The notes under the pieces were generated by a model that was not told where the DNA came from, ran no database searches, and saw only the letters and a list, made by a program, of their open reading frames with translations. A stretch of 63,888 nt of DNA, filler included, from Stramenopiles sp. TOSAG23-3 (Eukaryota), in assembly GCA_900128585.1 (NCBI GenBank). It is 15 parts of 15 records of this genome, joined end to end, with 100 filler letters (N's around TTAATTAATTAA, not from the genome) between each part and the next. Parts side by side here need not be neighbours in the genome. Positions count along the whole stretch, not along the records: positions 21,737 to 27,053 come from LT643556.1; 14 more parts are not named here. One strand, 5' to 3'. The position numbers and the translations under genes were made by a program. Positions 1-63,888 of this stretch are shown piece by piece. The stretch's first letter is position 1. Each line of letters opens with the position of its first letter.

Positions 1-757
1 AGGAAGATCATCACAGCTTCTTCTTTACTCCTCGTAGATGAAGTAAGGACATCGAGAATACTAATATAAGTACACTTTAATTATAGGTAATATAAATATA
101 TATATTTTTTCTCATCAACTAATCAACCAATTTATAACTACGTCATTCTCTATATACAATCGTAGTCTATAAAATAGGCAACTATTCTTCCATACTGAAC
201 AGTGGTATCGTATATTCATTGAGATATTTGCTCTTATAGTTAGGAGTACATAAGCCTTATAATAAGAAGGACTGATCAGATGGACGGACGGAGAAGTAGA
301 ATGCTTTTTATTCTGATAGGTTAAATCCATAAAACTATACTTTTTGTTTGTATTCAATTGTTTTAATGTTATTGGACTATAAATAACTATAAATAAACCA
401 CACACCATTGAGACCTCAAAAATAATTTAAAAAAATTCTTCTTCTTCTTCATTCATCTTCCTTCTTTCTTCTTCTCTCTCTTAAAAAATAATATTATTTA
501 ATTTAAAATGAATTATAAAATAATAATTGTACCACCACCACCCTCCGACACCCGACCGCCAAGAAGAAGAATTATTAATAATTAGAAATAATTAAAAAAA
601 GTGAAAGAAGAGAATGAGAAAGGAATGGAATCGAATTGAAACTTAAAGTTTTAAGACAGGTTCACAAGAAAGATATATATTTATAGATCACTTAAATAGT
701 TTATAGCGGGGAAGGAACGTTTCATATATTATATATACATCATTATCGTAGCCAACT

Positions 758-1021
758 ATGTCTCGTGTCGACAGAGTTAACGAACCGAAGTTTGCCCCAG
801 TAAACGCAGACGCCTCCTTTGGCGATGACCTTGCGTCCTTCAGTATAACAGACGTTGCTGTTTGGGGTGGTGTGACGGCAGCTTCTTTTCCGATTGGATA
901 TGCTATTGGTCGCCCAATTCGTGGCCCAAGCATGTGGATCGCGGGAGGCCTGGGCTGTGTAGCCGGTTTTATGTTAGCCTACCAGCGTGCCAGCGGGCGG
1001 AACATGGGCTTTCGCCGTTGA
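758..1021 (+). CDS. Mitochondrial complex I accessory subunit, NUXM/20.9-21 kDa family
   Basis: 87 aa with two hydrophobic helices; GPSM..GG.G...GFM.AYQ...GR.MGF matches the plant/fungal 20.9 kDa subunit pattern. Confidence 0.8.
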   Translation: MSRVDRVNEPKFAPVNADASFGDDLASFSITDVAVWGGVTAASFPIGYAIGRPIRGPSMWIAGGLGCVAGFMLAYQRASGRNMGFRR

Positions 1022-1198
1022 GGATGTTCAAAGTGTGGGTGTGGGGGGCTCTACGTCGCCCTCGCTGGCCCCCCAACGCGTACACATAATATGTAAAAGT
1101 ATAGTTGAATTAATAAAAAGAAAAAACAGTGTGTGCGTATTCGTACGTTAACACACGCACGCCGACATCATGCCATCGCGCCGGCCTTGTGCCCCACC

Positions 1199-2845
1199 TT
1201 ACACCACCGCAAGGCGCTGTTTGTCGGTGCTGCTTTCCACGTCGTCCTTGTACTTTAACGGGCTTGCCGCGTCCCCCTTCCCCCCTTCCGCATCTTTGAA
1301 TTTGGCAGCTATCTCAGGCAACTCTAAGCCCCAGCTGGCAGCCCCCCCCAGACTGCTGTCCTCCGCGTCCGCATTTACAGATTCCTTTCGTGTCAAGTTG
1401 ACGTTTTCGTCGTCTTGGAATTTTCCATATTTGCTTCTGCAGCAGCAGTTCGCGAATGGGCATCGTTTGGTTCTCGTCCACCAGATCAGGAAGGACAGCA
1501 GCATCAGAATTACGCTGACAATATAGAAGACATGAATCCAGTTGACGGCTGGGTTTCCCCCCGGAGTCTTCTCCCCATCGTTCCTTTTCGGCTCGCCGCC
1601 CTCGGGCGACTTCGTAAGGTTCCCGTAGCACTGGGCGATTCCAATGTTGGAGGTTTCACCGTCGCATTTCGCGACAGCTATCCCAAGTCGACTGTTTTCC
1701 ACATCGAAGATAATGTTGTGGTCCACCATGAGGTTTGCCCCGATAGTGAAGGACCCGTCCTTCGTTATTCCAACGCACGTTATTGGCTTGTTTGGGTAAT
1801 CAAAAAAATACGCGCGCGCAGACGCGCACAAGCTTACGCCATTGGCAAACGTAAGTGTAATGCCTGGGAAGGTGTCTTTCTCCTCGTCGGTTAGCTTTTT
1901 GAAGCACCCCAAGGCATTGGTAACGTCATATCTATCGGTCCCGGGCGGAAACTCAATCCCCTTGTGCACGCACTTCCCCGGTTTCTTGCAAAAACGGTCA
2001 AACGAAGACTTCATCGACACAAAAACGTTCGATGGAACGTACGTGTAACTCGTCCCGGAATCAAAAAAAGGAGTTTTCAAGGTCGACGGCAGCGGAAGGT
2101 CTTCTTGCCCAACCGCAAACCCTTTCAACGTAACGTCGTAAAAACTCCCTTGGTACCTCACGGGGGTCCAGGCCACGTCGCTGATGTGGCGGCTGTCGTC
2201 GTACCCACCCACACTGAACACACCGTTCTTGCGGCCCAGGCATAGGGCAAACTCGTAGTTTTCCAGATCATGGTGCGTGTAAAACTCTTTGATGAGGCTG
2301 TTGGAGTGCGAAATACCAATGATACCGTCGGCGCCTTGGGATTTGAAGTTGGGCGAGTATTTGTTGCAGCACCCAAAAGGGTGCTGAACGGCCTCGGACG
2401 TTGGACAGTTCGCCCCAAAGCATATATTATCCCTGTACAAGTGCCCGGAGTTCGTGCTTCCTTCCCCGTATGACTGGTAGTACCGCTGTCCCGTATCTGA
2501 GCATGTGCTCGATTTGCTTTTATCGTACGCGTTGTGCGGGCCGCAGTTCCCGGAACAGTCCGAGCACGGGACTGCGATAGTGCCACTTCCAGTATCCAAG
2601 ATTACACTGAAGGTTTGCTGCTCTCCATCTTTCCCACCTATTCTGACGTGCGTAAAATATACGTCGTCAGCCTCCCTGGTGATCGATGCAGTCTCAATAA
2701 ACTGACCGGTGAGCCGACGGCCATGGACCCGTTTCTTAATCAACTCAAACGCCAGGTGCCGCTTTGCCCCGAGGACGACCCGTACCTGCGACACCGCCAA
2801 AGCCAAGACAGTCGTCCAGACGAAGACCAACGACACTCGGTCCAT
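1199..2845 (-). CDS. Membrane-anchored A1 aspartic protease (plasmepsin V/ASP5-like)
   Basis: Signal peptide from ATG 2845; catalytic LDTGS and FDSGT; YGEGS flap; DGIIG; IGANLM; Cys-rich insert PCSDCSGNCG; C-terminal TM helix and cytosolic tail. Confidence 0.9.
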   Translation of the reverse strand: MDRVSLVFVWTTVLALAVSQVRVVLGAKRHLAFELIKKRVHGRRLTGQFIETASITREADDVYFTHVRIGGKDGEQQTFSVILDTGSGTIAVPCSDCSGNCGPHNAYDKSKSSTCSDTGQRYYQSYGEGSTNSGHLYRDNICFGANCPTSEAVQHPFGCCNKYSPNFKSQGADGIIGISHSNSLIKEFYTHHDLENYEFALCLGRKNGVFSVGGYDDSRHISDVAWTPVRYQGSFYDVTLKGFAVGQEDLPLPSTLKTPFFDSGTSYTYVPSNVFVSMKSSFDRFCKKPGKCVHKGIEFPPGTDRYDVTNALGCFKKLTDEEKDTFPGITLTFANGVSLCASARAYFFDYPNKPITCVGITKDGSFTIGANLMVDHNIIFDVENSRLGIAVAKCDGETSNIGIAQCYGNLTKSPEGGEPKRNDGEKTPGGNPAVNWIHVFYIVSVILMLLSFLIWWTRTKRCPFANCCCRSKYGKFQDDENVNLTRKESVNADAEDSSLGGAASWGLELPEIAAKFKDAEGGKGDAASPLKYKDDVESSTDKQRLAVV

Positions 2846-3718
2846 TTTCAAGCTACTCTCACAGTACGTACCCTGTCCACTTAACAAACTTGTACGTTCC
2901 TCTCTGGTACAATTATAAAGGAGGTTGTTTAAGTCACACAGTTTGATTAAAAATGCACACATTTTGTTTGAAATCCTAAAATTCAACAAATGCATGTATA
3001 ATTCCTCCACACACACAATTGTAGTACAAGAAGAAAAGTAATATTAATAATTATAATAAAATAAAAAAAAAGAGAAGAAGAAACAACATAAAAATAAAAG
3101 AAAGATATAATAATAGTAGGTCTATTTATTATTTATAGTAGAAGAAGAAAGAAGAAGAAAGAAAGAAGAAGAAGAAGAAGAAAGAAGAAGAAAGAAGAAG
3201 AGAAAAGAACCACACCCCACATCCCACACCACAACACCACAAACACAACAACAATACCTTTTCCCTATTATTATACCTTGGTACCTACCAATTCGTCTAA
3301 CTAAAAGAGAACATACCATCCTTCATTTTTATTGTCACTAAACTATAACTACGAGGACTACTCACTACTCAATCATCCTCAAAAATATAAATCCGTTATA
3401 TATATTAAAATACTATTCATCATTTCTCTCATGTGTTGTTCATCATCATCAATAAAATGAATTCATAGGTTGTTAGTAGTTCATTTGTTATTTTTTGTTC
3501 TTTCTTCTCATATGTAATATACTATAATTGTACAAAACAAAAACGTGCATGGATATAAACATTGGCAGGGAGATTTTTAGCACATAGATGAGCTTCCTCT
3601 ACTTGATTTTTTAAAACTTTCTCTTCTCCATTTGGACGTGCAGCAATACTATTGCAGCAGTGTGTTGAACAGCAAGCAAGCGGACATCGAACTCCAAACA
3701 ATACTCAAACAATACGTA

Positions 3719-4648
3719 ATGGCAATTCCATGGGGAAAGGGCGGCGATTTCAAGTTTTATACTGGGTCCTCGCAGAACAGTGCGTGGACAAGGGACCTGT
3801 TGCACAAGAAAAATATTATGGAGGAGGCCAAGCTCATGGGTTTCTTGCCGAAAAACAGTGCACACGGGCAGGGCAAACCCGAGCAAAAAGCGGAGACCCC
3901 GACAGCCGTGTCCTTAGTGGAAACTGCAAGGAGCACCGCGTCGGGGCAGCCACCGCAACACAGCGCGCGCAGCCAGATCTCGGCGAGCATAAACACGGGG
4001 AGGCTGTCCGTGGCGTCGCGGGCGTCCAGGGGCCCGCAGAGCGACAAAATGGCATTCCTTGCCGAAGCAAAAAAAATGTTCGAGGAGCGAAAGTTGCTCG
4101 GCGGTCCAATGACAAAGGTCGAACAGCAAAGGTGGGAAGCATTTATTGGAAAGCTCGAAGGGGCCCAGGACATGGCACCCAAGAGCGCCCGGATTCCAAA
4201 GCGCATCGGAGAAATGTCGATCGCGCAATTGGCCAGGCAGAAAGCTTCTATGAAAAAGAGAAATGGCCACAAGTACAAAAATTTTCAGAACGTAAACGCC
4301 ATTGCACTGGCCCGCGATTCCCAGGCAATCCGAGACCGAAAAGTGGCGGTAAAAAAGAAAACTAGGAAGCATGAAAAGACGAAGCTGCGAGGAGCGTGCC
4401 AGCCTTCAAAGCCCGTTCCCACCAGCGATAGCTTGAACATTTTAAACTTTGAAGAAAACCCGAATCTCCCGAGGGCCAAACGCGCCGACTGGACTACGAA
4501 AAACGTCGCAACTATATTCAAACCCTTAGATGTAGAAAAACCCTATTTGACCGACAACTTCATGTCCACTTACGACAAAAATTTTGGAGAGCGGGAGCGC
4601 CCAAAAAAGAAACTGGTCGGTGGATATTTTGTCAAAGTGAAAACATAA
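3719..4648 (+). CDS. Hypothetical basic protein
   Basis: Long GC-rich ORF (open from 3632, first ATG 3719) between AT-rich spacers; no recognised domain. Confidence 0.6.
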   Translation: MAIPWGKGGDFKFYTGSSQNSAWTRDLLHKKNIMEEAKLMGFLPKNSAHGQGKPEQKAETPTAVSLVETARSTASGQPPQHSARSQISASINTGRLSVASRASRGPQSDKMAFLAEAKKMFEERKLLGGPMTKVEQQRWEAFIGKLEGAQDMAPKSARIPKRIGEMSIAQLARQKASMKKRNGHKYKNFQNVNAIALARDSQAIRDRKVAVKKKTRKHEKTKLRGACQPSKPVPTSDSLNILNFEENPNLPRAKRADWTTKNVATIFKPLDVEKPYLTDNFMSTYDKNFGERERPKKKLVGGYFVKVKT

Positions 4649-4688
4649 TGGTGCCCTTTCTGTTTTGGTTAGCCAGCATCTGTTATAA

Positions 4689-4893
4689 AACAAAACAATT
4701 GGCTGTTATTTAAGTAATTAAAATTTAGCTTTCTCATGTACCGCGAAAATGAATATGCTCCCCTTTTGTCCATTAAAGGTTTACATTCCTTCATGTACTG
4801 CGAACTTATCTCTGCTCTTTTGGTTTTACTAATCAATATATCACATACCCTTGTCACTTAGTGTTGACTATCAATCTCAGATATGTACTCCAT
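4689..4893 (+). repeat. Dispersed repeat family A, near-complete copy
   Basis: AATTGGCTGTTATTTAAGTAATTAAAATT...CATTCCTTCATGTACTGCGAACTTATC...CCCTTGTCACTTAG...GTACTCCAT; segments recur at 21559, 39418, 47740 (reverse), 48797 and 5269 (reverse). Confidence 0.85.
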
Positions 4894-5268
4894 GCATAAG
4901 GTTTTTTTTTTGCAAGCTATATAGAAAGAATCATGCTCCCGACAAGCAGAGATATCGTTTCATCGGTTGCGATTTCTTCTTGCAGTTCCGGGGCTTTCCC
5001 GTCCGGTACCGCCGTGTTTTTTTCTCTTTCCGTCTCGCCAGGTACGTCATAGGAAAGCGTTCGAACTTGCTGGCGCGCGGACTGTACGAGCAGATAATTT
5101 GTGCGTCTCCGACCACCGGTGTATCCCCCTGTTGTCGGTGTACATGCCACAACAAGGTGCTCGAGTACCCCCCGGACAGTTTGGCCAATTTTCTTGTTGC
5201 TTTCTATAAAAAAATAAAAACAAAAACAATCTTTTTGGTAATTTCTCATTTCTTGTTAAAAATCATAA

Positions 5269-5340
5269 ATGGAGTACATCTGAGAATGATAGTCAAGACT
5301 AAGTGACAAGGGTATATCGATTAGTAAGACCAAAAGAGCA
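5269..5340 (-). repeat. Dispersed repeat family A, inverted copy truncated by contig end
   Basis: Reverse complement closely matches 4813-4893 and 48820-48891. Confidence 0.85.
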
Positions 5341-5440
5341 NNNNNNNNNNNNNNNNNNNNNNNNNNNNNNNNNNNNNNNNNNNNTTAATTAATTAANNNN
5401 NNNNNNNNNNNNNNNNNNNNNNNNNNNNNNNNNNNNNNNN
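5341..5440. other. Artificial contig linker (N44-TTAATTAATTAA-N44); also at 10775, 16207, 21637, 27054, 32469, 37879, 43288, 48697, 54092, 59483, 60585, 61687, 62788
   Basis: Identical 100-nt spacer with stops in all six frames; contig lengths fall steadily from 5340 to 5291, then ~1000. Confidence 0.98.
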
Positions 5441-5530
5441 AAGAAGAAGAAGAAGAAGAAGAAGAGATTTGAATCTCCTCTCTCCTCTCCTGGAATTGAG
5501 GAGGTGATCGAATAATATTTTGTGTCATTA

Positions 5531-5531
<1 letters not shown>

Positions 5532-5569
<38 letters not shown>
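5532..5569 (+). repeat. (TG)n microsatellite
   Basis: Uninterrupted TG run. Confidence 0.95.
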
Positions 5570-5570
<1 letters not shown>

Positions 5571-5778
5571 CCAACCTTTTCGTCTTGTTCTTTAATATTT
5601 TATATGTAGGTTTTCTGTTGAACCGTTTGGTTTGGTTTGTGTTTGGGAATAAGACCCTTTGGTTGGGGAGTATTTCTGTTTTTTCTTCTTCGATATATTT
5701 ATATTTCTTTCTGTCGTTGTAGGCGTCGTATTGAAGGGGTCACCGGAAGTACAGTATCTTCGTCCGTCCATCTCTCCG

Positions 5779-8700
5779 ATGGCATACTTTACGTCAAATG
5801 AACGATCTGTGGCTGGGACTGTGACGTCAACCCAGCGTGGTTCTTATTTCGGGACCTATTCGTCCCCGAAATTCATGCCGTCGAACAACATGGGAGTGCG
5901 CAACCAACCGTTGCCGGAGCACACCATGTCCGTGGTCGTGGAAGACCAACCGGAGACTATTGTTGCCAACCTGTTTGACTCTCGGGCCAGCCCCCCGCCC
6001 CCCATCTCGACGCAGAGAAGGCGGGCATCGCTCCTCCCGTCAACAAAAGGGAGGGTTAAGGTTGCCGTTCGGTGCCGCCCACCGTTCGAGGACGAACTAG
6101 AAGAGAATGGGGAGTTTTACCCCGTCGTTAACTGCCCGGAAAACGAGCCGACCCCGAGGGTAGAACTCTTTCTTGGCGGGAGAAGTCGCCGGAATTTCTA
6201 CTTTGACTACGTGTTTGGTCCCAGTGCGGAGCAGGGGCATGTCTACGACAATGCGGCGGGGGCGATCGTACATGGGTCCCTGAACGGCCTGAATGGCGCA
6301 ATTTTTGCGTATGGCCAAACGGGGACGGGAAAGACTTATACCATGGGAATCTTAGACGAGTTGCAAGTTGCAAGCATGGGGATAGTCCCGCGCGCGCTGT
6401 CGCATGTCTTCGGGCACATAGAAGGGGACCAAGGCTGCACTTGGACAGTTACTGTATCGTTTCTTCAGATATACCTCGAGAACGTGCAAGACCTGCTTTC
6501 GCCCCCCTCCAATGCGGTGACGGAGAGCGAGGACGGGAAACCACTCCCGTACACGGGGCTAGTCATCCGGGAAAACCCAAAGCAAGGCTTTTACGTGGAA
6601 GGCTTGCAAAAGTACACGGTGACGAACGTGGAAGAGACGGTGGAGCTTATCAATTACGGGCTACGGAACCGGGTCATGGCCCCGACCCTCATGAACACTA
6701 CCTCGTCCAGAAGCCACACCATCCTAACATTAGAGATCGAAAAGGTCATGAAAGAGTCCGCCCTGGACGGGCGCGACTACAACCGCACCTTGAAGGGGAA
6801 ATTGCTCTTGGTGGACCTGGCTGGGTCGGAACGCGTCCGGCGCACGACTAGCAAAGGGACCCGCCTGGACGAAGCAAAGTCCATCAACCAGTCGTTGAGC
6901 GCCCTAGGCAACGTTGTGGCCGCCCTCGCCGACCCCAACGCGCCCCATGTCCCGTTTCGGGACAGCAAGCTGACAAAGTTGGCGCAGGACTCCTTGGGCG
7001 GGAATGCCAACACCACGCTGATAGCCACCATCGGACCCGCGATCGAGAACAACTCCGAAACACTGAGCACGCTGCTCTTCGCTTCCCGGTGCATGCGCTT
7101 GAAGTTGAAGCCCGTAAAGAACGAAGTGGTCGATTACGCGCAGCTCGTTACGCATTTGCAGACCCAGCTTGCCGGCGCAGTTCAGATCCATAAAGAAAAA
7201 GAAGTAGCGCAGCAAGACCATTACGAAAAGATTATTCACGAAATGACCTCAGAAATAGACAAACTGCGCACGAAACAGGCCCCCCAGGTCAATTTGGACC
7301 AGCACGCCAACAGCACGCAATTCTCGCCAGGGGCCAGCAACGTTCACAGCATGGCGAACTTTGACGGCGCCGGAAACGTCGGCAAGTACGACCGGGACGT
7401 CGTTCGGCTGTCATACGAGACACTGTGCGACATCGCGACGCGAAGCTCGGTGATTCTGACACGCTGCTGCGAACGCGAGGTGGAGGCCAGCAAACGTTTT
7501 GAAGTGGAACAGAGCAAGCGCATGTCCGAGGAGGACTCCGTTCAAATGGAGGAAAAGGGAATGGCAGACAATGACACCAAGCCTGCGGCCGGGGACAACA
7601 CGCCGCACCTGAACAAATTGAAGCGCAGTGAGGCATTTGCTCGCGTGGAGCAGCGTTACGGAATCTCGGGGCTGCTCGCTGCCAAACAGGGGGACGGCGA
7701 AGGCCGTTTTGAAGGCCTGGGCCACCGCGTGCTGTACCACTTTGTGGAGGAGGCACGAAGCAGCCCAGTCTTGCCGACGGGAGAACTGGAAGAGAAGTTT
7801 TCGTACCCGGAATTTGAGGTGGTGGCTTCTGATGGCACGTTGGTGTCCATGTACGAGAAGCTGCACCAAGTTGTCAACGGAAACTTTGAAGCTCTGCGAA
7901 TCTGGGTATCTCGCCGAGACAGCCAAATGGAAGAGGCCAAGGAGCAGATTGCATTGCAGCTTGTGGAGCATCGGCAGCGGGAGGAGGAGGTGGTGAACTG
8001 GTCGTACGTTCTTAAATTTCTTTTGGCGGCCAACAGCGACCTCAAGGAGGATGTGCGAACGGCCAAAATCAGCCTGACCCAGAGTTTTCGGAAGCAAATT
8101 CAGGACGAGGTAGGGGAAGTGCGCAGCGCGGACCCTCGGGAGATTAGGGTGGTCCGGCGGCACCTTGAACAAGCTGCCCGGGAGCACGAAGGGAGCACGG
8201 GCGAAGAGCCAGCGGTGCAGAAGCAGCAACACGTAGAGATTACCTCGGACCAGAATGGCCCTACTAGTCGCCCGCAGGGGGGGGGCGACGTACCGGGAAG
8301 AAGAGCTTGTACTAGAAGACACGGGAGAAGGGGAGGACGAGGAGGCGCTCGGCACGGACAGACACATTGCTGGTGGCAGAATAGACGGGACAGACACTAG
8401 CAAGCACTCAAAAAATGCCCGGCGCTTGGCAAACTTGCGGGCCAAAGCGAAAGCGGAGCGGGAAAAGCACGAAGCGATGCAGCTGGAACGGAGCCGAAAA
8501 ATGCAGGAAACGAACAAAGAGCGAAAGGGAAAATTGCAGTGGGTGCGGCGTGGTTCTGGGGCCGATTTTTTGAAGAAATGGAAAACCCAGAACTACACAA
8601 ACAGGCGCGAGGGGAGTGACGCGAAAGCGCGCCGGGGTGCGCACATGATCAAGCGGTCGCTGGGGCTGATGCGCTCGTTTTGGTGCTCAACGGGCGAGTA

Positions 8701-9991
8701 TTTGCTGTACGGTGACACGACGCTTATGAAAGCAAAGAAGCTGCGCGACGAGGAAGACCGAATGGAGAAGAGCGACCCAAAGTCCCCTGCAGTGGAACAA
8801 GTCCGACGACGACGCCAGTCGAAAATTGTGAAAGAGACCTACAGCCAGTTGGACGAGTACATGACCATCATGTTGCAAGAGAAAAATGCGATAAACACGG
8901 GAAAGTCCAGCCATGGTCCCGAGGATGCGACAAAGAAGATGGTGGTGAGTACGCCAAAGCCCGCCGGGGAATCGTTCAGTCAGCTCGACCAGTATCTTAG
9001 CGAGCGCCCGTCCAGTGCCCCAGTCATGCAGCCGCTGAACGCGGGGACAAAAATTGGAGGCGGGGGCGATGAAATCCATAAGGAGGAGAAGACGGAGCTG
9101 CAAATTGACGACGACGAAGGGGCGCTCGCGCCCGCTGCCTCCATTGACTTGTCGGAAGTCCCGGAGCCCACGCCTGTTGAACCGTACAAGCGTAAGGAAA
9201 TGACCGTTCAGTCGCTGAGCCGCGTTGGCGGCGGTGGCTGGCTGATTCGAAAGCGCAAGGATAAGGGCGGGGCATGGGACGCTATGTTCCTCACCTTTCG
9301 AGATAAACAGACCGTACTCGCATACATGCCGCTGTCGCTGAAGGGGCAAGTGGAACTGTCTGGAGCTAGGGTGACCGAAGATATCCCAGAGGGTGCCATG
9401 ACAAGGGTTGAGAGGCAAACGAAACCGCACTCGTTCGCCGTCATTGCCCCTACGCTGAAAGGCCCGCTAATCTTGTCGGCGTACGACCAGGGCATGAAGG
9501 AGGAATGGATGCACGCAATCCGCCACGTTATCCAGGTGCAGAGAAAGCTTAAGCGCAAATCGCAATTGGCGAATCGCCGGAAATCGGTGGTGGAAAGTGC
9601 GCTCGCAGACTCGGTCTTGCTCGAGGGTGTCATGGAGAAAAAGTCCATCTCTGCGTCCATGTTTAAAAATTGGAAAACTCGCATTTTCAACCTGCGGTTG
9701 GACACGTTTACTATCGACTACTTTGACGTTTCTTTGTACGATAAGATCGACCCGACGGATGTGTACTGCGCCCCGTCGCTTACTTCGGCACACCAAGAAG
9801 CCGTCAACGACAACATCAACCCCATATGGTTTTTGAACAAGTGCAAGTTTACCTTCAGATGCTTCCTAGGGGACTTGGATGGCCCGGAAGAAGCTCAGAA
9901 AACCATTGCAGAGCTGGGGACCGACTCTGACACCCACAGACAAACGTGGGTCAAGGCGCTGATGAGCGCACACAGGGTGGCTGTGCACTGA
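5779..9991 (+). CDS. Kinesin motor with coiled coil and C-terminal PH domains; frame break at G9 run 8277-8285
   Basis: RVKVAVRCRP, AYGQTGTGKT P-loop, NTTSSRSH, LVDLAGSER, HVPFRDSKLT; second ORF (8255-9991) has PH-like segments (GWLIRK..W..F; EEWMHAI; EGVMEKK..WKTRIF; TWVKAL). Removing one G joins the two ORFs. Confidence 0.88.
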
Positions 9992-10308
9992 ACAGAAATT
10001 TGTGTGTTAATGCTTGAAACAAAGAGCCAAGTGATAGTCTGAAAGCAAATGCTGTGGTGTTAACTTTTAATAAAAACAAATTATATTGTTTGCTTTAATT
10101 ATCCGTTATTTCAATCTTTTCGTAAAACTGAATTGTTTTGATTACATAGAAGTAAAACTTACAAATAAACACAATTACTAAAATAGCAGCCAAATCTTTG
10201 GTTTTAAATTATCTAAATTACGAAAGAAATTAATCAAACATTAAAAACATTGTGAATTTAACTCTTGACTTAGGTTTATTTTAAGTAACAATTATTTTGG
10301 GGGAACCT

Positions 10309-10773
10309 TCACAATTTAATTGACAGCCCGACCGCAATTGAGTGTACTCCGTAATTGACCGAATCCCCACGCTTTGCGTAATCCTCAAGTGTTGCAACTA
10401 GCCCAGGTAACGGGACGACCAAGGTCTGTACAAATTCCCCCTCTTCCAAACTAGTCACCGGATTCATGTTTTCTTCTTTGTCCAAGTCAACAAGGACCGA
10501 TACAATACAAACCTTTTCATCGGTCAGGCCAGGGCTCATGTTCAAAGGGGTGCTTATTCCTGTGACCGTAGCGACATAACCTGTCTCCTCCTTCAACTCA
10601 CGCAATGCTGCCGCATGCGGGGTCTCGTTTGCGTCTATCAAACCGGCCGGGAGCTCTATTGTGTACGCGTTTACTGGTGGACGAAACTGCCTCACCAGCA
10701 ACGTTGATGGCGTACGAAGATCGCCACCCTTTAGCGTAGCAAAAATGGCGACTGCGTCGACGTCGGACGTATC
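10309..10773 (-). CDS. NUDIX hydrolase, ADP-ribose pyrophosphatase (NUDT5/Ysa1-like), 5' truncated
   Basis: QFRPP..IELPAGLID.NE....AALRELKEETGY Nudix box and SPGLTDE; frame open to contig end. Confidence 0.92.
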   Translation of the reverse strand, partial: DTSDVDAVAIFATLKGGDLRTPSTLLVRQFRPPVNAYTIELPAGLIDANETPHAAALRELKEETGYVATVTGISTPLNMSPGLTDEKVCIVSVLVDLDKEENMNPVTSLEEGEFVQTLVVPLPGLVATLEDYAKRGDSVNYGVHSIAVGLSIKL

Positions 10774-11238
10774 GNNNNNNNNNNNNNNNNNNNNNNNNNN
10801 NNNNNNNNNNNNNNNNNNTTAATTAATTAANNNNNNNNNNNNNNNNNNNNNNNNNNNNNNNNNNNNNNNNNNNNAGAAGAAGAATTGAATTGTGAAAAAA
10901 ACAACTCTGCTTTTTTTATCGTTCGTAGTTACAGGTTCAAAATAAGTTTCTTATTTCTACATTTGGATGAAATGAAATAAGGTGAACCCTGACTGTTCGA
11001 AGAGGTATCACCGATAGATAACAGAAAGAGAATCTTTAAAAGAGTTCTATTGCTATTCGTGTACCAAAGTGTGAAGAAACACGGTTCATACAAATTTGTC
11101 TATAAAGACACTGTCGATTCAAACGCCTGTTTGCTTTTGTCGCCAAGACATAACGGTTTCGTCATAAATACGAATAAACTTTAGAGTCGAAGAGACGCGT
11201 TAGAAAATTTACTTTGATATATTATAGGAGATTGAAAC

Positions 11239-11670
11239 ATGCAACACAGTGGTGAAAAAAACATTCACTCATATTTGTATCTGCAAATTTTGCTCTACTT
11301 CAACAAATGGTTTGCAATACTATTCTTCTTGCTCAACATGGTTGTGTTTATATATAAAGGTTACTACCTCCCATACCCTCCGTCAGCGCTTGGCTTGGAA
11401 GTCTTCCAAGTTTTTCTCTATGCTATCATAGAGATGGTTCGTATATTCCAAGCGTCGAATGGAAATAAGACGGAGCAAACAGGCCCGTTACTAGTTTCTT
11501 TGTTTTTAGCTATTGGCACGATTGTTGTAAACGTAGTACTGCTCGAGCTGCAGACGTACGTATTGAGAATCGATTTTGTTATCAATTTGGTTAGTATCTG
11601 CTTTGTTAGTTTGGAAGTTCTTGTGTCTTTTATGGCGATGGCAAAGTTCTGCAAAGAACATGGCTTCTAA
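11239..11670 (+). CDS. TMEM216: Ciliary transition-zone membrane protein (TMEM216/TMEM17 family)
   Basis: Four TM helices; LQILLYFN.W, YKGYYLPYP, IE.VRIF...GN, YVLRID patterns. Confidence 0.8.
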   Translation: MQHSGEKNIHSYLYLQILLYFNKWFAILFFLLNMVVFIYKGYYLPYPPSALGLEVFQVFLYAIIEMVRIFQASNGNKTEQTGPLLVSLFLAIGTIVVNVVLLELQTYVLRIDFVINLVSICFVSLEVLVSFMAMAKFCKEHGF

Positions 11671-12133
11671 TAAACTTGTCGACGATGGAGTGCCGCCATG
11701 GACGATGTCCAATTTAACTGGAAGTAGATGGAAAACGAAGATGTGGGTGCTTTCTCGCTCATAAGAGAGTGTTACAGCATATATGCCGGATGTCAAATTT
11801 TGGGACATCGTTTTACTACCCCACAGTGGGGTGGCGAAAGGATCGCGCGTGTATGTTAAGACAAAATAGTATTTTCTATTATATACAAAAAGGAAGCATC
11901 GCATTACATATACAAACTATTAAAAGACACAAATCCGGGTTGACTTATTTGCGGTGTATTTACAGCTGGCACAAGAACTTTTGGGTCGCCCCCCGCACGG
12001 ATGTTTTCTGAGCAAGATTTCCGTTTCCAAAACACTAAACTGCGCGCACACTCCCTCCACCATGATGTTTATTCCCGATCTCCTGGGGCACTTTGCTGTC
12101 CCTACGTAAGATCAAAATGAAGAAACACACGCA

Positions 12134-14773
12134 TCATATTTTACTTTCAAGTATAGACCCGGGAAAGACTTTGTCCAGGACGGACACCGTAGCCTTCCTT
12201 CCGACGCTATGGTGCCCCTTCCTTCTCACTAAAATCGAATACAACTCGGTCAGGGCATCGCCGCATAGCTTTTGTATTTCAGATATCTTGTAACATCTAC
12301 GACCAACGTTGTTCCCTGGGGATAAAGGATCATCCAGCATGATAGGGTCGATGTTACCAACCGGGCCAAGGCCCCCATATCGAATGGACACATTATCAAT
12401 CTCTGGTTCAAAGCTTCGGCCTATGAAATGCAAAATGTGCATAAATAACCTTCCCAAGCGAATTATGTCACGCTTTTGGTCTTCTTCCCCCAACTCAGCC
12501 TCAGTTCCACGAGAAACCGACCTAGCTCTGAGACGGGTCTTTCCTCCGGGAGACTTTGAAGCCTTCTGAGACTGGGCGAACATAACGGACTCGCATATTG
12601 ATACGGCAGTGTCCTTTCCGTAGTTTTTTTGCTCCTCAATGAACTTCTCGCACGGAAGCGGCGATGTGCATGTAAAGGATGAATCGTCCTGATTCTCTTC
12701 CAAAATGCCCTCTATATCAAAAATTTCTACGTGCTGCAGGACGATGGAAGTTACAAGCAAAAATAGACCATACGCAGGCAGTCCTCCCGAAAACGGATCC
12801 AAGAGATCCTTTTGTTTTAGGCATTTTTTTAGCAAAATTGTCACTGGAACAATTTGGGGAACACATTTTGCGATCGTCTTGACAAATTCAACCGTTGCAA
12901 TTCCAGCATGCTGCAGATTCTGGACCGTAATGTCTACTGGAATTGTAAAATCCTTCTCCACGTCCAAAACGTCAGAATTTTGCTGTGTGCGAGGAAGAGA
13001 AACGACAAACTTCATTACGGGGACTATGGCCGTCGTAATGAGCTGAACGCTGCTGGCCCATTGCGACGTGTTCAACTCTTTCGACAGGCTCAACAAAATG
13101 TCGTTCAAATCGCTCTCGAGCAACTCTCGACCATTTTGTTCGTCGTCTAACTTGGAACGGGACGCCAGCACCAAATCTAAGTCGCTTTCCGGCAGAGAAA
13201 ACCCGGTAGCGTACGAGCCGTATGGGATGATAAACACATGGGGATTGATTTTCTCCAGCAGAACAGAAATTCGATGGATGATATTTTCACAGTAACTTCG
13301 CCTCCAGTCCATCGATGCACGACACTGCATGCTAAACTCAATAAGCTCTTCCCCAATCCTCCTTTGCAAAATTTCGGTCTGGAGCTCCATCACTTTTTGC
13401 AAAGGGGTTGACCCTGATCTTCCGTCGTCGTTTGAAAGTTCGTGGCGCCGCTGCGCTTCTTCGACTACCCGGCGCTGTTGCTCCTCCTCCGTTGCTGCAA
13501 TAGCGCTGATAATGCTTTCACGCCTCGCTTTCGCTTCATCTTCCCGGGTTGCTCCACGAAAACTACAAGATTGAATGTGCGCTTCCAGCTTTTTTTTGGT
13601 GCAACAATGATCGCACCCGAAATAGGCGTACGGGCACATTATGGCATACTCCTCGTCATGAAAATCGACATTTTCATCAGCTGTTCCATCCCTCGTGTTC
13701 TCCCCCGCAAACTCACACTGCAACAGATGCCGCGCAATATTGCGCAGCTTTCCCTCGTACACGCACCCCCTTGCAGAGTTAGGGCACACAACGATATAAT
13801 CCTCTGTGTAGCCCGCAGAACTGGCCTCGACTGTATCATAGTCCTGGTTCAATTTATACTCTTCCAAAATTCGCGCTTGCTCCGCTTCAATCGCTCGCCT
13901 CGCCCATTCTTGTCTTTCCCGTCTCTCCTTCTGCTCTTCCTCCAAGTGTTCGTCAATACGCCGCTTCCGCTCTACCTCAGCCGCTGCTGTCACGTACGAC
14001 GTCCAAAAGTGGCCATTTCCTACTCCGTGGTCCTGACTTGCGTTTGCCCACCACGAAGCGACGCGCGGCGGCGAGGGCGGGGTAGTGAGCAACATGCCTG
14101 GTACCGTTCTTGGGGGGCTGAGCGGCGCATGTTGAGGAGAAAAAGAAGGAACGCCCTCGTTTTTGTAGTGCATGTTTCCGGAATCCACAAAATTACCACC
14201 ACCGCCAGTAGGAATACTAGCATCGAAATAGTGAGAATACAAAATGTCGTCGGATGTGCCAAGGGGTGAAGACGACTGGGCGTTGGCAGGGGTCCTCCGA
14301 GGTGGGAAAAAAGCTTCATGAATTGACGGCCTTTTTCTCTGTTTTCTTAAATGATGCATCGGCATCTGCTCGGTTTGATACGAGTTGTCTAGATACGGAA
14401 TATTATGTGCGTATTGAGGCCGGCCAAACTGAAAGTTGGGAAAGGAAAGATTTACGTTCTGCGAATGCTTCGGGCTTCTGGGTGAAGCCCCAACTTCGCC
14501 GCCGCCGCTTGCTTTTAGCGCAGGTTTGGGGGCTGCTGGCGCGCCCGCAGCTGCTCCGTCGGGCTTTTTCTTCTTCCTTCTACGTTTCCTTGGACCATTT
14601 CTTTCCGCCTTCGTTTTATTTCTTAACCTCCTCGGCCCATTCACATATATTGGCAACGGTGGAAGGGAGTACAGGACGACTTCCGCAGGAGGCACGCCGG
14701 CCGCCCTGTTTTTGAAGGTACCCCCCGCCTTCTTCCCCTGGGTCGGCCCACCACGTGATACCAGACTTGCCAT
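12134..14773 (-). CDS. Noncanonical poly(A) polymerase/terminal nucleotidyltransferase (TRF4/PAPD5-like) with two TRAF-type Zn fingers
   Basis: YGSYATGFSLPESDLDLV NTase motif; VDIT; L.DPFSGGL.AY; DPLSPGNNVGR; CPNSARGC..H...C and CPYAYFGC..H...C. Confidence 0.85.
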   Translation of the reverse strand: MASLVSRGGPTQGKKAGGTFKNRAAGVPPAEVVLYSLPPLPIYVNGPRRLRNKTKAERNGPRKRRRKKKKPDGAAAGAPAAPKPALKASGGGEVGASPRSPKHSQNVNLSFPNFQFGRPQYAHNIPYLDNSYQTEQMPMHHLRKQRKRPSIHEAFFPPRRTPANAQSSSPLGTSDDILYSHYFDASIPTGGGGNFVDSGNMHYKNEGVPSFSPQHAPLSPPRTVPGMLLTTPPSPPRVASWWANASQDHGVGNGHFWTSYVTAAAEVERKRRIDEHLEEEQKERRERQEWARRAIEAEQARILEEYKLNQDYDTVEASSAGYTEDYIVVCPNSARGCVYEGKLRNIARHLLQCEFAGENTRDGTADENVDFHDEEYAIMCPYAYFGCDHCCTKKKLEAHIQSCSFRGATREDEAKARRESIISAIAATEEEQQRRVVEEAQRRHELSNDDGRSGSTPLQKVMELQTEILQRRIGEELIEFSMQCRASMDWRRSYCENIIHRISVLLEKINPHVFIIPYGSYATGFSLPESDLDLVLASRSKLDDEQNGRELLESDLNDILLSLSKELNTSQWASSVQLITTAIVPVMKFVVSLPRTQQNSDVLDVEKDFTIPVDITVQNLQHAGIATVEFVKTIAKCVPQIVPVTILLKKCLKQKDLLDPFSGGLPAYGLFLLVTSIVLQHVEIFDIEGILEENQDDSSFTCTSPLPCEKFIEEQKNYGKDTAVSICESVMFAQSQKASKSPGGKTRLRARSVSRGTEAELGEEDQKRDIIRLGRLFMHILHFIGRSFEPEIDNVSIRYGGLGPVGNIDPIMLDDPLSPGNNVGRRCYKISEIQKLCGDALTELYSILVRRKGHHSVGRKATVSVLDKVFPGSILESKI

Positions 14774-15831
14774 TCGCTTGCAAAGTCTGGCTTTATGTTT
14801 ACAGAATCGCCAGGCGAAGCGGAGGGGAGTGAACTATATTGACGTCACTCATTAGGTGCCGACTTTATTGAAAATTAAATGCAAACTTTTTAAATAATGT
14901 AATCTTTTAGAAACAAATGAAAGACAGACATCATGCGCACTTCTGCGGCCTGCGGCGTCGTTAGTTCTTCGCGAAAATCGACGAACAACAACAAGAAACC
15001 AAAATAATATGGAACAACACAACAACACGCACAATGATGAAATAATAAACCGTACTTAATACTTCAATGTTTGTATTCTCTTCAACATGGGTAGGATTAC
15101 TACTTGTGCTATTTACACAGTATCTAATTTAACAAAACAGAAGAAATCTTTAAATAGCCTATGTAAATATCGCTTGGTTTATTAAGGATACTTTCCTAAA
15201 CGAGAAGGACTAATATTTTTACCGCTTATTATTTTATACCTTTTCAAAAGGAAAACAAAATTTATGTTTACATTTTAATTTATATTTTCTTCCTTACTGT
15301 TTTACGAAGCGATCATTCTATTCTATTATAATGCTATTTATATGTATTTAATAATTAATGTATACACATCATTAGAATAAAAAATGAGGAACTCACAAGA
15401 GAAAAACTGACTATGGAATAAAAAAGAGGGGCATTAATTTCTTAGGACTGCATGTATTACAAGTAATTAATAATAGTAGTCTAACTTCCTTTTTTGCATT
15501 TATTAATATGAACACAGCATATGAACCATTATAATGTCACTGGCAATGTTGAACCGCTGTTATTAACAAAATTAATAAAAGAATAAAAAGAGTGGCATCC
15601 ATCACCAACTTCACACAGGACACAGTGGTGACTACGCACCCAACAACAAACTGCAGGCTGTTTTGGAAACATTTTTTGCACTTCGTCACGTTCGATGTTG
15701 CGTTTGAATGCGAAAGTAATGAAAAGAATGTACGTTTTGTTCGAAGATAGTTCTACACAATTGTCGGAGTAAGATTGTACAGGTGCTTTGTATTATATCT
15801 AAGGCAGTGATACGTAAATTTGTTAAACACG

Positions 15832-16206
15832 ATGAAAGCAACTGTTTTCGGAGTATTGATGGCAACCGCACTGCTGGGCATGTGCTCGGCTGCGCCAACC
15901 CGTTCGGTTCCGTTTGCTCGTTTGTCAAAACCAATCGAAGAGCATACAGGATACTCGTTGTTAGGCATCTCTGAAGCGGAACACATTGCAGCGCATGGTA
16001 AAGTTTCAGACAAAGTTAAGATGGAGACGGCTATGAAAGTTGCCACGAAAGGGGGAGAAACGCCAGCCTTCGGGACGTGCATGAACTGCGTTTATGTTTT
16101 AGAAAGAATCAAGCAAGGTTACCAATACTTGCTTCCAAGTATATGCGTTGAGATCTTTTCCAAAGAAGGAGCCTCAAAAGGTAAAGAAGCGTATGGAATG
16201 TGCCAC
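15832..16206 (+). CDS. Secreted protein with possible saposin-like domain, 3' truncated
   Basis: Signal peptide MKATVFGVLMATALLGMCSA; CMNCVYVLERIK...ICVEIF...MC Cys spacing. Confidence 0.6.
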
Positions 16207-16380
16207 NNNNNNNNNNNNNNNNNNNNNNNNNNNNNNNNNNNNNNNNNNNNTTAATTAATTAANNNNNNNNNNNNNNNNNNNNNNNNNNNNNNNNNNNNNN
16301 NNNNNNCCCCCCCCGGTCTAGTTTCGTTGTCCGTCCTGTTGTTTATTGTCCTCGCATTGTTTTTGTCCTTGCGGTAGTAA

Positions 16381-18438
16381 ATGTCGTCGGCGGCCTTCGA
16401 GTTCCCGTCGGCGCTGAACTTGATTCAAGATGGGTTCGAAACGCTAGCGTACAATGGGACGACTTTGATATTTACGACGTTGGAGACGTCGTTGCAAGGA
16501 ATTCACGGGACCATAGACACAATTATTTCGAAATCGGTGCCGTACATGGGTTCATGGGGGCTGCTTACGCAGGAAATATGGGACTCCTGCACGTGGACCA
16601 ATTCCCTCTACGTGGCCTTGTTTCTCTCCGCCATGTTTTCAATGTTTGGGTCAAAGCGTCTGGTAAAGTGGCCCATGTTTGTCATTTGTTGCGTCATTTT
16701 GGTGTACGACTTCATAGTGTACTTTTCAATTCGCATTGCTATTTATGCCCTGGAAACTGTGATCAGAGTCTTGTCGCCGAGCGAGTGCTCGAGCGCTGCG
16801 CGACTCAAGAAAGACGCTGAGACCTACGAAGAGTGGCTGTCCAGCGCACAACAGTTGGACGCATTGCAAGGGCGCGTTTCGGGCAACTTGGACGGGTACA
16901 ATTGGGCATTTTTGGCAAGGACAACCTATGACCTTGAACAATCGGTTATTTCTCACGATTATGAAGGCATGTTCGAAGCCCTCAAGGTCTGCACCCGGAA
17001 CAACGTCGGTGGTATCATGAACGAAGAACTGTACTCGCACACGCACTCTGCCGAGCCCCCACAGAAAATCCAAAAATTTGTGGAAGCGATCGTCAGCACG
17101 ACAGACATTTTTGTTGATATAGGAAAGGACGCAGCGTTGTTTAAGCTAGGCAAGCAGTGGAAAACCCGAGTGGCAAAGATGTTTAAGCTCGCGCAAGCGC
17201 AGTATGGGGAGACTGGCCTTTGTCTGTCCGGCGGCGCGGGGTTCTGCTTTTACAGTTACGGGGTCGTCCGGGCCCTGTTAGATTCGAACATGTTGCCCGA
17301 CATCATTTCTGGCTCGAGCGGCGGTTCTGTCGTTGCAGCACTCGTTTGCACGCATACGAACGAGGAGTTAAACGAGATATTGACGGATGAGGGCATGTAC
17401 GATATTTGCAGGCCATTTGACGAGGGGTGGAAAACGATGATACAACGTTTCATCAAGGACGGTTCCTTCCTTGACCCCGAGCGGATGTTGGCGAAGCTGA
17501 TGGACCAGCACACGCGGGGGGACACTACATTTGCCGAGGCGTACGCCCGAACCGGGCGTAGCTTGAACATCAGTGTAACCGTCTCAGGGCGAGGTGGAGG
17601 GGACCCTCTCCTGCTGAACAGGATAAACACCCCAGACGTGGTAATCGCGAGTGCTGTGTTGGCAAGCTGCGCTTTGCCCATGTTATTGAAGCCGATATCG
17701 CTCCTGCACAAGGATCCGCTGACCGGAGACATTAGTGCCATGAACGATGCAGACAAGTATGTGGACGGCTCATTCGAGCAAGACTTGCCGCTACAAGCGC
17801 TGCGAAGCAACTTCAACACCAAGTGGTTTATCGTATCGCAGACCGAGCCGCACATCGTCCCGTTCTTGTTTTATCCGACTGGAGAATGTGGCGCGCCCGT
17901 GAGGTGGAGAAACTACTCTGGCGGATACCGGGGAGGGTTCTTCCTCTCTGCCGGGGAGATTTTTATGAAGAACCACATTCTCTTTATGTATAAATTTATG
18001 AAAGACTTGGACATTGTGCCTCACTTCTTTGGGGAAGACTTTGGAAACCTTATGATCCAAGAGCAGATGGGAAACATTACCCTTTCTGCGCCACTGTATA
18101 TTAGCAATTACCTGAAACTATTCAAGAACCCGACGAGGGCAGAATGCTGCCAGTACTTGCTTGATGGGAAAAAATTAGTATGGCAAAAGTACCCGATGAT
18201 TCGTAACCGGCACGCTGTTCATAGTGCAGTCAAGTCATGCGTAGAAGCACTGACGGGGAAACGTCGTGGCAGGCACCGCCCCATGTCTTTATCCCCTATC
18301 CGCACTTCCCATCAGAGAGCGCCTGGGACGACGGGCGACTCGGACGAAGAAAACCCAAAAGAAAAAAAGAACACGCAGCGATTGAAGAGAAGGCGCACGA
18401 GCACCAGGACAAAAACTCCACGCAGGATTACGAGATAA
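16381..18438 (+). CDS. Patatin-like triacylglycerol lipase (TGL3/4/5, SDP1-like)
   Basis: TYEEW..A..LD N-terminal domain; LCLSGGAG oxyanion loop; ISGSSGGS nucleophile; TFAEAYARTGR.LNISV; YVDGS; SQTEPHIVPF. Confidence 0.92.
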   Translation: MSSAAFEFPSALNLIQDGFETLAYNGTTLIFTTLETSLQGIHGTIDTIISKSVPYMGSWGLLTQEIWDSCTWTNSLYVALFLSAMFSMFGSKRLVKWPMFVICCVILVYDFIVYFSIRIAIYALETVIRVLSPSECSSAARLKKDAETYEEWLSSAQQLDALQGRVSGNLDGYNWAFLARTTYDLEQSVISHDYEGMFEALKVCTRNNVGGIMNEELYSHTHSAEPPQKIQKFVEAIVSTTDIFVDIGKDAALFKLGKQWKTRVAKMFKLAQAQYGETGLCLSGGAGFCFYSYGVVRALLDSNMLPDIISGSSGGSVVAALVCTHTNEELNEILTDEGMYDICRPFDEGWKTMIQRFIKDGSFLDPERMLAKLMDQHTRGDTTFAEAYARTGRSLNISVTVSGRGGGDPLLLNRINTPDVVIASAVLASCALPMLLKPISLLHKDPLTGDISAMNDADKYVDGSFEQDLPLQALRSNFNTKWFIVSQTEPHIVPFLFYPTGECGAPVRWRNYSGGYRGGFFLSAGEIFMKNHILFMYKFMKDLDIVPHFFGEDFGNLMIQEQMGNITLSAPLYISNYLKLFKNPTRAECCQYLLDGKKLVWQKYPMIRNRHAVHSAVKSCVEALTGKRRGRHRPMSLSPIRTSHQRAPGTTGDSDEENPKEKKNTQRLKRRRTSTRTKTPRRITR

Positions 18439-18642
18439 GAATGAAATAAAAACAAAAAATTGGCCTGATCCTGATCGAATCAGTGTGTGGAATTGCGTCG
18501 ATGAATGAAATAAAAAGTGAAAACTGTTCTTAGCACACACCTCGTTGTAATGTTTCTTAAATATGATTTAATAATACCCTAATCCTAACTTGGTTTTGTT
18601 ATTTGTAGACTTTAATAGAGTTTAACTTTTATAGACTAGACC

Positions 18643-20904
18643 TTAAAAAGTGTTACCCCAATCTTTGCTCATTGCGGTTCCGAACACATTATTCGACCTG
18701 CCGCCTTTCATGTTCCATTTGTTATAGTTTCTTCGCACGAATTGAAAAAAATCGTTCGTGTCCATCACCTTTTTGCCCGGGGCCAGCTTTTTAAACAGTA
18801 AAATTACATTTTTTCTATGCACATGCACACCTAGCCTTCCCATTGCCGTTAAAAAGTCTTCCTGGTTTACCATCCCGAACGCACTGGTCAACCCAATGAA
18901 GCTGCGTTCTAACAGGTTGGTGCCCATATCCGATCGTTTCTGAATTTTCATTAGCAATTGCTCAATAGCTAAATTGCCTGTTCGCGACACATTGTCGGTC
19001 TCCCGAGGCATAAGCCCCATGCCAAAGTTCGGATCGCCCATCCTTTCTGGCTGCATGTGCCCACTCGCACTCAGTAGGTTTTGATACTGCTCTGAATTGC
19101 GATCTATGTATATCGGAGGATCACCTGGCTTCTGCCTCTCCGTCATATTCTCCTGCAGGAAATCGAACAGTTTCATGTAATTGAAGCGGCCCGCCTTTTC
19201 TGAATCGACTATTTCAAAAAGGTTTTTACTGTCCGTTTCACTAAGTACAACGCCTGACTGCCGGAGGGAGTGTGAAAATACGTGGTAGTCAATTACATCG
19301 CTATTGTCGATGGAAAACCGCGCCTTCAGCAATTTCATTATTTTGGGGGCATTGTTTGCGACTTGATCTATAATTTTCTGTTGCATTAGAGCAATGAGCT
19401 TCTTCTTTTTCGCCGAATTATCAGCTGGATCAGGAATGCGGAATCCGCCTGACCTACCAGAATTGAGCGACTTCGCAGTCTTTTCATTTAAGTTTCCGTA
19501 CTGCAGGTACTTTTCAAGCTGCAAGTAGTCCACAAACCCGCTTCCACTTCCATCAAACCTGTTAAAAGCCCGCTTCATGTCGGGGTCGCTCAAGATTATT
19601 CCTGCCCGCTTCACAGCTTTGTAGAAGTTGTCAAAATTGACCTTGCCACTATTCCTGGGATCGGTCTGTTTGAACATCGGAATAAGGAACCTCTGTCTAT
19701 CTTTTAGTGCACTCAACACCCTTTCTTGAATTATATGTTGTTTGTTCTGATCTTCACTGTAGTTCGTGCTTCGAACTTGGCCGTCCACAAAGATGTGCAT
19801 CGAATCAATTCGTAAGTCCCGAACGAACTCGTTGTAGTCCATGGCAGTGCCATCATTGCTCTGCGGTAGTTCCTTAAACAACCGGTGCCCATCTTCCGGC
19901 GACAGCGTAACACCCAACGCACACAGGGCTAGAATAAACTGCTGCTCGTTCACGTTCCCTACGCGCCGCTTGTCATTCATGACGAAGGCGTGATACAACT
20001 CAGCGGCGTCTCTCGTCCTCAAGTAATCGAAAATCTTCGAGCGGAGAAGGAAGAATATCTGGTCCTTTTCGGACCAGTGGCGTCGATCAAAATTGTGTAT
20101 TGTTCCCTCAGAGTTCTTGGGCTGTGGGGAGAGAGGGGAGCGAGGCCGGTTCTCTGGGTCGTAGTTCGTGGTTGCCTTGTGCTGAGAAAAATTATGCATG
20201 TTGGCAAAGCCTTTTCTCTTCGGGACGGTTGCAAATTCTGGCATATTCAGTGTCGTGCCTTTGTCGTCCAAACCATCCTGTCTCAAGGCAGCTAGAAACC
20301 GGTCGTAATTCAAAAGTCTTGTTTCATTTTCGTCTCCATACAAATACCCATCGAACAAAATAGCGAGCTCTTCTCTGTGCAGATGGACACCCAAGTATGA
20401 CAGGGCGCGTTGAAAACCCTCACAGTCAATCAAATTTGTATGGTTTGGGGCAAAGCTACGGAACACTTGATGGGGTTTCGTATTGCGTTGAAAGACTCTG
20501 TGGGCTGCCTTTCTCATCGCGTTAACGAAAACTCGCTCTTCCTTTGGCACCTTGGACAACTCGCTGCGCTCTAGAACGTAATCATGTTGCCTATTCTGCC
20601 TTTCATTAACGACCTTGCCGCCCTTGAACAGTTTTCGGCCGTGGATATCGGATATTTCCGTCGAGGTTGTTTGGACTTCCCCCACGGGACTGGGGAAGAC
20701 GTCGTGCTCCGAGTAAATTTTTTTCCGAACTTGATCGTTTGATAGTGCCGTGCGAGGAATTTGAAACGGGGCATCCAACCTTTTCACCGGAACAGAAGGC
20801 GTCGGGTTCGGGGCAATGGACCAGTGCGTAGTCTGATCATGTGTATGCTGGAGGTGTGCAGTATTGTTGTGCCGTGTTCGCTCAGCACCAAGTTCGGACG
20901 ACAT
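18643..20904 (-). CDS. Multi-EF-hand protein (EFCAB6-like)
   Basis: Repeated EF-hand pairs (DKRRVGNVNEQQF, DPRNSGKVNFDNF, DGSGSGFVDY, DSEKAGRFNY); ATG 20904. Confidence 0.8.
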   Translation of the reverse strand: MSSELGAERTRHNNTAHLQHTHDQTTHWSIAPNPTPSVPVKRLDAPFQIPRTALSNDQVRKKIYSEHDVFPSPVGEVQTTSTEISDIHGRKLFKGGKVVNERQNRQHDYVLERSELSKVPKEERVFVNAMRKAAHRVFQRNTKPHQVFRSFAPNHTNLIDCEGFQRALSYLGVHLHREELAILFDGYLYGDENETRLLNYDRFLAALRQDGLDDKGTTLNMPEFATVPKRKGFANMHNFSQHKATTNYDPENRPRSPLSPQPKNSEGTIHNFDRRHWSEKDQIFFLLRSKIFDYLRTRDAAELYHAFVMNDKRRVGNVNEQQFILALCALGVTLSPEDGHRLFKELPQSNDGTAMDYNEFVRDLRIDSMHIFVDGQVRSTNYSEDQNKQHIIQERVLSALKDRQRFLIPMFKQTDPRNSGKVNFDNFYKAVKRAGIILSDPDMKRAFNRFDGSGSGFVDYLQLEKYLQYGNLNEKTAKSLNSGRSGGFRIPDPADNSAKKKKLIALMQQKIIDQVANNAPKIMKLLKARFSIDNSDVIDYHVFSHSLRQSGVVLSETDSKNLFEIVDSEKAGRFNYMKLFDFLQENMTERQKPGDPPIYIDRNSEQYQNLLSASGHMQPERMGDPNFGMGLMPRETDNVSRTGNLAIEQLLMKIQKRSDMGTNLLERSFIGLTSAFGMVNQEDFLTAMGRLGVHVHRKNVILLFKKLAPGKKVMDTNDFFQFVRRNYNKWNMKGGRSNNVFGTAMSKDWGNTF

Positions 20905-21558
20905 GTTTTGTTGGTGTAGACTCGACGTTAACAAAAACAATAGCGGTACCTTCAAAAGCGCTCCTTTCTGGTAAATAAAGGCAATACTTTCTTTAGCATT
21001 TACATACTGATTTAAATACAGAAACTTTGTTCAAAAACTTATTTAATCCAACTGAATATATCTAAACATTACCATTATTATACCAAATTACCAAAATAAT
21101 AACGAGAGAGAAGAAGAAGCAGAACGAGGCAGAAGAAGGAAGCAGAAGAACGCAGAATTATTATTATTATTATAATTATTAAATGTACACTAGTCTACTA
21201 GAGCTCTACTAAATATCTATTAAAATAATAAGTATTAATTACATTACATTAGACGACTATTATAAATATAATATACCAACAACAAGCAACAGCAAGGAAA
21301 AACAGAGGGTTTAAAAATATAATAATAATAATAACAACAACAGGCCTTTCCCAAAGGAGGAGGATCAGGTTTGTTGTTTTTTTTCTTTTCGGTATTAATA
21401 CACGGTTCCTTGGTATTTTTCCTGGTATTTTATTACCTGTTTTTTTACCTGTACTTGGTGGTATTATATATATTTAAAATTCTAAAAAAAAAGAAAAAAA
21501 GAAGGAAGAAAGATGATGATCTTTCTTCTCTTTCAAAACAACTACTCTCTTCTTTTTA

Positions 21559-21636
21559 AACAAGAAAATTGGCTGTTATTTAAGTAATTAAAATTAATGT
21601 ACTGCGAACTGAACTCTAAATTTAGACATTCGAGGT
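21559..21636 (+). repeat. Dispersed repeat family A, 5' part, truncated by contig end
   Basis: AACAAGAAAATTGGCTGTTATTTAAGTAATTAAAATTAATGTACTGCGAACTGAA. Confidence 0.85.
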
Positions 21637-21866
21637 NNNNNNNNNNNNNNNNNNNNNNNNNNNNNNNNNNNNNNNNNNNNTTAATTAATTAANNNNNNNN
21701 NNNNNNNNNNNNNNNNNNNNNNNNNNNNNNNNNNNNATGTTCATGTTGATATTGCACAACATATTTTCTTAATAGAGAAATCTTGACCGTTTTAAGAGAT
21801 AATTACGAACGGAAAAAACAGAGCACTTCTTCAGATAAAAATGCATGGCAACAAAGGCATATTTTA

Positions 21867-21924
21867 GTTTAACGGACTTGTCGGTTTAACGGATGTCGGT
21901 TTAACGGCCCTGTCGGTTTAACGG
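21867..21924 (+). repeat. Tandem 14-mer TGTCGGTTTAACGG x3 plus a partial copy
   Basis: Full copies at 21879, 21894 and 21911; GTTTAACGG at 21867. Confidence 0.95.
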
Positions 21925-22112
21925 GCACGGTTGTTCTGCGACGACGACGGTTGGTGTGCTTGGCTGTCTGAGCTGTCCAAACCATGGTGCCGGTATACAG
22001 GAATGGTGTCTTTCGCCACATTGATAAAGGATAGAAAGTTTAAAACTAGTTAGATAGTGAAGTATAGACTTGTTATCCAGAGAATCTTATAAATGAATTT
22101 GATTTTATTAAG

Positions 22113-23774
22113 ATGCCATCCAGAACACCATCATGCCCACGAACCTCGTCAGCACGGCGCGGAAAGAAGCGAACATATAGCAAGTACTTGGGCCCGCAGA
22201 GAAAGAGTTCACCAAGGTTGAGAGAGCGCAGGAAAAAGAATGCTGAGATTGCCCGGGCTCATAGGCAAGCACACCGATCATTAAAAATCTTGATGGAAGA
22301 GGACAACAAATCGATCAAGCGAAAAGACGCAAAGAAACTATTAGGTCGTGGAATCGGAAAATTTGTACGCTCCGCAAAGAAGGTTGCAGAACGAACCAAA
22401 ATAATAGAACCGAAACTATCTGCTATGACAGACGAAATACGCTTGGCTCTAGAACTGCTAAAGCATAGTATCCCTGGATGGAAAACGTTGTGGGAAAAGT
22501 TAGCACATGACGCCGATGATGGCTTTTGTGGAACAATGGACAATGATTCACTTGTAAGAGTTCTGTCGCTGGTGAAGTATACAATTTCCGAGGTTGGTAT
22601 GCTGCCGGAATCAGCATTTTCCGCTGTAGAGTGTGGTTGTGGCGTTTTGTGTTTTGCCAAGGCCATTAGAATAGCTTTACCGCAAGTTCACCTATTTGGG
22701 TTTGAATACAAAAACTATTTCAATAGTGTCTTCTCAGACCTTACGCAATTGGCAGCAGCTGTTCGTGCGCTGAATGAAAAAGTTTCGATTCATTCTGGAA
22801 TTTTATTGAAATCCATCGGCAATTTTGAGTATAACTTTGGTATAGGGTTTAGCGAAGCACTATCGATGCGCAACTTTTTAAAGGATAATGGTGCTAGTAA
22901 AGCTGTCTATTCCTCGCAAAACATGGTTCTATTTGCATTCTGGGAGGGGTGGTCACGTCGAGCCAAAAGAGGATTGGCTCATTGTTGTTCAAAATCATCG
23001 GAAGTGAAAATTATCTTCACTGGAGATCGATCAAAAAAAAGCGATAAAAACACATTTCCAACAGAAGAGAAACTAAAGTTTCTGAATGGCACAAAAAGAG
23101 CATGGATTAATGAGTTTGTTCTATTTCGTAAAATTCCCGTGCATTTAGCTAGTAAAAAAGGTAAAGAAACATTTGATGGATGCATCTTTGTAAGGCGTAG
23201 CCTTTTCGTTCGAAAGTACTCTGTCCTCAAGGTAGTGAGGTCACCCTTACCACCTTCCGCAGATCTGGATTTGTGTAAATGGATGGTGTTGTGGGAACCA
23301 TCTTCCTCAATTTCGTTGAACATTGCCCTGCAGGCAGTGTCACATGATATTTGTATGTCAAGTTCCTGGATATACAGCGGGATGCCAAGTCGATGGCATG
23401 TAATGGCCCACACACACCAATTCGATGAAGAACAGCTGTGTGCATACGTTGAGAGATGCATTGTAAAATATTTGACGTCAAGTTGGTTTGTTTCTGGTGG
23501 ATGTGAAACTGTAAAGAGAAAGCAAGAGGCGCTGTTCGAATTGCAAAACTTGCAATGTTCCCAACCTCGCCAAAAGGAATTACAGAGGAAGTTAAATCGC
23601 ACATTACAAAACAGAGTCGCAACATTGCTCAATCGAAAGTTTACCGGGACATGTTTGCTCCTAAAATCCCAAAGTTTCGGTGCACAATTTGTTGCACCAC
23701 TGGAACGAAAGAAGATATACTGGCGCATGCAGTCAATCAAGATTGCCGCGGGAATTATGACAATATTCAGCTAG
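22113..23774 (+). CDS. Putative class I SAM-dependent methyltransferase-like protein (DOT1-like signature) with basic N-terminus
   Basis: 553 aa; FCGTMD..helix..AVECGCGVL..helix..LFGFEY..VLFAFWEGW parallels DOT1 YGE/FVDLGSGVG/YGVE/VIFVNNF; K/R-rich N-terminus. Confidence 0.55.
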   Translation: MPSRTPSCPRTSSARRGKKRTYSKYLGPQRKSSPRLRERRKKNAEIARAHRQAHRSLKILMEEDNKSIKRKDAKKLLGRGIGKFVRSAKKVAERTKIIEPKLSAMTDEIRLALELLKHSIPGWKTLWEKLAHDADDGFCGTMDNDSLVRVLSLVKYTISEVGMLPESAFSAVECGCGVLCFAKAIRIALPQVHLFGFEYKNYFNSVFSDLTQLAAAVRALNEKVSIHSGILLKSIGNFEYNFGIGFSEALSMRNFLKDNGASKAVYSSQNMVLFAFWEGWSRRAKRGLAHCCSKSSEVKIIFTGDRSKKSDKNTFPTEEKLKFLNGTKRAWINEFVLFRKIPVHLASKKGKETFDGCIFVRRSLFVRKYSVLKVVRSPLPPSADLDLCKWMVLWEPSSSISLNIALQAVSHDICMSSSWIYSGMPSRWHVMAHTHQFDEEQLCAYVERCIVKYLTSSWFVSGGCETVKRKQEALFELQNLQCSQPRQKELQRKLNRTLQNRVATLLNRKFTGTCLLLKSQSFGAQFVAPLERKKIYWRMQSIKIAAGIMTIFS

Positions 23775-26293
23775 CTTCAGCAGACTCGTGTGATTTAGAA
23801 TTCGATGAATCGTCAACAGAGTTGTTGAAGGACATGTTTGTTAATTTTAGTGCAACACTGAGTGCAAAAGACCAACATCTATTTGTCGGTGAAAAGGGCA
23901 AAGAAAATGTTATACGGGAATGTGTTGCAAAAATGGAAGACGCACTAAAAAATTATACAGAATCAAAACGTCAGGTGGAACTACTGAACCGGTGGCGGGC
24001 ACATGTGACAAAACGGCAACAAAACATCCTCAATCGTACTAAAAAGAGACTTGTTGAAACAAGGTTTGTCAACGATACAATTGAAATCGAAATTGGGGAA
24101 GTCCTCTTCCCTGTAAAGATTAGTTCTTTGGAGACAAGATGGGATGGCGAAACGGCCCGCAAAATGCTTGACGATTTTGGTATTCGTGATTGTCTGTGTC
24201 AGATTCCAGGCCTTCGTTTTGATCATGGATTCGTTAAAAAATGTGGAAAGATAATAGAAAAACGAATTGATATGCTGTTCAGACACAAATTTCGAAAACT
24301 ATTGTGGAGAAAGCACGATGGTTTGTATATTGACATTCATGTCGATGGCGCGCCCAGAACGCAGCGTGGGTTGCAAAAAGACCAATTTGTTGTTGTCTTA
24401 CGGCTTTTGAACGAAAATGTCGCTCTGGAACGGTCAATGCTCATTCCTGTGGTAATAGCAAATGTAAAGGAAACCTCAGCGGAAGCGAGGCAAATCTGCA
24501 AGATAATCGGCAAATCCTTGCTGGAATTCCAGAAGAGGGTACGCAAGGATGGGCTTGGCTTGACTGGTCACAAAGACGTCAAATTTGTAGCTGCATCTGA
24601 CCTAAAGGCATTAAATATGTTATTTGGTTTTACAGAGTATACCGGTATATTCCCATATCCAAGTAAAATATTTTCATCGCGTGAAAATTCGGGGTGGGGC
24701 AAAGTTTATGGAAGAAATTCTGACACCCCATTCAAGAACTTTGAAGCTCGAAAGCTTAGCGTAGACGAATTTAAAGCTGAGTTTGAAGCCAGGCGTTCCA
24801 AAATCGGAAAAAAGCTTGAGGAAGAACTGAACACCGCACGCGGAAGGCCATCTCAGTGCAGAAGGCGGTCAAAGGGTTCTGCGTCATCGAAGAAGAAATT
24901 AAAGCGTTCTAAGGCTGCAGCAATTGCTATGCTGGCAGAGACTGACTTACCGCAACCTGTCCAAATGAAACCAGAGATTTTGTTGTATCTGCGAGGCGAG
25001 CTTCAAAAAATTCCTGAAGATGAACGTAGAGATTGGGCAAAGTATTGTGGACTTGGAATCGTTGATCCGTGTCCGATGTTTGGGGAACTGTTGTGGGACA
25101 AATTGGCACTTTGTGCGTTGCACTACAAAACGACAAAAGTACTTGACATATTGAATTTGTGCACACATACGCTTGCAGCGTACGATGAAATTCTGGGTCA
25201 CTCCATTGCTGACACAGACAAGCTTGGGAAGTCATGTAAATTCTTCTTGGAAACTATCAGCAGTTCTCCCAAATTTCGTGGCAAACTGATGGTATATGCA
25301 GAAAAAACAGAGACACTGATTCTAAAAACTGCAGGCGAAGCATCTTTTCGGGCTTTGAACAATGAATCCACAAAGAAACTTGAGGCTTATCTCAAGGGCG
25401 ACGAGTTGTGCTCAAGGCGACTCATCGGAGAACAAGCAAATGTTGTATTGTCTTTTGTCGAGGATTTGCTTGAAGTACTAATAGAAGCGCGCAATCAATC
25501 TTCAAGCAAAGCGATAGGTAAATTTGAAAAGGGGCTGACAGCCACAATCAGTGGTTTATATTGCGTGCTGAATTACTCGCGCGACATTGTTTACATAATG
25601 AGTTTAAGTTGCCACCCACAAAACGAAAGTGAACCCAGGCGAAAAAAGCGGTTGCAGAAAATTGCAAAACGTTATCGGCGTACCGCTGCCAAACTTGAGT
25701 ATGTGCAACAGTTTGTATTCCCAGAATGGTTCCGGCCATACGACCTTACTGTTTCATGCTGTGGTCCAGACATCATGGACGATTTGGTATCAGACGGGTT
25801 TCTTATGGGAGAGGTCGGGTTGTTGGAGGTATTTGAAGCGTACCACCAATTTGTAAAATCATTGCCAGTAATGAAATTTTACTCAAAAACTGATACTCAA
25901 GAATCCGCATGTATGGCGAAGTTAATAAAAACGCTTTTAACAAACATATACGCCGAAGACGTCGATCCACTTCCTTTGAAAGAAGAACGCAAACCATACA
26001 TTCATCCAAAAAGTGGAAAGTTAACAAAGTCAAGGAAAGAATCGCATATTAAAGTTATTCATGAATATGACGGTATTGGTTGTGTTTGTGGAAGAAAAGT
26101 CGCCAATGAAGATTGCGCATATTGCAGCTACGGTGTAGTTTCAGAATTAGACGATCTAGTAAGCAATTGCGCCGATTATCTTCTTTGTGGAACATACTCT
26201 GATGCAGATGTAAAGTCCGTTCACAAGTCAAGAAAGAAATTAGTTCAGTTTACATTTACTAAGGGGCTTGGAGTCTCTAAACATAGGAAATAA
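23555..26293 (+). CDS. RAG1/Transib/Chapaev-like DDE transposase
   Basis: 912 aa; IHVDGA (D264), PVVIANVKET, ASDLKALNMLFG (D349), CALH (H523), RLIGEQAN, RPYDLTVSCCGPDIM, MGEVGLLEVFEAYH (E761); N-terminal CxxC..H..C and C-terminal CxC..CxxC. Confidence 0.72.
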   Translation: MFPTSPKGITEEVKSHITKQSRNIAQSKVYRDMFAPKIPKFRCTICCTTGTKEDILAHAVNQDCRGNYDNIQLASADSCDLEFDESSTELLKDMFVNFSATLSAKDQHLFVGEKGKENVIRECVAKMEDALKNYTESKRQVELLNRWRAHVTKRQQNILNRTKKRLVETRFVNDTIEIEIGEVLFPVKISSLETRWDGETARKMLDDFGIRDCLCQIPGLRFDHGFVKKCGKIIEKRIDMLFRHKFRKLLWRKHDGLYIDIHVDGAPRTQRGLQKDQFVVVLRLLNENVALERSMLIPVVIANVKETSAEARQICKIIGKSLLEFQKRVRKDGLGLTGHKDVKFVAASDLKALNMLFGFTEYTGIFPYPSKIFSSRENSGWGKVYGRNSDTPFKNFEARKLSVDEFKAEFEARRSKIGKKLEEELNTARGRPSQCRRRSKGSASSKKKLKRSKAAAIAMLAETDLPQPVQMKPEILLYLRGELQKIPEDERRDWAKYCGLGIVDPCPMFGELLWDKLALCALHYKTTKVLDILNLCTHTLAAYDEILGHSIADTDKLGKSCKFFLETISSSPKFRGKLMVYAEKTETLILKTAGEASFRALNNESTKKLEAYLKGDELCSRRLIGEQANVVLSFVEDLLEVLIEARNQSSSKAIGKFEKGLTATISGLYCVLNYSRDIVYIMSLSCHPQNESEPRRKKRLQKIAKRYRRTAAKLEYVQQFVFPEWFRPYDLTVSCCGPDIMDDLVSDGFLMGEVGLLEVFEAYHQFVKSLPVMKFYSKTDTQESACMAKLIKTLLTNIYAEDVDPLPLKEERKPYIHPKSGKLTKSRKESHIKVIHEYDGIGCVCGRKVANEDCAYCSYGVVSELDDLVSNCADYLLCGTYSDADVKSVHKSRKKLVQFTFTKGLGVSKHRK

Positions 26294-26416
26294 TATAAAA
26301 AATGGACAATAATGTTAAAACTGTTAATATAATTTGTTTTTTTTTAAACACAAGAAAATTGGCTGTGAAGGAGCTCGGCCTGTGTTTCGGGGCGTACGAC
26401 TTGAAAAATCCACGCA

Positions 26417-27052
26417 CTACCATGTGGATAACTCACGGGGATTGGCATCTTCTTCCCATCGACCATTTGCTTTACGGAAAGTTCGTATTTGAAAGGTCAT
26501 CCATAAATCTAGCGATCGCCTCCTCTTCTTGAGAAACAATTTCACGCCAGAAACGAATCGGTATTTTTGCATCGCTCCGACGTTCTTGGAAAACAGATAC
26601 TTTGCGAATTGCGATTTGCAATATTGCAAAGATACTGCCTTCCAGGTCTTCAGTGTTTCTTTTGGGAGTGTCAGACTGTAGTCCAATGTCTCATTCAGCA
26701 TTTGAATATCGCGATATGACATATGCGTAATACTAACTTCCTCTTGGTAAGCATTAATGTATTGTCCAAAATTATAATGTCGTTTCAGCTCTGTTCCAAA
26801 CCCAGGTAGCAAACCATTCATATGATCGCAAAACTCTGATAATGTATGTGGTTGATCAAATTTTATTCCTGCTCGTAAAATATGTATCTTGCTGCACGGA
26901 GGCCATTCTCGCACTTTTTGTGTCACTGTGTCCGCTGACATATTCTGGTTGGGTTGATTTCTACCAAATATACACGTAAACCTTGCTCGAATATCAATTT
27001 CCATCTGTTGCAAGATCCACACTGCCACTTCGTCTGCTTTTGGTTTCAGTCT
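26417..27052 (-). CDS. Hypothetical protein, 5' truncated, convergent on the transposase
   Basis: Frame open from contig end (~211 codons); no recognised domain. Confidence 0.55.
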   Translation of the reverse strand, partial: RLKPKADEVAVWILQQMEIDIRARFTCIFGRNQPNQNMSADTVTQKVREWPPCSKIHILRAGIKFDQPHTLSEFCDHMNGLLPGFGTELKRHYNFGQYINAYQEEVSITHMSYRDIQMLNETLDYSLTLPKETLKTWKAVSLQYCKSQFAKYLFSKNVGAMQKYRFVSGVKLFLKKRRRSLDLWMTFQIRTFRKANGRWEEDANPRELSTW

Positions 27053-27153
27053 TNNNNNNNNNNNNNNNNNNNNNNNNNNNNNNNNNNNNNNNNNNNNTTA
27101 ATTAATTAANNNNNNNNNNNNNNNNNNNNNNNNNNNNNNNNNNNNNNNNNNNN

Positions 27154-29236
27154 CCTTACGGTCAATCAGCCACGTGTATACCTGGTGTATCATGAAACAG
27201 TATACCAGGACTTCCAGGGCTATCAGCCGCAGCATTGTACTGGGAGTGTACGGCAAAATTTGGTACGTTACAAAGACGGCATTTGGGACGACGGCCCCGG
27301 ATACAATATTCTCCGTCCCAAGCGTAATGACACTAACAAGGGACAATTCCACGTTGTAGATGACAAACTCGTAAAAGACGGCCCTGGTATTGAGGTTTTC
27401 GATCGCTTTGTTTTCCGTTAGTATGCGCAGCACCTCGAATGCTCTGGTTTTATTCTGTGGGTCAAAGTAGTGGGAGAACCCACTGTCGGACCGCAACGTA
27501 GTGGCCTGGCCGGCAAACGAGTTGCCTTCGCGTGTCTCGTGCGTCAACTTCAAATCTTCACCCACCACCCATATATCTGACGGCCGAGAGCCGGTCGCTT
27601 TTTCATCCGCGTAGCAAGGGACCTGAATATCATCCGTGTTCAAAACACCAGTGCTGTATATGGGAGAGCAGCCCTTACTTGATGATGGAAACTGCCGCAC
27701 TACCCTTAGCCTGAGCTTCCCGATCAATTTGTTGTACCCTCTAATTTTTCGTTTTACGAAATTTCGTTCAATCTTGTTTGTAGTGCTATTGACGAAGTCA
27801 TACGGGATCGGATCTGGGTAGAACTCTTTCAGAAGCACATTCTTGCTCCACAGGCCCCACTCCTCCAGCGATTCCATATCAAAATATGCTTCTGTATTGT
27901 GCTCGTCGTATTCTTGGTAAACCAATGCCTGCTTTAGCCCGACCTCAAACGAGCCAACTTTGCGGCTCATTTTCCAGCTTATGTTAATGGCATATGTGGT
28001 CATGATGAGGGTAAAAATAAAGTGATAAAACCACCTCACCAAGCGTTTGGGTTTTACGAGGGAGTTCCACTCCGTGGTCACGGATAACATTGTCCTCGGG
28101 TCTTGGAAGATCTCACTGTCGAAGCCTTCCTCTACTGGGTTCTGAAAAATCTCCTTCATATCTTGGTAATTCTGAACGTACCAACGCTGTCGCGCTGAAA
28201 TTCCAAATGCAACCTGGCCATGGTGATCTCTATTTTGAAGGGCGACCAATTTTGCTTCTTCATCTCCGTAGGAGGTCAGCAGTAGGCGAATAAGCTCATT
28301 TTGCGCTTCCACTTTCGTGTGGGCCGTTTTCAGCAGTATCTTGTTTTGCATGTCCACGTGCAGACAACCCATGAACTTGTCGAAGTCGGCTCGTTCCCCC
28401 TCCTCGTAGATAATTGGCATGCCCATTCCATGAGATTTTACGACATGGCTGATGTCAGCCATCAGTGCGTGGCCATTTCCATCCTTATCTATCATTTCGA
28501 AAGAATGGCGCAGATAAAACAAGCGGGAGCTAGACGTCCCCATGACTTCGGCTTCAATGCCATCGATGCTTTCGATTGCCGCATGCAGCGCCGTTCGACC
28601 GTAGTGATCCTCTAAGTCATGGTTTACACCCGTGTTCAAGAGCAGCCTGACGATAGCAATGTTTTGAAAAATCGAAGCCAAATGTAGGGCCGTTCGCCCT
28701 TCTTCATCTGTTAGCGAGGCGTTTGCGTTGTACCGCAAGAGGAGTTCCAGGCACTTTATATGACCGAACCGAGAGGCGTAGTGCACGGGCCTTTGGCCAA
28801 AACCATAATAGCTGCTCCAGTTGACATCTGCACCGTGCATGACAACATTTTCCACCAATTCATAGTGCTTGTCTTTATCGGGAATCAGCAAGGCCAACAC
28901 AAGGATTTTGTCAAGGGTGCTCTGGGCTATATGGGGGGACTCAATGAGTATCATAAATTCTGTAATATGGTTCTCGTTCAGCACCGGCAAACCTTTGTCG
29001 ACGTCCGTGGTATAAGCTTTTTCCACACCACGCAAAACCTCATAGAGATGCGCCACGTTGTCAAGTTTTTCACCATGATGATCATCATCTGCGTGTTTGG
29101 AGCGTATATCAACAAGCGAGTGAGAACGTTTGCGATCAGCACGTTTCCGCTCCGGCGAGGTTGCACGCAAGGGGTTTTCTGTGGCGCCACCCAAGGGGTT
29201 TCCTACCAACTCCGTGCCCTTCGCGAACGAAGTCAT
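27154..29236 (-). CDS. Ankyrin-repeat and EF-hand protein with polycystin-2 (TRPP)-like channel N-terminus, 3' truncated
   Basis: GQRPVHYA, GRTALHLA, GRTALHAA ankyrins; DKDGNGH EF-hand; TM1 followed by TOP-domain motifs NKLIGKLRLRVVR, TRAVFYEFVIYN, E...SGAVVP; then TM2. Confidence 0.8.
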
Positions 29237-29861
29237 TTTTGCGGTTGTGGAAGAAAGGGAAAACACGTAGAATTCACCACTTCTCCGTTTCGCTAACAAA
29301 GTGTTAAGTTGGTGCAATGTTATGTTTGCACCAAATAAATTAATCTGTAAATACATCAACGACTGAATTACTACTTATGTAATAAACATATTCGAATAGT
29401 CACTAAAAATATTCTGGCTCCCCTTGGGAGGGTGATGATGATGAATGATGATTCTCCCTCCTTCCTTCTCTTCTCTCTTCTCTCTTCTTCTCTCAGCTGC
29501 GCGTTATAACGACAACAGTAGTTCCTTCTTTTTTCCATACTTCCCTTTCTGTTCCTTCGTTAGGTCTATGTACCAGGTATTATACATGTTGTTTCCCTTT
29601 TCAATTGGAAACACTTCGTATCATTAATAGAAACCCATGTTATTTATTCCAGTGGATAATGATTATAGAAGATAATAGTGTACATTGATTAATGACTGGT
29701 GTTCCGGAAATTCTACACGGAGCATCAAGTATTGCCTTTCACAAATATCATCCTATATAATACTATACTATTAAAAACATAAGTACAGCTGTAGTAATTC
29801 GTACGGCAACTTATTTTAAAAAATGACGATTTTAGATTAAGGAGGATAGAATAGCTTTAAT

Positions 29862-29922
29862 GTATTTATTCTCGAAGGGAATAGTATTTATTCTCGAAGG
29901 GACTAGTATTTATTATCACGAA
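29862..29922 (+). repeat. Short tandem repeat (~23 bp unit GTATTTATTCTCGAAGGGA.TA), two full copies plus one degenerate
   Basis: Read directly from sequence. Confidence 0.8.
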
Positions 29923-30404
29923 GATATCCACCTTAATTGATAAACTTTGCTATTACTATTATATATAGTATTAAATGGTCTACACAACAATTTTTTTCTT
30001 CTTCTTCTTCTTTCTTGATCCTTTTTCTTCAGTCTTCCATTACGTACTCCTAATTACTGGACTCACTCTCGCGATATCCTCGTATAGTTTAATTATATAT
30101 ATGTACAATATAGATAGGGAAATAAGCTTATAGTGTCTGAGCAGGAAGAAGGAAGAAGGAAGGAAGGAAGGAAGGAAGGAGAAGGACGCGCGACGACGCG
30201 ACGGATTGATTCTGATGACTGCATATTTATCAAAGGCGATAACAAACACGAACATTTGAATAATATAGTGTTGCATAGACGGCAAAAAGATATTTACAAG
30301 ACCGTGTTCACATAATCGCTTCGTAAAGGCACAGTATCGATCGGCAAGAGGGAGAGCGCTTTTGTGAAGATTTAAAACCTATATATTATTATTCTATCAA
30401 CAAG

Positions 30405-32136
30405 ATGGCCAACCTTGCTTTGCGGCTTCTTCAGTGCACCGTGTTTCTTCTCTCTGCGGGGACGCTGCGCGCGTGCACGACGACTGGGGTGACCCTTGGG
30501 GCGACCAACACGGGCAAAATATTTTCGTCCCAATCAAACGATGGGGATGGCGTTAGTGACACTCGTATTTTTCGTGTCCCAAACATGACGCATGAGGCTG
30601 GGAGTATGCGACCTGTGTACCCCTACATTGGTGACTACCCGCGTTACGTCGGAACCTCTCGGGGTCAGCAAAACTACCAAGTAGGAAAGACGGTCACGAA
30701 GCCGATGGGGCACATCCCTCAAGTGCCTTTCACCCATGGGTTTTATGACGGCTACTTTGGCTTGCTGAACGACGCGGGGCTCGGCATCGCGGAGTCGACG
30801 TGCAGCGCCAGGATCGTGGGGGCGTTGCCAATTTCGCAAGGTGGAGCAGGCTTGTGGTACACGGACGAGCTCTCCAGAGTGGCTATGGAGCGGGAGTCGG
30901 AGGCCCGGAGCGCCGTCCAGCTAATGGGCAATTTGGCAGTCAAAGGGGGGTATTATGGTGGGGATGGGGCAAACTTGCCCGGTGAATCTTTGATTGTGTC
31001 CGACAAAAACGAAGTTTGGGTATTTCATATACTTCCCAGCGATTCCAACGGCACGTCCGCCATCTGGGCGGCGCAACGTGTGCCCGACGGCCACGTAACC
31101 GTTGTCCCCAACGTGTTTGTCCTCCGAGAAATAGATTTCAACGACAAAGAAAATTTCTTGTACTCGGCTAACATTCAAAGCATAGCCGAGAAGAACGGGT
31201 GGTGGAAACAAGGCGAACCGTTCGATTTTACAAAGATCTATTCCGGCGGCGAGTACCACCACCGGTATTACTCAGGCCGGCGGTGGTGGGGGGGCGATGA
31301 AAATATTTGCCCCGTCACAAAATTTCCCTACTAAGTACAATGATTGGCGAAACGATGCGCCGTACCCATTTTCCGTAAAGCCGGACAAGGACGTCACGTT
31401 GGAAGACGTAATGGCCGTAATGAGAACCTTCTACGAAGGCACAGAGTTCAGTCTTACAAACGGTTTGCAATCGGGCGCGTTTGGAAACGGGAACAGGTAC
31501 CCGGTGACTGAAGGAGCCATCAAAGGGAATTGGGAGCGTTCGATCGCGTTGTACCGCACCGACTACTCTTATATTTTGGAGATCGACGGCAACACTACTT
31601 TGCCGGCAGAAGTCAGGAATACCATCTGGTTCGGCCCTTCTGCAGCGCACGTGACAGAGTATGTCCCTTTTTTCGGCGGCCAGCAGTTTATACTGGACGA
31701 TTACCGCGTTGGCCACAAAGGCGACCTGCCAGACACTACCTCTGCCATCTGGGCGTTTCGATACGTGCAACAACTGGTTAATTTGCGGTTTGGAAACATG
31801 ATGGCGTACGTTAAGCAAGCACAAGCGCAGGCGCACTCGAATTCGCTGGCTGCCCAGGCTTTGGCTCGAGCAAAATTTATGGAACATGAAAACATGACTG
31901 CTATGTGCACGTTTATGAACAGTAATGCGGAAGCTGTGTTGGAACAGTGGCGAGGAATGAGGGATTTTCTGGTGTACAAATTTGCCGACGGAGCGGAGTA
32001 TGAAGACCCTAGCCATGGCAGCGCAGGAACTGCTACTGCCCTTGGTTACCCAAATTGGTGGCTTCAAGACGTTGGGTACCAAAATGGCCCTCCACCCGCA
32101 GACGGCGACAGCCAATTTACAATCCACCGAGGGTAA
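30405..32136 (+). CDS. Secreted peptidase C69 (dipeptidase/secernin, Ntn hydrolase); frame break at G7 run 31288-31294
   Basis: Signal peptide then AC.T nucleophile; GIAESTC; ARSAVQLMG.LA...GY; WAAQRVPDGH; YSGRRWW; PFSVKPD; WERSI. Removing one G gives RWWGAMKIF and joins the ORFs. Confidence 0.9.
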
Positions 32137-32568
32137 AACTTTTATTTAGCGCGGTGTGGCAATTTGTGCCTGCTGGGTAGAACGAGGAATGCACCGCACG
32201 GGCAATCGGCCCTTCGCTCTCTCCCCGTACCAGCGTGTAAAAAAGAATCAGTCTCGCCAATGGCAGGGTCCCAGAAAAGAGGGGGGAGCGGAACAAAAAC
32301 TGGTAAACTATTGTTTAAACAAATGGAAGTCTTACTCTTCAGATTTTCGTAATTTAATATAAATACAATTTGCTTGTAACAGCCAATTTTTTCTTTTTCT
32401 GTTTTAAAAACTTGATTCTTACTGCCATCTCAGATCTCAGGCCTCCTGCTGCTGCGCTGCGTATACATNNNNNNNNNNNNNNNNNNNNNNNNNNNNNNNN
32501 NNNNNNNNNNNNTTAATTAATTAANNNNNNNNNNNNNNNNNNNNNNNNNNNNNNNNNNNNNNNNNNNN

Positions 32569-33540
32569 GAGGCAATGGCGCACAATCGCCTAACACTCCC
32601 GCCCACATGGTTGTCGACACCACGAAAAGACCAACACAGGAAGATGCACACGGCTCTGCTCAATACATGCACGAACGAATTTCATACTGACCCGAAATAT
32701 TCAATCTTGTACGGAGGTCTCTTTGCAGCATCTCAACTAAATAAAGGACAAACTTTATTCCAAGACATGTGCGACAGAACCCAAGGGGGTGCGTACGGAA
32801 GACAGAGTGAACTCGCACTAATACCTTGCGAATACAATTTGGAAATTATTATCTTCGAAAATGGCACCCAACAATGGGTACAAAGGCCAACAGGAATCCA
32901 CCAAGAAAAGCACGTTATCGCCCTCAGGTGGTGCCGTCAGTCAATACATTACGACTGGCTGAAACGGATCAAACCAATTGAGGAAATGAATTCCACAGAC
33001 AACTCCGATGAGCCTAAACGAGTGAATCACCTGCCGGAGTCTCTAACACTTGGGCCAACCTCCACGGACACTGATAATCTATCACCCCCAACATCGCAAG
33101 AGTCGAACAGATCCAGGCAACCAAAAAAATCTAGCCGCTGTTTGAACTCTAGTGATGATGTGGAAATAGATTCTACAGATACGTTCGCTGAGTGTATCCA
33201 ACTGCTTCACCGGCCGGGGTCTCCAGAACTTGGACCAAATTTCAGAGACGCTGATAATCTATCCCCCCCAACACCAAAAGAGTCGAACAGATCCAGGCAA
33301 CCAAAAAACAAATCTAGCCGCTGTTCGAGTTCTGGTAATAAAGGGATGATTGATTCTCAAAGCGACTCTGATGTGTTTGGCGAAGAAGTGATCTACTCGC
33401 AAAAGTCTCCACAGATGGATGAAATTATCAGGGACTTTGACTGGCAATTGGGTCGATTTGTTGCGTACAGATCACCTTTAACAAGAAATAATTCCTCAGT
33501 GATTGACAACCAACGAAACGAGATTAAAAAATCAAATTAA
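32569..33540 (+). CDS. OTU-like cysteine protease (C-terminal half) with Ser/Pro-rich internally duplicated tail; probably 5' truncated
   Basis: AYGRQSELALIPCEYNLEIIIF...IALRW....HYDWL fits the OTU (W/Y)G..EL...I...L...HYD.L pattern; catalytic Cys motif not seen; DNLSPPT.ESNRSRQPK.KSSRC occurs twice. Confidence 0.6.
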   Translation, partial: EAMAHNRLTLPPTWLSTPRKDQHRKMHTALLNTCTNEFHTDPKYSILYGGLFAASQLNKGQTLFQDMCDRTQGGAYGRQSELALIPCEYNLEIIIFENGTQQWVQRPTGIHQEKHVIALRWCRQSIHYDWLKRIKPIEEMNSTDNSDEPKRVNHLPESLTLGPTSTDTDNLSPPTSQESNRSRQPKKSSRCLNSSDDVEIDSTDTFAECIQLLHRPGSPELGPNFRDADNLSPPTPKESNRSRQPKNKSSRCSSSGNKGMIDSQSDSDVFGEEVIYSQKSPQMDEIIRDFDWQLGRFVAYRSPLTRNNSSVIDNQRNEIKKSN

Positions 33541-33665
33541 AACATCAAGATAGGATATGGGTTGGAACTGAAATCGTAATTGGTATAAAATGAGAGTCTT
33601 AAAGCATTAGCTAATAGCTACACTAGATATAATTTGTTTTTTTTAATAACAGCCAATTTTTTGTT
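33430..33665 (+). repeat. Dispersed repeat family B (RDF..YRSPL module plus AT-rich tail), copy 1
   Basis: GACTTT...GATTTGTTG.GTACAGATCACCTTTAAC is shared with 47491-47545 and, more diverged, 63306-63360. Confidence 0.8.
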
Positions 33666-33727
33666 AATAAAGTAAAGGAACTCTGGATTAACAACTTTAT
33701 TCGGGGAGCAGGTATTATACACCGGAA

Positions 33728-34310
33728 TTATGTTTCAACAATTACCTGTATGAGACTTTCTGATTCAGAATTATTATCCTTGCTGCATTTGCACGAAACG
33801 CTAATTGCAAGTTGCCCTAAGGCTCCACGAATAACGCCGCAAAACATTACACTATACTGAAGGCTTTCTATTTGGACTGGGAGCGAAACAAATTGCATCA
33901 ATGGATTCCTTTTCAGCGACAAGATAACTTTTCCATCCTTATCATCCCAATTTCTGATATCAATCTTTATCCCGAATACCAACTGAAAACCAGGCCGAAT
34001 TATTCTCTCCACTGCATTTTGAAACGTTAAGCCTGATGCGGTAATATCTTGTTTTGCTAATATCTCATCAGCTAACCTGGTACCAATACTGAAGCCTATA
34101 CGTTCCAGTTCATGATGGACTTTGTCAATATTCTGTGTTGATGTAAGAGAAAAAAGTTAATAATAAAAAAAAAACTACAACCTGAAAACCGCAGGTACTT
34201 ACTTCAAAGTCCTTCAGTAGCTGACCAACCAAGACACCATAAGTCAAGCAAAACAACTCTGCGTTGCAACTTTCAAACCGCTGAAAGGAAAGGTCACCCG
34301 CACGATACAT
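33728..34310 (-). CDS. TRAPPC3: TRAPP subunit Bet3/TRAPPC3-like; exons 34310-34203 and 34132-33728, 70-nt GT-AG intron
   Basis: NAELFCLTYGVLVGQLLKDFE|NIDKVHHELERIGFSIGTRLADE..NPL..FV.LP..L.YS.MFCGVIRGAL; GTAAGT donor and CAG acceptor keep the frame. Confidence 0.85.
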
Positions 34311-36161
34311 TTTCCTTGACTGGGCGTTTCGGGCATGCGTTGTTCACTAAGAGTCTCTGGATGCCCCAATTTTGCAAGTTCTGTGCATCGATGTACTAGA
34401 AGAGGCTACAGAAAAATGCTGAAAATATGTATACTGTGGCAAACGTTTCTTAGCATATAACTGCATCTCCAACACTGTTCCACAGTGAAATATTTATTTA
34501 GTAGCTTCCGTCGGCGGCAGTCGGTACCACAATTCATCACGAGAAATTTGAGAATTTGACTCTTTTTCCACGGTGGTCACACATTCTCCTGTGATCGATT
34601 TTGTAAGCACAGTACATAGTTCGTACATATAATATACATTTTCAATTCAATTATATATCCTATCAAAATAATGGCGTGACCCTTCGTAGAGGCCTGGCAG
34701 GGGCCTATTTCTATAATTTACCTAATTGGTATCGACAAAGCATGAACATTATGCTGTGTCCATACGAATACTGAGCAGCACCCACGAGCGGCTCCTCCAA
34801 TTTCTATAATATATCGACAAATAGGTAAATTATTGGAATGGTCCAGCAGGCGTTGTGGAAGGGTCATATTTTCATAGGATATAAAATGTACTTGACCGTG
34901 AAAATGATTAAAATTCTCAATTTCTCCACAGTTCACTTCACATCTACTCATTTTCACAGGAAATTTGTTTCAGTAACAATTCAAGACGCGTGTTTCTTTC
35001 AACATTTCCACAAAAGACGTTGCTGGTCGATTTCGATCTTTTCGAATATCTTCAAGATATACTACTACAACATATTTTTACAAACTGTGTTTGTAGGTTT
35101 AAGCGTAATATTGCTGAAATAGGCAAAATATGATTTTGGAAATAAGTGCGTGCTGTACAGTGCAATCTCCAAACAACTTCAGAGGGATATTTGTCTCTTA
35201 CTTTACAAAAGTTACTATATTTTGTTTTTATGATTTCGATGCCCTTTTTTCTGATTTTTGACTTCTCGTGCTTGTGGCGCTGAGGGAAAGGCATAGAACA
35301 ACTATCGCTCATCCCTTTTTCGTACATTTTCTAATTGTTTGCGGTCGGTCCGGTCCTGTCCGTAAACAAAATGATGATTTTGTGTCATTTTGCAGTCCAC
35401 TTGTGCTGTTGTGTTGTTATTAATAATACAAAATGGTGTTTTACAGTTAACGAAATTTAGATAGGAATTTATTTGACTTACGTAATTTATTTTAAGTGAA
35501 ATCCCATATATAGTATGGATACAGCATAGAATAGACGAAGTGGAATTAAAATGTTAGAAAGAAGACACAGGGAGATAGTTGCTAATGTACTGTAGTAGTC
35601 GATTGCGCCTTATGATTTCTCTAATATTCCAGGTGGTTTGGTTTGGCTTACCAAAAACAACAGAAATAATGATGATAACATTAAGTAGTGGTTCCTTAAA
35701 TTTTTTTATTATTTCAATTAAAACAACGATTGCCTGTCCCTTAAAATCACAAAACGAGTGAGTAGTTCAGTAAAAAAAATACAATTATCACATCAGAACT
35801 GGCGGGACTTTTTTACTGCAGTGCTGTGTTAATATTAATTTGTGTTATGTAGTATAATTTAAATAAATTTCAAAAAAAATTAATTATTATTTTCCTTTTT
35901 TAATTGTACTGCTGTTAAATATCTTCTGATCATCATGTTGAAATAATAATACATCGTTTTTTCTCTTCCTAGTTGTCAGTTAAGCAGCAAAACTTTTAGT
36001 ACCGTGTTGACTAACGCCACGTACGTAACAGTATTGTCTCCCCACTGCATTAAAGTAATGTTTTCTTCACTTCATCGTTGAAACAAGTGCAGGCGCCTCA
36101 CGCAACCGGAAAATATTCATTTGTGTGAATATACGAGGGAGGCAATAGTTAGCTGTGTGAA

Positions 36162-37878
36162 ATGAAAGAGTTGTTTACTCTAGAGTCCGCTTATCATGGT
36201 GCTGGGCCAGTTCTATTTTCATGGCAAGTTTCCGGGAACTTATTGGCAACAACTGGAAGTAATAGTTTGGTCCATATATTTGATCGCCACGGCAAGCATA
36301 TAGATGAAATAAGCTTGAGCTCATCTCAGCCAGTATTGGCTTTGGAATGGGATAAGGATGGCGAATCTTTAGCGGTTTTGCAAGCGGGTAACGGTGCGAT
36401 TCCAATTTGGGATGTGGCGACAAGGAAAGTAAAGAATTTGGAGACGAACCTGAAGGATCCTACCTTTTTGAAGTGGTCTAAAACTGGGCCACAACTTGCC
36501 ATCGGGACAGGAAAAGGAAATTTGCTCATTTACAGGAAAGATATCAAGAAAAAAATACCCGTACTGGGAAAACATGCAAAGAAAATTACTTGTGGGGCGT
36601 GGATAAACAATAATAGGTTAGCACTGGGGTCTACGGACAAAACTCTAACAATAAGTTCTGCAGATGGGGATACACTTGAACAGACTGAGTTGAAATTCCC
36701 ACCAGAAAATATTCAGTTTCTGCAAGTGCAAAGTAATCCTATACAAACGGGTGGACCAGAAGCATCCTCTGGAACTAAATTTGAAAGTCGGCATGGTAGC
36801 ACTATATCAATAAATATGGGACGGGAAATGATTTTGTTGTACCAGCTGGATGACCCAGACAACCCGATTCAACTGGCATTTCAGAAGAAGTATGGACAAA
36901 TTGTTTCTTACAAATGGTTTAAAGAAGGTTTTATTATGATCGCATTTTCAGACGGTTATTTAGTTGTTGTTTCAACTCATTTGGATGAAATCGGAGAGGA
37001 AATTTTCTCTGGCAGATTTCACAATGATACATTGATTGACATTGCCTACTCAGAGACCATGCAAAGAGCAGCTACGTGCGGAGAAAAAATCATAAAATTA
37101 GTTGATATGACCAATTGGAAACCCATACGAGACGAGACCATCAAATTAAATAAGGCATGTGGTAGTATTTGTATGCTATCGTGGACATGTGATGGGCAAA
37201 TATTGACAGTGGGGACAGATAGTGGCGACATCTTTAATTTTTTAGCTAAAATGCCGACGGTTCACGATGCGTGCAATACCAGAGTTGCTTTTCTCAGCTC
37301 GTTGAGAGAAATCAGTGTTGTCGATACTGTAGACGATGGCTTCCAACAGATTTCAATCGAGTTGTCAATTGAACCCTCGTTCATTGCACTTAGTCCAACA
37401 TATACAGCTTGCGGCATGAATATACGAATATGGTTTTATCGTCTGGGTAATTCTATGGAGGACAAAGTACCGATTGCTGAACGCGAATTTCCTGGAAATA
37501 TCGAGTCCGTCTGCTTAAACACGCACTATGCAGCAGTGTTAGTAGAAGGCAAAATACATTTGTTTCTGATTGAACCTCAGTCTTACGGGGATGAAGATAC
37601 AAAAATATTTAATGAAAATTCTGGGCGAATTACGCATATGGATTTGCGAGATGATGTGCTGATATACATTGTAGACAGTAATTCTCGCGGGCTACAGACA
37701 TGCGTTGTCAAGTTCTTCTCATTACGTGCATGGGTAATGTTGGAAGGATGCGAATATCGCCATGATACTGCACTCCGTGCCGTTTATCCCAATAAGAGTG
37801 GGACAAGGCTTTGCTTACTTGACGAATCAGGACGAGGTTGGATATATAACCCATCCGCATCCCATATATTCCAAATCG
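36162..37878 (+). CDS. WDR19: Intraflagellar transport protein IFT144/WDR19, 3' truncated
   Basis: WDKDGE.LA, WSKTGPQLAIGTGKGNLLIY, KIPVLGKHAKKITCGAW, PIQLAFQKKYGQIV.Y.WF, AFLSSLREI. Confidence 0.95.
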
Positions 37879-38076
37879 NNNNNNNNNNNNNNNNNNNNNN
37901 NNNNNNNNNNNNNNNNNNNNNNTTAATTAATTAANNNNNNNNNNNNNNNNNNNNNNNNNNNNNNNNNNNNNNNNNNNNACTAAGAAAAGAGAGTAGTCGT
38001 CTAGATAACACGTAACATAGAAAGAAGAATCGATTTTTTCTTTTTTCTTGAACGAACAAATTCCCTTTTTTCTTTT

Positions 38077-39333
38077 TTGGGGTTGGACTGCTTAAAAATT
38101 GGTTTCGACAGTATTGACCTCGGGCGCGGTAACTCGAAAGCAGCGAGCGCTGCTGAATTGCGGGACAAACGACTGCAATACTTCAAGAAAAGTATACCGA
38201 CAATATCTCTAGAGCAGCGGGCGGTCAGTGGGTGGAGACCAAATGTTTTAGCAAGTGAAAAGTCGGAGTCGAACGACAAGATAGGCGAATTGATGGGGGC
38301 CCTTCTGCGCTACGATTGCATGGTGTCGAGGAAAGTGTTTTTGGGGGACACCCATTCGTGCATGATTTGTTACGAAACGCTTGCCGGTAGTGAGTTTACC
38401 CACCTGTCGTGCAAACACGCTTTCTGCACAGGGTGCCTCACAGAGCACGTGTCCGTACATGTAAAGGAGGGATCGGTGGAGCGTATCGTTTGCCCAGATG
38501 CGAGGTGCAAAGTGCCTATCGAACCGTCGATCATAAAAGGCTTGCTGGGCGAAGCCGAGTTTGAACGATGGGAAGAAGTCCTACTCCGAAAAACATTGGA
38601 CCAAATGAAAGACGTAGTGTACTGCCCGCGCAAGAAATGTAACACACCGGTCATAGAAGAATCCGACTATTTGGCGCAGTGCACAAAATGTATGTACGCC
38701 TTTTGCACTTTATGCTTATCACCGTGGCACCCTGGGACAGTGTGTCTGACAGGGGAACAGAAGCTTGCGGCGTTGGAAATGCGAGCGAAGCGGGCGAGCG
38801 GTGCCGATATGGCACTGTTCATTCGAAAGCAAATGGAATATGTAAATGAGCAGAAGACCCTTCGTTCCATGCAAAAAATGGGCTGCAAATCGTGTCCTGG
38901 CTGCAAAGCCCAGGTTAGCAAGACACAGGGCTGCAACAAGATGCGGTGCCGCTGCGGAGTCGCGTTTTGCTTCTTGTGCTCCAAAGACATTACGGTCGAG
39001 GGGTACGACCATTTCTCCAATTCATCTTGTGTTTTATTTTCGGAGGACGAGATACGAGCCTGGGAGCGACACAATGCCTTTTTTAACGTCGGAGAAGATA
39101 GGTACCAGGAGAATGTGTGGCGAATTGAAGCCCGTGGTTTGGACGTACATGATATGCAACGCGCCCCGTGCACGTACTGTGGGCAGCAAGTGTTTAAAGA
39201 GGGAAAAAATAACCACATGACATGCTGGTCTTGCAAGCGTCAATTTTGTTTTCTGTGCAAAAAGGCTCTGTTGAAAGGCAAAGCCGGTGCTCACTTTGGT
39301 ACGGGCGCAGGGAAATGCAAACAGCACACGTAG
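38077..39333 (+). CDS. RBR E3 ubiquitin ligase (RNF14/ARA54-like); start uncertain
   Basis: RING1 CMIC..C.H.FC..C..CP..C; IBR YCPR..C..C..C..FC..C..WH; RING2 CPGC..SKTQGCNKM.C; an extra C-terminal Zn domain. Confidence 0.92.
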   Translation: MGLDCLKIGFDSIDLGRGNSKAASAAELRDKRLQYFKKSIPTISLEQRAVSGWRPNVLASEKSESNDKIGELMGALLRYDCMVSRKVFLGDTHSCMICYETLAGSEFTHLSCKHAFCTGCLTEHVSVHVKEGSVERIVCPDARCKVPIEPSIIKGLLGEAEFERWEEVLLRKTLDQMKDVVYCPRKKCNTPVIEESDYLAQCTKCMYAFCTLCLSPWHPGTVCLTGEQKLAALEMRAKRASGADMALFIRKQMEYVNEQKTLRSMQKMGCKSCPGCKAQVSKTQGCNKMRCRCGVAFCFLCSKDITVEGYDHFSNSSCVLFSEDEIRAWERHNAFFNVGEDRYQENVWRIEARGLDVHDMQRAPCTYCGQQVFKEGKNNHMTCWSCKRQFCFLCKKALLKGKAGAHFGTGAGKCKQHT

Positions 39334-39417
39334 TAGTTTCTTATGACTTCTGAAATTTCCAGTTTATCCTTCCTTGCAATGTAAGTTGTTTCCTAAGAAT
39401 TTAAAAAACAAAATTAA

Positions 39418-39675
39418 AAACAAGAAAATTGGCTGTTATTAAAGTAAAACAACAGCCAATTTTCTTGTTTCTATTAAAGTAATTAAAATTAATGTACTGC
39501 GAACTGAAATCTAGATTTAGGACATTCTAGGTTTGCATTCCTTCATGAACTGCGAACTTAACTATCATACGGCTGTTATTTTCTTTATTAATTCTTTTCT
39601 TATCGATTTAAAACCAAAACATAATTCTTATACTTTGTACCACATGATATGTAATGAAATAACAGCCAATTTTCT
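39418..39675. repeat. Dispersed repeat family A, composite copy with 20-bp perfect inverted repeat (39418-39437/39451-39470)
   Basis: AAACAAGAAAATTGGCTGTT-13 nt-AACAGCCAATTTTCTTGTTT, then the family A body, then another inverted core at 39658. Confidence 0.9.
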
Positions 39676-39860
39676 AATGATTATGTCATATGACGATAAG
39701 CTATTATTTTACTTTTCGTAAGAATTAATAGATAATATGGTGAGTAAAGTTAAAAGATTCATACTTTACAAGAGTTCTTAGTTTTAAGCTCTTGGCATTA
39801 ACACACCCAGCGGCGTGTGACTTTTTTCAGCGCGAGCCCTTAACACCGCAGCGGGCGTAT

Positions 39861-42800
39861 CTAACGGCGTTTTCCACGCTTTTTTGAACGCATACTATTT
39901 TTTCGCCGGATGAATTCTGACGCAAACGCTGATGTTTGGGGAGTCGTGCCCATAACATCTCTGATATACTCCCGTATTGCAGCATTATCCGAGAGCGTCA
40001 TGCAAAAAGAAACCAAAGTCAAATCAGACGTCCCTTTTATCTTGTTCATTTGCTGGGTTGCCCATGCTCTCATATCTCCATCTAATTCCGAGCCTGCACT
40101 AAACCCGTCAGTCTGTGCCGGTTTGCCGCTCTGGTTATCGTTGTTTCCCCACAGCATTTGGTTGGCAGCAGCAGTGTTCTTCTTCCCAGCCAGTGCCCCC
40201 CCACGTTGCTGTTGCCAACCGGCCGAAGTGGGTTCCCGACGGGCTCCAGCCTCTTCGCTTTGGATCTGTGCCAAGTTCTTGCTGGCTTTTGGCTGTGATC
40301 CACCGGCCCACGCTCCGCCTGCCACTGCACGCCGGGCTGGTCGCCCGGGAGATTGGACGCCTAGCAATTGTTTGAGCTGCGTAGTCATTTCTTCCGGAGA
40401 CCCACTCGCGGTGCTGTCTGCAACATTGACAAAATTCAAGTTTGAGCTTGCCCCCCCCAACGGACCCGTGCTTCTGCGCTAGCTTCTGCGCCATGGACAG
40501 GCCGCCCGAGCGCGCAGCGGTTCCTCCGTGCCGCACCCCTTGCTGTGCCTGGGTCCTTCGCGCTTCTTCCTGCTGGATCTCTTCCATGGATTTCTTCCTT
40601 GGCGCTGGGGCGTTTCCTCCCCATACCCCACTGCCTCTCTGTTGCTGATGTTGCTGGCGTTCTGGAACGCTGGCATTACTGTTTCCAACCGGCGCGGTCT
40701 GAGCGTGGCGCTGTGCAGCCCGCTTTCCGGCAGCCGCTGCTTCTTCCATTTGGATCTCAAGCATGGTCTTTTTCCTTGGCGCCGTCTTGTTGTTGACCGC
40801 CCAAGTCCCTGGGTTCCGGCCTTGGCTACTTGGGTTAGGGCCAGGGTCATTTGCGCGCCTCTTTTGCTCTTCACTTTGGATTTCTAGAAGGCTTTTCTTT
40901 TGCCCCGCGCCACTGGGTTTGGATTTGTCTCCCCATGCATTCGCCTTGGCTTGCGCGGCTTTCTGTGCCTCGAGCAGCCGTCGCTGCTCTTCTTCCTTCC
41001 TGCGCCTTCCCTCTTCCTCTTCAGCGCGTCTTTTTGCTGCCACTTGCGCTTCTGCTGCCTTTCGCTGCTTCTCCATTTCTTGCCTTGCAAGATCCTCTTG
41101 TTGGCGCCGGCGTTCCATCTCTTGACGCTTTGCAAATTCGGCTTCGGCTTGCAGGCGTTTGCGCTGTTCCTCGCGTCGACGCGCCCGCTCTTGTTGTTCC
41201 AACTTTTCGGCTTCCTCGGCCATCCGTTGCTGTTGCTGCTGCATTGCTAATTTTTGCTGCTGGGCTGCGTACGCAGTACGCTGCTGCGCCTGCTGCTGTT
41301 GTCGCTGGATCTGCTGCTGCTGCCCGGGTCGCTGCTGCTGTTGTGCTTGGACTGGTCGCTGTTGCTGCTGTCCTTGGCGTGAAGGGTACATCGGGCGACC
41401 TTCGAACGCGCGGCGCAAGTCTGGGTAAAGGCGTGCGAGAGGTACGAAGGGAAACTGGTCAGACGGCCCTTGGCGCACTGGCAGGTTCGGCTTGAAGTAC
41501 CCGTTGTCAAACCAGTCTCGCATATCTTCCGAATTAAACGGCCCTTGCACACGCCCTTGCGGGTCTTGGTAGTACCACTCGTTCTCGTACTGGGGCGGCA
41601 CCTGCGACATCTGCGGGGCGCGCGGTTGTTGTTGCTGCCGTAGCATGGCCTGCTGCTGTTGTTGCTGGTACTGTGCACGCTGCATCTGTTGTTGCCGGAG
41701 CATGGCTTGCTGGGCCTGCTGGGCCTGTTGGGCTTGTATGCGCTGCTGCTGGTCTGCTTGCTGTTGCTGGCGGAGCCACGCTTGTTGCTGTTGTTGCACT
41801 TGCATTTGCTGCTGTCGTTGCATCTCTTGGTGCTGCTGCTGGCGCCGAGCGGCGTCTTCTTGTTTGGCTCGCTCCTGTCGCTGGATTTGCATCTGCATCT
41901 GTTGCATCTCTTTTTCTAAGGACTGTGCATTGACGGAGGTCACAGGCGGGTTCTGCGTTTGCGATACATTGGGGGCTTCCAGTGCTCCCCCAAATTTGTC
42001 GCCCTTCGAATCTACAGTTAACTTCAACGCTGGCCCAGCGTTCTTGCGAAGGGCCGCCATTTCTTTCTCAAACTTTGCCGACTGTGCCGCAAAACCTTCC
42101 AGCGACCCTTCGCCGTCCCCCTCCAAGGCGCCAAGCATCCCGGCCCCGAACGTGTCGTTGTTGTTGGAATCGTTGCGGTTTCCACGGTTGGGCTTAACCT
42201 TGACTCCGCGCTCCCACCCTGCGCCTTTCCCAGAATTGTCCCCCCCGCTGCGAACGCCTCCCCACCGGCCACCACCGTTGTTCTGTGACGACGGGTCCGA
42301 CCCCGAGCGGCCGCCGCCCAGGCGTTCCCAGCGACCCTTCCCGCGGACATCGCCGCTGCCCCGGGGTAAGCCCGACGCCACACCAGCATTTCTCGTGGGC
42401 TCAGCGCTCCCACGGGCGCCGAAACCAGCTCGATCATGTCCACCACGCCGATCGTTTTGGTTCCGGTTGCGGCCACCCCCACGCTTGGCAAGGTGCCCGC
42501 CCCATATCTGGTTCAACTCTTCGTACACTACAGGCTTCAGGACGACCGGCGCCAGGCTCTTCTCCAGCGTCACCTTTGGAACAATTTTCATGCTATTCGG
42601 ATGTGGGGCGTCCTTGTACAGCGCTAGAATATCTTCTTGGCTGTAGCGGATCACTTTGGACGCCCCCGCAGTGCTCCTAGAGGAGGGGCTCCCCCCCAAA
42701 GGTTGGCCAAACTGAGAAAATTCTTTCTTGATATCTGCCGCTTTATTTACTGTACGAACTGGCGAATACGTCCCGCCCCCCCGTGCCCACTGTGGCTTCA

Positions 42801-42939
42801 ACGCGGGGGCAGCTTTCACCTCGAACGCGTTCGGTTTGCCAGCCCCTTCAATCGCGGGGGCAGCGGCAGCACTTGCCGGATTCGTGTCGTTGTCCGAGTC
42901 GTCGGAGTCCAAGTCCGCAAAGGAGTTCCGTGAGGCCAT
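39861..42939 (-). CDS. GYF-domain protein (GIGYF/Smy2-like); frame break at C8 run 40451-40458
   Basis: RYSQEDILAL (4E-binding-like motif), WYYQDPQGRVQGPF...M.DWF..GYF, repeated KSL.EIQ.EE, polyQ; second ORF carries the conserved L.SFC.TL...I.EY...G.....FASEFIRRK end. Confidence 0.9.
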
Positions 42940-43179
42940 AGTGTTTTAGGTCACAGAAGTTTAAACGTAACCACGTTTTACTGTACTACTATTTTGAAAA
43001 GAAAAAAAAATAAGAAAAAAGAGAACAACAAACAATCTACAACTGAAAACCACATAGAAAAGAAAACAAAAGAGAGTTTACCAAGACAATGCAAAGAAAA
43101 GAAAAAAGAACCAATACATACACACATACACATACATATTTCTAATTTGACTTCCTAAGCCATTTAACAAACTTCTTTT

Positions 43180-43287
43180 TTCTTTCTTCTTCTTCTTCTT
43201 TCTTCTTCTTTCTTCTTCTTTCTTCTTCTTTCTTCTTCTTTCTTCTTTCTTCTTTCTTCTTTCTTCTTTCTTCTTTCTTCTTTCTTC
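43180..43287 (+). repeat. (TTC/TTTC)n simple repeat
   Basis: Pyrimidine simple repeat running into contig end. Confidence 0.95.
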
Positions 43288-43827
43288 NNNNNNNNNNNNN
43301 NNNNNNNNNNNNNNNNNNNNNNNNNNNNNNNTTAATTAATTAANNNNNNNNNNNNNNNNNNNNNNNNNNNNNNNNNNNNNNNNNNNNTATAAAAAAAAAC
43401 AAAAAAGCGAAGAAGCCTTTCGTCCGCACATCAGACAATGACACACCATCACTAAAAAAAAATATATAATTAAAAAATTATTTTTATTTCTTTTCTACTA
43501 CTCGTTGCGACTACATAGTCTGATGGCTACGAATATTAGACCAGGCACGACACATGTTTCTAGGCTTTTCATTGTTCCATTTATCAGTCTAGATGGATAG
43601 AAATAATTATAATTTTCTTCTACTCTAATCAAATCGTTGTACAAAACAACAGGGGAAAAAATGATAGACGTTGTAAATGCCGTAAAGGAGCGCTTGAAAT
43701 AAACTGTAGATACCATATATTACTGGATGAGTTCCGACGGTCCCGAATCACCTGACGGTTAGAACTCAACGCCGTTTAGAACTGAACGCCGATAGTAGAC
43801 TATTGTATAGTTCGGGGGGGTTAAGCA

Positions 43828-44444
43828 TGGAAAATTTTGACGGTGATGCGGAGGACGGCAAGAGACTGATCAGCAGCACCCCAGATAATGCAAGAAAAAT
43901 TGTGACTCTGAAACGACGGGGTAACTTGCCCGGCAAGGACTCTTGCGATGCGATAGCCAGTTCACTCGGAAACAGGAAAAGAATAGATGAGCATCTCCCC
44001 TCTGAAAACTTTAGGGATAGAAAAAAACACGAACCTTCTACGGAAGTCGAAGAATGGGGCTGGTTTGTTGACGTTCCGTTCTCTCCTGGGTCGTTGCCGA
44101 AGGGTTCGTTGCCGAAGTCTGGCCCTATAGCCCCCTTGGAAATGCACTTGGTGGCCGATATTAACAAGAAAGGGACTGTACCCGCCCCAAGCGATCAGGT
44201 GAAGAAAGGTGATACAGACGAGACTTCACAGGCAAGAGAGACAAGTGGGCCTACAGCTGAATTATCGAATGAAAATGTCATAGGAAAGTCAAATTCTTTA
44301 CTAAGACTTTGGGAAAGCATGTCGATGGATAGATCCACTGCTAATTTAGACCCAAATGAAGTCCCAGGGAATGTGGTAAAAGCTGGCCAAGACAGAGAAA
44401 ACTTAACCCGCGTTACAAGTTTTTGTTTTGAAATGGATATTTAA
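43828..44444 (+). CDS. Hypothetical, mostly disordered protein
   Basis: ORF of ~205 aa from ATG 43828; short motifs EEWGWFVD and terminal FEMDI. Confidence 0.6.
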
Positions 44445-45491
44445 TTGCCAGTAGTCTAGTGCTTCAAAAACAGAGATACTTTGTGTGTACAAAATATCAA
44501 ATGTCCTGATGGGTTGCAAATCGTGGTCTCCGATTTTTGCAATTCATCTATGTCTCTTAGTTTCTAAATTTATCTCTATAGATGTTTTTTCGGTTCTAAG
44601 TTTCTAAAATTATAACATGGAAACTCGTATTTCAATCAGGGTACGAGGGAGGAAAGCACTGTGCCTTGCACATCCATTATCTAATTAATTTAATAATTAT
44701 TATTATATCTATAGATAGTAGGGGGTACATCATAGACTATTACGGTATTTCCATTGTCCAGCTCCTCCAGCCAGCCAGCAGCATTTTTTTTTTTTTGAAA
44801 TGTAATAAAAAAGAAGGCAGCATTTTCATATTCTATACAAATAATAAGTACTGCACAGTATCAGAATAAGACTCTTGAAGAAGATGATGATGACGATGCA
44901 AAAATATCCAGAAGAGAAAAAAAAGGCAAATAGCAGCAGCAAGGAAGAAATGAAAAAAGGAGGAGGGCAACCGTTCGACTGTTCGAACCTCCTCGTATTA
45001 CAGTGACATTATAATTGTACATTTTATATTTAGTATTATTATTCCTTTCTTTTTTCACCACACCTCCTCCTCCTCCTATTATAATTTATAAATAATAAAG
45101 AAAATAAAAATATAATTTTTTTTCTCCCTCATACTTCCCTGTTGTTGTTTTGGGCGGGGGGTCGGTTTGTGATATTTTTTTTTTAAATGAGCAGCTCGTC
45201 GCTACTCCGTGGATTATAAGCTTTCTTCTTTCTTTCTGACAAAAAATATACTGGTACTTAAAATTAAAACATTCACTTTTCTTTCTTTTACAATACTTGA
45301 TGTATTTCTATTTTTTTATGCATTGCCCACGTCGTACTATTTCAACGGTTTTACTAACTTAAACGGTTGCCTGCTGTTTATTTCTTGCTTCAAATACGAC
45401 TGCAATTAGAACAGAGTTTCCAGTGCAGGATAAAAACGACCAGTGGTACACTGGTATTTCAAGAACCAGTCCACCTACCACCCTGCTTCAG

Positions 45492-46982
45492 ATGAACGCC
45501 GCAGGAGGGCGAGATAACAGTTGCTCGTTCCACTGCCAAGAAAGATGCGACTGTTGTATGGTGCTTTTGCGCAGGTTAGATAGCCGGTGGACCAGCGGAT
45601 ATTTTTTTTTAACGATGTGTTTACAAGGGTTTTTTTTAGGGATTTTGGGCACTTCCCACTGCTCCGTTACACAGCTTGTAAGTGGAGAAGGGATTGAAAT
45701 ACTTGTTTTGTGCACATTTGTCCAGTGCTGTCAATTGGTGTTGGTCATTTTCGCTGTGTTGACTTTGATCGCTCAAATTAAGTCACTGCACGCATATGCG
45801 ACCTGGGGAGTGTACATTTTTACCATATTTGCATTTGCCGGGATGTATTTTTGTCTTGCGCTCTTTTGTTTGTCGCTCTGCGTTGCCTTACACAGCGAAA
45901 GTTATTGCTCCGCGGACAATAACTTTTTGGACGGTGAAGCTTATCAATTCGCCGATCTTTGGGTACGGCCGGGCGTGGGCGATGGGGGTCACCACGGTCT
46001 GTTGCACTTGAAAGACGTCAACGACCCGTTTTCGTTGTATTTAAAGTTCTTGTACTTCAGCATTGTAACGCAGACATCAGTCGGTTTCGGAGACATTATT
46101 CCAATATCTGTGACCGCTAGATTTTTGTCGAACTCTCAAATGCTGCTTGGGCTATTTTTCTCCTCGATTATTGTCGCAATGAATTTGAGCAGCCTCCGAA
46201 AAGCTGTCGCCCGGGCCCAAAATGCTGGTCCAGAACACCATGGGTACTACCGTTTGGAAAATAGGGATGGGGGGTCAAGCTTAGATGGAAACTCGGAGAA
46301 CCGTGTTGAGGATGCCCCGGCGGGGAAGGACAACTGCTTTAAGCGGTTGACAAAAGTACAGTGGATTCAGAACACTCGCAGGTTTGTAAGGCGTTGGTTG
46401 TTGCTGGTCTCAATGGCATTGCAAGCGCTTCATCTCCTTGTGCTGTACAAGATCGATCCTGGAATATTCTCTAATATGAACTCTAAATCAAATGTGTTCT
46501 CTGAATCGTACGTGATCTCGTTGCTGATCCAACTTGCACATTTGATGATGGTCGTCTCGACAAGCCTGAAGTACGTAAGGCACAGTGAAAACATCACGAT
46601 AAATTTTCTTTGCCAATCGTTTATTAGCGTTTGCATTCTCTTTGCGGGTGTGTATATTATGGTGTACCTTTTTCAAGGCGATGAAGCGTGGCCTCTCAAA
46701 TCTCCCAAGGACACCCCGACTGGATTTTGGTATATCTCTGGGCAGTTTTTTTATTTTTCTGTCACAACAATGACTACTACAGGATACGGCGATCTGTCCC
46801 CGAAAAGCTCCTTTGCTATGGGGATGGTTATCGTTCAGTTGCTCGCCTCTGCGATGTTCATGCAAATCATCATAGCGCTAGGAGTCAACATGATGACACA
46901 AACCTCTGCCAGTGATGATAACGGTTCAAATGGCAATGTTAGATTTTCTCCAACTGCACATACGCAGAGCGAGAGGTCATGA
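45492..46982 (+). CDS. Potassium channel with two pore loops
   Basis: FLYFSIVTQTSVGFGDIIP and FFYFSVTTMTTTGYGDLSP selectivity filters; multiple TM helices in two repeats. Confidence 0.88.
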   Translation: MNAAGGRDNSCSFHCQERCDCCMVLLRRLDSRWTSGYFFLTMCLQGFFLGILGTSHCSVTQLVSGEGIEILVLCTFVQCCQLVLVIFAVLTLIAQIKSLHAYATWGVYIFTIFAFAGMYFCLALFCLSLCVALHSESYCSADNNFLDGEAYQFADLWVRPGVGDGGHHGLLHLKDVNDPFSLYLKFLYFSIVTQTSVGFGDIIPISVTARFLSNSQMLLGLFFSSIIVAMNLSSLRKAVARAQNAGPEHHGYYRLENRDGGSSLDGNSENRVEDAPAGKDNCFKRLTKVQWIQNTRRFVRRWLLLVSMALQALHLLVLYKIDPGIFSNMNSKSNVFSESYVISLLIQLAHLMMVVSTSLKYVRHSENITINFLCQSFISVCILFAGVYIMVYLFQGDEAWPLKSPKDTPTGFWYISGQFFYFSVTTMTTTGYGDLSPKSSFAMGMVIVQLLASAMFMQIIIALGVNMMTQTSASDDNGSNGNVRFSPTAHTQSERS

Positions 46983-47214
46983 GGGCCGTTTTGTGAGCCG
47001 CGTTGGTAAGTTAAGATCAATCAAGAAGTAGATCCTGAGCCATCACAGCAATAGACACGGAAACCATGGCTGTGTGAGTGCGCTTACAGAAGATTGGTGG
47101 CGCTTTTATAAAACAAGAAAATTGGCTGTTATTTTATAGTAATTAAAATATATAAAAAGAAAAAAGAAGGTGTCAGTTCAAGAACAATATCTCCTCCTAT
47201 TGCAGATCCTCCCC

Positions 47215-47356
47215 NNNNNNNNNNNNNNNNNNNNNNNNNNNNNNNNNNNNNNNNNNNNNNNNNNNNNNNNNNNNNNNNNNNNNNNNNNNNNNNNNNNNNN
47301 NNNNNNNNNNNNNNNNNNNNNNNNNNNNNNNNNNNNNNNNNNNNNNNNNNNNNNNN
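47215..47356. other. Genuine scaffold gap (N run without linker)
   Basis: 142 N with no TTAATTAATTAA; flanked by repeat sequence. Confidence 0.9.
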
Positions 47357-47490
47357 AAACGGCTAGGCCGGTCAGCGATTTCCAGGACATATTCGTATGT
47401 CTCTCCCAAGTTCTGGTCAAGATTCCAATTGATTGGTCTGGTGCTTTTAATAATTTTCAAATTATTAAACTTCTTTAAGATGGGTGAAGT

Positions 47491-47850
47491 TCAGAGACTT
47501 TCATTGGGAATTAAATCGATTTGTTGTGTACAGATCACCTTTAACAACAACTAAACGAAATTAAAAAATCCATTTTAGGTTTAGCAAATTATATATAATT
47601 AGTGTTTTTTTATAGTATGCTTTTTAAGACTCTCATTTTATGAAAAACCAAAATATCTCATTTTATATCAATTACGATTTCAGTTCCAACCTCGTAGTCC
47701 TATCTTGATGGTACACTATATAATATTTTTTTTTAAACTTCTAGATGATTTCAGTTCGCAGTAGTACATTAATTTTAAAATTACTTAAATAACAGCCAAT
47801 TTTCTTGTTTTTAATATTAAAGAAATAACAGCCAATTTTCTTGTTTTTAA
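47491..47850. repeat. Family B copy 2 (tail inverted), followed by reverse family A copy and a duplicated core
   Basis: 47491-47570 matches 33430-33535; 47585-47710 is the reverse complement of 33543-33636; AATAACAGCCAATTTTCTTGTTT at 47788 and 47824. Confidence 0.85.
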
Positions 47851-48011
47851 TATAAAAAATTTCTCGCTTTATGATATTTTTGCACAACTAATATTAAGAA
47901 TTAATGGCTTTACGAATCAAATGAAAAGAGCCGTTTGAAGCCTTCGTGCAATAAAGTCATTCGAGTCACAAGCCTTGCAAACAGTTCTCCGTTCTTTGTT
48001 TCTCTTTTCCG

Positions 48012-48695
48012 TCACACAGTACGCGTTTCCGAGGCATTTTTATCTAAATTATCGGCTTCTGAATTCAAGTCTTCCATTGCGTTGTCAGTCTCAGAGGATT
48101 CTGTGTCCAAATCGTTTTCAGCAGAAATTTTCTTGGCCGATGCTCCCTTCGTAGGCGTCTCCTTCGCAGGCGTCTCCTTCGTAGGCGTCTCCTTCGCAGG
48201 CGTCTCCTTCGTAGCCGTCTCCTTCGTAGGCGTCTCCTTCGCAGGCGTCTCCTTCGTAGGCGTCTCCTTCGTAGGCGTCTCCTTCGTAGGCGTCTCCTTC
48301 GTAGGCGTCTCCTTGGAAATATTTCCTGGTAATTTTTGGTCGCCATCTGTACGGATATCTTCTGCTCTTTGAAGCATTTTTAAAGCATTCTCGTATTTAT
48401 CCTTGTGGATGTCAATCATTGTTATTAGTTTTTGCCGAGTTTGCCCCGGTGTGATTGCCGAGAACCATTGTTTCCCTGTCCCGATCCCGTACTTTGTGAA
48501 GTCGTTGCCCTCAAATTCGTCTCTACGCAAATATTTCAATACCTTTTTATCTCCATTGGAACTTATTGCATTGTATAGAAAATAATGTGCATACAGGCAA
48601 ACAAATACGCCACAATCTGATGAATTTGACTGTTTCGGAATTCCCTTCGGAATCTTGATATGCCTTCTTGGTGGTTCCGAGGAAATTTCCCCTTT
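48012..48695 (-). CDS. Ulp1/SENP (C48) protease C-terminal part with KETP(T/A) repeat tail, 5' truncated
   Basis: Frame is open upstream of the listed ORF and reads IPKQSNSSDCGVFVCLYAHYF (PxQxNxxDCGVF catalytic-Cys motif). Confidence 0.85.
   Translation of the reverse strand, partial: KGEISSEPPRRHIKIPKGIPKQSNSSDCGVFVCLYAHYFLYNAISSNGDKKVLKYLRRDEFEGNDFTKYGIGTGKQWFSAITPGQTRQKLITMIDIHKDKYENALKMLQRAEDIRTDGDQKLPGNISKETPTKETPTKETPTKETPTKETPAKETPTKETATKETPAKETPTKETPAKETPTKGASAKKISAENDLDTESSETDNAMEDLNSEADNLDKNASETRTV
48150..48314 (-). repeat. Coding minisatellite, 15 bp x 11 (KETPT/KETPA)
   Basis: AAGGAGACGCCTRCG units. Confidence 0.97.
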
Positions 48696-48796
48696 TNNNN
48701 NNNNNNNNNNNNNNNNNNNNNNNNNNNNNNNNNNNNNNNNTTAATTAATTAANNNNNNNNNNNNNNNNNNNNNNNNNNNNNNNNNNNNNNNNNNNN

Positions 48797-48983
48797 TTCA
48801 TGAACTGCGAACTTATCTTTGCTCTTGTGGTTTTACTAATCGATATACCCTTGTCGCTTGGTCTTGGCTATCAATTTCAGATGGACTCCATGCACGATCC
48901 GTTTAATTTGATTTTTTTTAATCTTCCTTCAAAAAAAAAAGTGATACAATGTAAATTAAAACAAAAAATCATTGGCTGTTATT
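48797..48983 (+). repeat. Dispersed repeat family A, 3' part at contig start
   Basis: TTCATGAACTGCGAACTTATC...ACTCCATGCA, then core ATTGGCTGTTATT at 48971. Confidence 0.85.
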
Positions 48984-49063
48984 TTATTACTTGTATCATA
49001 GCTTTAAGATGTTTTTGCTTTCTGCTGCCGTAAAATGTACAATGGGCACAAAAAACTATGTTT

Positions 49064-50587
49064 TCAATCGTCACTTTCTGATGTGGAAAGAGCACTGGGC
49101 ACATACACTTGCTGTCTACTCCGACGTCTCCCTGACGATCGGGAAAGAAACACATTTTTGTGCGCCGAGGACAATCTTTTGTCAACAATGGGAGATGGTG
49201 ACATGTTTTCGATATTCTCCTCGTTCCCTCCCTCCAGACTTTTGGAACATATTGCAGATGCATTCTCTATCTCATCGACGGTGATGTCATTCGGGTTCAA
49301 CCCATCTTCTTGCCCAAAGTTAAAATCTTGATCGTCTTCCTCCCCGTCAAAGGTGGTAGAACTAATACTATCATCCTCATCACCGTCCTCGTAAACTTCC
49401 CTGGTGTTCTTAGCAAATACTGCAGTACTCAATCGGGAACGGCGCTTAGACAGACTTGCGGATAGTTCGCCAAACAAAGATTTTGTCTTGGTCTGATCTG
49501 GTTGAATTTCTCTAAGAGCTCGATTGCATGATGGTGTCAAACCCGATGAATTGAAATTGCGAATTTGATCAAACAAAGAATTACCCGTCATTTTAGTCGT
49601 TTTTTTCTCTGCCGGACTTTCTTTGCTTCTAATTGATGAAGGTGTGGTGCTTACGACGGACATTCGGGACCGTTTCACAGTGCTAAATCGGGGAGGCGCG
49701 TTAAATAGGTCCGGGGTACTGATCGTTGGAGTGGAGCCACCTACTTTCAATTGTATATTGTCCAAGTGGATCATCGGGGAGTTTGTTTTCGGGAGTACTT
49801 TAGTTCTCAATTTACTTTGCAATGGTTTCTTTATTGCTGGAGACCCGCCCAAAATTGGTTTTGCTTCTATTTTCCCAATTTCCATATTTTCAATAGGCGA
49901 TGACGAGAACTTTTTAAATTTTCGGATCTCGTCAAGAAATGACCTCGGTTGCAGCTGTCTTCCCACGATGTTTTTCTCGTCAGCAGAAGATGGCGACTGC
50001 TGCAGCGATACAGATGCATCTTCATTACATTCGTCAACTTCAATCATGTCTAGCGCTTTTTCTCTATCCCGTGTTTCGATCGTCCCAGCAGCCTCAGTCA
50101 CACAGTTTGAAGGATATTCCAACAGGTTAGACTTGTCGTTCGACACTTTAAAATTGAAGGAAACGTGCAAAACACGCGGGATATCAAGCGCAACCAGGGC
50201 CTTAAGAGTAAACAATCGTTTTACAACGCAATACAGGCCATTAAAGTCTAGAGAAATTTTAGGAGCGGAATATTTTAGCCACTGCTCCACCAAAACATTG
50301 CGAATATGGTTGAAAATGGTGTACATTAACGCCAATTTGAATAGTTTTTGCACCGAGAGTCTCAGTGCTGGAAAGCGGTCTATGGTTCGGAACTGGTGCA
50401 AAGTCGATCTAAACCAGTTGGAAGCTACCAGTCCGGTTTCGAAAATTTTATGATGCTTCGAAATATTTCTAAAGAGGAAATCATATGCATTGTTGAAGTC
50501 CTTCCATGACAATTCGGCACGTGCACTTGCTTGCTTTATTTTATCATTTTCATCGCCATCAACATTCTCGTCATTTCCCGTCGCCAT
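49064..50587 (-). CDS. Protein with WH2-like actin-binding motifs and acidic tail; start uncertain
   Basis: RSFLDEIRKFKK and NSLFDQIRNFNSSGLTP WH2-like motifs; SLFGELSASLSKRR central-like helix; acidic EDGDEDD..EEDDQDF. Confidence 0.6.
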   Translation of the reverse strand: MATGNDENVDGDENDKIKQASARAELSWKDFNNAYDFLFRNISKHHKIFETGLVASNWFRSTLHQFRTIDRFPALRLSVQKLFKLALMYTIFNHIRNVLVEQWLKYSAPKISLDFNGLYCVVKRLFTLKALVALDIPRVLHVSFNFKVSNDKSNLLEYPSNCVTEAAGTIETRDREKALDMIEVDECNEDASVSLQQSPSSADEKNIVGRQLQPRSFLDEIRKFKKFSSSPIENMEIGKIEAKPILGGSPAIKKPLQSKLRTKVLPKTNSPMIHLDNIQLKVGGSTPTISTPDLFNAPPRFSTVKRSRMSVVSTTPSSIRSKESPAEKKTTKMTGNSLFDQIRNFNSSGLTPSCNRALREIQPDQTKTKSLFGELSASLSKRRSRLSTAVFAKNTREVYEDGDEDDSISSTTFDGEEDDQDFNFGQEDGLNPNDITVDEIENASAICSKSLEGGNEENIENMSPSPIVDKRLSSAHKNVFLSRSSGRRRSRQQVYVPSALSTSESDD

Positions 50588-51860
50588 GTGAACACTGTTT
50601 TTCTTTTTTACCGGGTTAGAACCTTCGTTTTTGTTGTTGAATGTTAAAATCTGCAATTCTTTTGTGAGCTTGTTCTTGTTCGCGTAAATTCACTCAATTA
50701 AGGGAGGAAACTAACGTTTTTGTAACTCCGTCTGATTCTTTTCTTAGTAGTTTTATATTCTACAATTCGATTTGAGCAGTAACATTTCCAATTTAGAAAT
50801 AATATGGGAAATTATTCGAAGACACACTGCGACGATCATCTGTCAACAAAAACAAACAAAAAAAGTACCGTCGTATTATGATGAATGATAATAAAAAAAC
50901 AATATGATGACGAGAAGATGATGGAAGAGAAAGAAAAAAAATATTACCCCACTGGTGTGTGTGTATGTGGTGTGTGACAAGAAGAAGAGAAGAAGAATTT
51001 TTTTTATTAATTATGATGATGCCCTTTGTTGTTGTGGTGGTGGTGTGAAAATAGTCGTCTAATAAACTGATAAAGAAGAAAAGTGGTGATTTAGCAGCAC
51101 CACATCATTATTCTCATTCCTTCGTCGTCTTTTTTTCTTCTTCTTCAATAATTCCAATAATAAACACTGTATCATCATCAAGAAAAGAAAAGTTCTGATG
51201 CTGCTTCCTGGCGTTTCGATATGTAAGTTATTATTAGCCTAAAAATGCTGTCTTCTTCTTTTTCACACACAACAAACAACACTTTTTCAATTGTATTAGC
51301 TGCTTAAGCTCTGTAGCTTTCCAGAAGGAAATAAAATAATTAGACTTTTCCTTCTAACGTTCCTTTCTCTGCTGTTTTCCTTTTGTCTTGAAATGTAAAC
51401 AACCAGTGGTAATAATATTGTATTCTAATTATTGTTTAAACTATATTATTGTTATTAACTGGTAAATCTTGTCGTGCTATCAAATAGCATAGAGCATATT
51501 GCTCCTTACTATTGCGATGGAAATTAATATCTTGTTGACCCACATCATCAGAAGTCTATAATAATAATAATCGAATTACGATGTATATTATTGGTTCAAC
51601 AACAACAAAACAAAACTCAATAGGACTAAAACAACAGCCAACAACAGAACAACAACAACAACAACAAAAGAAGAAGAAGAAATGGGGAATTTTTTACATT
51701 TTCAATTCGCTTTTTTGCGACGAAACAAAGTCATTCGATATGGTTGTGCAGCGTTTTCCTTTTCTTGGAATATAATGATTTCTTTCGTTGAAATGCAGTA
51801 AGTGGTATAAAATATCTTATTACATTATAAGTCTGCTAAAGCACAAACCAAAAAAGAATC

Positions 51861-52235
51861 ATGGCGTCAACACTGGCCGACAATATAACTGGTGTGGCGA
51901 AACAATTGGGTGAGTCGAACAAAGAAAACGTGGATCCTTGTGGCGCTGCAAGAGCTCCGAACGCTTCTCGTGGGAATGGTGTGAACAGGAGGCCATTAGC
52001 GGAGTTGTATTCTGGTGTTTCCGTCAAAAAATCATCAAATACCGGTCGTGTAAATAGTGATGGCACGGAAAATGTAAGTAAATTGGCCGTCAAAACAGTA
52101 ATGGACAAATCTATTGCTCATAAATTTTCGGAAGCAACTACTACGAAAAGTGAGCAAAATACCCAACCTCGACAACGCACAGCACGATCAAGAAACCGTA
52201 GGCCTGTATTCAAATCGTTAAGAAATTATCGCTAG
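51861..52235 (+). CDS. Small disordered protein with KEN box and D-box (candidate APC/C substrate or inhibitor)
   Basis: NKENVDP, RRPLAEL, C-terminal KSLRNYR. Confidence 0.6.
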   Translation: MASTLADNITGVAKQLGESNKENVDPCGAARAPNASRGNGVNRRPLAELYSGVSVKKSSNTGRVNSDGTENVSKLAVKTVMDKSIAHKFSEATTTKSEQNTQPRQRTARSRNRRPVFKSLRNYR

Positions 52236-52694
52236 CTCAAAGCATATTACAAGTGATGCGATTGTACCGCATTGGTAGTAAGATTACGCTTGAAAAGTAA
52301 AAATTCCGTGGAGAACCGATTCCTGAAGCTCTCATACGAGCTGCAAGCACGACGAGGGCCCAAGTACGTCGTCGTACTCGTAGAAAAAATACTAGCGGAG
52401 TGGAGTGGCAAAAGCAAGTTCAAGACGCATAATTTAAAACGTCAGGCATGCGAACTTTGTTCTTCTGTTAACTTAGATTCAGCTTTCATAATATTTTAGA
52501 ACACATTTTCTGATAATTTAATACGTATTGCCATTATTTTGTTTCAATACGAAGTTAGTATTGAAATAAATCTTCTGTAATGCTGTGGCCCTTAGACGAC
52601 GATCATCATAGTGTTAAAAAACAAGAAAATTGTTTTTTTAAAATGGTACTATATCAATATATATATGTGTTTATTGCTAAATTTGTGCGGCTTT

Positions 52695-54086
52695 TTATTG
52701 CTTTTTACTTTTTCTTTTCTTCTTTTTTCGTTTCTTCTCTTGCAGTTTCTTGTAATCCGCATTGTCCTTTTCCAGGTTCTTTCTTTCATTTTTCCCCCGG
52801 TATAGAGCTTGAATTTTGGATGCCGCTTCGTCTTCCTCACGTTTGGCGTTTCGTCTCTTATTCGATCGTTTTGCCATGTCCCTATTTACGGCAGCGTTTT
52901 CTCTTGCTGTTTGGCTTGCTAACACCTCGTTTTTCTGACGTTCGGCTTGTTCGCGCTCTTTTCGTGCTTTTTCCTTTCTAGCTTGCTCCCAGTGGTATTT
53001 ATTGTTGATTCTGTCGACAGTCTCGGCGTTCTTTGCTGCTATCTGCTTCTTCCTCATTTCTTCGGCCTTAGATACATAGTGCTCTTCTGCTTCTTTCTGT
53101 GCCCGCCACTGCCTGATTTTTTGTCTGTCCTCTTTGCGTTTTTCTTGTAGTGCGATCGCCCTTTCTGCATCCCGCTGTCTTTTGTTCTCCTCTCGGTCCA
53201 TCTTTTTCTGGTTGGCTTTCTGGCGTTGCCTTTCACGCTGTTTCGCCAAGTCACTAAGCGTTTCGATTAATTCCTTTTGGCGCTTCTTTCTCTCCCTCTC
53301 GCGTTTCATGTTCTTGCGCCTTGTAATCTCTGATTCTCTCTTTTTCCTAGCGATGACCTTCTCGCTCTCCTTGTGGGTAAGCTCAGGCGCTTTCAAATTG
53401 ATTGCTTCCTTTTCCCATGGCAAATTTACGTATTTTGTTTTTCTATTTTTCACCGCGCCTTTATATTCCTGCCATTTTACTTCGTACTTTTCTTGCTCGC
53501 CATATCGTTGTTCCAGGCGACCGCGAGCGTTCCCTGCTATGACATCGCCCACGAGCTTGTCGAGGATTTCAATGGCAATCTTTCCCGATTTAATCCATTT
53601 AATCGGCAACACTTTCAAAGCGCTGTCACCAAACCTTTTGACAGTGATATCGAGTTGGGTGCGAACTTTGTCTTCCTCAGCTGCTTGGTAGTTGAATCGC
53701 CTGGAGCTTGTGGTGAAACCCTTGAACTTGGTTTTCTTTGGTTGTTTTGGCGGTTTTCTAGGAATGTAGTTTCGCCCAATAACAGGAGCCGTATCAAACT
53801 CTGTGGTCGTTGGCTGCCATTTCCTTGGAGGTTCGTCCCACGTCTCAACATTCCATGGAACAGGGCAGTTGGGCAGACTGTGGCAACCAAACTTTTCGAA
53901 AATCAAATCATCGAGAATTTCCATACACATCACTGACTGTGGGGTGAACCCAAAATGACCAGGAATTGTTCTTCGGAACTCGATCAAGGGAATTTTTGAC
54001 TCAGTCCAATGGCGCCTATCTCCCATTCTGCGGTTCTTTAGCGATCCACGGTCTTTTTTATCATACTCGCACGCTTGTCGGCGCAT
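52695..54086 (-). CDS. Charged coiled-coil protein with C-terminal IQ motif, possibly 5' truncated
   Basis: Long E/K/R/Q helix; AASKIQALYRGKNERK. Confidence 0.75.
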   Translation of the reverse strand: MRRQACEYDKKDRGSLKNRRMGDRRHWTESKIPLIEFRRTIPGHFGFTPQSVMCMEILDDLIFEKFGCHSLPNCPVPWNVETWDEPPRKWQPTTTEFDTAPVIGRNYIPRKPPKQPKKTKFKGFTTSSRRFNYQAAEEDKVRTQLDITVKRFGDSALKVLPIKWIKSGKIAIEILDKLVGDVIAGNARGRLEQRYGEQEKYEVKWQEYKGAVKNRKTKYVNLPWEKEAINLKAPELTHKESEKVIARKKRESEITRRKNMKRERERKKRQKELIETLSDLAKQRERQRQKANQKKMDREENKRQRDAERAIALQEKRKEDRQKIRQWRAQKEAEEHYVSKAEEMRKKQIAAKNAETVDRINNKYHWEQARKEKARKEREQAERQKNEVLASQTARENAAVNRDMAKRSNKRRNAKREEDEAASKIQALYRGKNERKNLEKDNADYKKLQEKKRKKKKRKSKKQ

Positions 54087-54811
54087 AAAAGNNNNNNNNN
54101 NNNNNNNNNNNNNNNNNNNNNNNNNNNNNNNNNNNTTAATTAATTAANNNNNNNNNNNNNNNNNNNNNNNNNNNNNNNNNNNNNNNNNNNNAAAGGTTCC
54201 ACTATTATTTTGTGGCAGTATGGGCTTTCGCAAAGAAAAGAGTGGCCTGTAAAGAAGAGAGACGGAGGGTTGTGGCTCAAAATCAACATTTCATCCCAAC
54301 TTCATTTCACTCTTTTTTATTAATAATAATAATTATATTCTTCTTCTTATATATTCGTGGATTATTTTATATAGTCTATAATATATTAACCAGCACAGTA
54401 TAATAGAAATCACATCAAAGCATAAAAAAAAGAAAAAGAAGGATGATGATCAATGTGTTTTGTTTCTAATCTTCTTCTATTTTATATTAAATATTAAAAT
54501 ATCATCATACACAACACAACAACAAAATAGAATATAATAAAAATAATAATAAGAAGAAGAATGAGGAGATTTTTATTTTTTTTTATTATTTTTTATTTAA
54601 TTAAAATTTTATTAACCAAGGGTACTTAGCTTGATAATAATGAGACGACGGTTATCAAACGGTTATATATAGCACATGAAAATATAAACGGAAGAAAAGA
54701 CTGATGTATGTCACTAATTCAAGTTTTGGAATAGACGGCAAAGATAAAGAGCCAAGAGTTTTTTTTCCGAATTGTGTTTCATTTTTACAGGCTTGAACCC
54801 GTCCAAGCAGC

Positions 54812-55594
54812 ATGCCGTTACGACCTCGGCCCCAGCTGTGTTTGAAAGTCACGGCCGACTTGCATGAGACCTTTGCGTCTGTGCAGAAAGATGCCGATCC
54901 GGAATGTTCGTTTCACCAGGAGTTTATGAAGCTTATCAGGGACGAGCGGGAACTGATAGAGTTTGCACCCGTGGGCCTGAACCGGCCTACGTCGAAACAG
55001 CCACCGTTGCACATTCGATACGTGTACGCCCTGCACTCGTACATGAACATAATCAACGACGACCTCGTCGAAGGACACCCGTTGTTTGGCAAGACCTTGC
55101 AAGGCATTTTTGACGGCTGTGCGCTCGAGATACCGAGCAAAGAGTTAACGTTCCCGAACCCCAATCAGGAGAAACGAAAGAAAGCGTTGTATACCAGGGC
55201 GGAGGAGCGCCAGTACAAGAAAATGATCGCAAGCGTTGACCCGGACGCCCTAAGAGAGAAGAAGGACCTGAAGAAGGCGGGGCCGACGGTGAAGAATGGC
55301 ATGATTGTCGTTCACATGATGGTGGGCCTGTTTGCAGGTTTTTTTGGCGGTTACATGATCGCGAAGAAATTCACAGCATCCGAGAAGGACCACATGTTGG
55401 GGGGACTGGTAGGGCTGATGTTTGTATTTCTGTTGGAAATGTTTGTGTACCTCTTTACTGCCTGCAAAGCAGAAGTGTACGAAAACGAACGGTTGAGAGA
55501 GGCGAGGGCAGCTGCAGTCCAAAATTTTGACAAGAAAGGGAGGGGGAGGGGCAAACCAAAGGAGAAGAACCCGAAGAGGAAGAAAAACGATTGA
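54812..55594 (+). CDS. V-ATPase assembly factor Vma12/TMEM199-like
   Basis: R.K.L....EERQYKKMIASV followed by a two-TM hairpin ending LLEM. Confidence 0.7.
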   Translation: MPLRPRPQLCLKVTADLHETFASVQKDADPECSFHQEFMKLIRDERELIEFAPVGLNRPTSKQPPLHIRYVYALHSYMNIINDDLVEGHPLFGKTLQGIFDGCALEIPSKELTFPNPNQEKRKKALYTRAEERQYKKMIASVDPDALREKKDLKKAGPTVKNGMIVVHMMVGLFAGFFGGYMIAKKFTASEKDHMLGGLVGLMFVFLLEMFVYLFTACKAEVYENERLREARAAAVQNFDKKGRGRGKPKEKNPKRKKND

Positions 55595-55748
55595 TCGGAT
55601 TTGCGCACGCGTTTACGTCGCTTTTATTTTATCGTACTATTACATATACAGGCACGGCTGGAATCTAGTGAAAACGAATTTATGCTACCGTGTAGGAAAA
55701 AACACATCGTGGGACCACGCCGCACATGATTTACGCGAGTGTTCATAT

Positions 55749-56480
55749 CTATTCCGCGTTGAGCCCCCCGACCGCTTCCAAAATAACTTTACGGTGCCCT
55801 TTTTTCACGCCCATATCCTTCAAATCATCTTCATCGATTGCTTTTACAATGTCCATGCTATCAAACCCTTCCTCTTCAAACGCTTCGGAATACTGCGTCA
55901 GCTTGGAGCAATCCGTCAGGCCGCCCAACCAATCGCCCACATCGGTTGTGGGGCCAGCAGGCGCTGCCCCGGGCGCCGTGGGCTCCGCGCTCTCCGCTGC
56001 GATGAATTTGTCCAGCTCTTCTTGGCTCGATACTAGCAAAAGGATCAAAGATTCATCGGCCATTTCTGCACTTTCCTTTTGGCACTTCTTGGCAAGAAAA
56101 CCCTCAAAAGGGGACGTAATATCATAAGAGAACGCTTCCGTCTCAATCTCACACAACGATTCTTCCTCTTCGACTTTGTCTCCCACCTCTTTGTACCACT
56201 CGACCAGCTTGTGGGTGTGCCCCCCGTCGTCTTCTAACCATATCGGTTGGGCCCCATAGAATGGCAGTTCATCTTCTACCTCGCTCCCCGCCTCTTCCCC
56301 CCCGTCATCACTGGGGGCACCCCACGGAATCGTTTTAGTAGCGTACGATCGCACGTCAAGCAGGCGATCGAATATGCCATCGGCGCGGTTCGCCGCGATC
56401 GACGAGAGCCCCCCGCGGGGAAAACGAGTCGCGTGGAACCGGCAGTGAGAAAGCGCCCGTCGCGAAACTGTGAAAAGCAT
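55749..56480 (-). CDS. Predicted mitochondrial protein: lipoyl-like domain lacking the lipoyl-lysine, plus SAM domain
   Basis: Arg/Ser-rich presequence; LVEWYKEVGDKVEEEESLCEIETEAFSYDITSPFEGFLAK; VGDWL..L.QYSEAFEEEGFD..DLKDMGVKKGHRKVIL. Confidence 0.85.
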   Translation of the reverse strand: MLFTVSRRALSHCRFHATRFPRGGLSSIAANRADGIFDRLLDVRSYATKTIPWGAPSDDGGEEAGSEVEDELPFYGAQPIWLEDDGGHTHKLVEWYKEVGDKVEEEESLCEIETEAFSYDITSPFEGFLAKKCQKESAEMADESLILLLVSSQEELDKFIAAESAEPTAPGAAPAGPTTDVGDWLGGLTDCSKLTQYSEAFEEEGFDSMDIVKAIDEDDLKDMGVKKGHRKVILEAVGGLNAE

Positions 56481-57000
56481 GGCACGAGCGTGCGGATGCC
56501 TTGGTCCAAAAACGGGAATGCTGGATCTTGCTCAGAAGTTTGCGTCACAAAATGGACGGTGTAAGTTATTTGTTGCAGCTTAAAACAGAAGTGCAAATTA
56601 ATTTCTTTGTCATTCACAAGTGTATCATGTACAAAATATACTTTAATAATTATACAACTGTTTATATTTTTAGTGTCTATAATATAATATCAAGCTTCAT
56701 ATATTATTATTATTATCACACACACCACCACCCACGACATATTTTAATATTATTATTATTATTATTTATTAAAAAAAAATTTAAAAAAAAAAACCACTTC
56801 TTTGTTGTTGTATTATATTACTAGACGACTATTAATATTACTTATTATTACCATTGAAAAAAAAATTGGCTGTTGCTATTTTTTATTAGTAGCTGTATAA
56901 TAATATATAATAGACTAATTAAAATTTACCAGCAACAAACGAAGCAATACAATAGTGGACTGAACTGAAAAAAATTGATTCGATTTTTGTTGTTGTAAAT

Positions 57001-58782
57001 TCATACTTTTGGTAGTTGATATTCCTCGTGCCCCGTGCTGGTGAGAGGTACATAGAGTGCCGAGGCTGGGCTCTGGGCTTTTTCACAGCGTGGACACCAG
57101 GATATTCTCGATTCCTCATTGTCTGGGTCGAACTTCGATTTGTCTGCTCTCATCATCGGGAGCAGCAAGTAATAAATCACGAGAAAACAGACGAACACGC
57201 CTGTGCAAACGAGCGCGAATACATTGTACCCATCGCCCCACGGGTTGCAATAGCCAGTTAGCCCTTCTTCTGCTGTGCACGTAATGGTACCACAGAAGCG
57301 AGCGCCCGAGGTGGTGTTGACTAGCTTGCCAAAGTTGTCGTTCATACCGTTGCACCTCACAATTTTCGGTTCGTTCAAATATTTGCGGGCAGCTTCTGCT
57401 ACACCGCGTGCCGTTTGTCGAGCGGCATTGCCAAAGACATGGATGGTAGTGACGAAAATACCGGCGTAGGCCTCGGGTGTTCTTCGCATGAGTACAGCTT
57501 GGTACAACATTTTCTGACCGTAAATTATTGGCATAGTGACAACCCCCATGCTAACCCACCACCAAAATACCGGGGAGCAAGACAAAAAGCAATTATCAGC
57601 ATGCTCTATGCTGTCATTTATCAGTTTGCCATCCACGTAGGGAGCCAGGTAGAACACCAGCCATATCGATACCGTGGCCACCACGACAAGCCACTGGTTG
57701 GCGAAATGTTTCATGAGGGGGCCGCGCTTCGAGACAACGAATCGCGCAACCAACGCCATGACCACCATGGCAAACCCAGCAGATACCCACGCTTCTGCGG
57801 TCATATCCGCCTTGTCCAGGCCACGATTTTTCTTATCGACGTCAGAGTCGAGTGCCATGTCTCTCACCCAATCGCCTCTCATGAACGCCCACAATGCGAG
57901 CGCGAGGACGTACTTGTTGCATAAGCACCTGTAAACCGTTAGATACGCTTCCCACAAGGAATCGAGCCGCTGTTCTGGAACTCTTTCTTTAATCATAAGC
58001 GCGGAAGCAGCGGAAATGAGCACCATAACGCCAATGGTTGCAATACAAATCCAAACCGGCAAATTGAACGTTTTGTTCAAAACGAGGATCATGGCCTTGC
58101 CTCCATCTTGCCCGAACTTCTTCCCGAAGCCTTGCAAGGCAGCACCGTAACCAATGTTTCTCCCCGCCAATGCAATGATCGTCAAACCATCCAGCGCTAC
58201 ATCTTGAACGGACGCCATGAACACGGCCAGGATAATGTACACCCAAAGCCCAAACCCATTTGCACAGGATTCTTTGTTCACCAGGTTTTTGTAATCCCAG
58301 GCGAGTGCGAACAGCAAGAACGCGGCAACTATGCCAGCGCCAGCAATGAAACCCCTCCGGTGATATTTTCGCATCCCGAACAGAGGCAGCCCATCCACAA
58401 TGGGGGCGACCAGTATCTTAAACGTCCAGGGCCAATTAGTGTTGTTCAGCCAGCTCATGACGTCCCTCTCATTCTCTGGGGGGCAGTTGCCTTGGTCGTA
58501 CACAACAACAGATTTCAAGCCTTTTGCCAGGCTGAAGATGAGCCCTTGAACCATGTACATCAGGCTCAAGTGCAGTATGACCTGCCACTGGGACCAGAAA
58601 TCGGCTTCCAACGTATTGGCCTCTCTCTCCAACTTGGACGCCTCGTCTTCTTCCTCAGGACCGGCAGTTCTGCTAAATATCTTGTTGAACCCCTCGTGCA
58701 TCTCCACGACACTAGGGCTCTTCTCCCTCCCAGTGGCCTTGGGCGCTGCCGCCCACGAGTTCATATTCTTAATATCGCTCAT
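57001..58782 (-). CDS. MFS transporter, acetyl-CoA transporter/AmpG (SLC33A1-like) family
   Basis: LMYMVQGL, WPWTFKILVAPIVD, ASVQDVALDG, DGYNV; about 11-12 TM helices. Confidence 0.85.
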   Translation of the reverse strand: MSDIKNMNSWAAAPKATGREKSPSVVEMHEGFNKIFSRTAGPEEEDEASKLEREANTLEADFWSQWQVILHLSLMYMVQGLIFSLAKGLKSVVVYDQGNCPPENERDVMSWLNNTNWPWTFKILVAPIVDGLPLFGMRKYHRRGFIAGAGIVAAFLLFALAWDYKNLVNKESCANGFGLWVYIILAVFMASVQDVALDGLTIIALAGRNIGYGAALQGFGKKFGQDGGKAMILVLNKTFNLPVWICIATIGVMVLISAASALMIKERVPEQRLDSLWEAYLTVYRCLCNKYVLALALWAFMRGDWVRDMALDSDVDKKNRGLDKADMTAEAWVSAGFAMVVMALVARFVVSKRGPLMKHFANQWLVVVATVSIWLVFYLAPYVDGKLINDSIEHADNCFLSCSPVFWWWVSMGVVTMPIIYGQKMLYQAVLMRRTPEAYAGIFVTTIHVFGNAARQTARGVAEAARKYLNEPKIVRCNGMNDNFGKLVNTTSGARFCGTITCTAEEGLTGYCNPWGDGYNVFALVCTGVFVCFLVIYYLLLPMMRADKSKFDPDNEESRISWCPRCEKAQSPASALYVPLTSTGHEEYQLPKV

Positions 58783-58985
58783 TGTAAATATTACTCGAAA
58801 ATAAAATTGCGATTGTTTGATTATTACATGAATAAATCTAGTGCACGTTTAAGATTCTTCATTCGATGATGAGTAGTAATAATTAATAAATAATAATATA
58901 CACAACAACAAATCCAAAAAAAGATAATAGTGTATACGCGACGACGACGCGACGACTTCAACATTTTATTAGGGATAGTTATTAT

Positions 58986-59070
58986 TCCAAGTGATTCATG
59001 TCGCATTACATAGGCATATCATTGGGTTGGTTTCCAAAATAATTTTAAAATGCGACATGAATCACTTGGA
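58986..59070. repeat. 22-bp perfect inverted repeat with 41-nt spacer
   Basis: TCCAAGTGATTCATGTCGCATT (58986-59007) / AATGCGACATGAATCACTTGGA (59049-59070). Confidence 0.95.
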
Positions 59071-59123
59071 TATTAAAAAATGAATACATGTGTGGTGTGT
59101 GAACTTTTCTAAAAATTAAATAA

Positions 59124-59450
59124 CTAGCAGGGAGTTAGTGTTACACAAAATACCATTGAATAACATATAAAATGACGAAGAAAAAACTTATTATTTTAAC
59201 TAATAACCAAACAAAAAAAGTTCTCTTTTATTTTCACTCTACGCATTTTCGTATTTATATTATTGTTGATCTCAGAGTTAGTGACACGGGGGGTGTGGAG
59301 AGAGAAGAGAGAAGAGAGAATTTTTTAAAAAATTTTATTTAATTCCTAGCAGGGAGTTACTGTTACACAAAATAACATTGAATAACATCTAAAATGACAA
59401 AAAAACTTAAAATTTTCACCAAAAAAAGTTCTCTTTTATTTTCACTATAC
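59124..59450 (+). repeat. Imperfect direct repeat (~105-120 bp, starts 222 bp apart)
   Basis: CTAGCAGGGAGTTA.TGTTACACAAAATA.CATTGAATAACAT...AAAAAAAGTTCTCTTTT..TTTTCACT at 59124 and 59346. Confidence 0.9.
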
Positions 59451-60684
59451 CAATTTATATAGGGAACTATTACAAGTACAAANNNNNNNNNNNNNNNNNN
59501 NNNNNNNNNNNNNNNNNNNNNNNNNNTTAATTAATTAANNNNNNNNNNNNNNNNNNNNNNNNNNNNNNNNNNNNNNNNNNNNTAACGGAACGCCACAGAA
59601 TTGCGAGAAAGAAACTGTTCTATCTAATAAATATTTCTCTCTTTGTGTGTGCGTGTTTGCCTACTTTTTCTCCTTCCCGTGATTTGAATATACGTTAGGA
59701 CTTTGATTTTATTAGAATATCATTGATATAAAACATTTCCAACCACCACCACCACCACCCCAAGAAAAAGAAGAGAATTCTTGTCGTCGTCTTCTTCTAC
59801 TTCCTTATAGAGCTTGGTGGAGGAGGTAGTGTATTATTATTTTTTTATTATTAGACTATTATTTTTTTATTTTTTTTAAATTTTATTATTATTATTTTTT
59901 TTTTATCTTTCTTCTTTTCCTGTTAAATTACGATAGTTACATAGAGAGACTCAATTTTTATTTTATTATATTCAAAATAATATACCTGTAATACTACCGA
60001 GTGTATGTAAAGAAAGACTTATTAAGGACATAAATATTATTTAATATAGTAATAATAATAACGCTAAGTATACTGATAGTTAGTTCGCTTTTCAATACGA
60101 GAGTTCGTACTATATTATCATAGGTAGTATCGAGGGGATCGGGTACTTCGATGGGTAGTATAATAAAAATGACAAAAACACAAGTATAATTCTATCCTAT
60201 ATAATACAATACAATATATTGGATTCAATATGCTGTTACTTTGTAAAACTTGTATAAATAGGTAAAATAAGGATTTTTTGTATTAAAAATAAAAAAAGGA
60301 TATTTCTATCTTTTTTTTTATATATATTTTATTAGTCTAGTCTAGCTATTATTTTAATTTATTATTATAAACTGTAGTATCACTATTAACTATTAAATTT
60401 GTTTTTCTTTCTAATAAAATTATATAAATACTAAACTCACTGTAGTCTATATAATAGTAGGTACGGTAGTATTAAAACTATTATAACGTAGAAGCAAGAC
60501 GACACAAATAAATAAAAATAAAATTAAATAAAATCTTTCGTTCTTGTTGTTGTTAAGATATAATATTAATATTATACCAGTACGNNNNNNNNNNNNNNNN
60601 NNNNNNNNNNNNNNNNNNNNNNNNNNNNTTAATTAATTAANNNNNNNNNNNNNNNNNNNNNNNNNNNNNNNNNNNNNNNNNNNN

Positions 60685-61686
60685 CTGCGTACACCAAGTA
60701 CTGCATGTGGTCGGGGTTCATTTGCTTCTCGCGCACGTCCTCTGGGCGCCCGCCCATCATATACCATATACCGTAGTTTTCGTCGTCCACATTCTCGTAG
60801 CCTGGGATGAGCCCCATGTCCTTCATGCAGTCCCCAAAAACCCGACAAGGCCCACTGCACGCCTTTGGGCGCATGATTTTCATGCCTGCCCCTACGCGGA
60901 CCCTGGAGGACATGTCATCGTCCTCGCCCCCCCACCCAAAATACAAGTTCGAGTATCCATTTACATTTATCATGTGCTGGTACGACATGGATGCTACGCC
61001 CCCGAAGAGCTCTTTGTACAAGCACTTGTTTCGGTGCGACACTGTGTAGACACTGAGGTGCCTGGGCCCCGGCTCATCGTCTTTGGGGCATCCATAAGGC
61101 ATCGCATCCGACATGGACACCATGTCCACGTCGTGCATTACAAAGCAAAAATTGTAGCCCGGTGCAACAGCCTTTTCCAGCGGCACAACTTTCGTGGCCA
61201 CGTGGGCACCGACATTCAACAGTTTCGCACGGTTGAACTTTTTCTTGTCGGTCTGATCGATGATAAATATTTGGTACCGCAAATTTTGCTTTCGAAGCAA
61301 CGGGTGCATGTGAGACAAAAACCCCTTCAAATAATGTTCGCGATTGCGGTAGGGAACGACGATGGCCACGGTATCCGTCGCTTCACAATCCGTGGGGGAC
61401 CACCAGCCATTTTCCTCATTCGGTTGGTACAACTCCTCAAGCTCCGAGAAAGATTTGATCGGTTCCTCAACCGAGGGCAGCGGGTTCTGGACCAACTCAC
61501 TCGGAGTCGGTTGCTTGCACAGTTTTCGATCAACTTTTTTGATGATCGAATCGTCATTGGAAATTTCGATGAAGTCGTTAAACCTGTCCCCGAAAAGTTT
61601 TTCGGACGCCAACACTCGACCAATAATTGCCACCCTTCGCCTTCTGGACCTTTCTTCTTTGGCAACATTTTTCTCCCGCTCCAAAC
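60685..61686 (-). CDS. Beta-1,4-galactosyltransferase-like (GT7), truncated at both ends
   Basis: AIVVPYRNRE, FNRAKLLNVG, HDVD, LFGGV, NGYSNLYFGWGGEDDD. Confidence 0.93.
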
Positions 61687-61786
61687 NNNNNNNNNNNNNN
61701 NNNNNNNNNNNNNNNNNNNNNNNNNNNNNNTTAATTAATTAANNNNNNNNNNNNNNNNNNNNNNNNNNNNNNNNNNNNNNNNNNNN

Positions 61787-62191
61787 CACCAAAACAGAAG
61801 CAGAGGAGCGGCAGCAAACACTAGAGCGCATTCTTCCGCTCAACCTCAGCGCGTAAGTAGTATGCCTGTTAACTCATCGGGATGGTACCGTGCTTTTGAC
61901 CCGAAGAGTGGACGCCCGTACCTTTTCAACCCGGAAACTAGAGAAACCAAATGGGAGCAACCAAAGGAAAAACAGAACCTTCGAACTTCCCATCCATTGA
62001 CGTCTCAAAGAAAAAGCACTCGCCCCACACGTAGCATGGGGACGGAGAACCAAAAACCCCTTTCCATAAAAGAGGCACTATGTTTGTCATGTTTCGACTC
62101 AGCATCAGCATGTAAGTGCGATCCGTTGAGGAAATCAAAGTCGTCTAAACTTTGCAACAAATGCTTTGATATTCCTTGTCAGTGCAAGTAA
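61787..62191 (+). CDS. WW-domain protein with Cys-rich C-terminus, possibly 5' truncated
   Basis: GWYRAFDPKSGRPYLFNPETRETKWEQP; two CxxC..CxC clusters; frame open from contig start. Confidence 0.75.
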   Translation, partial: HQNRSRGAAANTRAHSSAQPQRVSSMPVNSSGWYRAFDPKSGRPYLFNPETRETKWEQPKEKQNLRTSHPLTSQRKSTRPTRSMGTENQKPLSIKEALCLSCFDSASACKCDPLRKSKSSKLCNKCFDIPCQCK

Positions 62192-62887
62192 GAAAAATTA
62201 AACCAAATTGTTTTTAGTTTTTACACAATAGTACACCTCTTCTTCTACGGTATTCAACAAAAATCAAATAATAATTTTTCTGAATTTTTTTGTGTCCCGT
62301 TAGCCGCCTGGTAGGTATATAATATAATACTACCACAGACCATTGACAACAAAATTTTCCAATTGGAGGTTATTTGTTTTGTGTGTTGCTAATAATTATA
62401 GCTAGCACCGGTATATGAACAGAGCAGCAGAGCATCGAGGAGGGTCATATTTGAGAAGAAGAAAAGGAATTGATCATGTTTTATCATCTCTCCTCCTCAA
62501 AATGTACATCTCAAATAATTACAATTATCATCAATTAATCAATTTAACAATGGGGAATAATCAATCAATCAATCTAAAAAATAGTAATAAATGAATGAAT
62601 GAGGACAAAGGCCGTCTAGAAAGGAAATGGGGGGGAAGGAGAGTGAAAAAAGTAGTAACAGAAGTACAGCAGTGTTTCTTTGTAATAAAAAAATGACTAC
62701 TTACTACCGTACTACTATTACGTATATCTAATATAAAACCACCACCACTACTAACAAGCGAATAATAGAAAAAAATAAAATATATAANNNNNNNNNNNNN
62801 NNNNNNNNNNNNNNNNNNNNNNNNNNNNNNNTTAATTAATTAANNNNNNNNNNNNNNNNNNNNNNNNNNNNNNNNNNNNNNNNNNNN

Positions 62888-63421
62888 CCATGGCGGAGGA
62901 CGAGTACAAGTTGCTGAAGCTTCGGCACCATAAGAAGATATACGGGCGCAACAACGTCGAAAGCGACGAAGACAAGCTGTTTCGGATGGCACATAGCCAC
63001 ATCGGAAAGCGCCACAAAGGCGACTTTGTGCACGGCTGGAAGGGGAGGGCGGGAAAGAAAGCCAGCGATGTGTTTATGCAGTTGGGGGTTCACAAGATAG
63101 TGGACGTCCCGAACCAACTGGGGACGTTCATCCACCGGCCGATCCGGCCAGGGCGCGCCGGTAGAAAGCGGAAAGAGTAAAGTGTGTCTGGGGGAGCGGG
63201 AAAGAAAGCCAGCGATGTGTTTATCCATTCACAAGATGGTGGACAGCGCAATATATAATATTTTTGTGATCTCCTCGCAAGAGTCTCCCACGAAAGATGA
63301 AACCTTCAGGGACTTTGAGTGCGAGAAGAATTTATTTGTTGAATATAGATCACCTCTATCTTATGATATAAAACAAAAACAATATCATATGATATCACTT
63401 GGTAAAAGTTCATTCGAATAG
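62888..63421 (+). pseudogene. Fragmented ORFs ending in the family B module (copy 3), with a 29-bp internal duplication
   Basis: ORFs 62890-63180 and 63182-63421; SQESPTKDETFRDFECEKNLFVEYRSPLS parallels SQKSPQMDEIIRDFDWQLGRFVAYRSPLT near 33397. Confidence 0.5.
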
Positions 63422-63888
63422 AACACTCGACAAACAACGAAAAAAAATGGGAAAAAAAAAATATTGAGGATACAAAGAGACCGTCTTAAAACAGTACTAC
63501 TTGCAGTATAATTTGTTTTTGTATACTATTTTTGTTCTCATTATAAACAACAGAGAAAATATTGAATTTTACACTTTTTCATTTTAAACAGCATTACTGA
63601 CGACGCTTGGTTTCTTCACCACCTTGAGAAGGTGTTTTTACACTTTTCCCGTTTTTAGTAGATGGGTTTTTCTTTCGGGTCTCAAGTGGACGTCATTTTG
63701 ACGTTGGCCATGCTGCATACCTTTATTTCAGTGAACCCTTTCCATGCTCTACGCCAGCATTACCTGGTCACTTCCGGCGACCGCCCCTTGGATAAGGGCG
63801 GAAAGCTCCTGCGAAGACGTTTGTGTAGACTTAAAAATCACGTAAGCAACTGCAACGAATTGTGAAAAGTGGCGCGTTTGTGTTGTGT

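Follow-up and report, generated by a model that had tools for sequence, protein, structure and literature searches.

The window, a stretch of 63,888 nucleotides from Stramenopiles sp. TOSAG23-3 (GenBank assembly GCA_900128585.1), is a chain of small contigs joined through 14 pairs of 44-N runs, with 12 bases between the runs of each pair. The gene described here lies on one such contig (Table 1), and the same 12 bases, TTAATTAATTAA, occur in both linkers that border it; the genuine genomic context of the gene is this contig only, and genes past the linkers belong to unrelated contigs. In the likely source run (X1) the locus is covered by a single contig at a depth of 301 that extends ~3 kb beyond the window contig, and because it measures 8339 nt, the window contig probably stops short of the ends of any mobile element. 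The X1 assembly branches after 21815, with an alternative continuation that was sought in the window and not found.

Little else on the contig can be assigned. The tandem array upstream of the start codon may be a promoter element or a set of subterminal repeats; its unit was not found in inverted orientation within the window. The short motif downstream of the stop codon also occurs 3' of other genes, and is a host-wide repeat that is not specific to this gene. ORF3, which runs towards the gene from the contig end, returned nothing meaningful from PDB searches by sequence and profile, and an RNA-library contig falls on 26723-26948 within it. Because ORF3 shows no similarity to the convergent ORF at locus L001, which carries a relative of the gene, a conserved second gene is absent. 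A search of Rfam with the whole window gave no match.

Reading frame of the fused gene

As assembled, the window presents two forward ORFs in different frames, which the initial annotation had read as a DOT1-like methyltransferase gene directly upstream of, and overlapping, a RAG1-like transposase gene. The upstream ORF (ORF1; 22113..23774, + strand, 553 aa) is present with the amino-acid strings quoted for it and overlaps the next (ORF2) by 220 nt; the overlap, however, is a frameshift artefact. Comparison with public contigs revealed that the window assembly lacks 46 bases between 23513 and 23514. These are present in the X1 contig and in matching loose ends in X2, a second run from the same organism, and X20, a metatranscriptome, and the short form of the window is seen in 0 of the runs covering 23513/23514. 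Adding them joins residues 1-467 of ORF1 and the whole of ORF2 into a single frame of 1408 aa, which is the true gene since public contigs contain the 46 bases and none has the short form.

Protein P0001, also of 1408 aa, is 99% identical to the restored frame with eight amino-acid differences; past residue 467 (GGCETV, nt 23513) it has 16 more residues and then enters the ORF2 frame. All five full-length relatives are single-frame, and P0002, P0003, P0008 and the L001 ORF also conserve the junction segment. What was called the 553-aa ORF supplies the N-terminal part of one ~1408-residue protein and is no gene of its own. The proposed transposon module of two overlapping genes, which had the two different-frame ORFs and their overlap in its favour, is scarcely credible against the frame-fusing bases in X1, X2 and X20 and the single frames of all five relatives. 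What did hold is the repeated linkage of the methyltransferase part to the 'transposase' part, both of which occur in 5/5 full-length relatives. There is a practical lesson here, in that an assembly omission of 46 bases was enough to produce an apparent overlapping-gene module.

Table 1. Features of the locus, in window coordinates; D264, D349, E753 and E761 are in ORF2 numbering.
Feature	Position	Strand	Remarks
Contig with the gene	21737..27053		N44-TTAATTAATTAA-N44 linkers at both edges
Tandem array	21867..21924	+	3.6 copies of a 16-17-nt unit, core GTCGGTTTAACGG; 190-245 nt 5' of the ATG
First 467 codons, N-terminal half	22113..23513	+	99% identical to P0001 1-467, 2 differences
Lys/Arg-rich N-terminus	22113..22409	+	long helix in model, low confidence
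Predicted class I SAM-methyltransferase-fold domain, DOT1-like	22410..23207	+	residues ~100-365; model and motifs
C-G-T (G140, T141)	22527..22535	+	10/10 covering sequences; loop before helix into strand 1
Motif I, ECGCGVL	22629..22649	+	E173, G175 in 11/11; position 177 G in 8, S in 3
E198, end of strand 2	22704..22706	+	E or D in 11/11
FWEGW	22938..22952	+	directly after strand 4; F-W-E in 7/7 covering sequences
Helical region past the methyltransferase fold	23208..23513	+	conserved G-x-P-S-x-[WY]-H
Omission site, 46 bases	23513..23514	+	missing bases encode 16 residues QGILKLRSSVSGLSYE and restore the frame
Spurious ORF1 tail, 86 codons	23514..23774	+	wrong frame over start of C-terminal half
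C-terminal half, true frame	23516..26293	+	stop codon ends 26293; 'ORF2' starts at internal Met 23555
C2HC zinc-finger-like CxxC-x11-H-x5-C	23681..23746	+	C43, C46, H58 invariant in A4; C64 in A5
D264 in HVDGAPR	24344..24346	+	candidate first catalytic Asp; invariant
D349 in AASDLKAL	24599..24601	+	candidate second catalytic Asp; invariant
Lys/Arg-rich variable insert	24752..24949	+	19 K+R/66 residues; mostly missing from P0008/L001 branch (~52-column gap)
C-A-L-H	25112..25123	+	C520, L522, H523 invariant
E753...E761-x2-H764-x3-K768	25811..25858	+	candidate third catalytic residue; most conserved block of the protein
C-terminal Cys cluster CxC-x8-CxxC	26081..26125	+	4/4 Cys invariant
Short dispersed motif of the genome, one copy	26334..26366	+	starts 41 nt past the stop codon
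ORF3, convergent, at least 203 aa	26417..27053	-	reaches contig end; no recognisable family

Conservation and predicted domains

When ORF1 was compared with 1.84 billion cluster representatives, 10 matched at E<=1e-3, and the best non-identical matches reached 9.7e-89, 1.6e-73 and 2.1e-69; judged by sequence comparison, its conservation is far above chance. The family forms two deep branches with ~23-27% identity between them, P0008 and L001 falling together in one, and the frames of the relatives are intact. Over the methyltransferase domain P0001 shares 46, 42, 27 and 27% identity with P0002, P0003, P0008 and L001 respectively, compared with 46, 52, 30 and 32% over the putative nuclease core; to judge from these values the former is conserved to the same degree as the latter. 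Three of the four metagenome differences from the gene are synonymous third-position changes, and because G594S, one of the eight amino-acid differences of P0001, recurs in metagenome X3, a variant within the population seems a better description of P0001 than a paralogue. Two of the three metagenome loci (L002, beside ordinary host genes, and L003) carry a truncated N-terminal piece only, and such copies suggest the decay expected of mobile DNA. Metatranscriptome contigs match 23155-23305 and 23376-23513 with zero differences, the second running into the 46-base insert; an exact match of this kind is a hint of transcription, given that contaminating DNA can also yield RNA-library contigs.

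Known families gave no purchase on either half. Searching proteins by shared words, with ORF1, ORF2 and the alignment of the C-terminal half as queries, returned no match, or P0001 only. Pfam recognised no family in ORF1 (E<=1), in five relatives (E<=5) or in eight N-domain sequences (E<=10), and no consistent family in fragments taken from the core of the window copy and the L001 copy; the sole methyltransferase match in NCBIfam was sub-threshold and concerned L002 (E 0.05), and PHROGs and PADLOC yielded isolated weak matches only. PDB searches by sequence or profile (ORF1, ORF2, A2, A3 and A7) gave nothing meaningful; at E<=10 the N-terminal half matched no DOT1 chain and the C-terminal half no chain at all. 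Relatives were found neither in two scans of viral contigs nor among prokaryote genome contigs, phage records and plasmid records.

The N-terminus is indeed very basic, with 33 Lys and Arg against 8 Asp and Glu in its first 100 residues. Beyond it, a methyltransferase fold is predicted over residues ~100-365. The AlphaFold2 model has a seven-stranded sheet (E169-174, E193-198, E238-242, E270-276, E298-306, E335-345 and E353-361) with alternating helices and a hairpin of strands 6 and 7; between residues 141 and 360 pLDDT mostly lies at 80-93, with block means of 66-93, within a model that is overall of medium confidence (mean pLDDT 68.7, pTM 0.58, from an 11-row alignment). Foldseek returned 236 matches at E<=1e-3, the best 45 of which all have the SAM-methyltransferase fold and ranks 1-12 of which are human DOT1L, and VIA-align also placed DOT1 enzymes first, with rRNA, tRNA and DNA base methyltransferases slightly lower. 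Fold recognition thus sides with the initial annotation, predicting a class I (Rossmann) domain with DOT1 on top in both searches. The call combines one medium-confidence model with short motifs because neither half matches a known family or PDB entry.

The SAM-binding motifs singled out in the initial annotation, including E173 from nt 22629, are conserved across the family. Motif I lacks the third glycine of (D/E)xGxGxG, reading GCGVL, and we score it as present. The acidic residue that ends strand 2 in such enzymes binds the ribose of SAM, the position occupied here by E198, and FWEGW is a candidate catalytic or substrate motif. When a bona fide lysine methyltransferase was compared by profile, motif I alone aligned, at 10.6% probability.

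The C-terminal region of ~900 residues is a putative DDE-type (RNase-H-like) transposase or nuclease. DDE transposases present two Asp in hydrophobic stretches, a long region and then a Glu, a pattern to which the candidate residues of the C-terminal half would correspond. D264, D349, E753 and E761 are invariant in 5/5 (A4) and 7/7 (A5) sequences, as are eleven further acidic positions, and C-A-L-H and the two Cys/His clusters are present in the same 5/5 and 7/7; the Glu of a GEQAN motif is replaced by Phe in the P0008/L001 branch. C-A-L-H lies 171 residues past D349, a distance that a gap of ~52 columns reduces to ~119 in the P0008/L001 branch; the available text of one source puts the (C/D)xxH of hAT and MULE transposases 15-45 residues past the second Asp (PMC5499845).

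Regarding a possible resemblance to RAG1, the RAG1 Pfam model matched neither whole proteins nor fragments from the core of the window copy and the L001 copy, since no Pfam model matched at all, and the solved chains of RAG1, RAG1-like and Transib proteins produced no PDB match at E<=10 with single sequences or three profiles. By eye, the motif order hVDG..., ...D.KA...,.ALH., G..A. helix and P[DE]I[IM].....DG..hG...E......K is what we take to recall the RAG1 core. Transib transposases are shorter than the C-terminal region described here, and RAG1/Transib elements have terminal inverted repeats starting with CAC and target duplications of 5 bp; no CAC-type terminal repeats were seen in the contig, which probably stops short of the element ends.

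Proposed function and alternative readings

The family is real, and both the family and its architecture are new; we infer its activity, namely SAM binding, catalysis and DDE chemistry, as well as its substrate and mobility. The explanation that serves best as a whole, and which we consider moderately probable, is a fusion of a DOT1-like methyltransferase with a DDE-type region for DNA-targeted methylation. The parts stand in the order Lys/Arg-rich N-terminus, predicted class I methyltransferase, helical region, C2HC zinc finger, ~900-aa Asp-Asp-Glu region and terminal Cys4 cluster. The zinc-finger and nuclease half would take the protein to specific DNA, which would be the ends of its own element if it is still mobile, and the tethered methyltransferase would then use SAM to methylate a nearby substrate. 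As for DOT1, a nucleosomal histone lysine would be the likeliest substrate, and DNA or the protein itself a less likely one. In this way cutting or integration would go together with a local mark or with targeting guided by nucleosomes. That the family consists of active cut-and-paste transposons, with a DOT1-type histone methyltransferase built into the transposase, strikes us as improbable. Were it so, an H3K79-like mark would be written at donor or target nucleosomes, or nucleosomes would be read in choosing targets, and the element would manipulate or exploit the H3K79me-based control of transposons reported for brown algae, which are stramenopiles; its transposase half would in that case found a new superfamily, perhaps a remote relation of RAG1/Transib.

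Several other readings share parts of this evidence. The protein could be a domesticated host gene, single-copy, restricted to a few marine protist lineages, at most transposase-derived and no longer mobile, whose DNA binding and methylation serve chromatin regulation or repair as in SETMAR, the precedent for such a case in the accessible part of its literature (PMC8704517). The window contains no second copy, and X1 has one contig for the gene in data too thin to exclude a low-copy element; depth over the gene in metagenome X3 is ~0.4-3.3 in covered bins and not above that of the flanks, several bins being uncovered (parts of the gene uncovered in X3 and X20 do not count as absent). The allele-like P0001 with its mostly synonymous metagenome variants, and the 3' motif shared with other genes of the genome, are likewise what a host gene would show. 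Moreover, terminal inverted repeats above chance were lacking in 21738-27053, where a 16-nt inverted pair (21755-21770 / 26352-26367, 81%) does not stand out from 16 further pairs at chance level, and no target duplications were seen. Nevertheless, the contig is too short to include element ends, as the longer X1 contig indicates, the family is very sparse and split into two deep branches, truncated copies occur at two of three metagenome loci, and the candidate Asp/Asp/Glu are all retained; a host gene is on balance somewhat unlikely. It is also unlikely that the C-terminal ~900 residues are some other zinc-dependent DNA- or RNA-binding protein or nuclease, the whole being a targeted methyltransferase with no relation to mobile DNA. 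The missing sequence matches to transposase families and structures and the missing element ends would accord with this; the invariant Asp pair, spaced by 85 residues and set in hydrophobic stretches, with a long region and the invariant Glu-x6-Lys block after it, the zinc clusters at both ends, and the truncated copies in other genomes argue against it.

Two further readings concern the methyltransferase domain. Within the same architecture it might act on DNA (N6-adenine or N4-cytosine), marking the element or its target. Amino-methyltransferases carry (D/N/S)PP(Y/F/W) right after strand 4, the position of W-E-G-W here, and base methyltransferases of rRNA, tRNA and DNA scored little below DOT1 in VIA-align. 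Transposon-borne DNA methyltransferases are known from the accessible text of three sources (PMC12477816, PMC3627910, PMC5890265), and a parallel would be the marking role that has been suggested for the ParB-methyltransferase accessory proteins which algal transposons encode. Both structural searches, however, put DOT1 enzymes first, and neither a DNA-methyltransferase family nor a target-recognition domain was detected, so a DNA substrate is fairly unlikely. Alternatively, the domain might be catalytically dead and serve for binding only, whether of nucleosomes, of nucleic acid or of SAM as a signal, a behaviour suggested for some methyltransferase-like domains of retrotransposons. Motif I without its third glycine, a post-strand-4 motif unlike those of known enzymes, the absence of a sequence family match and the methyltransferase domain of DIRS1, judged inactive in the available text (PMC4738411), all speak for a dead domain. 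Against this, E173, G175, the acidic residue of strand 2 and F-W-E are kept in every covering sequence, across branches ~27% identical. Dead domains usually lose the residues that hold SAM, and we regard the loss of catalysis as quite doubtful. The fusion of a DOT1-like methyltransferase with a DDE-type region remains the reading that we prefer.

Comparison with known systems

Chromatin marks are as a rule placed on mobile elements and not written by them, and the pairing described here could tie DNA mobility to chromatin marking. Since Pfam and sequence searches of the PDB detect neither half, the family would bring with it a methyltransferase subgroup that is new and, probably, a new nuclease or transposase group. 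The literature, covered as running text, contained no description of this architecture among methyltransferases that share a protein or an element with a DNA transposase; it yielded SETMAR, transposon DNA methyltransferases and DOT1 expansions only, within the limit that a brown-algal DOT1 domain panel (PMC13076208, Extended Data Fig. 1) could contain a related fusion. According to the accessible parts of two reports, H3K79me2 in brown algae is associated with intact transposons (PMC12477816), and brown-algal DOT1 genes have expanded and acquired new domain partners (PMC13076208). A DOT1-like enzyme carried by a mobile element of a marine protist would be directly relevant to the origin of this H3K79me2 system.

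The best structural matches are DOT1/DOT1L enzymes, among them trypanosome DOT1A and a bacterial DOT1-type protein (PDB 9ne1), which have the same class I fold. The family differs in that its domain has no Pfam DOT1 match and no PDB DOT1 match by sequence or profile, in its fusion to a zinc-finger and Asp/Asp/Glu region of ~900 aa, a partner that the searchable texts nowhere report for DOT1, and in a Cys-rich insert inside the fold in the P0008/L001/L003 branch. Presumably held in common are motif I in its acidic-x-G-x-G form, the acidic residue that follows strand 2, and a conserved Gly-containing loop ahead of the helix leading to strand 1; after strand 4 we take DOT1 to have an Asn-containing motif, where the family has FWEGW instead.

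To our knowledge, the only well-known parallel to the fusion is SETMAR, a primate-specific accident with a different fold. SETMAR (Metnase) of anthropoid primates likewise unites a protein methyltransferase, in its case a SET lysine methyltransferase, and a transposase(-like) domain, there of the mariner type, in one polypeptide, and in the accessible text its transposase part binds DNA (PMC8704517). SETMAR has a SET fold and a Tc1/mariner transposase, whereas the methyltransferase here is predicted to be Rossmann/DOT1-like and the other half belongs to no known family. In SETMAR a known element was captured next to a host gene and domesticated as a single gene; here, in contrast, the fusion is ancestral to the whole small family, with the candidate catalytic acids intact.

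Mobile elements with their own methyltransferases, proposed to modify their own DNA or chromatin, are the other point of comparison. In the available text of the sources they comprise ParB-methyltransferase genes in algal Sola1 and other elements, giant-virus mariner elements that carry methyltransferase genes, and the DNMTs of retrotransposons (PMC12477816, PMC3627910, PMC5890265), together with DIRS1, which carries a methyltransferase-like domain (PMC4738411). With the exception of the DIRS1 domain these are separate accessory genes, unlike the fusion here, and they belong to sequence-recognisable families acting on DNA or RNA bases, none of them, as far as those texts extend, DOT1-like or fused to a cut-and-paste-type enzyme. 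A transposase-like enzyme with a permanently attached DOT1-like methyltransferase would amount to a natural "cut and mark" machine.

One reading frame, interrupted in the assembly

The 553-aa ORF at 22113..23774 (+), ORF1, is present with the strings quoted for it in the initial annotation, its E173 codon starting at nt 22629 and its N-terminus being as basic as described (33 Lys+Arg in residues 1-100). An exhaustive phmmer search against 1.84 billion cluster representatives returned 10 proteins at E<=1e-3, seven of them at <=1e-10 and five at <=1e-30, and ORF1 is clearly real coding sequence. In the window as assembled, ORF2 (23555..26293, 912 aa) begins within it, in a different frame, so that the two share 220 nt. 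The best match, P0001 (1408 aa), is 99% identical and spans ORF1 residues 1-467, beyond which it has 16 residues missing from the window and then follows the frame of ORF2 through to its end. The frame is unbroken across this junction in three further database relatives, P0002 (1419 aa), P0003 (1989 aa, extended at the N-terminus by unrelated sequence) and P0008 (1459 aa), and in the ORF of metagenome locus L001 (1431 aa), and the extra segment is conserved in all four.

A 46-base gap in the window was predicted, and then checked by placing public contigs on the window contig. In X1, the likely source run, one 8339-nt contig (depth 301) has exactly 46 extra letters between 23513 and 23514; contigs from X2, a second, small run of the same organism, and X20, a marine metatranscriptome, stop at 23513/23514 with loose ends entering the same 46-base insert. 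The form lacking these bases was seen in none of the runs covering this point. Since the 46 bases occur in contigs of X1, X2 and X20, the assembly created the frameshift, and with it the ORF overlap and the final 86 codons of ORF1; the gene is a single frame of 1408 codons, preceded by an in-frame stop 17 codons before its ATG (22113). The two overlapping genes of the initial annotation are therefore replaced by one continuous frame, restored by the bases missing at 23513/23514 and seen likewise in P0001, P0002, P0003, P0008, L001 and the X1 contig; the proposed constant linkage of the methyltransferase part to the downstream domain stands, both parts being present in the full-length relatives.

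The window contains 14 pairs of 44-N runs with 12 bases between the runs of each pair, which read TTAATTAATTAA at both linkers flanking the gene's contig (the two that were read). TTAATTAATTAA is a stop-in-all-frames linker used for chaining unplaced contigs; what the window shows is not a single chromosome stretch but small contigs joined in series, and the paired linkers therefore confine the gene to a 5.3-kb contig, 21737..27053. Patatin, EF-hand and ankyrin/polycystin genes flank it but lie on other contigs, so that they are uninformative on the methyltransferase gene and neighbourhood across linkers is meaningless. ORFs reaching a linker are cut by it, for example 27098..29359 (-), which contains a run of X. 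A lone 142-N run within a contig (47215-47356) differs from the paired linkers and is a normal assembly gap.

Features of the gene, its protein, the window and a truncated relative (D and E residues in ORF2 numbering)
Feature	Position	Remarks
Linkers, 100 bases (N44 + 12 bases + N44)	5341-5440, 10775-10874, 16207-16306, 21637-21736, 27054-27153	and nine more
Tandem array	21867-21924	3.6 copies, unit 16-17 nt, core GTCGGTTTAACGG; upstream of gene
Zinc-finger-like motif CxxC-x11-H-x5-C	C-terminal half	five-sequence alignment
D264 (HVDGAPR) and D349 (AASDLKAL)	85 residues apart	invariant, five-sequence alignment
Lys/Arg-rich insert		in one branch only; absent from P0008/L001 branch
C-A-L-H		invariant, five-sequence alignment
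Block with E753 and E761-x2-H-x3-K		highest conservation in whole protein, 61/57/32/30% identity
Terminal CxC-x8-CxxC	C-terminal end	five-sequence alignment
AAACAAGAAAATTGGCTGT copies	21556-21576, 26346-26366, 39416-39436, 39452-39472, 39662-39682, 47109-47129, 47792-47812, 47828-47848	
Truncated family member	L002 9290-10549	71-kb eukaryotic metagenome contig

The two halves of the protein

No Pfam family was found for ORF1, five relatives or eight N-domain sequences up to E<=10; NCBIfam gave a single sub-threshold methyltransferase match, to the member at metagenome locus L002 only (E 0.05), and sequence and profile searches of the PDB with the N-terminal part gave no match. An AlphaFold2 model of this part, made from an 11-row alignment (mean pLDDT 68.7, pTM 0.58; block means over residues 141-360 of 66-93, mostly 80-93), has seven strands and helices in alternation at residues 169-361. 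Foldseek returned 236 PDB matches at E<=1e-3, the best 45 of which all have the SAM-methyltransferase fold. Human DOT1L occupies ranks 1-12 (best E 2.7e-6), and DOT1 accounts for 27 of the 45 listed rows, a number inflated by many DOT1L-inhibitor entries; among the matches listed, trypanosome DOT1A has the top target-normalised TM-score of the DOT1 rows (0.56) and unrelated methyltransferases appear from E 4.8e-5 on. DOT1 enzymes were ranked first by two structural aligners. A Legionella DOT1-like enzyme is reportedly the subject of a preprint (10.64898/2026.01.11.698932), and the bacterial DOT1-type PDB entry 9ne1 is presumably a protein of that kind.

Motif I (E173-x-G175-x-G177) lies at the end of strand 1, with the Glu and first Gly in 11/11 sequences and the second Gly in eight (Ser in three). 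An acidic residue closes strand 2 in all 11 (E198 in the window), G140-T141 is conserved in 10/10 and F-W-E, right behind strand 4, in 7/7; these sequence motifs fit the modelled fold. When profiles were compared, a bona fide lysine methyltransferase from L002 (Pfam Methyltransf_16, 3.7e-14) aligned with the domain over motif I alone, at a low probability of 10.6%. Identity of P0001 to P0002/P0003/P0008/L001 is 46/42/27/27% in the methyltransferase domain vs 46/52/30/32% in the presumed catalytic core of the C-terminal half, and this comparable conservation argues for a working domain. The N-terminal domain thus very probably has a class I methyltransferase fold; the DOT1-like subtype is moderately supported by the model, and by sequence the domain falls outside the DOT1 family. 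The DOT1-like fold proposed initially is upheld as a prediction, with DOT1L at the top in Foldseek and the SAM motifs conserved. In the distant branch (P0008, L001 at about nt 700-870, and metagenome locus L003), strands 3 and 4 are separated by an insert rich in Cys and His (C..C...H.C..CG).

For the C-terminal half, Pfam, NCBIfam, PHROGs and PADLOC gave no consistent family, and neither single sequences nor three different profiles matched any solved structure. Its features (table) were read from an alignment of five diverse sequences; we take the set to resemble the RNase-H-like core of a DDE transposase with a large insertion, and the motif order, by eye, to be reminiscent of the RAG1 core. 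We infer that this half may be a transposase, and the RAG1 label is more inferential still. In the P0008/L001 branch, Phe takes the place of the Glu of GEQAN. Against an assignment to hAT or MULE, these transposases have (C/D)xxH 15-45 residues past the second Asp (PMC5499845), whereas C-A-L-H lies 171 residues past D349 (~119 in P0008/L001 members).

Evidence on mobility

Of the two readings, a mobile element that is low-copy or was recently active ranks slightly ahead of a domesticated host gene. In favour of mobility, the family is tiny and patchy (10 matches in 1.84 billion representatives) and has two deep branches, and the viral, prokaryote, phage and plasmid collections searched hold no relatives. 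Two of the three metagenome loci have only truncated N-terminal pieces, that of L002 ending at strand 4 among ordinary genes and that of L003 diverging past strand 7. The tandem array, 190-245 nt before the ATG, has a layout that recalls subterminal transposase-binding repeats such as those of Muta1 (PMC5499845). The X1 assembly graph branches after 21815, shortly before the gene; array and branch could mark an element end or a promoter. Against mobility, the contig has no inverted repeats above chance, the tandem unit has no inverted copy in the window, where the gene itself occurs once, and depth over the gene in metagenome X3 is not above that of its flanks. P0001 would seem to be a population variant, not a paralogue, because G594S, one of its 8 amino-acid differences, also varies in X3, where three of four variants are synonymous third-position changes; moreover, a short motif 41 nt past the gene's stop also trails other genes of this genome.

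The dispersed motif AAACAAGAAAATTGGCTGT has 8 matches in the window vs 0 expected, and very high depth in X1. The copies checked lie directly 3' of ORFs or between convergent ORFs, and at 39418-39470 a pair of inverted copies makes up a perfect 20-bp hairpin (-26 kcal/mol, z -8.0); the motif may represent a miniature repeat of the genome, or else a 3'-end/terminator-like element. The convergent ORF3 at the contig end (26417-27053 (-), at least 203 aa) gave no family or structure match and does not resemble the convergent ORF of L001; positions 26723-26948 within it are matched exactly by an RNA-library contig. The L002 member has an additional Cys/His motif at its N-terminus and, of the methyltransferase fold, the first half; its neighbours are a phosphopantetheinyl-transferase-like ORF (by eye), the Methyltransf_16 enzyme and an EF-hand/centrin-like ORF (by eye). 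Residues 1-640 of P0003 consist of part of a Ulp1-type (C48) protease together with repeats rich in proline and valine and a thioredoxin domain. This extension is probably a neighbouring gene merged in the gene model, although DNA transposons often carry Ulp1 proteases.

Proposed activity and known parallels

The zinc-finger and nuclease half would recognise DNA and, if the acidic triad is genuine, cut and join it, and the methyltransferase, on the same chain behind the basic N-terminal arm, would use SAM to methylate a substrate within reach. The mark might protect the element against silencing, bring repair to the site of excision or steer integration to particular chromatin. A nucleosomal histone lysine is tentatively the best candidate substrate, because two aligners rank DOT1 first and DOT1 enzymes act on nucleosomes; the main alternative, amino-methylation of DNA, seems less likely, and a non-catalytic binding role comes next.

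SETMAR, the known methyltransferase-transposase fusion (PMC8704517), combines a SET domain with a mariner transposase in a primate host gene, whereas here a predicted DOT1-like fold is joined to a domain new at the level of sequence family. Transposons with DNA methyltransferase genes, or with the methyltransferase-like domain of DIRS1, are described in PMC3627910, PMC12477816 and PMC4738411, and PMC5890265 is reported to concern transposon-borne DNA methyltransferases as well. For brown algae, expansion of DOT1 genes with new domain partners (PMC13076208) and H3K79me2 on intact transposons (PMC12477816) are described. Among the article texts searched, none was found to report a DNA transposase with a DOT1-like domain fused to it. 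Given these parallels, the fusion would therefore represent a known theme, that of a mobile-element enzyme combined with an epigenetic writer, played out with two domains that appear new at the sequence-family level.

What the first reader, a model, noticed from the sequence alone, without database searches (positions are those of the whole stretch)
23555..26293. Intact RAG1/Transib-like DDE transposase in a protist contig, lacking the canonical Zn ligands
Seen: a 912-aa uninterrupted ORF with these motifs in order: IHVDGA (D264, nt 24344), PVVIANVKET, ASDLKALNMLFG (D349, nt 24599), CALH, RLIGEQAN, RPYDLTVSCCGPDIM, MGEVGLLEVFEAYH (E761, nt 25835), plus Cys clusters at both ends. Known: the RAG1 core reads SCDGM (D600), PLCLMLADE, YDEKLVREVEG (D708), DALH, MNGNFAR, NYFHKTLAHVPEII, IGAWASEGNESGN (E962), and Transib/Chapaev share this layout. 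RAG-like elements outside animals are rarely reported (e.g. the pelagophyte Aureococcus). Inference: this is a divergent member of that clade. Both halves of the core Zn site look replaced (FPYP where CxxC is expected; YD..CC where H..H is expected), and the D-to-E spacing is much longer (412 aa vs 254 in RAG1). That points to a distinct family or a domesticated recombinase.
Basis: partly seen in the sequence, partly recalled or inferred. Interest (0 to 1): 0.88.

Follow-up and report, generated by a model that had tools for sequence, protein, structure and literature searches.

The report
RAG1-like transposase fused to methyltransferase
A marine protist gene encodes a large enzyme whose core is predicted to fold like the RAG1/Transib cut-and-paste DNA transposase, but it lacks their zinc site and carries a methyltransferase domain, which points to an undescribed branch of the enzyme family behind antibody-gene recombination.

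Summary
The 912-aa ORF (23555..26293) and all quoted motifs are real. However, the ORF is only the C-terminal two-thirds of a ~1408-aa gene. In this assembly a missing 46-nt stretch at 23513/23514 splits that gene. A second sample of the same organism and a metatranscriptome contig carry the missing stretch. The "contig" is a 5317-bp scaffold (21737..27053) inside an artificial chain of scaffolds.

The N-terminal 467 aa fold as a class I SAM methyltransferase, with DOT1 enzymes as the top matches. The family is small (29 representatives). One lineage swaps the methyltransferase for a Ulp1 protease. No TIRs or TSDs were found, so mobility is unproven.

Verdict: a new zinc-less, methyltransferase-fused variant of the RAG1/Transib–CMC kind.

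The parts
21737..27053 (.). The real scaffold (5317 bp) that holds the gene. Everything outside is an unrelated scaffold.
   Evidence: N44-TTAATTAATTAA-N44 linkers at 21637-21736 and 27054-27153
21866..21924 (+). Tandem array of four (G)GTTTAACGG motifs, period ~16-17 nt, about 190-250 nt upstream of the ATG. Role unknown: promoter element or subterminal binding sites.
   Evidence: It is the only cluster in the window. One more 1-mismatch match lies at 61575.
22113..23513 (+). First 467 codons of the full gene: basic N-terminus plus the methyltransferase domain and a helical linker.
   Evidence: tblastn of P0003 residues 1-468, 99.4% identity; model me746d90ec2be
22407..23195 (+). Class I SAM-methyltransferase fold (aa 99-361 of the full protein). 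Motif I E-x-G-C-G-V starts at aa 173 and the post-I G-F-E lies at aa 196-198.
23513..23514 (+). Site where the window lacks 46 nt that are present in other samples. This causes the frameshift between the two ORFs.
   Evidence: P0003 carries 16 extra residues here. X2 and X20 contigs continue with letters encoding them.
23555..26293 (+). The 912-aa ORF of the finding, equal to residues 497-1408 of the full protein.
23681..23746 (+). Single C2H2-type zinc finger (aa 43-64; C-x2-C...H...C/H). The model shows a beta-beta-alpha unit.
   Evidence: Invariant C, C, G, H columns; strands 41-43 and helix 52-60
23951..25978 (+). RAG1/Transib-like core (aa 133-808): RNase H-like subdomain plus a large helical insertion and a C-terminal helical part.
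24344..24346 (+). D264, first catalytic Asp candidate (DGAP motif), within strand 257-267.
24470..24472 (+). E306 (NxxExS motif), between strand 297-302 and helix 309-332. Candidate for the fourth acidic residue, as in the RAG1 'DEDE tetrad'.
   Evidence: Invariant in the 6 full-length members (E802 of P0003)
24599..24601 (+). D349, second catalytic Asp candidate (D-x-K-A), just after strand 342-347.
25112..25123 (+). C520-A-L-H523, the (C/D)(2)H-type motif.
   Evidence: C and H invariant in 10 of 10 aligned members. The motif class is described in PMC5499845.
25733..25846 (+). R727-P-Y-D730 ... G-L-L-E758-x-x-E761-x-x-H764. E761 is the catalytic Glu candidate, in helix 758-769.
   Evidence: R, Y, D, E761 and H764 invariant; helix
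26081..26125 (+). C-terminal Cys4 cluster C-x-C-G-(R)-x(7-9)-C-x2-C. It is not the RAG1L CX2CX3GHX4C knuckle.
26417..27053 (-). Convergent downstream ORF (211 codons, runs off the scaffold end). No known family. It may or may not belong to the same unit.
   Evidence: Not related to the L001/L002 partner gene. An RNA-library contig covers 26723-26948.

Best explanation
The finding is the catalytic C-terminal part of one ~1408-aa gene from a small, unannotated family of marine eukaryotes.

Domain order:
1. A basic tail.
2. A class I SAM-methyltransferase domain (DOT1-like is a lead).
3. One C2H2 zinc finger.
4. A core with the overall architecture of the RAG1/Transib transposases: an RNase H-like subdomain carrying D264, E306 and D349, then a large helical insertion, then a helix carrying E761.
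5. A C-terminal Cys4 cluster.

Shown here:
- The single-gene structure.
- The family-wide conservation of the acidic residues.
- The predicted fold matches.
- The complete absence of the C(2)C/H(3-4)H zinc ligands.

Inferred:
- The protein is a metal-dependent DDE(+E) cut-and-paste transposase or recombinase. It would work like RAG/Transib/hAT enzymes: nick at an element end, hairpin on the flanking DNA, then strand transfer.
- The zinc finger and Cys4 cluster bind DNA.
- The helical domain that replaces the zinc-binding module folds without zinc.

Speculative:
- The fused methyltransferase marks chromatin or nucleic acid at the element or its target, for example to counter silencing or to choose targets.

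I lean towards a low-copy DNA transposon rather than a host gene. Mobility is not shown.
For: Single gene:
- P0003 (1408 aa, 99% identical) spans both ORFs.
- The 46 missing nt are present in X2 (same organism, another sample) and in an RNA-library contig of X20.
- Full-length relatives of 1408-1534 aa share the layout. L002 has an uninterrupted ORF of ~1500 codons.

Fold:
- The AF2 model used no templates: pLDDT 70.7, pTM 0.69, 538 of 912 residues at pLDDT>=70.
- Foldseek: the 35 listed rows among the 44 hits at E<=0.001 are 34 RAG1 chains and 1 HzTransib.

Catalytic residues:
- D264, E306, D349 and E761 fall in conserved columns. They sit at strand 1, after strand 3, after strand 4 and in a helix.
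- The C-terminal offset of the RAG1 alignment (808 to 1007) puts E761 within about 2 residues of RAG1 E962. E962 is an active-site residue (PDB titles 'E962Q').

Methyltransferase:
-. Motif I plus the post-I acidic residue occur in 6 of 6 members. The Atlas lead gives SAM-MTase/DOT1.

Transposon-like traits:
- The N-terminal module was swapped for Ulp1/C48 in P0038 (E 2e-28). There is a C48 fragment in P0005. C48 domains recur in CACTA, MULE and Crypton elements.
- There are four deep lineages with a patchy, rare distribution.
- GC3 is 0.39, against 0.53-0.69 in 9 of 10 other ORFs of the window. On L001 it is 0.30 against 0.40-0.45 in neighbouring genes.
- Autonomous Transibs are typically present in one or a few copies (PMC4411706, passages).
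Against: - No sequence method links the family to any transposase. Pfam gives nothing at E<=10 for 29 members and for 9 short segments. PDB sequence searches give nothing or only noise.
- The defining Zn motifs are absent. CxxC occurs within 60 aa after D2 in 0 of 11 members. H(3-4)H occurs within 60 aa before E in 0 of 25. The RAG1L C-terminal knuckle occurs in 0 of 26.
- No TIR was found on the scaffold. No TSD and no second copy in the window were found.
- The alignments behind the models are shallow (15 and 6 sequences).
- This copy is frameshifted.
- The RNA evidence is three short contigs from one metatranscriptome, which may contain DNA.
Confidence: 0.75

Rival explanations
1. Same enzyme fold, but the gene is a domesticated, immobile host gene. 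It would be a RAG-like recombinase or chromatin factor that uses its methyltransferase and DNA-binding parts for a cellular task, not a transposon.
For: - There is only one locus in the window, and clusters hold 1-5 members.
- No TIRs were found.
- Marine metagenome contigs match at >=99% identity with few variants: 5 SNPs, 3 of them synonymous.
- Long intact ORFs with conserved catalytic residues occur across four deep lineages.
- L001 and L002 keep the same convergent neighbour gene, and L001 sits among ordinary genes.
Against: - The distribution is rare and patchy. There are only 29 representatives among 1.84 billion.
- The N-terminal module was swapped for a Ulp1 protease, a transposon-typical passenger.
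- Third-position composition is atypical compared with neighbouring genes.
- Low copy number is normal for autonomous Transibs.
- The scaffold is too short to contain the ends if the unit has two genes.
Confidence: 0.3
2. The family belongs to the CACTA/EnSpm-Plavaka side of the CMCT clade rather than to Transib/RAG1. RAG1 and Transib would then top the fold search only because they are the only solved CMCT structures.
For: - Named ESM-Atlas neighbours are Plavaka (0.89) and Transposase_21 (0.89, 0.87), not RAG1.
- Ulp1 fusions are documented for CACTA.
Against: - Atlas scores below 0.9 are leads only.
- There is no Pfam hit to PF02992 or PF18759.
- The match covers 85% of the RAG1 core (468 of 549 residues), including parts beyond the RNase H fold.
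- The family lacks the C(2)C/H(3-4)H motifs that all CMCT lineages share.
Confidence: 0.35
3. The RAG1-like fold is a modelling artefact of a shallow alignment. The protein would then be an unrelated, mostly helical protein with chance acidic motifs.
For: - The alignment has only 15 sequences.
- 204 residues have pLDDT<50.
- Sequence identity to RAG1 is 8-10%.
Against: - The beta-beta-beta-alpha-beta-alpha unit with Asp at strand ends is also seen in a template-free propensity profile.
- The five models agree (pLDDT 67.7-70.7).
Confidence: 0.06
4. In this genome the gene is a dead, frameshifted pseudogene. Only the relatives would be functional.
For: The window lacks 46 nt and needs two frames.
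Against: - Both halves remain free of stops and are 99% identical to P0003: 6 differences in 912 residues, and 2 in the first 467 plus one at the break.
- Another sample of the same organism and an RNA-library contig carry the full form.
- Other scaffolds of this assembly also show same-strand overlapping ORF pairs that look like indel errors (8255-8400; 31297-31334). This was not followed up.
Confidence: 0.15

Closest known systems
RAG1 / RAG1-like (RAGL) recombinase-transposase core
   Same: - Four conserved acidic residues occur in the order D-E-D-E, like the 'DEDE tetrad' described for RAG1L.
- There is a (C/D)xxH-type motif.
- A gene converges downstream, an orientation also seen for RAG1L/RAG2L.
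   Different: - No detectable sequence similarity.
- None of the four Zn ligands of the ZnB module.
- No CX2CX3GHX4C tail.
- No RING or N-terminal RAG1 motifs detected by Pfam.
- No kelch/PHD RAG2-like partner by Pfam.
- The second-D-to-E distance is 412 aa, against 254 in RAG1 (recalled RAG1 numbering).
- A methyltransferase domain is fused in front.
Transib transposase (HzTransib)
   Same: - A single-protein transposase of low copy number.
   Different: - The zinc motifs are missing.
- No 5-bp TSD or CAC-type TIR was found on the scaffold. The ends may lie outside it.
- The protein is about three times longer, with extra domains.
CMCT clade: CACTA/EnSpm, Mirage, Chapaev, Plavaka, ESTA, Lanisha (Kojima 2025, PMC12730594)
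   Same: - Language-model neighbours are Plavaka and Transposase_21.
- It has a DDE core with a long insertion.
- A Ulp1/C48 module occurs in one lineage, as in plant CACTA elements.
   Different: - The clade is defined by C(2)C and H(3-4)H between the second D and E. Both are absent here.
- No Pfam match.
- CA..TG termini and 2-5 bp TSDs could not be examined.
P-element transposase / hAT (Hermes)
   Different: These are clearly weaker matches than RAG1/Transib. Hermes gives Foldseek E 0.099 and probability 0.18.
DOT1 histone methyltransferases and other class I SAM methyltransferases
   Same: - A seven-strand Rossmann-like fold with motif I and the post-I acidic residue.
- The Atlas lead gives DOT1.
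   Different: - No Pfam DOT1 (PF08123) hit.
- Other methyltransferases follow within 1-2 Z units, so the subfamily and the substrate are open.
- No stand-alone relative was found.
SETMAR and transposon-encoded chromatin enzymes (SET in Harbinger/MuDR, TET/JBP in fungal transposons)
   Same: Precedent for a methyltransferase or other epigenetic enzyme joined to, or carried with, a transposase.
   Different: Those cases involve SET or TET/JBP domains and other transposase superfamilies. The passages and listings I saw showed no DOT1-like or class I methyltransferase fused to a RAG1/Transib-fold core.

Membership tests
Transib / RAG1 superfamily | Three-dimensional architecture of the RAG1 core / Transib transposase | tested here: met
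   [not shown]
Transib / RAG1 superfamily | Catalytic D, (E), D, E on an RNase H-like scaffold, converging on one active site | tested here: inconclusive
   D264, E306, D349 and E761 are conserved and lie at canonical secondary-structure positions.
Transib / RAG1 superfamily and CMCT clade | C(2)C after the second D and H(3-4)H before the E (Zn site) | tested here: not met
   CxxC in 0 of 11 members and H(3-4)H in 0 of 25. Aligned positions read P/C/F..S/C/T and D-x4-C/T/Q/Y/F. Definition taken from PMC12730594.
Transib / RAG1 superfamily | Sequence-profile membership (Pfam RAG1 PF12940; similarity to solved RAG1/Transib sequences) | tested here: not met
   No Pfam hit at E<=10 for 29 members and 9 segments. 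PDB phmmer/hmmsearch give no RAG1 or Transib hit.
Transib / RAG1 superfamily | TIRs with CAC-type termini and 5-bp target-site duplication | tested here: inconclusive
   There is no inverted repeat between the 376-nt upstream and 760-nt downstream flanks. The best match is 9 nt at E 0.83. The scaffold may not reach the element ends, and no second copy is available.
RAG1-like (RAGL) | C-terminal CX2CX3GHX4C zinc knuckle | tested here: not met
   0 of 26 members. A different Cys4 cluster is present. Motif taken from PMC10462144.
RAG1-like (RAGL) | Adjacent RAG2-like (kelch, PHD) partner gene | tested here: inconclusive
   Convergent downstream ORFs exist, but none has a Pfam hit to kelch or PHD. 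The L001/L002 partner is a coiled-coil protein. The window ORF is truncated by the scaffold end.
CACTA/EnSpm, Plavaka (Pfam PF02992, PF18759) | Profile match to the family models | tested here: not met
   No hits. There are only language-model neighbours at 0.87-0.89.
CMCT clade | 5'-CA..TG-3' termini and 2-5 bp TSDs | not testable with these tools
   Element ends were not identified. No whole genome is held.
Class I SAM-dependent methyltransferase | Seven-strand Rossmann-like fold with GxGxG-type motif I and an acidic residue at the end of strand 2 | tested here: met
   [not shown]
DOT1 family | Specific placement with DOT1 (Pfam PF08123 or clearly best structural match) | tested here: inconclusive
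   [not shown]
Ulp1 / Peptidase_C48 | C48 catalytic domain | tested here: not met
   It is absent from the window gene. It is present in relative P0038 (E 2.1e-28) and as a sub-threshold fragment in P0005 (20.2 bits against a cut-off of 20.7).

The most novel reading that the evidence does not exclude
This family would be a previously unrecognised, superfamily-level branch of RAG1/Transib-fold transposases in marine protists. It would have dispensed with the zinc-binding module and would carry its own DOT1-like methyltransferase. One reading is a 'self-marking' transposon that writes an anti-silencing or targeting mark on chromatin at its own ends or targets. The other reading is a domesticated RAG-like recombinase, coupled to methylation, that carries out programmed DNA rearrangement in these cells.
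Probability: 0.2. Interest if true: 0.9.

Novelty: new variant of a known kind. Interest (0 to 1): 0.7.

Why it matters
RAG1 is the enzyme that assembles antibody and T-cell-receptor genes. Its origin from Transib-type transposons is a classic case of domestication, and relatives outside animals are few. Known examples are an Aureococcus RAGL element and some bacterial, fungal and plant Transibs (PMC9435367, passages).

If confirmed, a family with the whole RAG1/Transib architecture but no recognisable sequence similarity and no zinc site would matter in three ways:
- It would extend the known structural range of this enzyme class.
- It would show that the ZnB zinc ligands are dispensable for the fold.
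- It would give a new outgroup for reconstructing how RAG, Transib and CACTA-type transposases diverged.

The in-frame fusion with a class I (possibly DOT1-like) methyltransferase would add a new kind of transposase–epigenetic-enzyme coupling. It also offers directly testable hypotheses about how mobile elements interact with chromatin. More generally, it shows that structure prediction can recover transposase families that Pfam and HMMER miss in environmental protist data.

Tried and rejected
- **Pfam.** Searched the two ORFs, 7 then 29 family members, and 9 short core segments. Nothing relevant turned up.
- **PDB sequence searches.** A single sequence and two profiles gave nothing or noise at E>=0.37.
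- **Word-indexed protein search.** It found only P0003. With a profile it found only 2 of the known members. With the N-terminal domain alone it found nothing among proteins of 256-818 aa.
- **Locus scans.** Metagenome contigs with P0003 gave none. With profile A1 they gave 2 loci. Viral contigs gave none. Prokaryote genome contigs gave none.
- **tblastn** against phages and plasmids found no match.
- **BFVD viral structures** gave 0 hits at E<=0.001.
- **Rfam** on the whole window found nothing.
- **Whole-genome tools.** No genome is held. The L001/L002 records are not held. Without a genome handle I could not reach bacterial Transibs for a profile-profile test.
- **Apparent element boundary at 26334-26366 (rejected).** Depth reached 204 there, with many loose ends. 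It is a T-rich low-complexity 33-mer shared with unrelated contigs.
- **46 nt as an intron (rejected).** The boundaries are not GT..AG, its removal breaks the frame, and the RNA-library contig retains it.
- **Conserved two-gene module including the window (rejected).** The L001/L002 partner genes are homologous to each other (E 4e-7). The window's downstream ORF is not detectably related (hhalign probability 0.1%).
- **Uncovered stretch.** 21915-22092 had no laid contig in any of the four runs. I draw no conclusion from it.
- **Not used.** Complex prediction was not used. Supplements (for example Tao et al. Fig. S1, which lists RAG1L fragments in other early eukaryotes) could not be seen. They might already list relatives.
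- **Literature searches** for a prior description found none in the listings.

Full report
**The observation**

The window is not one contig. It is a chain of small scaffolds in order of falling length, joined by N44-TTAATTAATTAA-N44 linkers. The finding lies on a 5317-bp scaffold, 21737..27053, and only that stretch is genuine context. The other scaffolds carry ordinary eukaryotic genes: kinesin, WDR19/IFT, an ankyrin-polycystin channel, patatin and GYF. The source is therefore a flagellated eukaryote.

**Gene structure**

- A 553-aa ORF (22113..23774) overlaps the start of the 912-aa ORF in another frame.
- The only close relative in 5.8 billion clustered proteins is P0003, a 1408-aa model that is 99% identical.
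- By tblastn, its residues 1-468 map to 22113..23516 and residues 483-1408 map to 23513..26290.
- The window therefore lacks 46 nt (16 codons minus 2 nt) at 23513/23514, which shifts the frame.
- Contigs from another sample of the same coded organism (X2) continue across this point with letters that encode the missing residues. So does a 151-nt contig from a metatranscriptome (X20).
- The stretch is not a GT..AG intron, and removing it breaks the frame.
- The natural product is therefore a ~1408-aa protein. The window copy is either a deletion allele or an assembly error.
- P0001 differs from P0003 at 6 of 912 residues. Two of these differences (R328G, G594S) are the variants seen in marine metagenome contigs. 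Three further variants there are synonymous.

**The family**

- An exhaustive phmmer search of 1.84 billion representatives found 29 proteins at E<=0.001, 21 at <=1e-10 and 11 at <=1e-30.
- All sit on short contigs, and their clusters hold 1-5 members.
- Full-length members (1408-1534 aa, plus a 1989-aa model with extra parts) share one layout:
  - an N-terminal domain with a G-C-G motif;
  - a C-x2-C...H finger;
  - the motif series DGAP, NxxExS, D-x-K-A, C-A-L-H-x-K-T, R-L-I-G-x-Q-A-N, R-P-Y-D and G-L-L-E-x-x-E-x-x-H;
  - a C-x-C-G...C-x2-C cluster.
- A maximum-likelihood tree of 14 members gives four well-supported lineages. The G-C-G domain occurs in three of them.
- In the fourth lineage, P0038 instead carries a bona fide Ulp1/Peptidase_C48 domain (E 2.1e-28).
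- Such protease domains are recurrent passengers of CACTA, MULE and Crypton elements (PMC2528002 and PMC3212892, passages).
- Two distant relatives on metagenome contigs (L001 and L002, 41% identical to each other) each have a homologous ~430-aa coiled-coil gene converging downstream.
- The window also has a convergent downstream ORF, but it is not detectably related.

**Sequence-based classification fails**

- Pfam gives nothing relevant for the ORFs, for all 29 members or for 9 short segments, even at E<=10.
- Searches of PDB sequences with the protein and with two profiles give nothing or noise.
- ESM-Atlas feature neighbours are unnamed eukaryotic clusters (Haptophyta noted). Among named ones are Plavaka and Transposase_21 at 0.87-0.89. 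These are leads only.

**Structure-based classification**

- Template-free AlphaFold2 on a 15-sequence alignment gave mean pLDDT 70.7 and pTM 0.69.
- The model shows strands 257-267, 276-284 and 297-302, helix 309-332, strand 342-347 and helix 350-357, followed by a large helical region. A crude propensity profile had given the same order.
- Foldseek against the PDB returned 44 hits at E<=0.001. The 35 listed rows are 34 RAG1 chains (best E 6.8e-7, probability 1.0, ~630-820 columns, TM ~0.5 on the target) and one HzTransib. BbRAGL and three more HzTransib entries follow. Hermes is next at E 0.099 and probability 0.18.
- VIA-align on Foldseek's top chains gave these results:

|---|---|---|---|---|
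| Mouse RAG1 | 17.6 | 4.3 | 468 | model 133-808 on RAG1 459-1007 |
| HzTransib | 15.5 | 4.6 | 430 of 480 | model 133-841 on chain 21-496 |
| BbRAGL | 15.0 | 4.6 | 469 | model 134-809 on chain 546-1109 |
| P-element transposase | 10.2 | 6.8 | 368 | next family |
| ISCth4 | 7.4 | 10.7 | 256 | |
| Retroviral integrase cores | ~6.5 | 3.1-3.6 | 108-113 | |

- The match thus covers nearly the whole RAG1 core downstream of the nonamer-binding domain, not just the RNase H fold.
- D264 lies in strand 1, E306 between strand 3 and helix 1, D349 just after strand 4, and E761 in a helix.
- The C-terminal offset of the alignment places E761 within about two residues of RAG1 E962, an active-site residue.

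**What is missing**

- Martin et al. 2023 list, for RAG1L, the DEDE tetrad, four Zn ligands and a C-terminal CX2CX3GHX4C knuckle (passages).
- In this family, CxxC occurs within 60 aa after the second D in 0 of 11 members. H(3-4)H occurs within 60 aa before the E in 0 of 25. The knuckle occurs in 0 of 26.
- At the aligned places, single Cys residues survive in some members: C-x-P-S in two and P-H-T-C in one. An invariant Asp stands where the first His would be. This looks like a decayed site, but that reading is inference.
- No inverted repeat links the two non-coding ends of the scaffold, and no second copy is available, so TIRs and TSDs remain unknown.

**The N-terminal domain**

- The 467-aa model (6 sequences, pLDDT 67.3) is an alternating beta/alpha domain with seven strands.
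- Foldseek finds 151 hits at E<=0.001. The listed rows are SAM-dependent methyltransferases and relatives, among them T. brucei DOT1A (E 7.1e-5, TM 0.54 on the target) and human DOT1L.
- Motif I and the acidic residue at the end of strand 2 are present in 6 of 6 members.
- The fold is secure. The DOT1 subfamily and the substrate are not.

**Transposon or host gene?**

For a mobile element:
- The family is rare and patchy.
- The N-terminal module has been swapped.
- One lineage has a Ulp1 fusion.
- GC3 is lower than in neighbouring genes, both in the window and on L001.
- Autonomous Transibs are usually present in one or a few copies (PMC4411706, passages).

For domestication:
- There is a single locus.
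- Population contigs are near-identical.
- L001 and L002 share a conserved neighbour.
- No ends have been found.

I lean towards a low-copy transposon (roughly 0.45 against 0.30, the rest undecided).

**Mechanism**

The protein probably acts as a metal-dependent DDE(+E) enzyme in the manner of RAG, Transib and hAT transposases. These nick at the element end, form a hairpin on flanking DNA and then transfer strands (PMC5499845, passages). This is inferred from fold and residue conservation alone. A role for the methyltransferase in marking chromatin, as proposed for other transposon-borne epigenetic enzymes, is speculation.

**Novelty**

In eight literature searches and the passages read, I found no description of either of these:
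- a zinc-less RAG1/Transib-fold family;
- such a core fused to a class I methyltransferase.

Supplementary lists, for example the RAG1L fragments in 'other primitive eukaryotes' of PMC9435367, could not be seen. I rate the finding a new variant of a known kind, with interest 0.7.

Noticed in passing
window 1-63888 (linkers e.g. 5341-5440, 21637-21736, 27054-27153): The window is an artificial chain of about 15 scaffolds sorted by falling length (5340 down to 5291 bp, then about 1001 bp). They are joined by N44-TTAATTAATTAA-N44 linkers. One scaffold has an internal 142-N gap at 47215-47356.
   Followed up: yes
window 21866-21924: Four tandem copies of (G)GTTTAACGG with a 15-17 nt period lie about 200 nt upstream of the gene's ATG. 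There is no comparable cluster elsewhere in the window. It could be a promoter element or a transposase-binding subterminal repeat.
   Followed up: partly
window 23962 / 26864: One metagenome contig (X4, 314 nt, depth 3) joins 23962 directly to 26864 and skips 2901 nt. This removes most of the core and joins it to the downstream ORF. It may be an internally deleted copy or a chimeric contig.
   Followed up: no
window 21815: An X4 contig matches up to 21815 and then runs on for 134 unlike letters. An X2 contig ends at 21806. This could be a boundary of some kind upstream of the gene, or a strain difference.
   Followed up: no
window 26334-26366: A T-rich low-complexity 33-mer between the two convergent ORFs attracts unrelated contigs at very high depth (98-204 in X2).
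   Followed up: yes
window 22113-27052 versus other scaffolds: GC3 of both halves of the gene and of the downstream ORF is 0.39-0.40. In 9 of 10 other ORFs tested it is 0.53-0.69 (WDR19 is 0.38). L001 shows the same trend: 0.30 against 0.40-0.45.
   Followed up: partly
window 8255-8400 and 31297-31334: Same-strand ORF pairs overlap in different frames on other scaffolds: kinesin ORF 5659-8400 with the PH-domain ORF 8255-9991, and 30405-31334 with 31297-32136. These look like further frameshifts, so the assembly may have indel errors.
   Followed up: no
L001 1840-3144 (-) and L002 5037-6320 (-): A ~430-aa coiled-coil protein of no known family converges on the big gene in both distant relatives (pairwise E 4e-7). 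It could be a partner gene in that lineage.
   Followed up: partly
P0038 (aa 5-143) and P0005 (aa 3-34, 310-409): P0038 fuses a Ulp1/C48 protease to the same core. P0005 is a 1989-aa model with a C48 fragment and a thioredoxin domain in front, and may be a chimeric gene model.
   Followed up: partly
window 24845-24943 (aa 431-463 of the ORF): A K/R/S-rich, low-confidence insert lies between the RNase H-like part and the helical domain. Its length varies among relatives. It looks like a nuclear-localisation-type segment.
   Followed up: no
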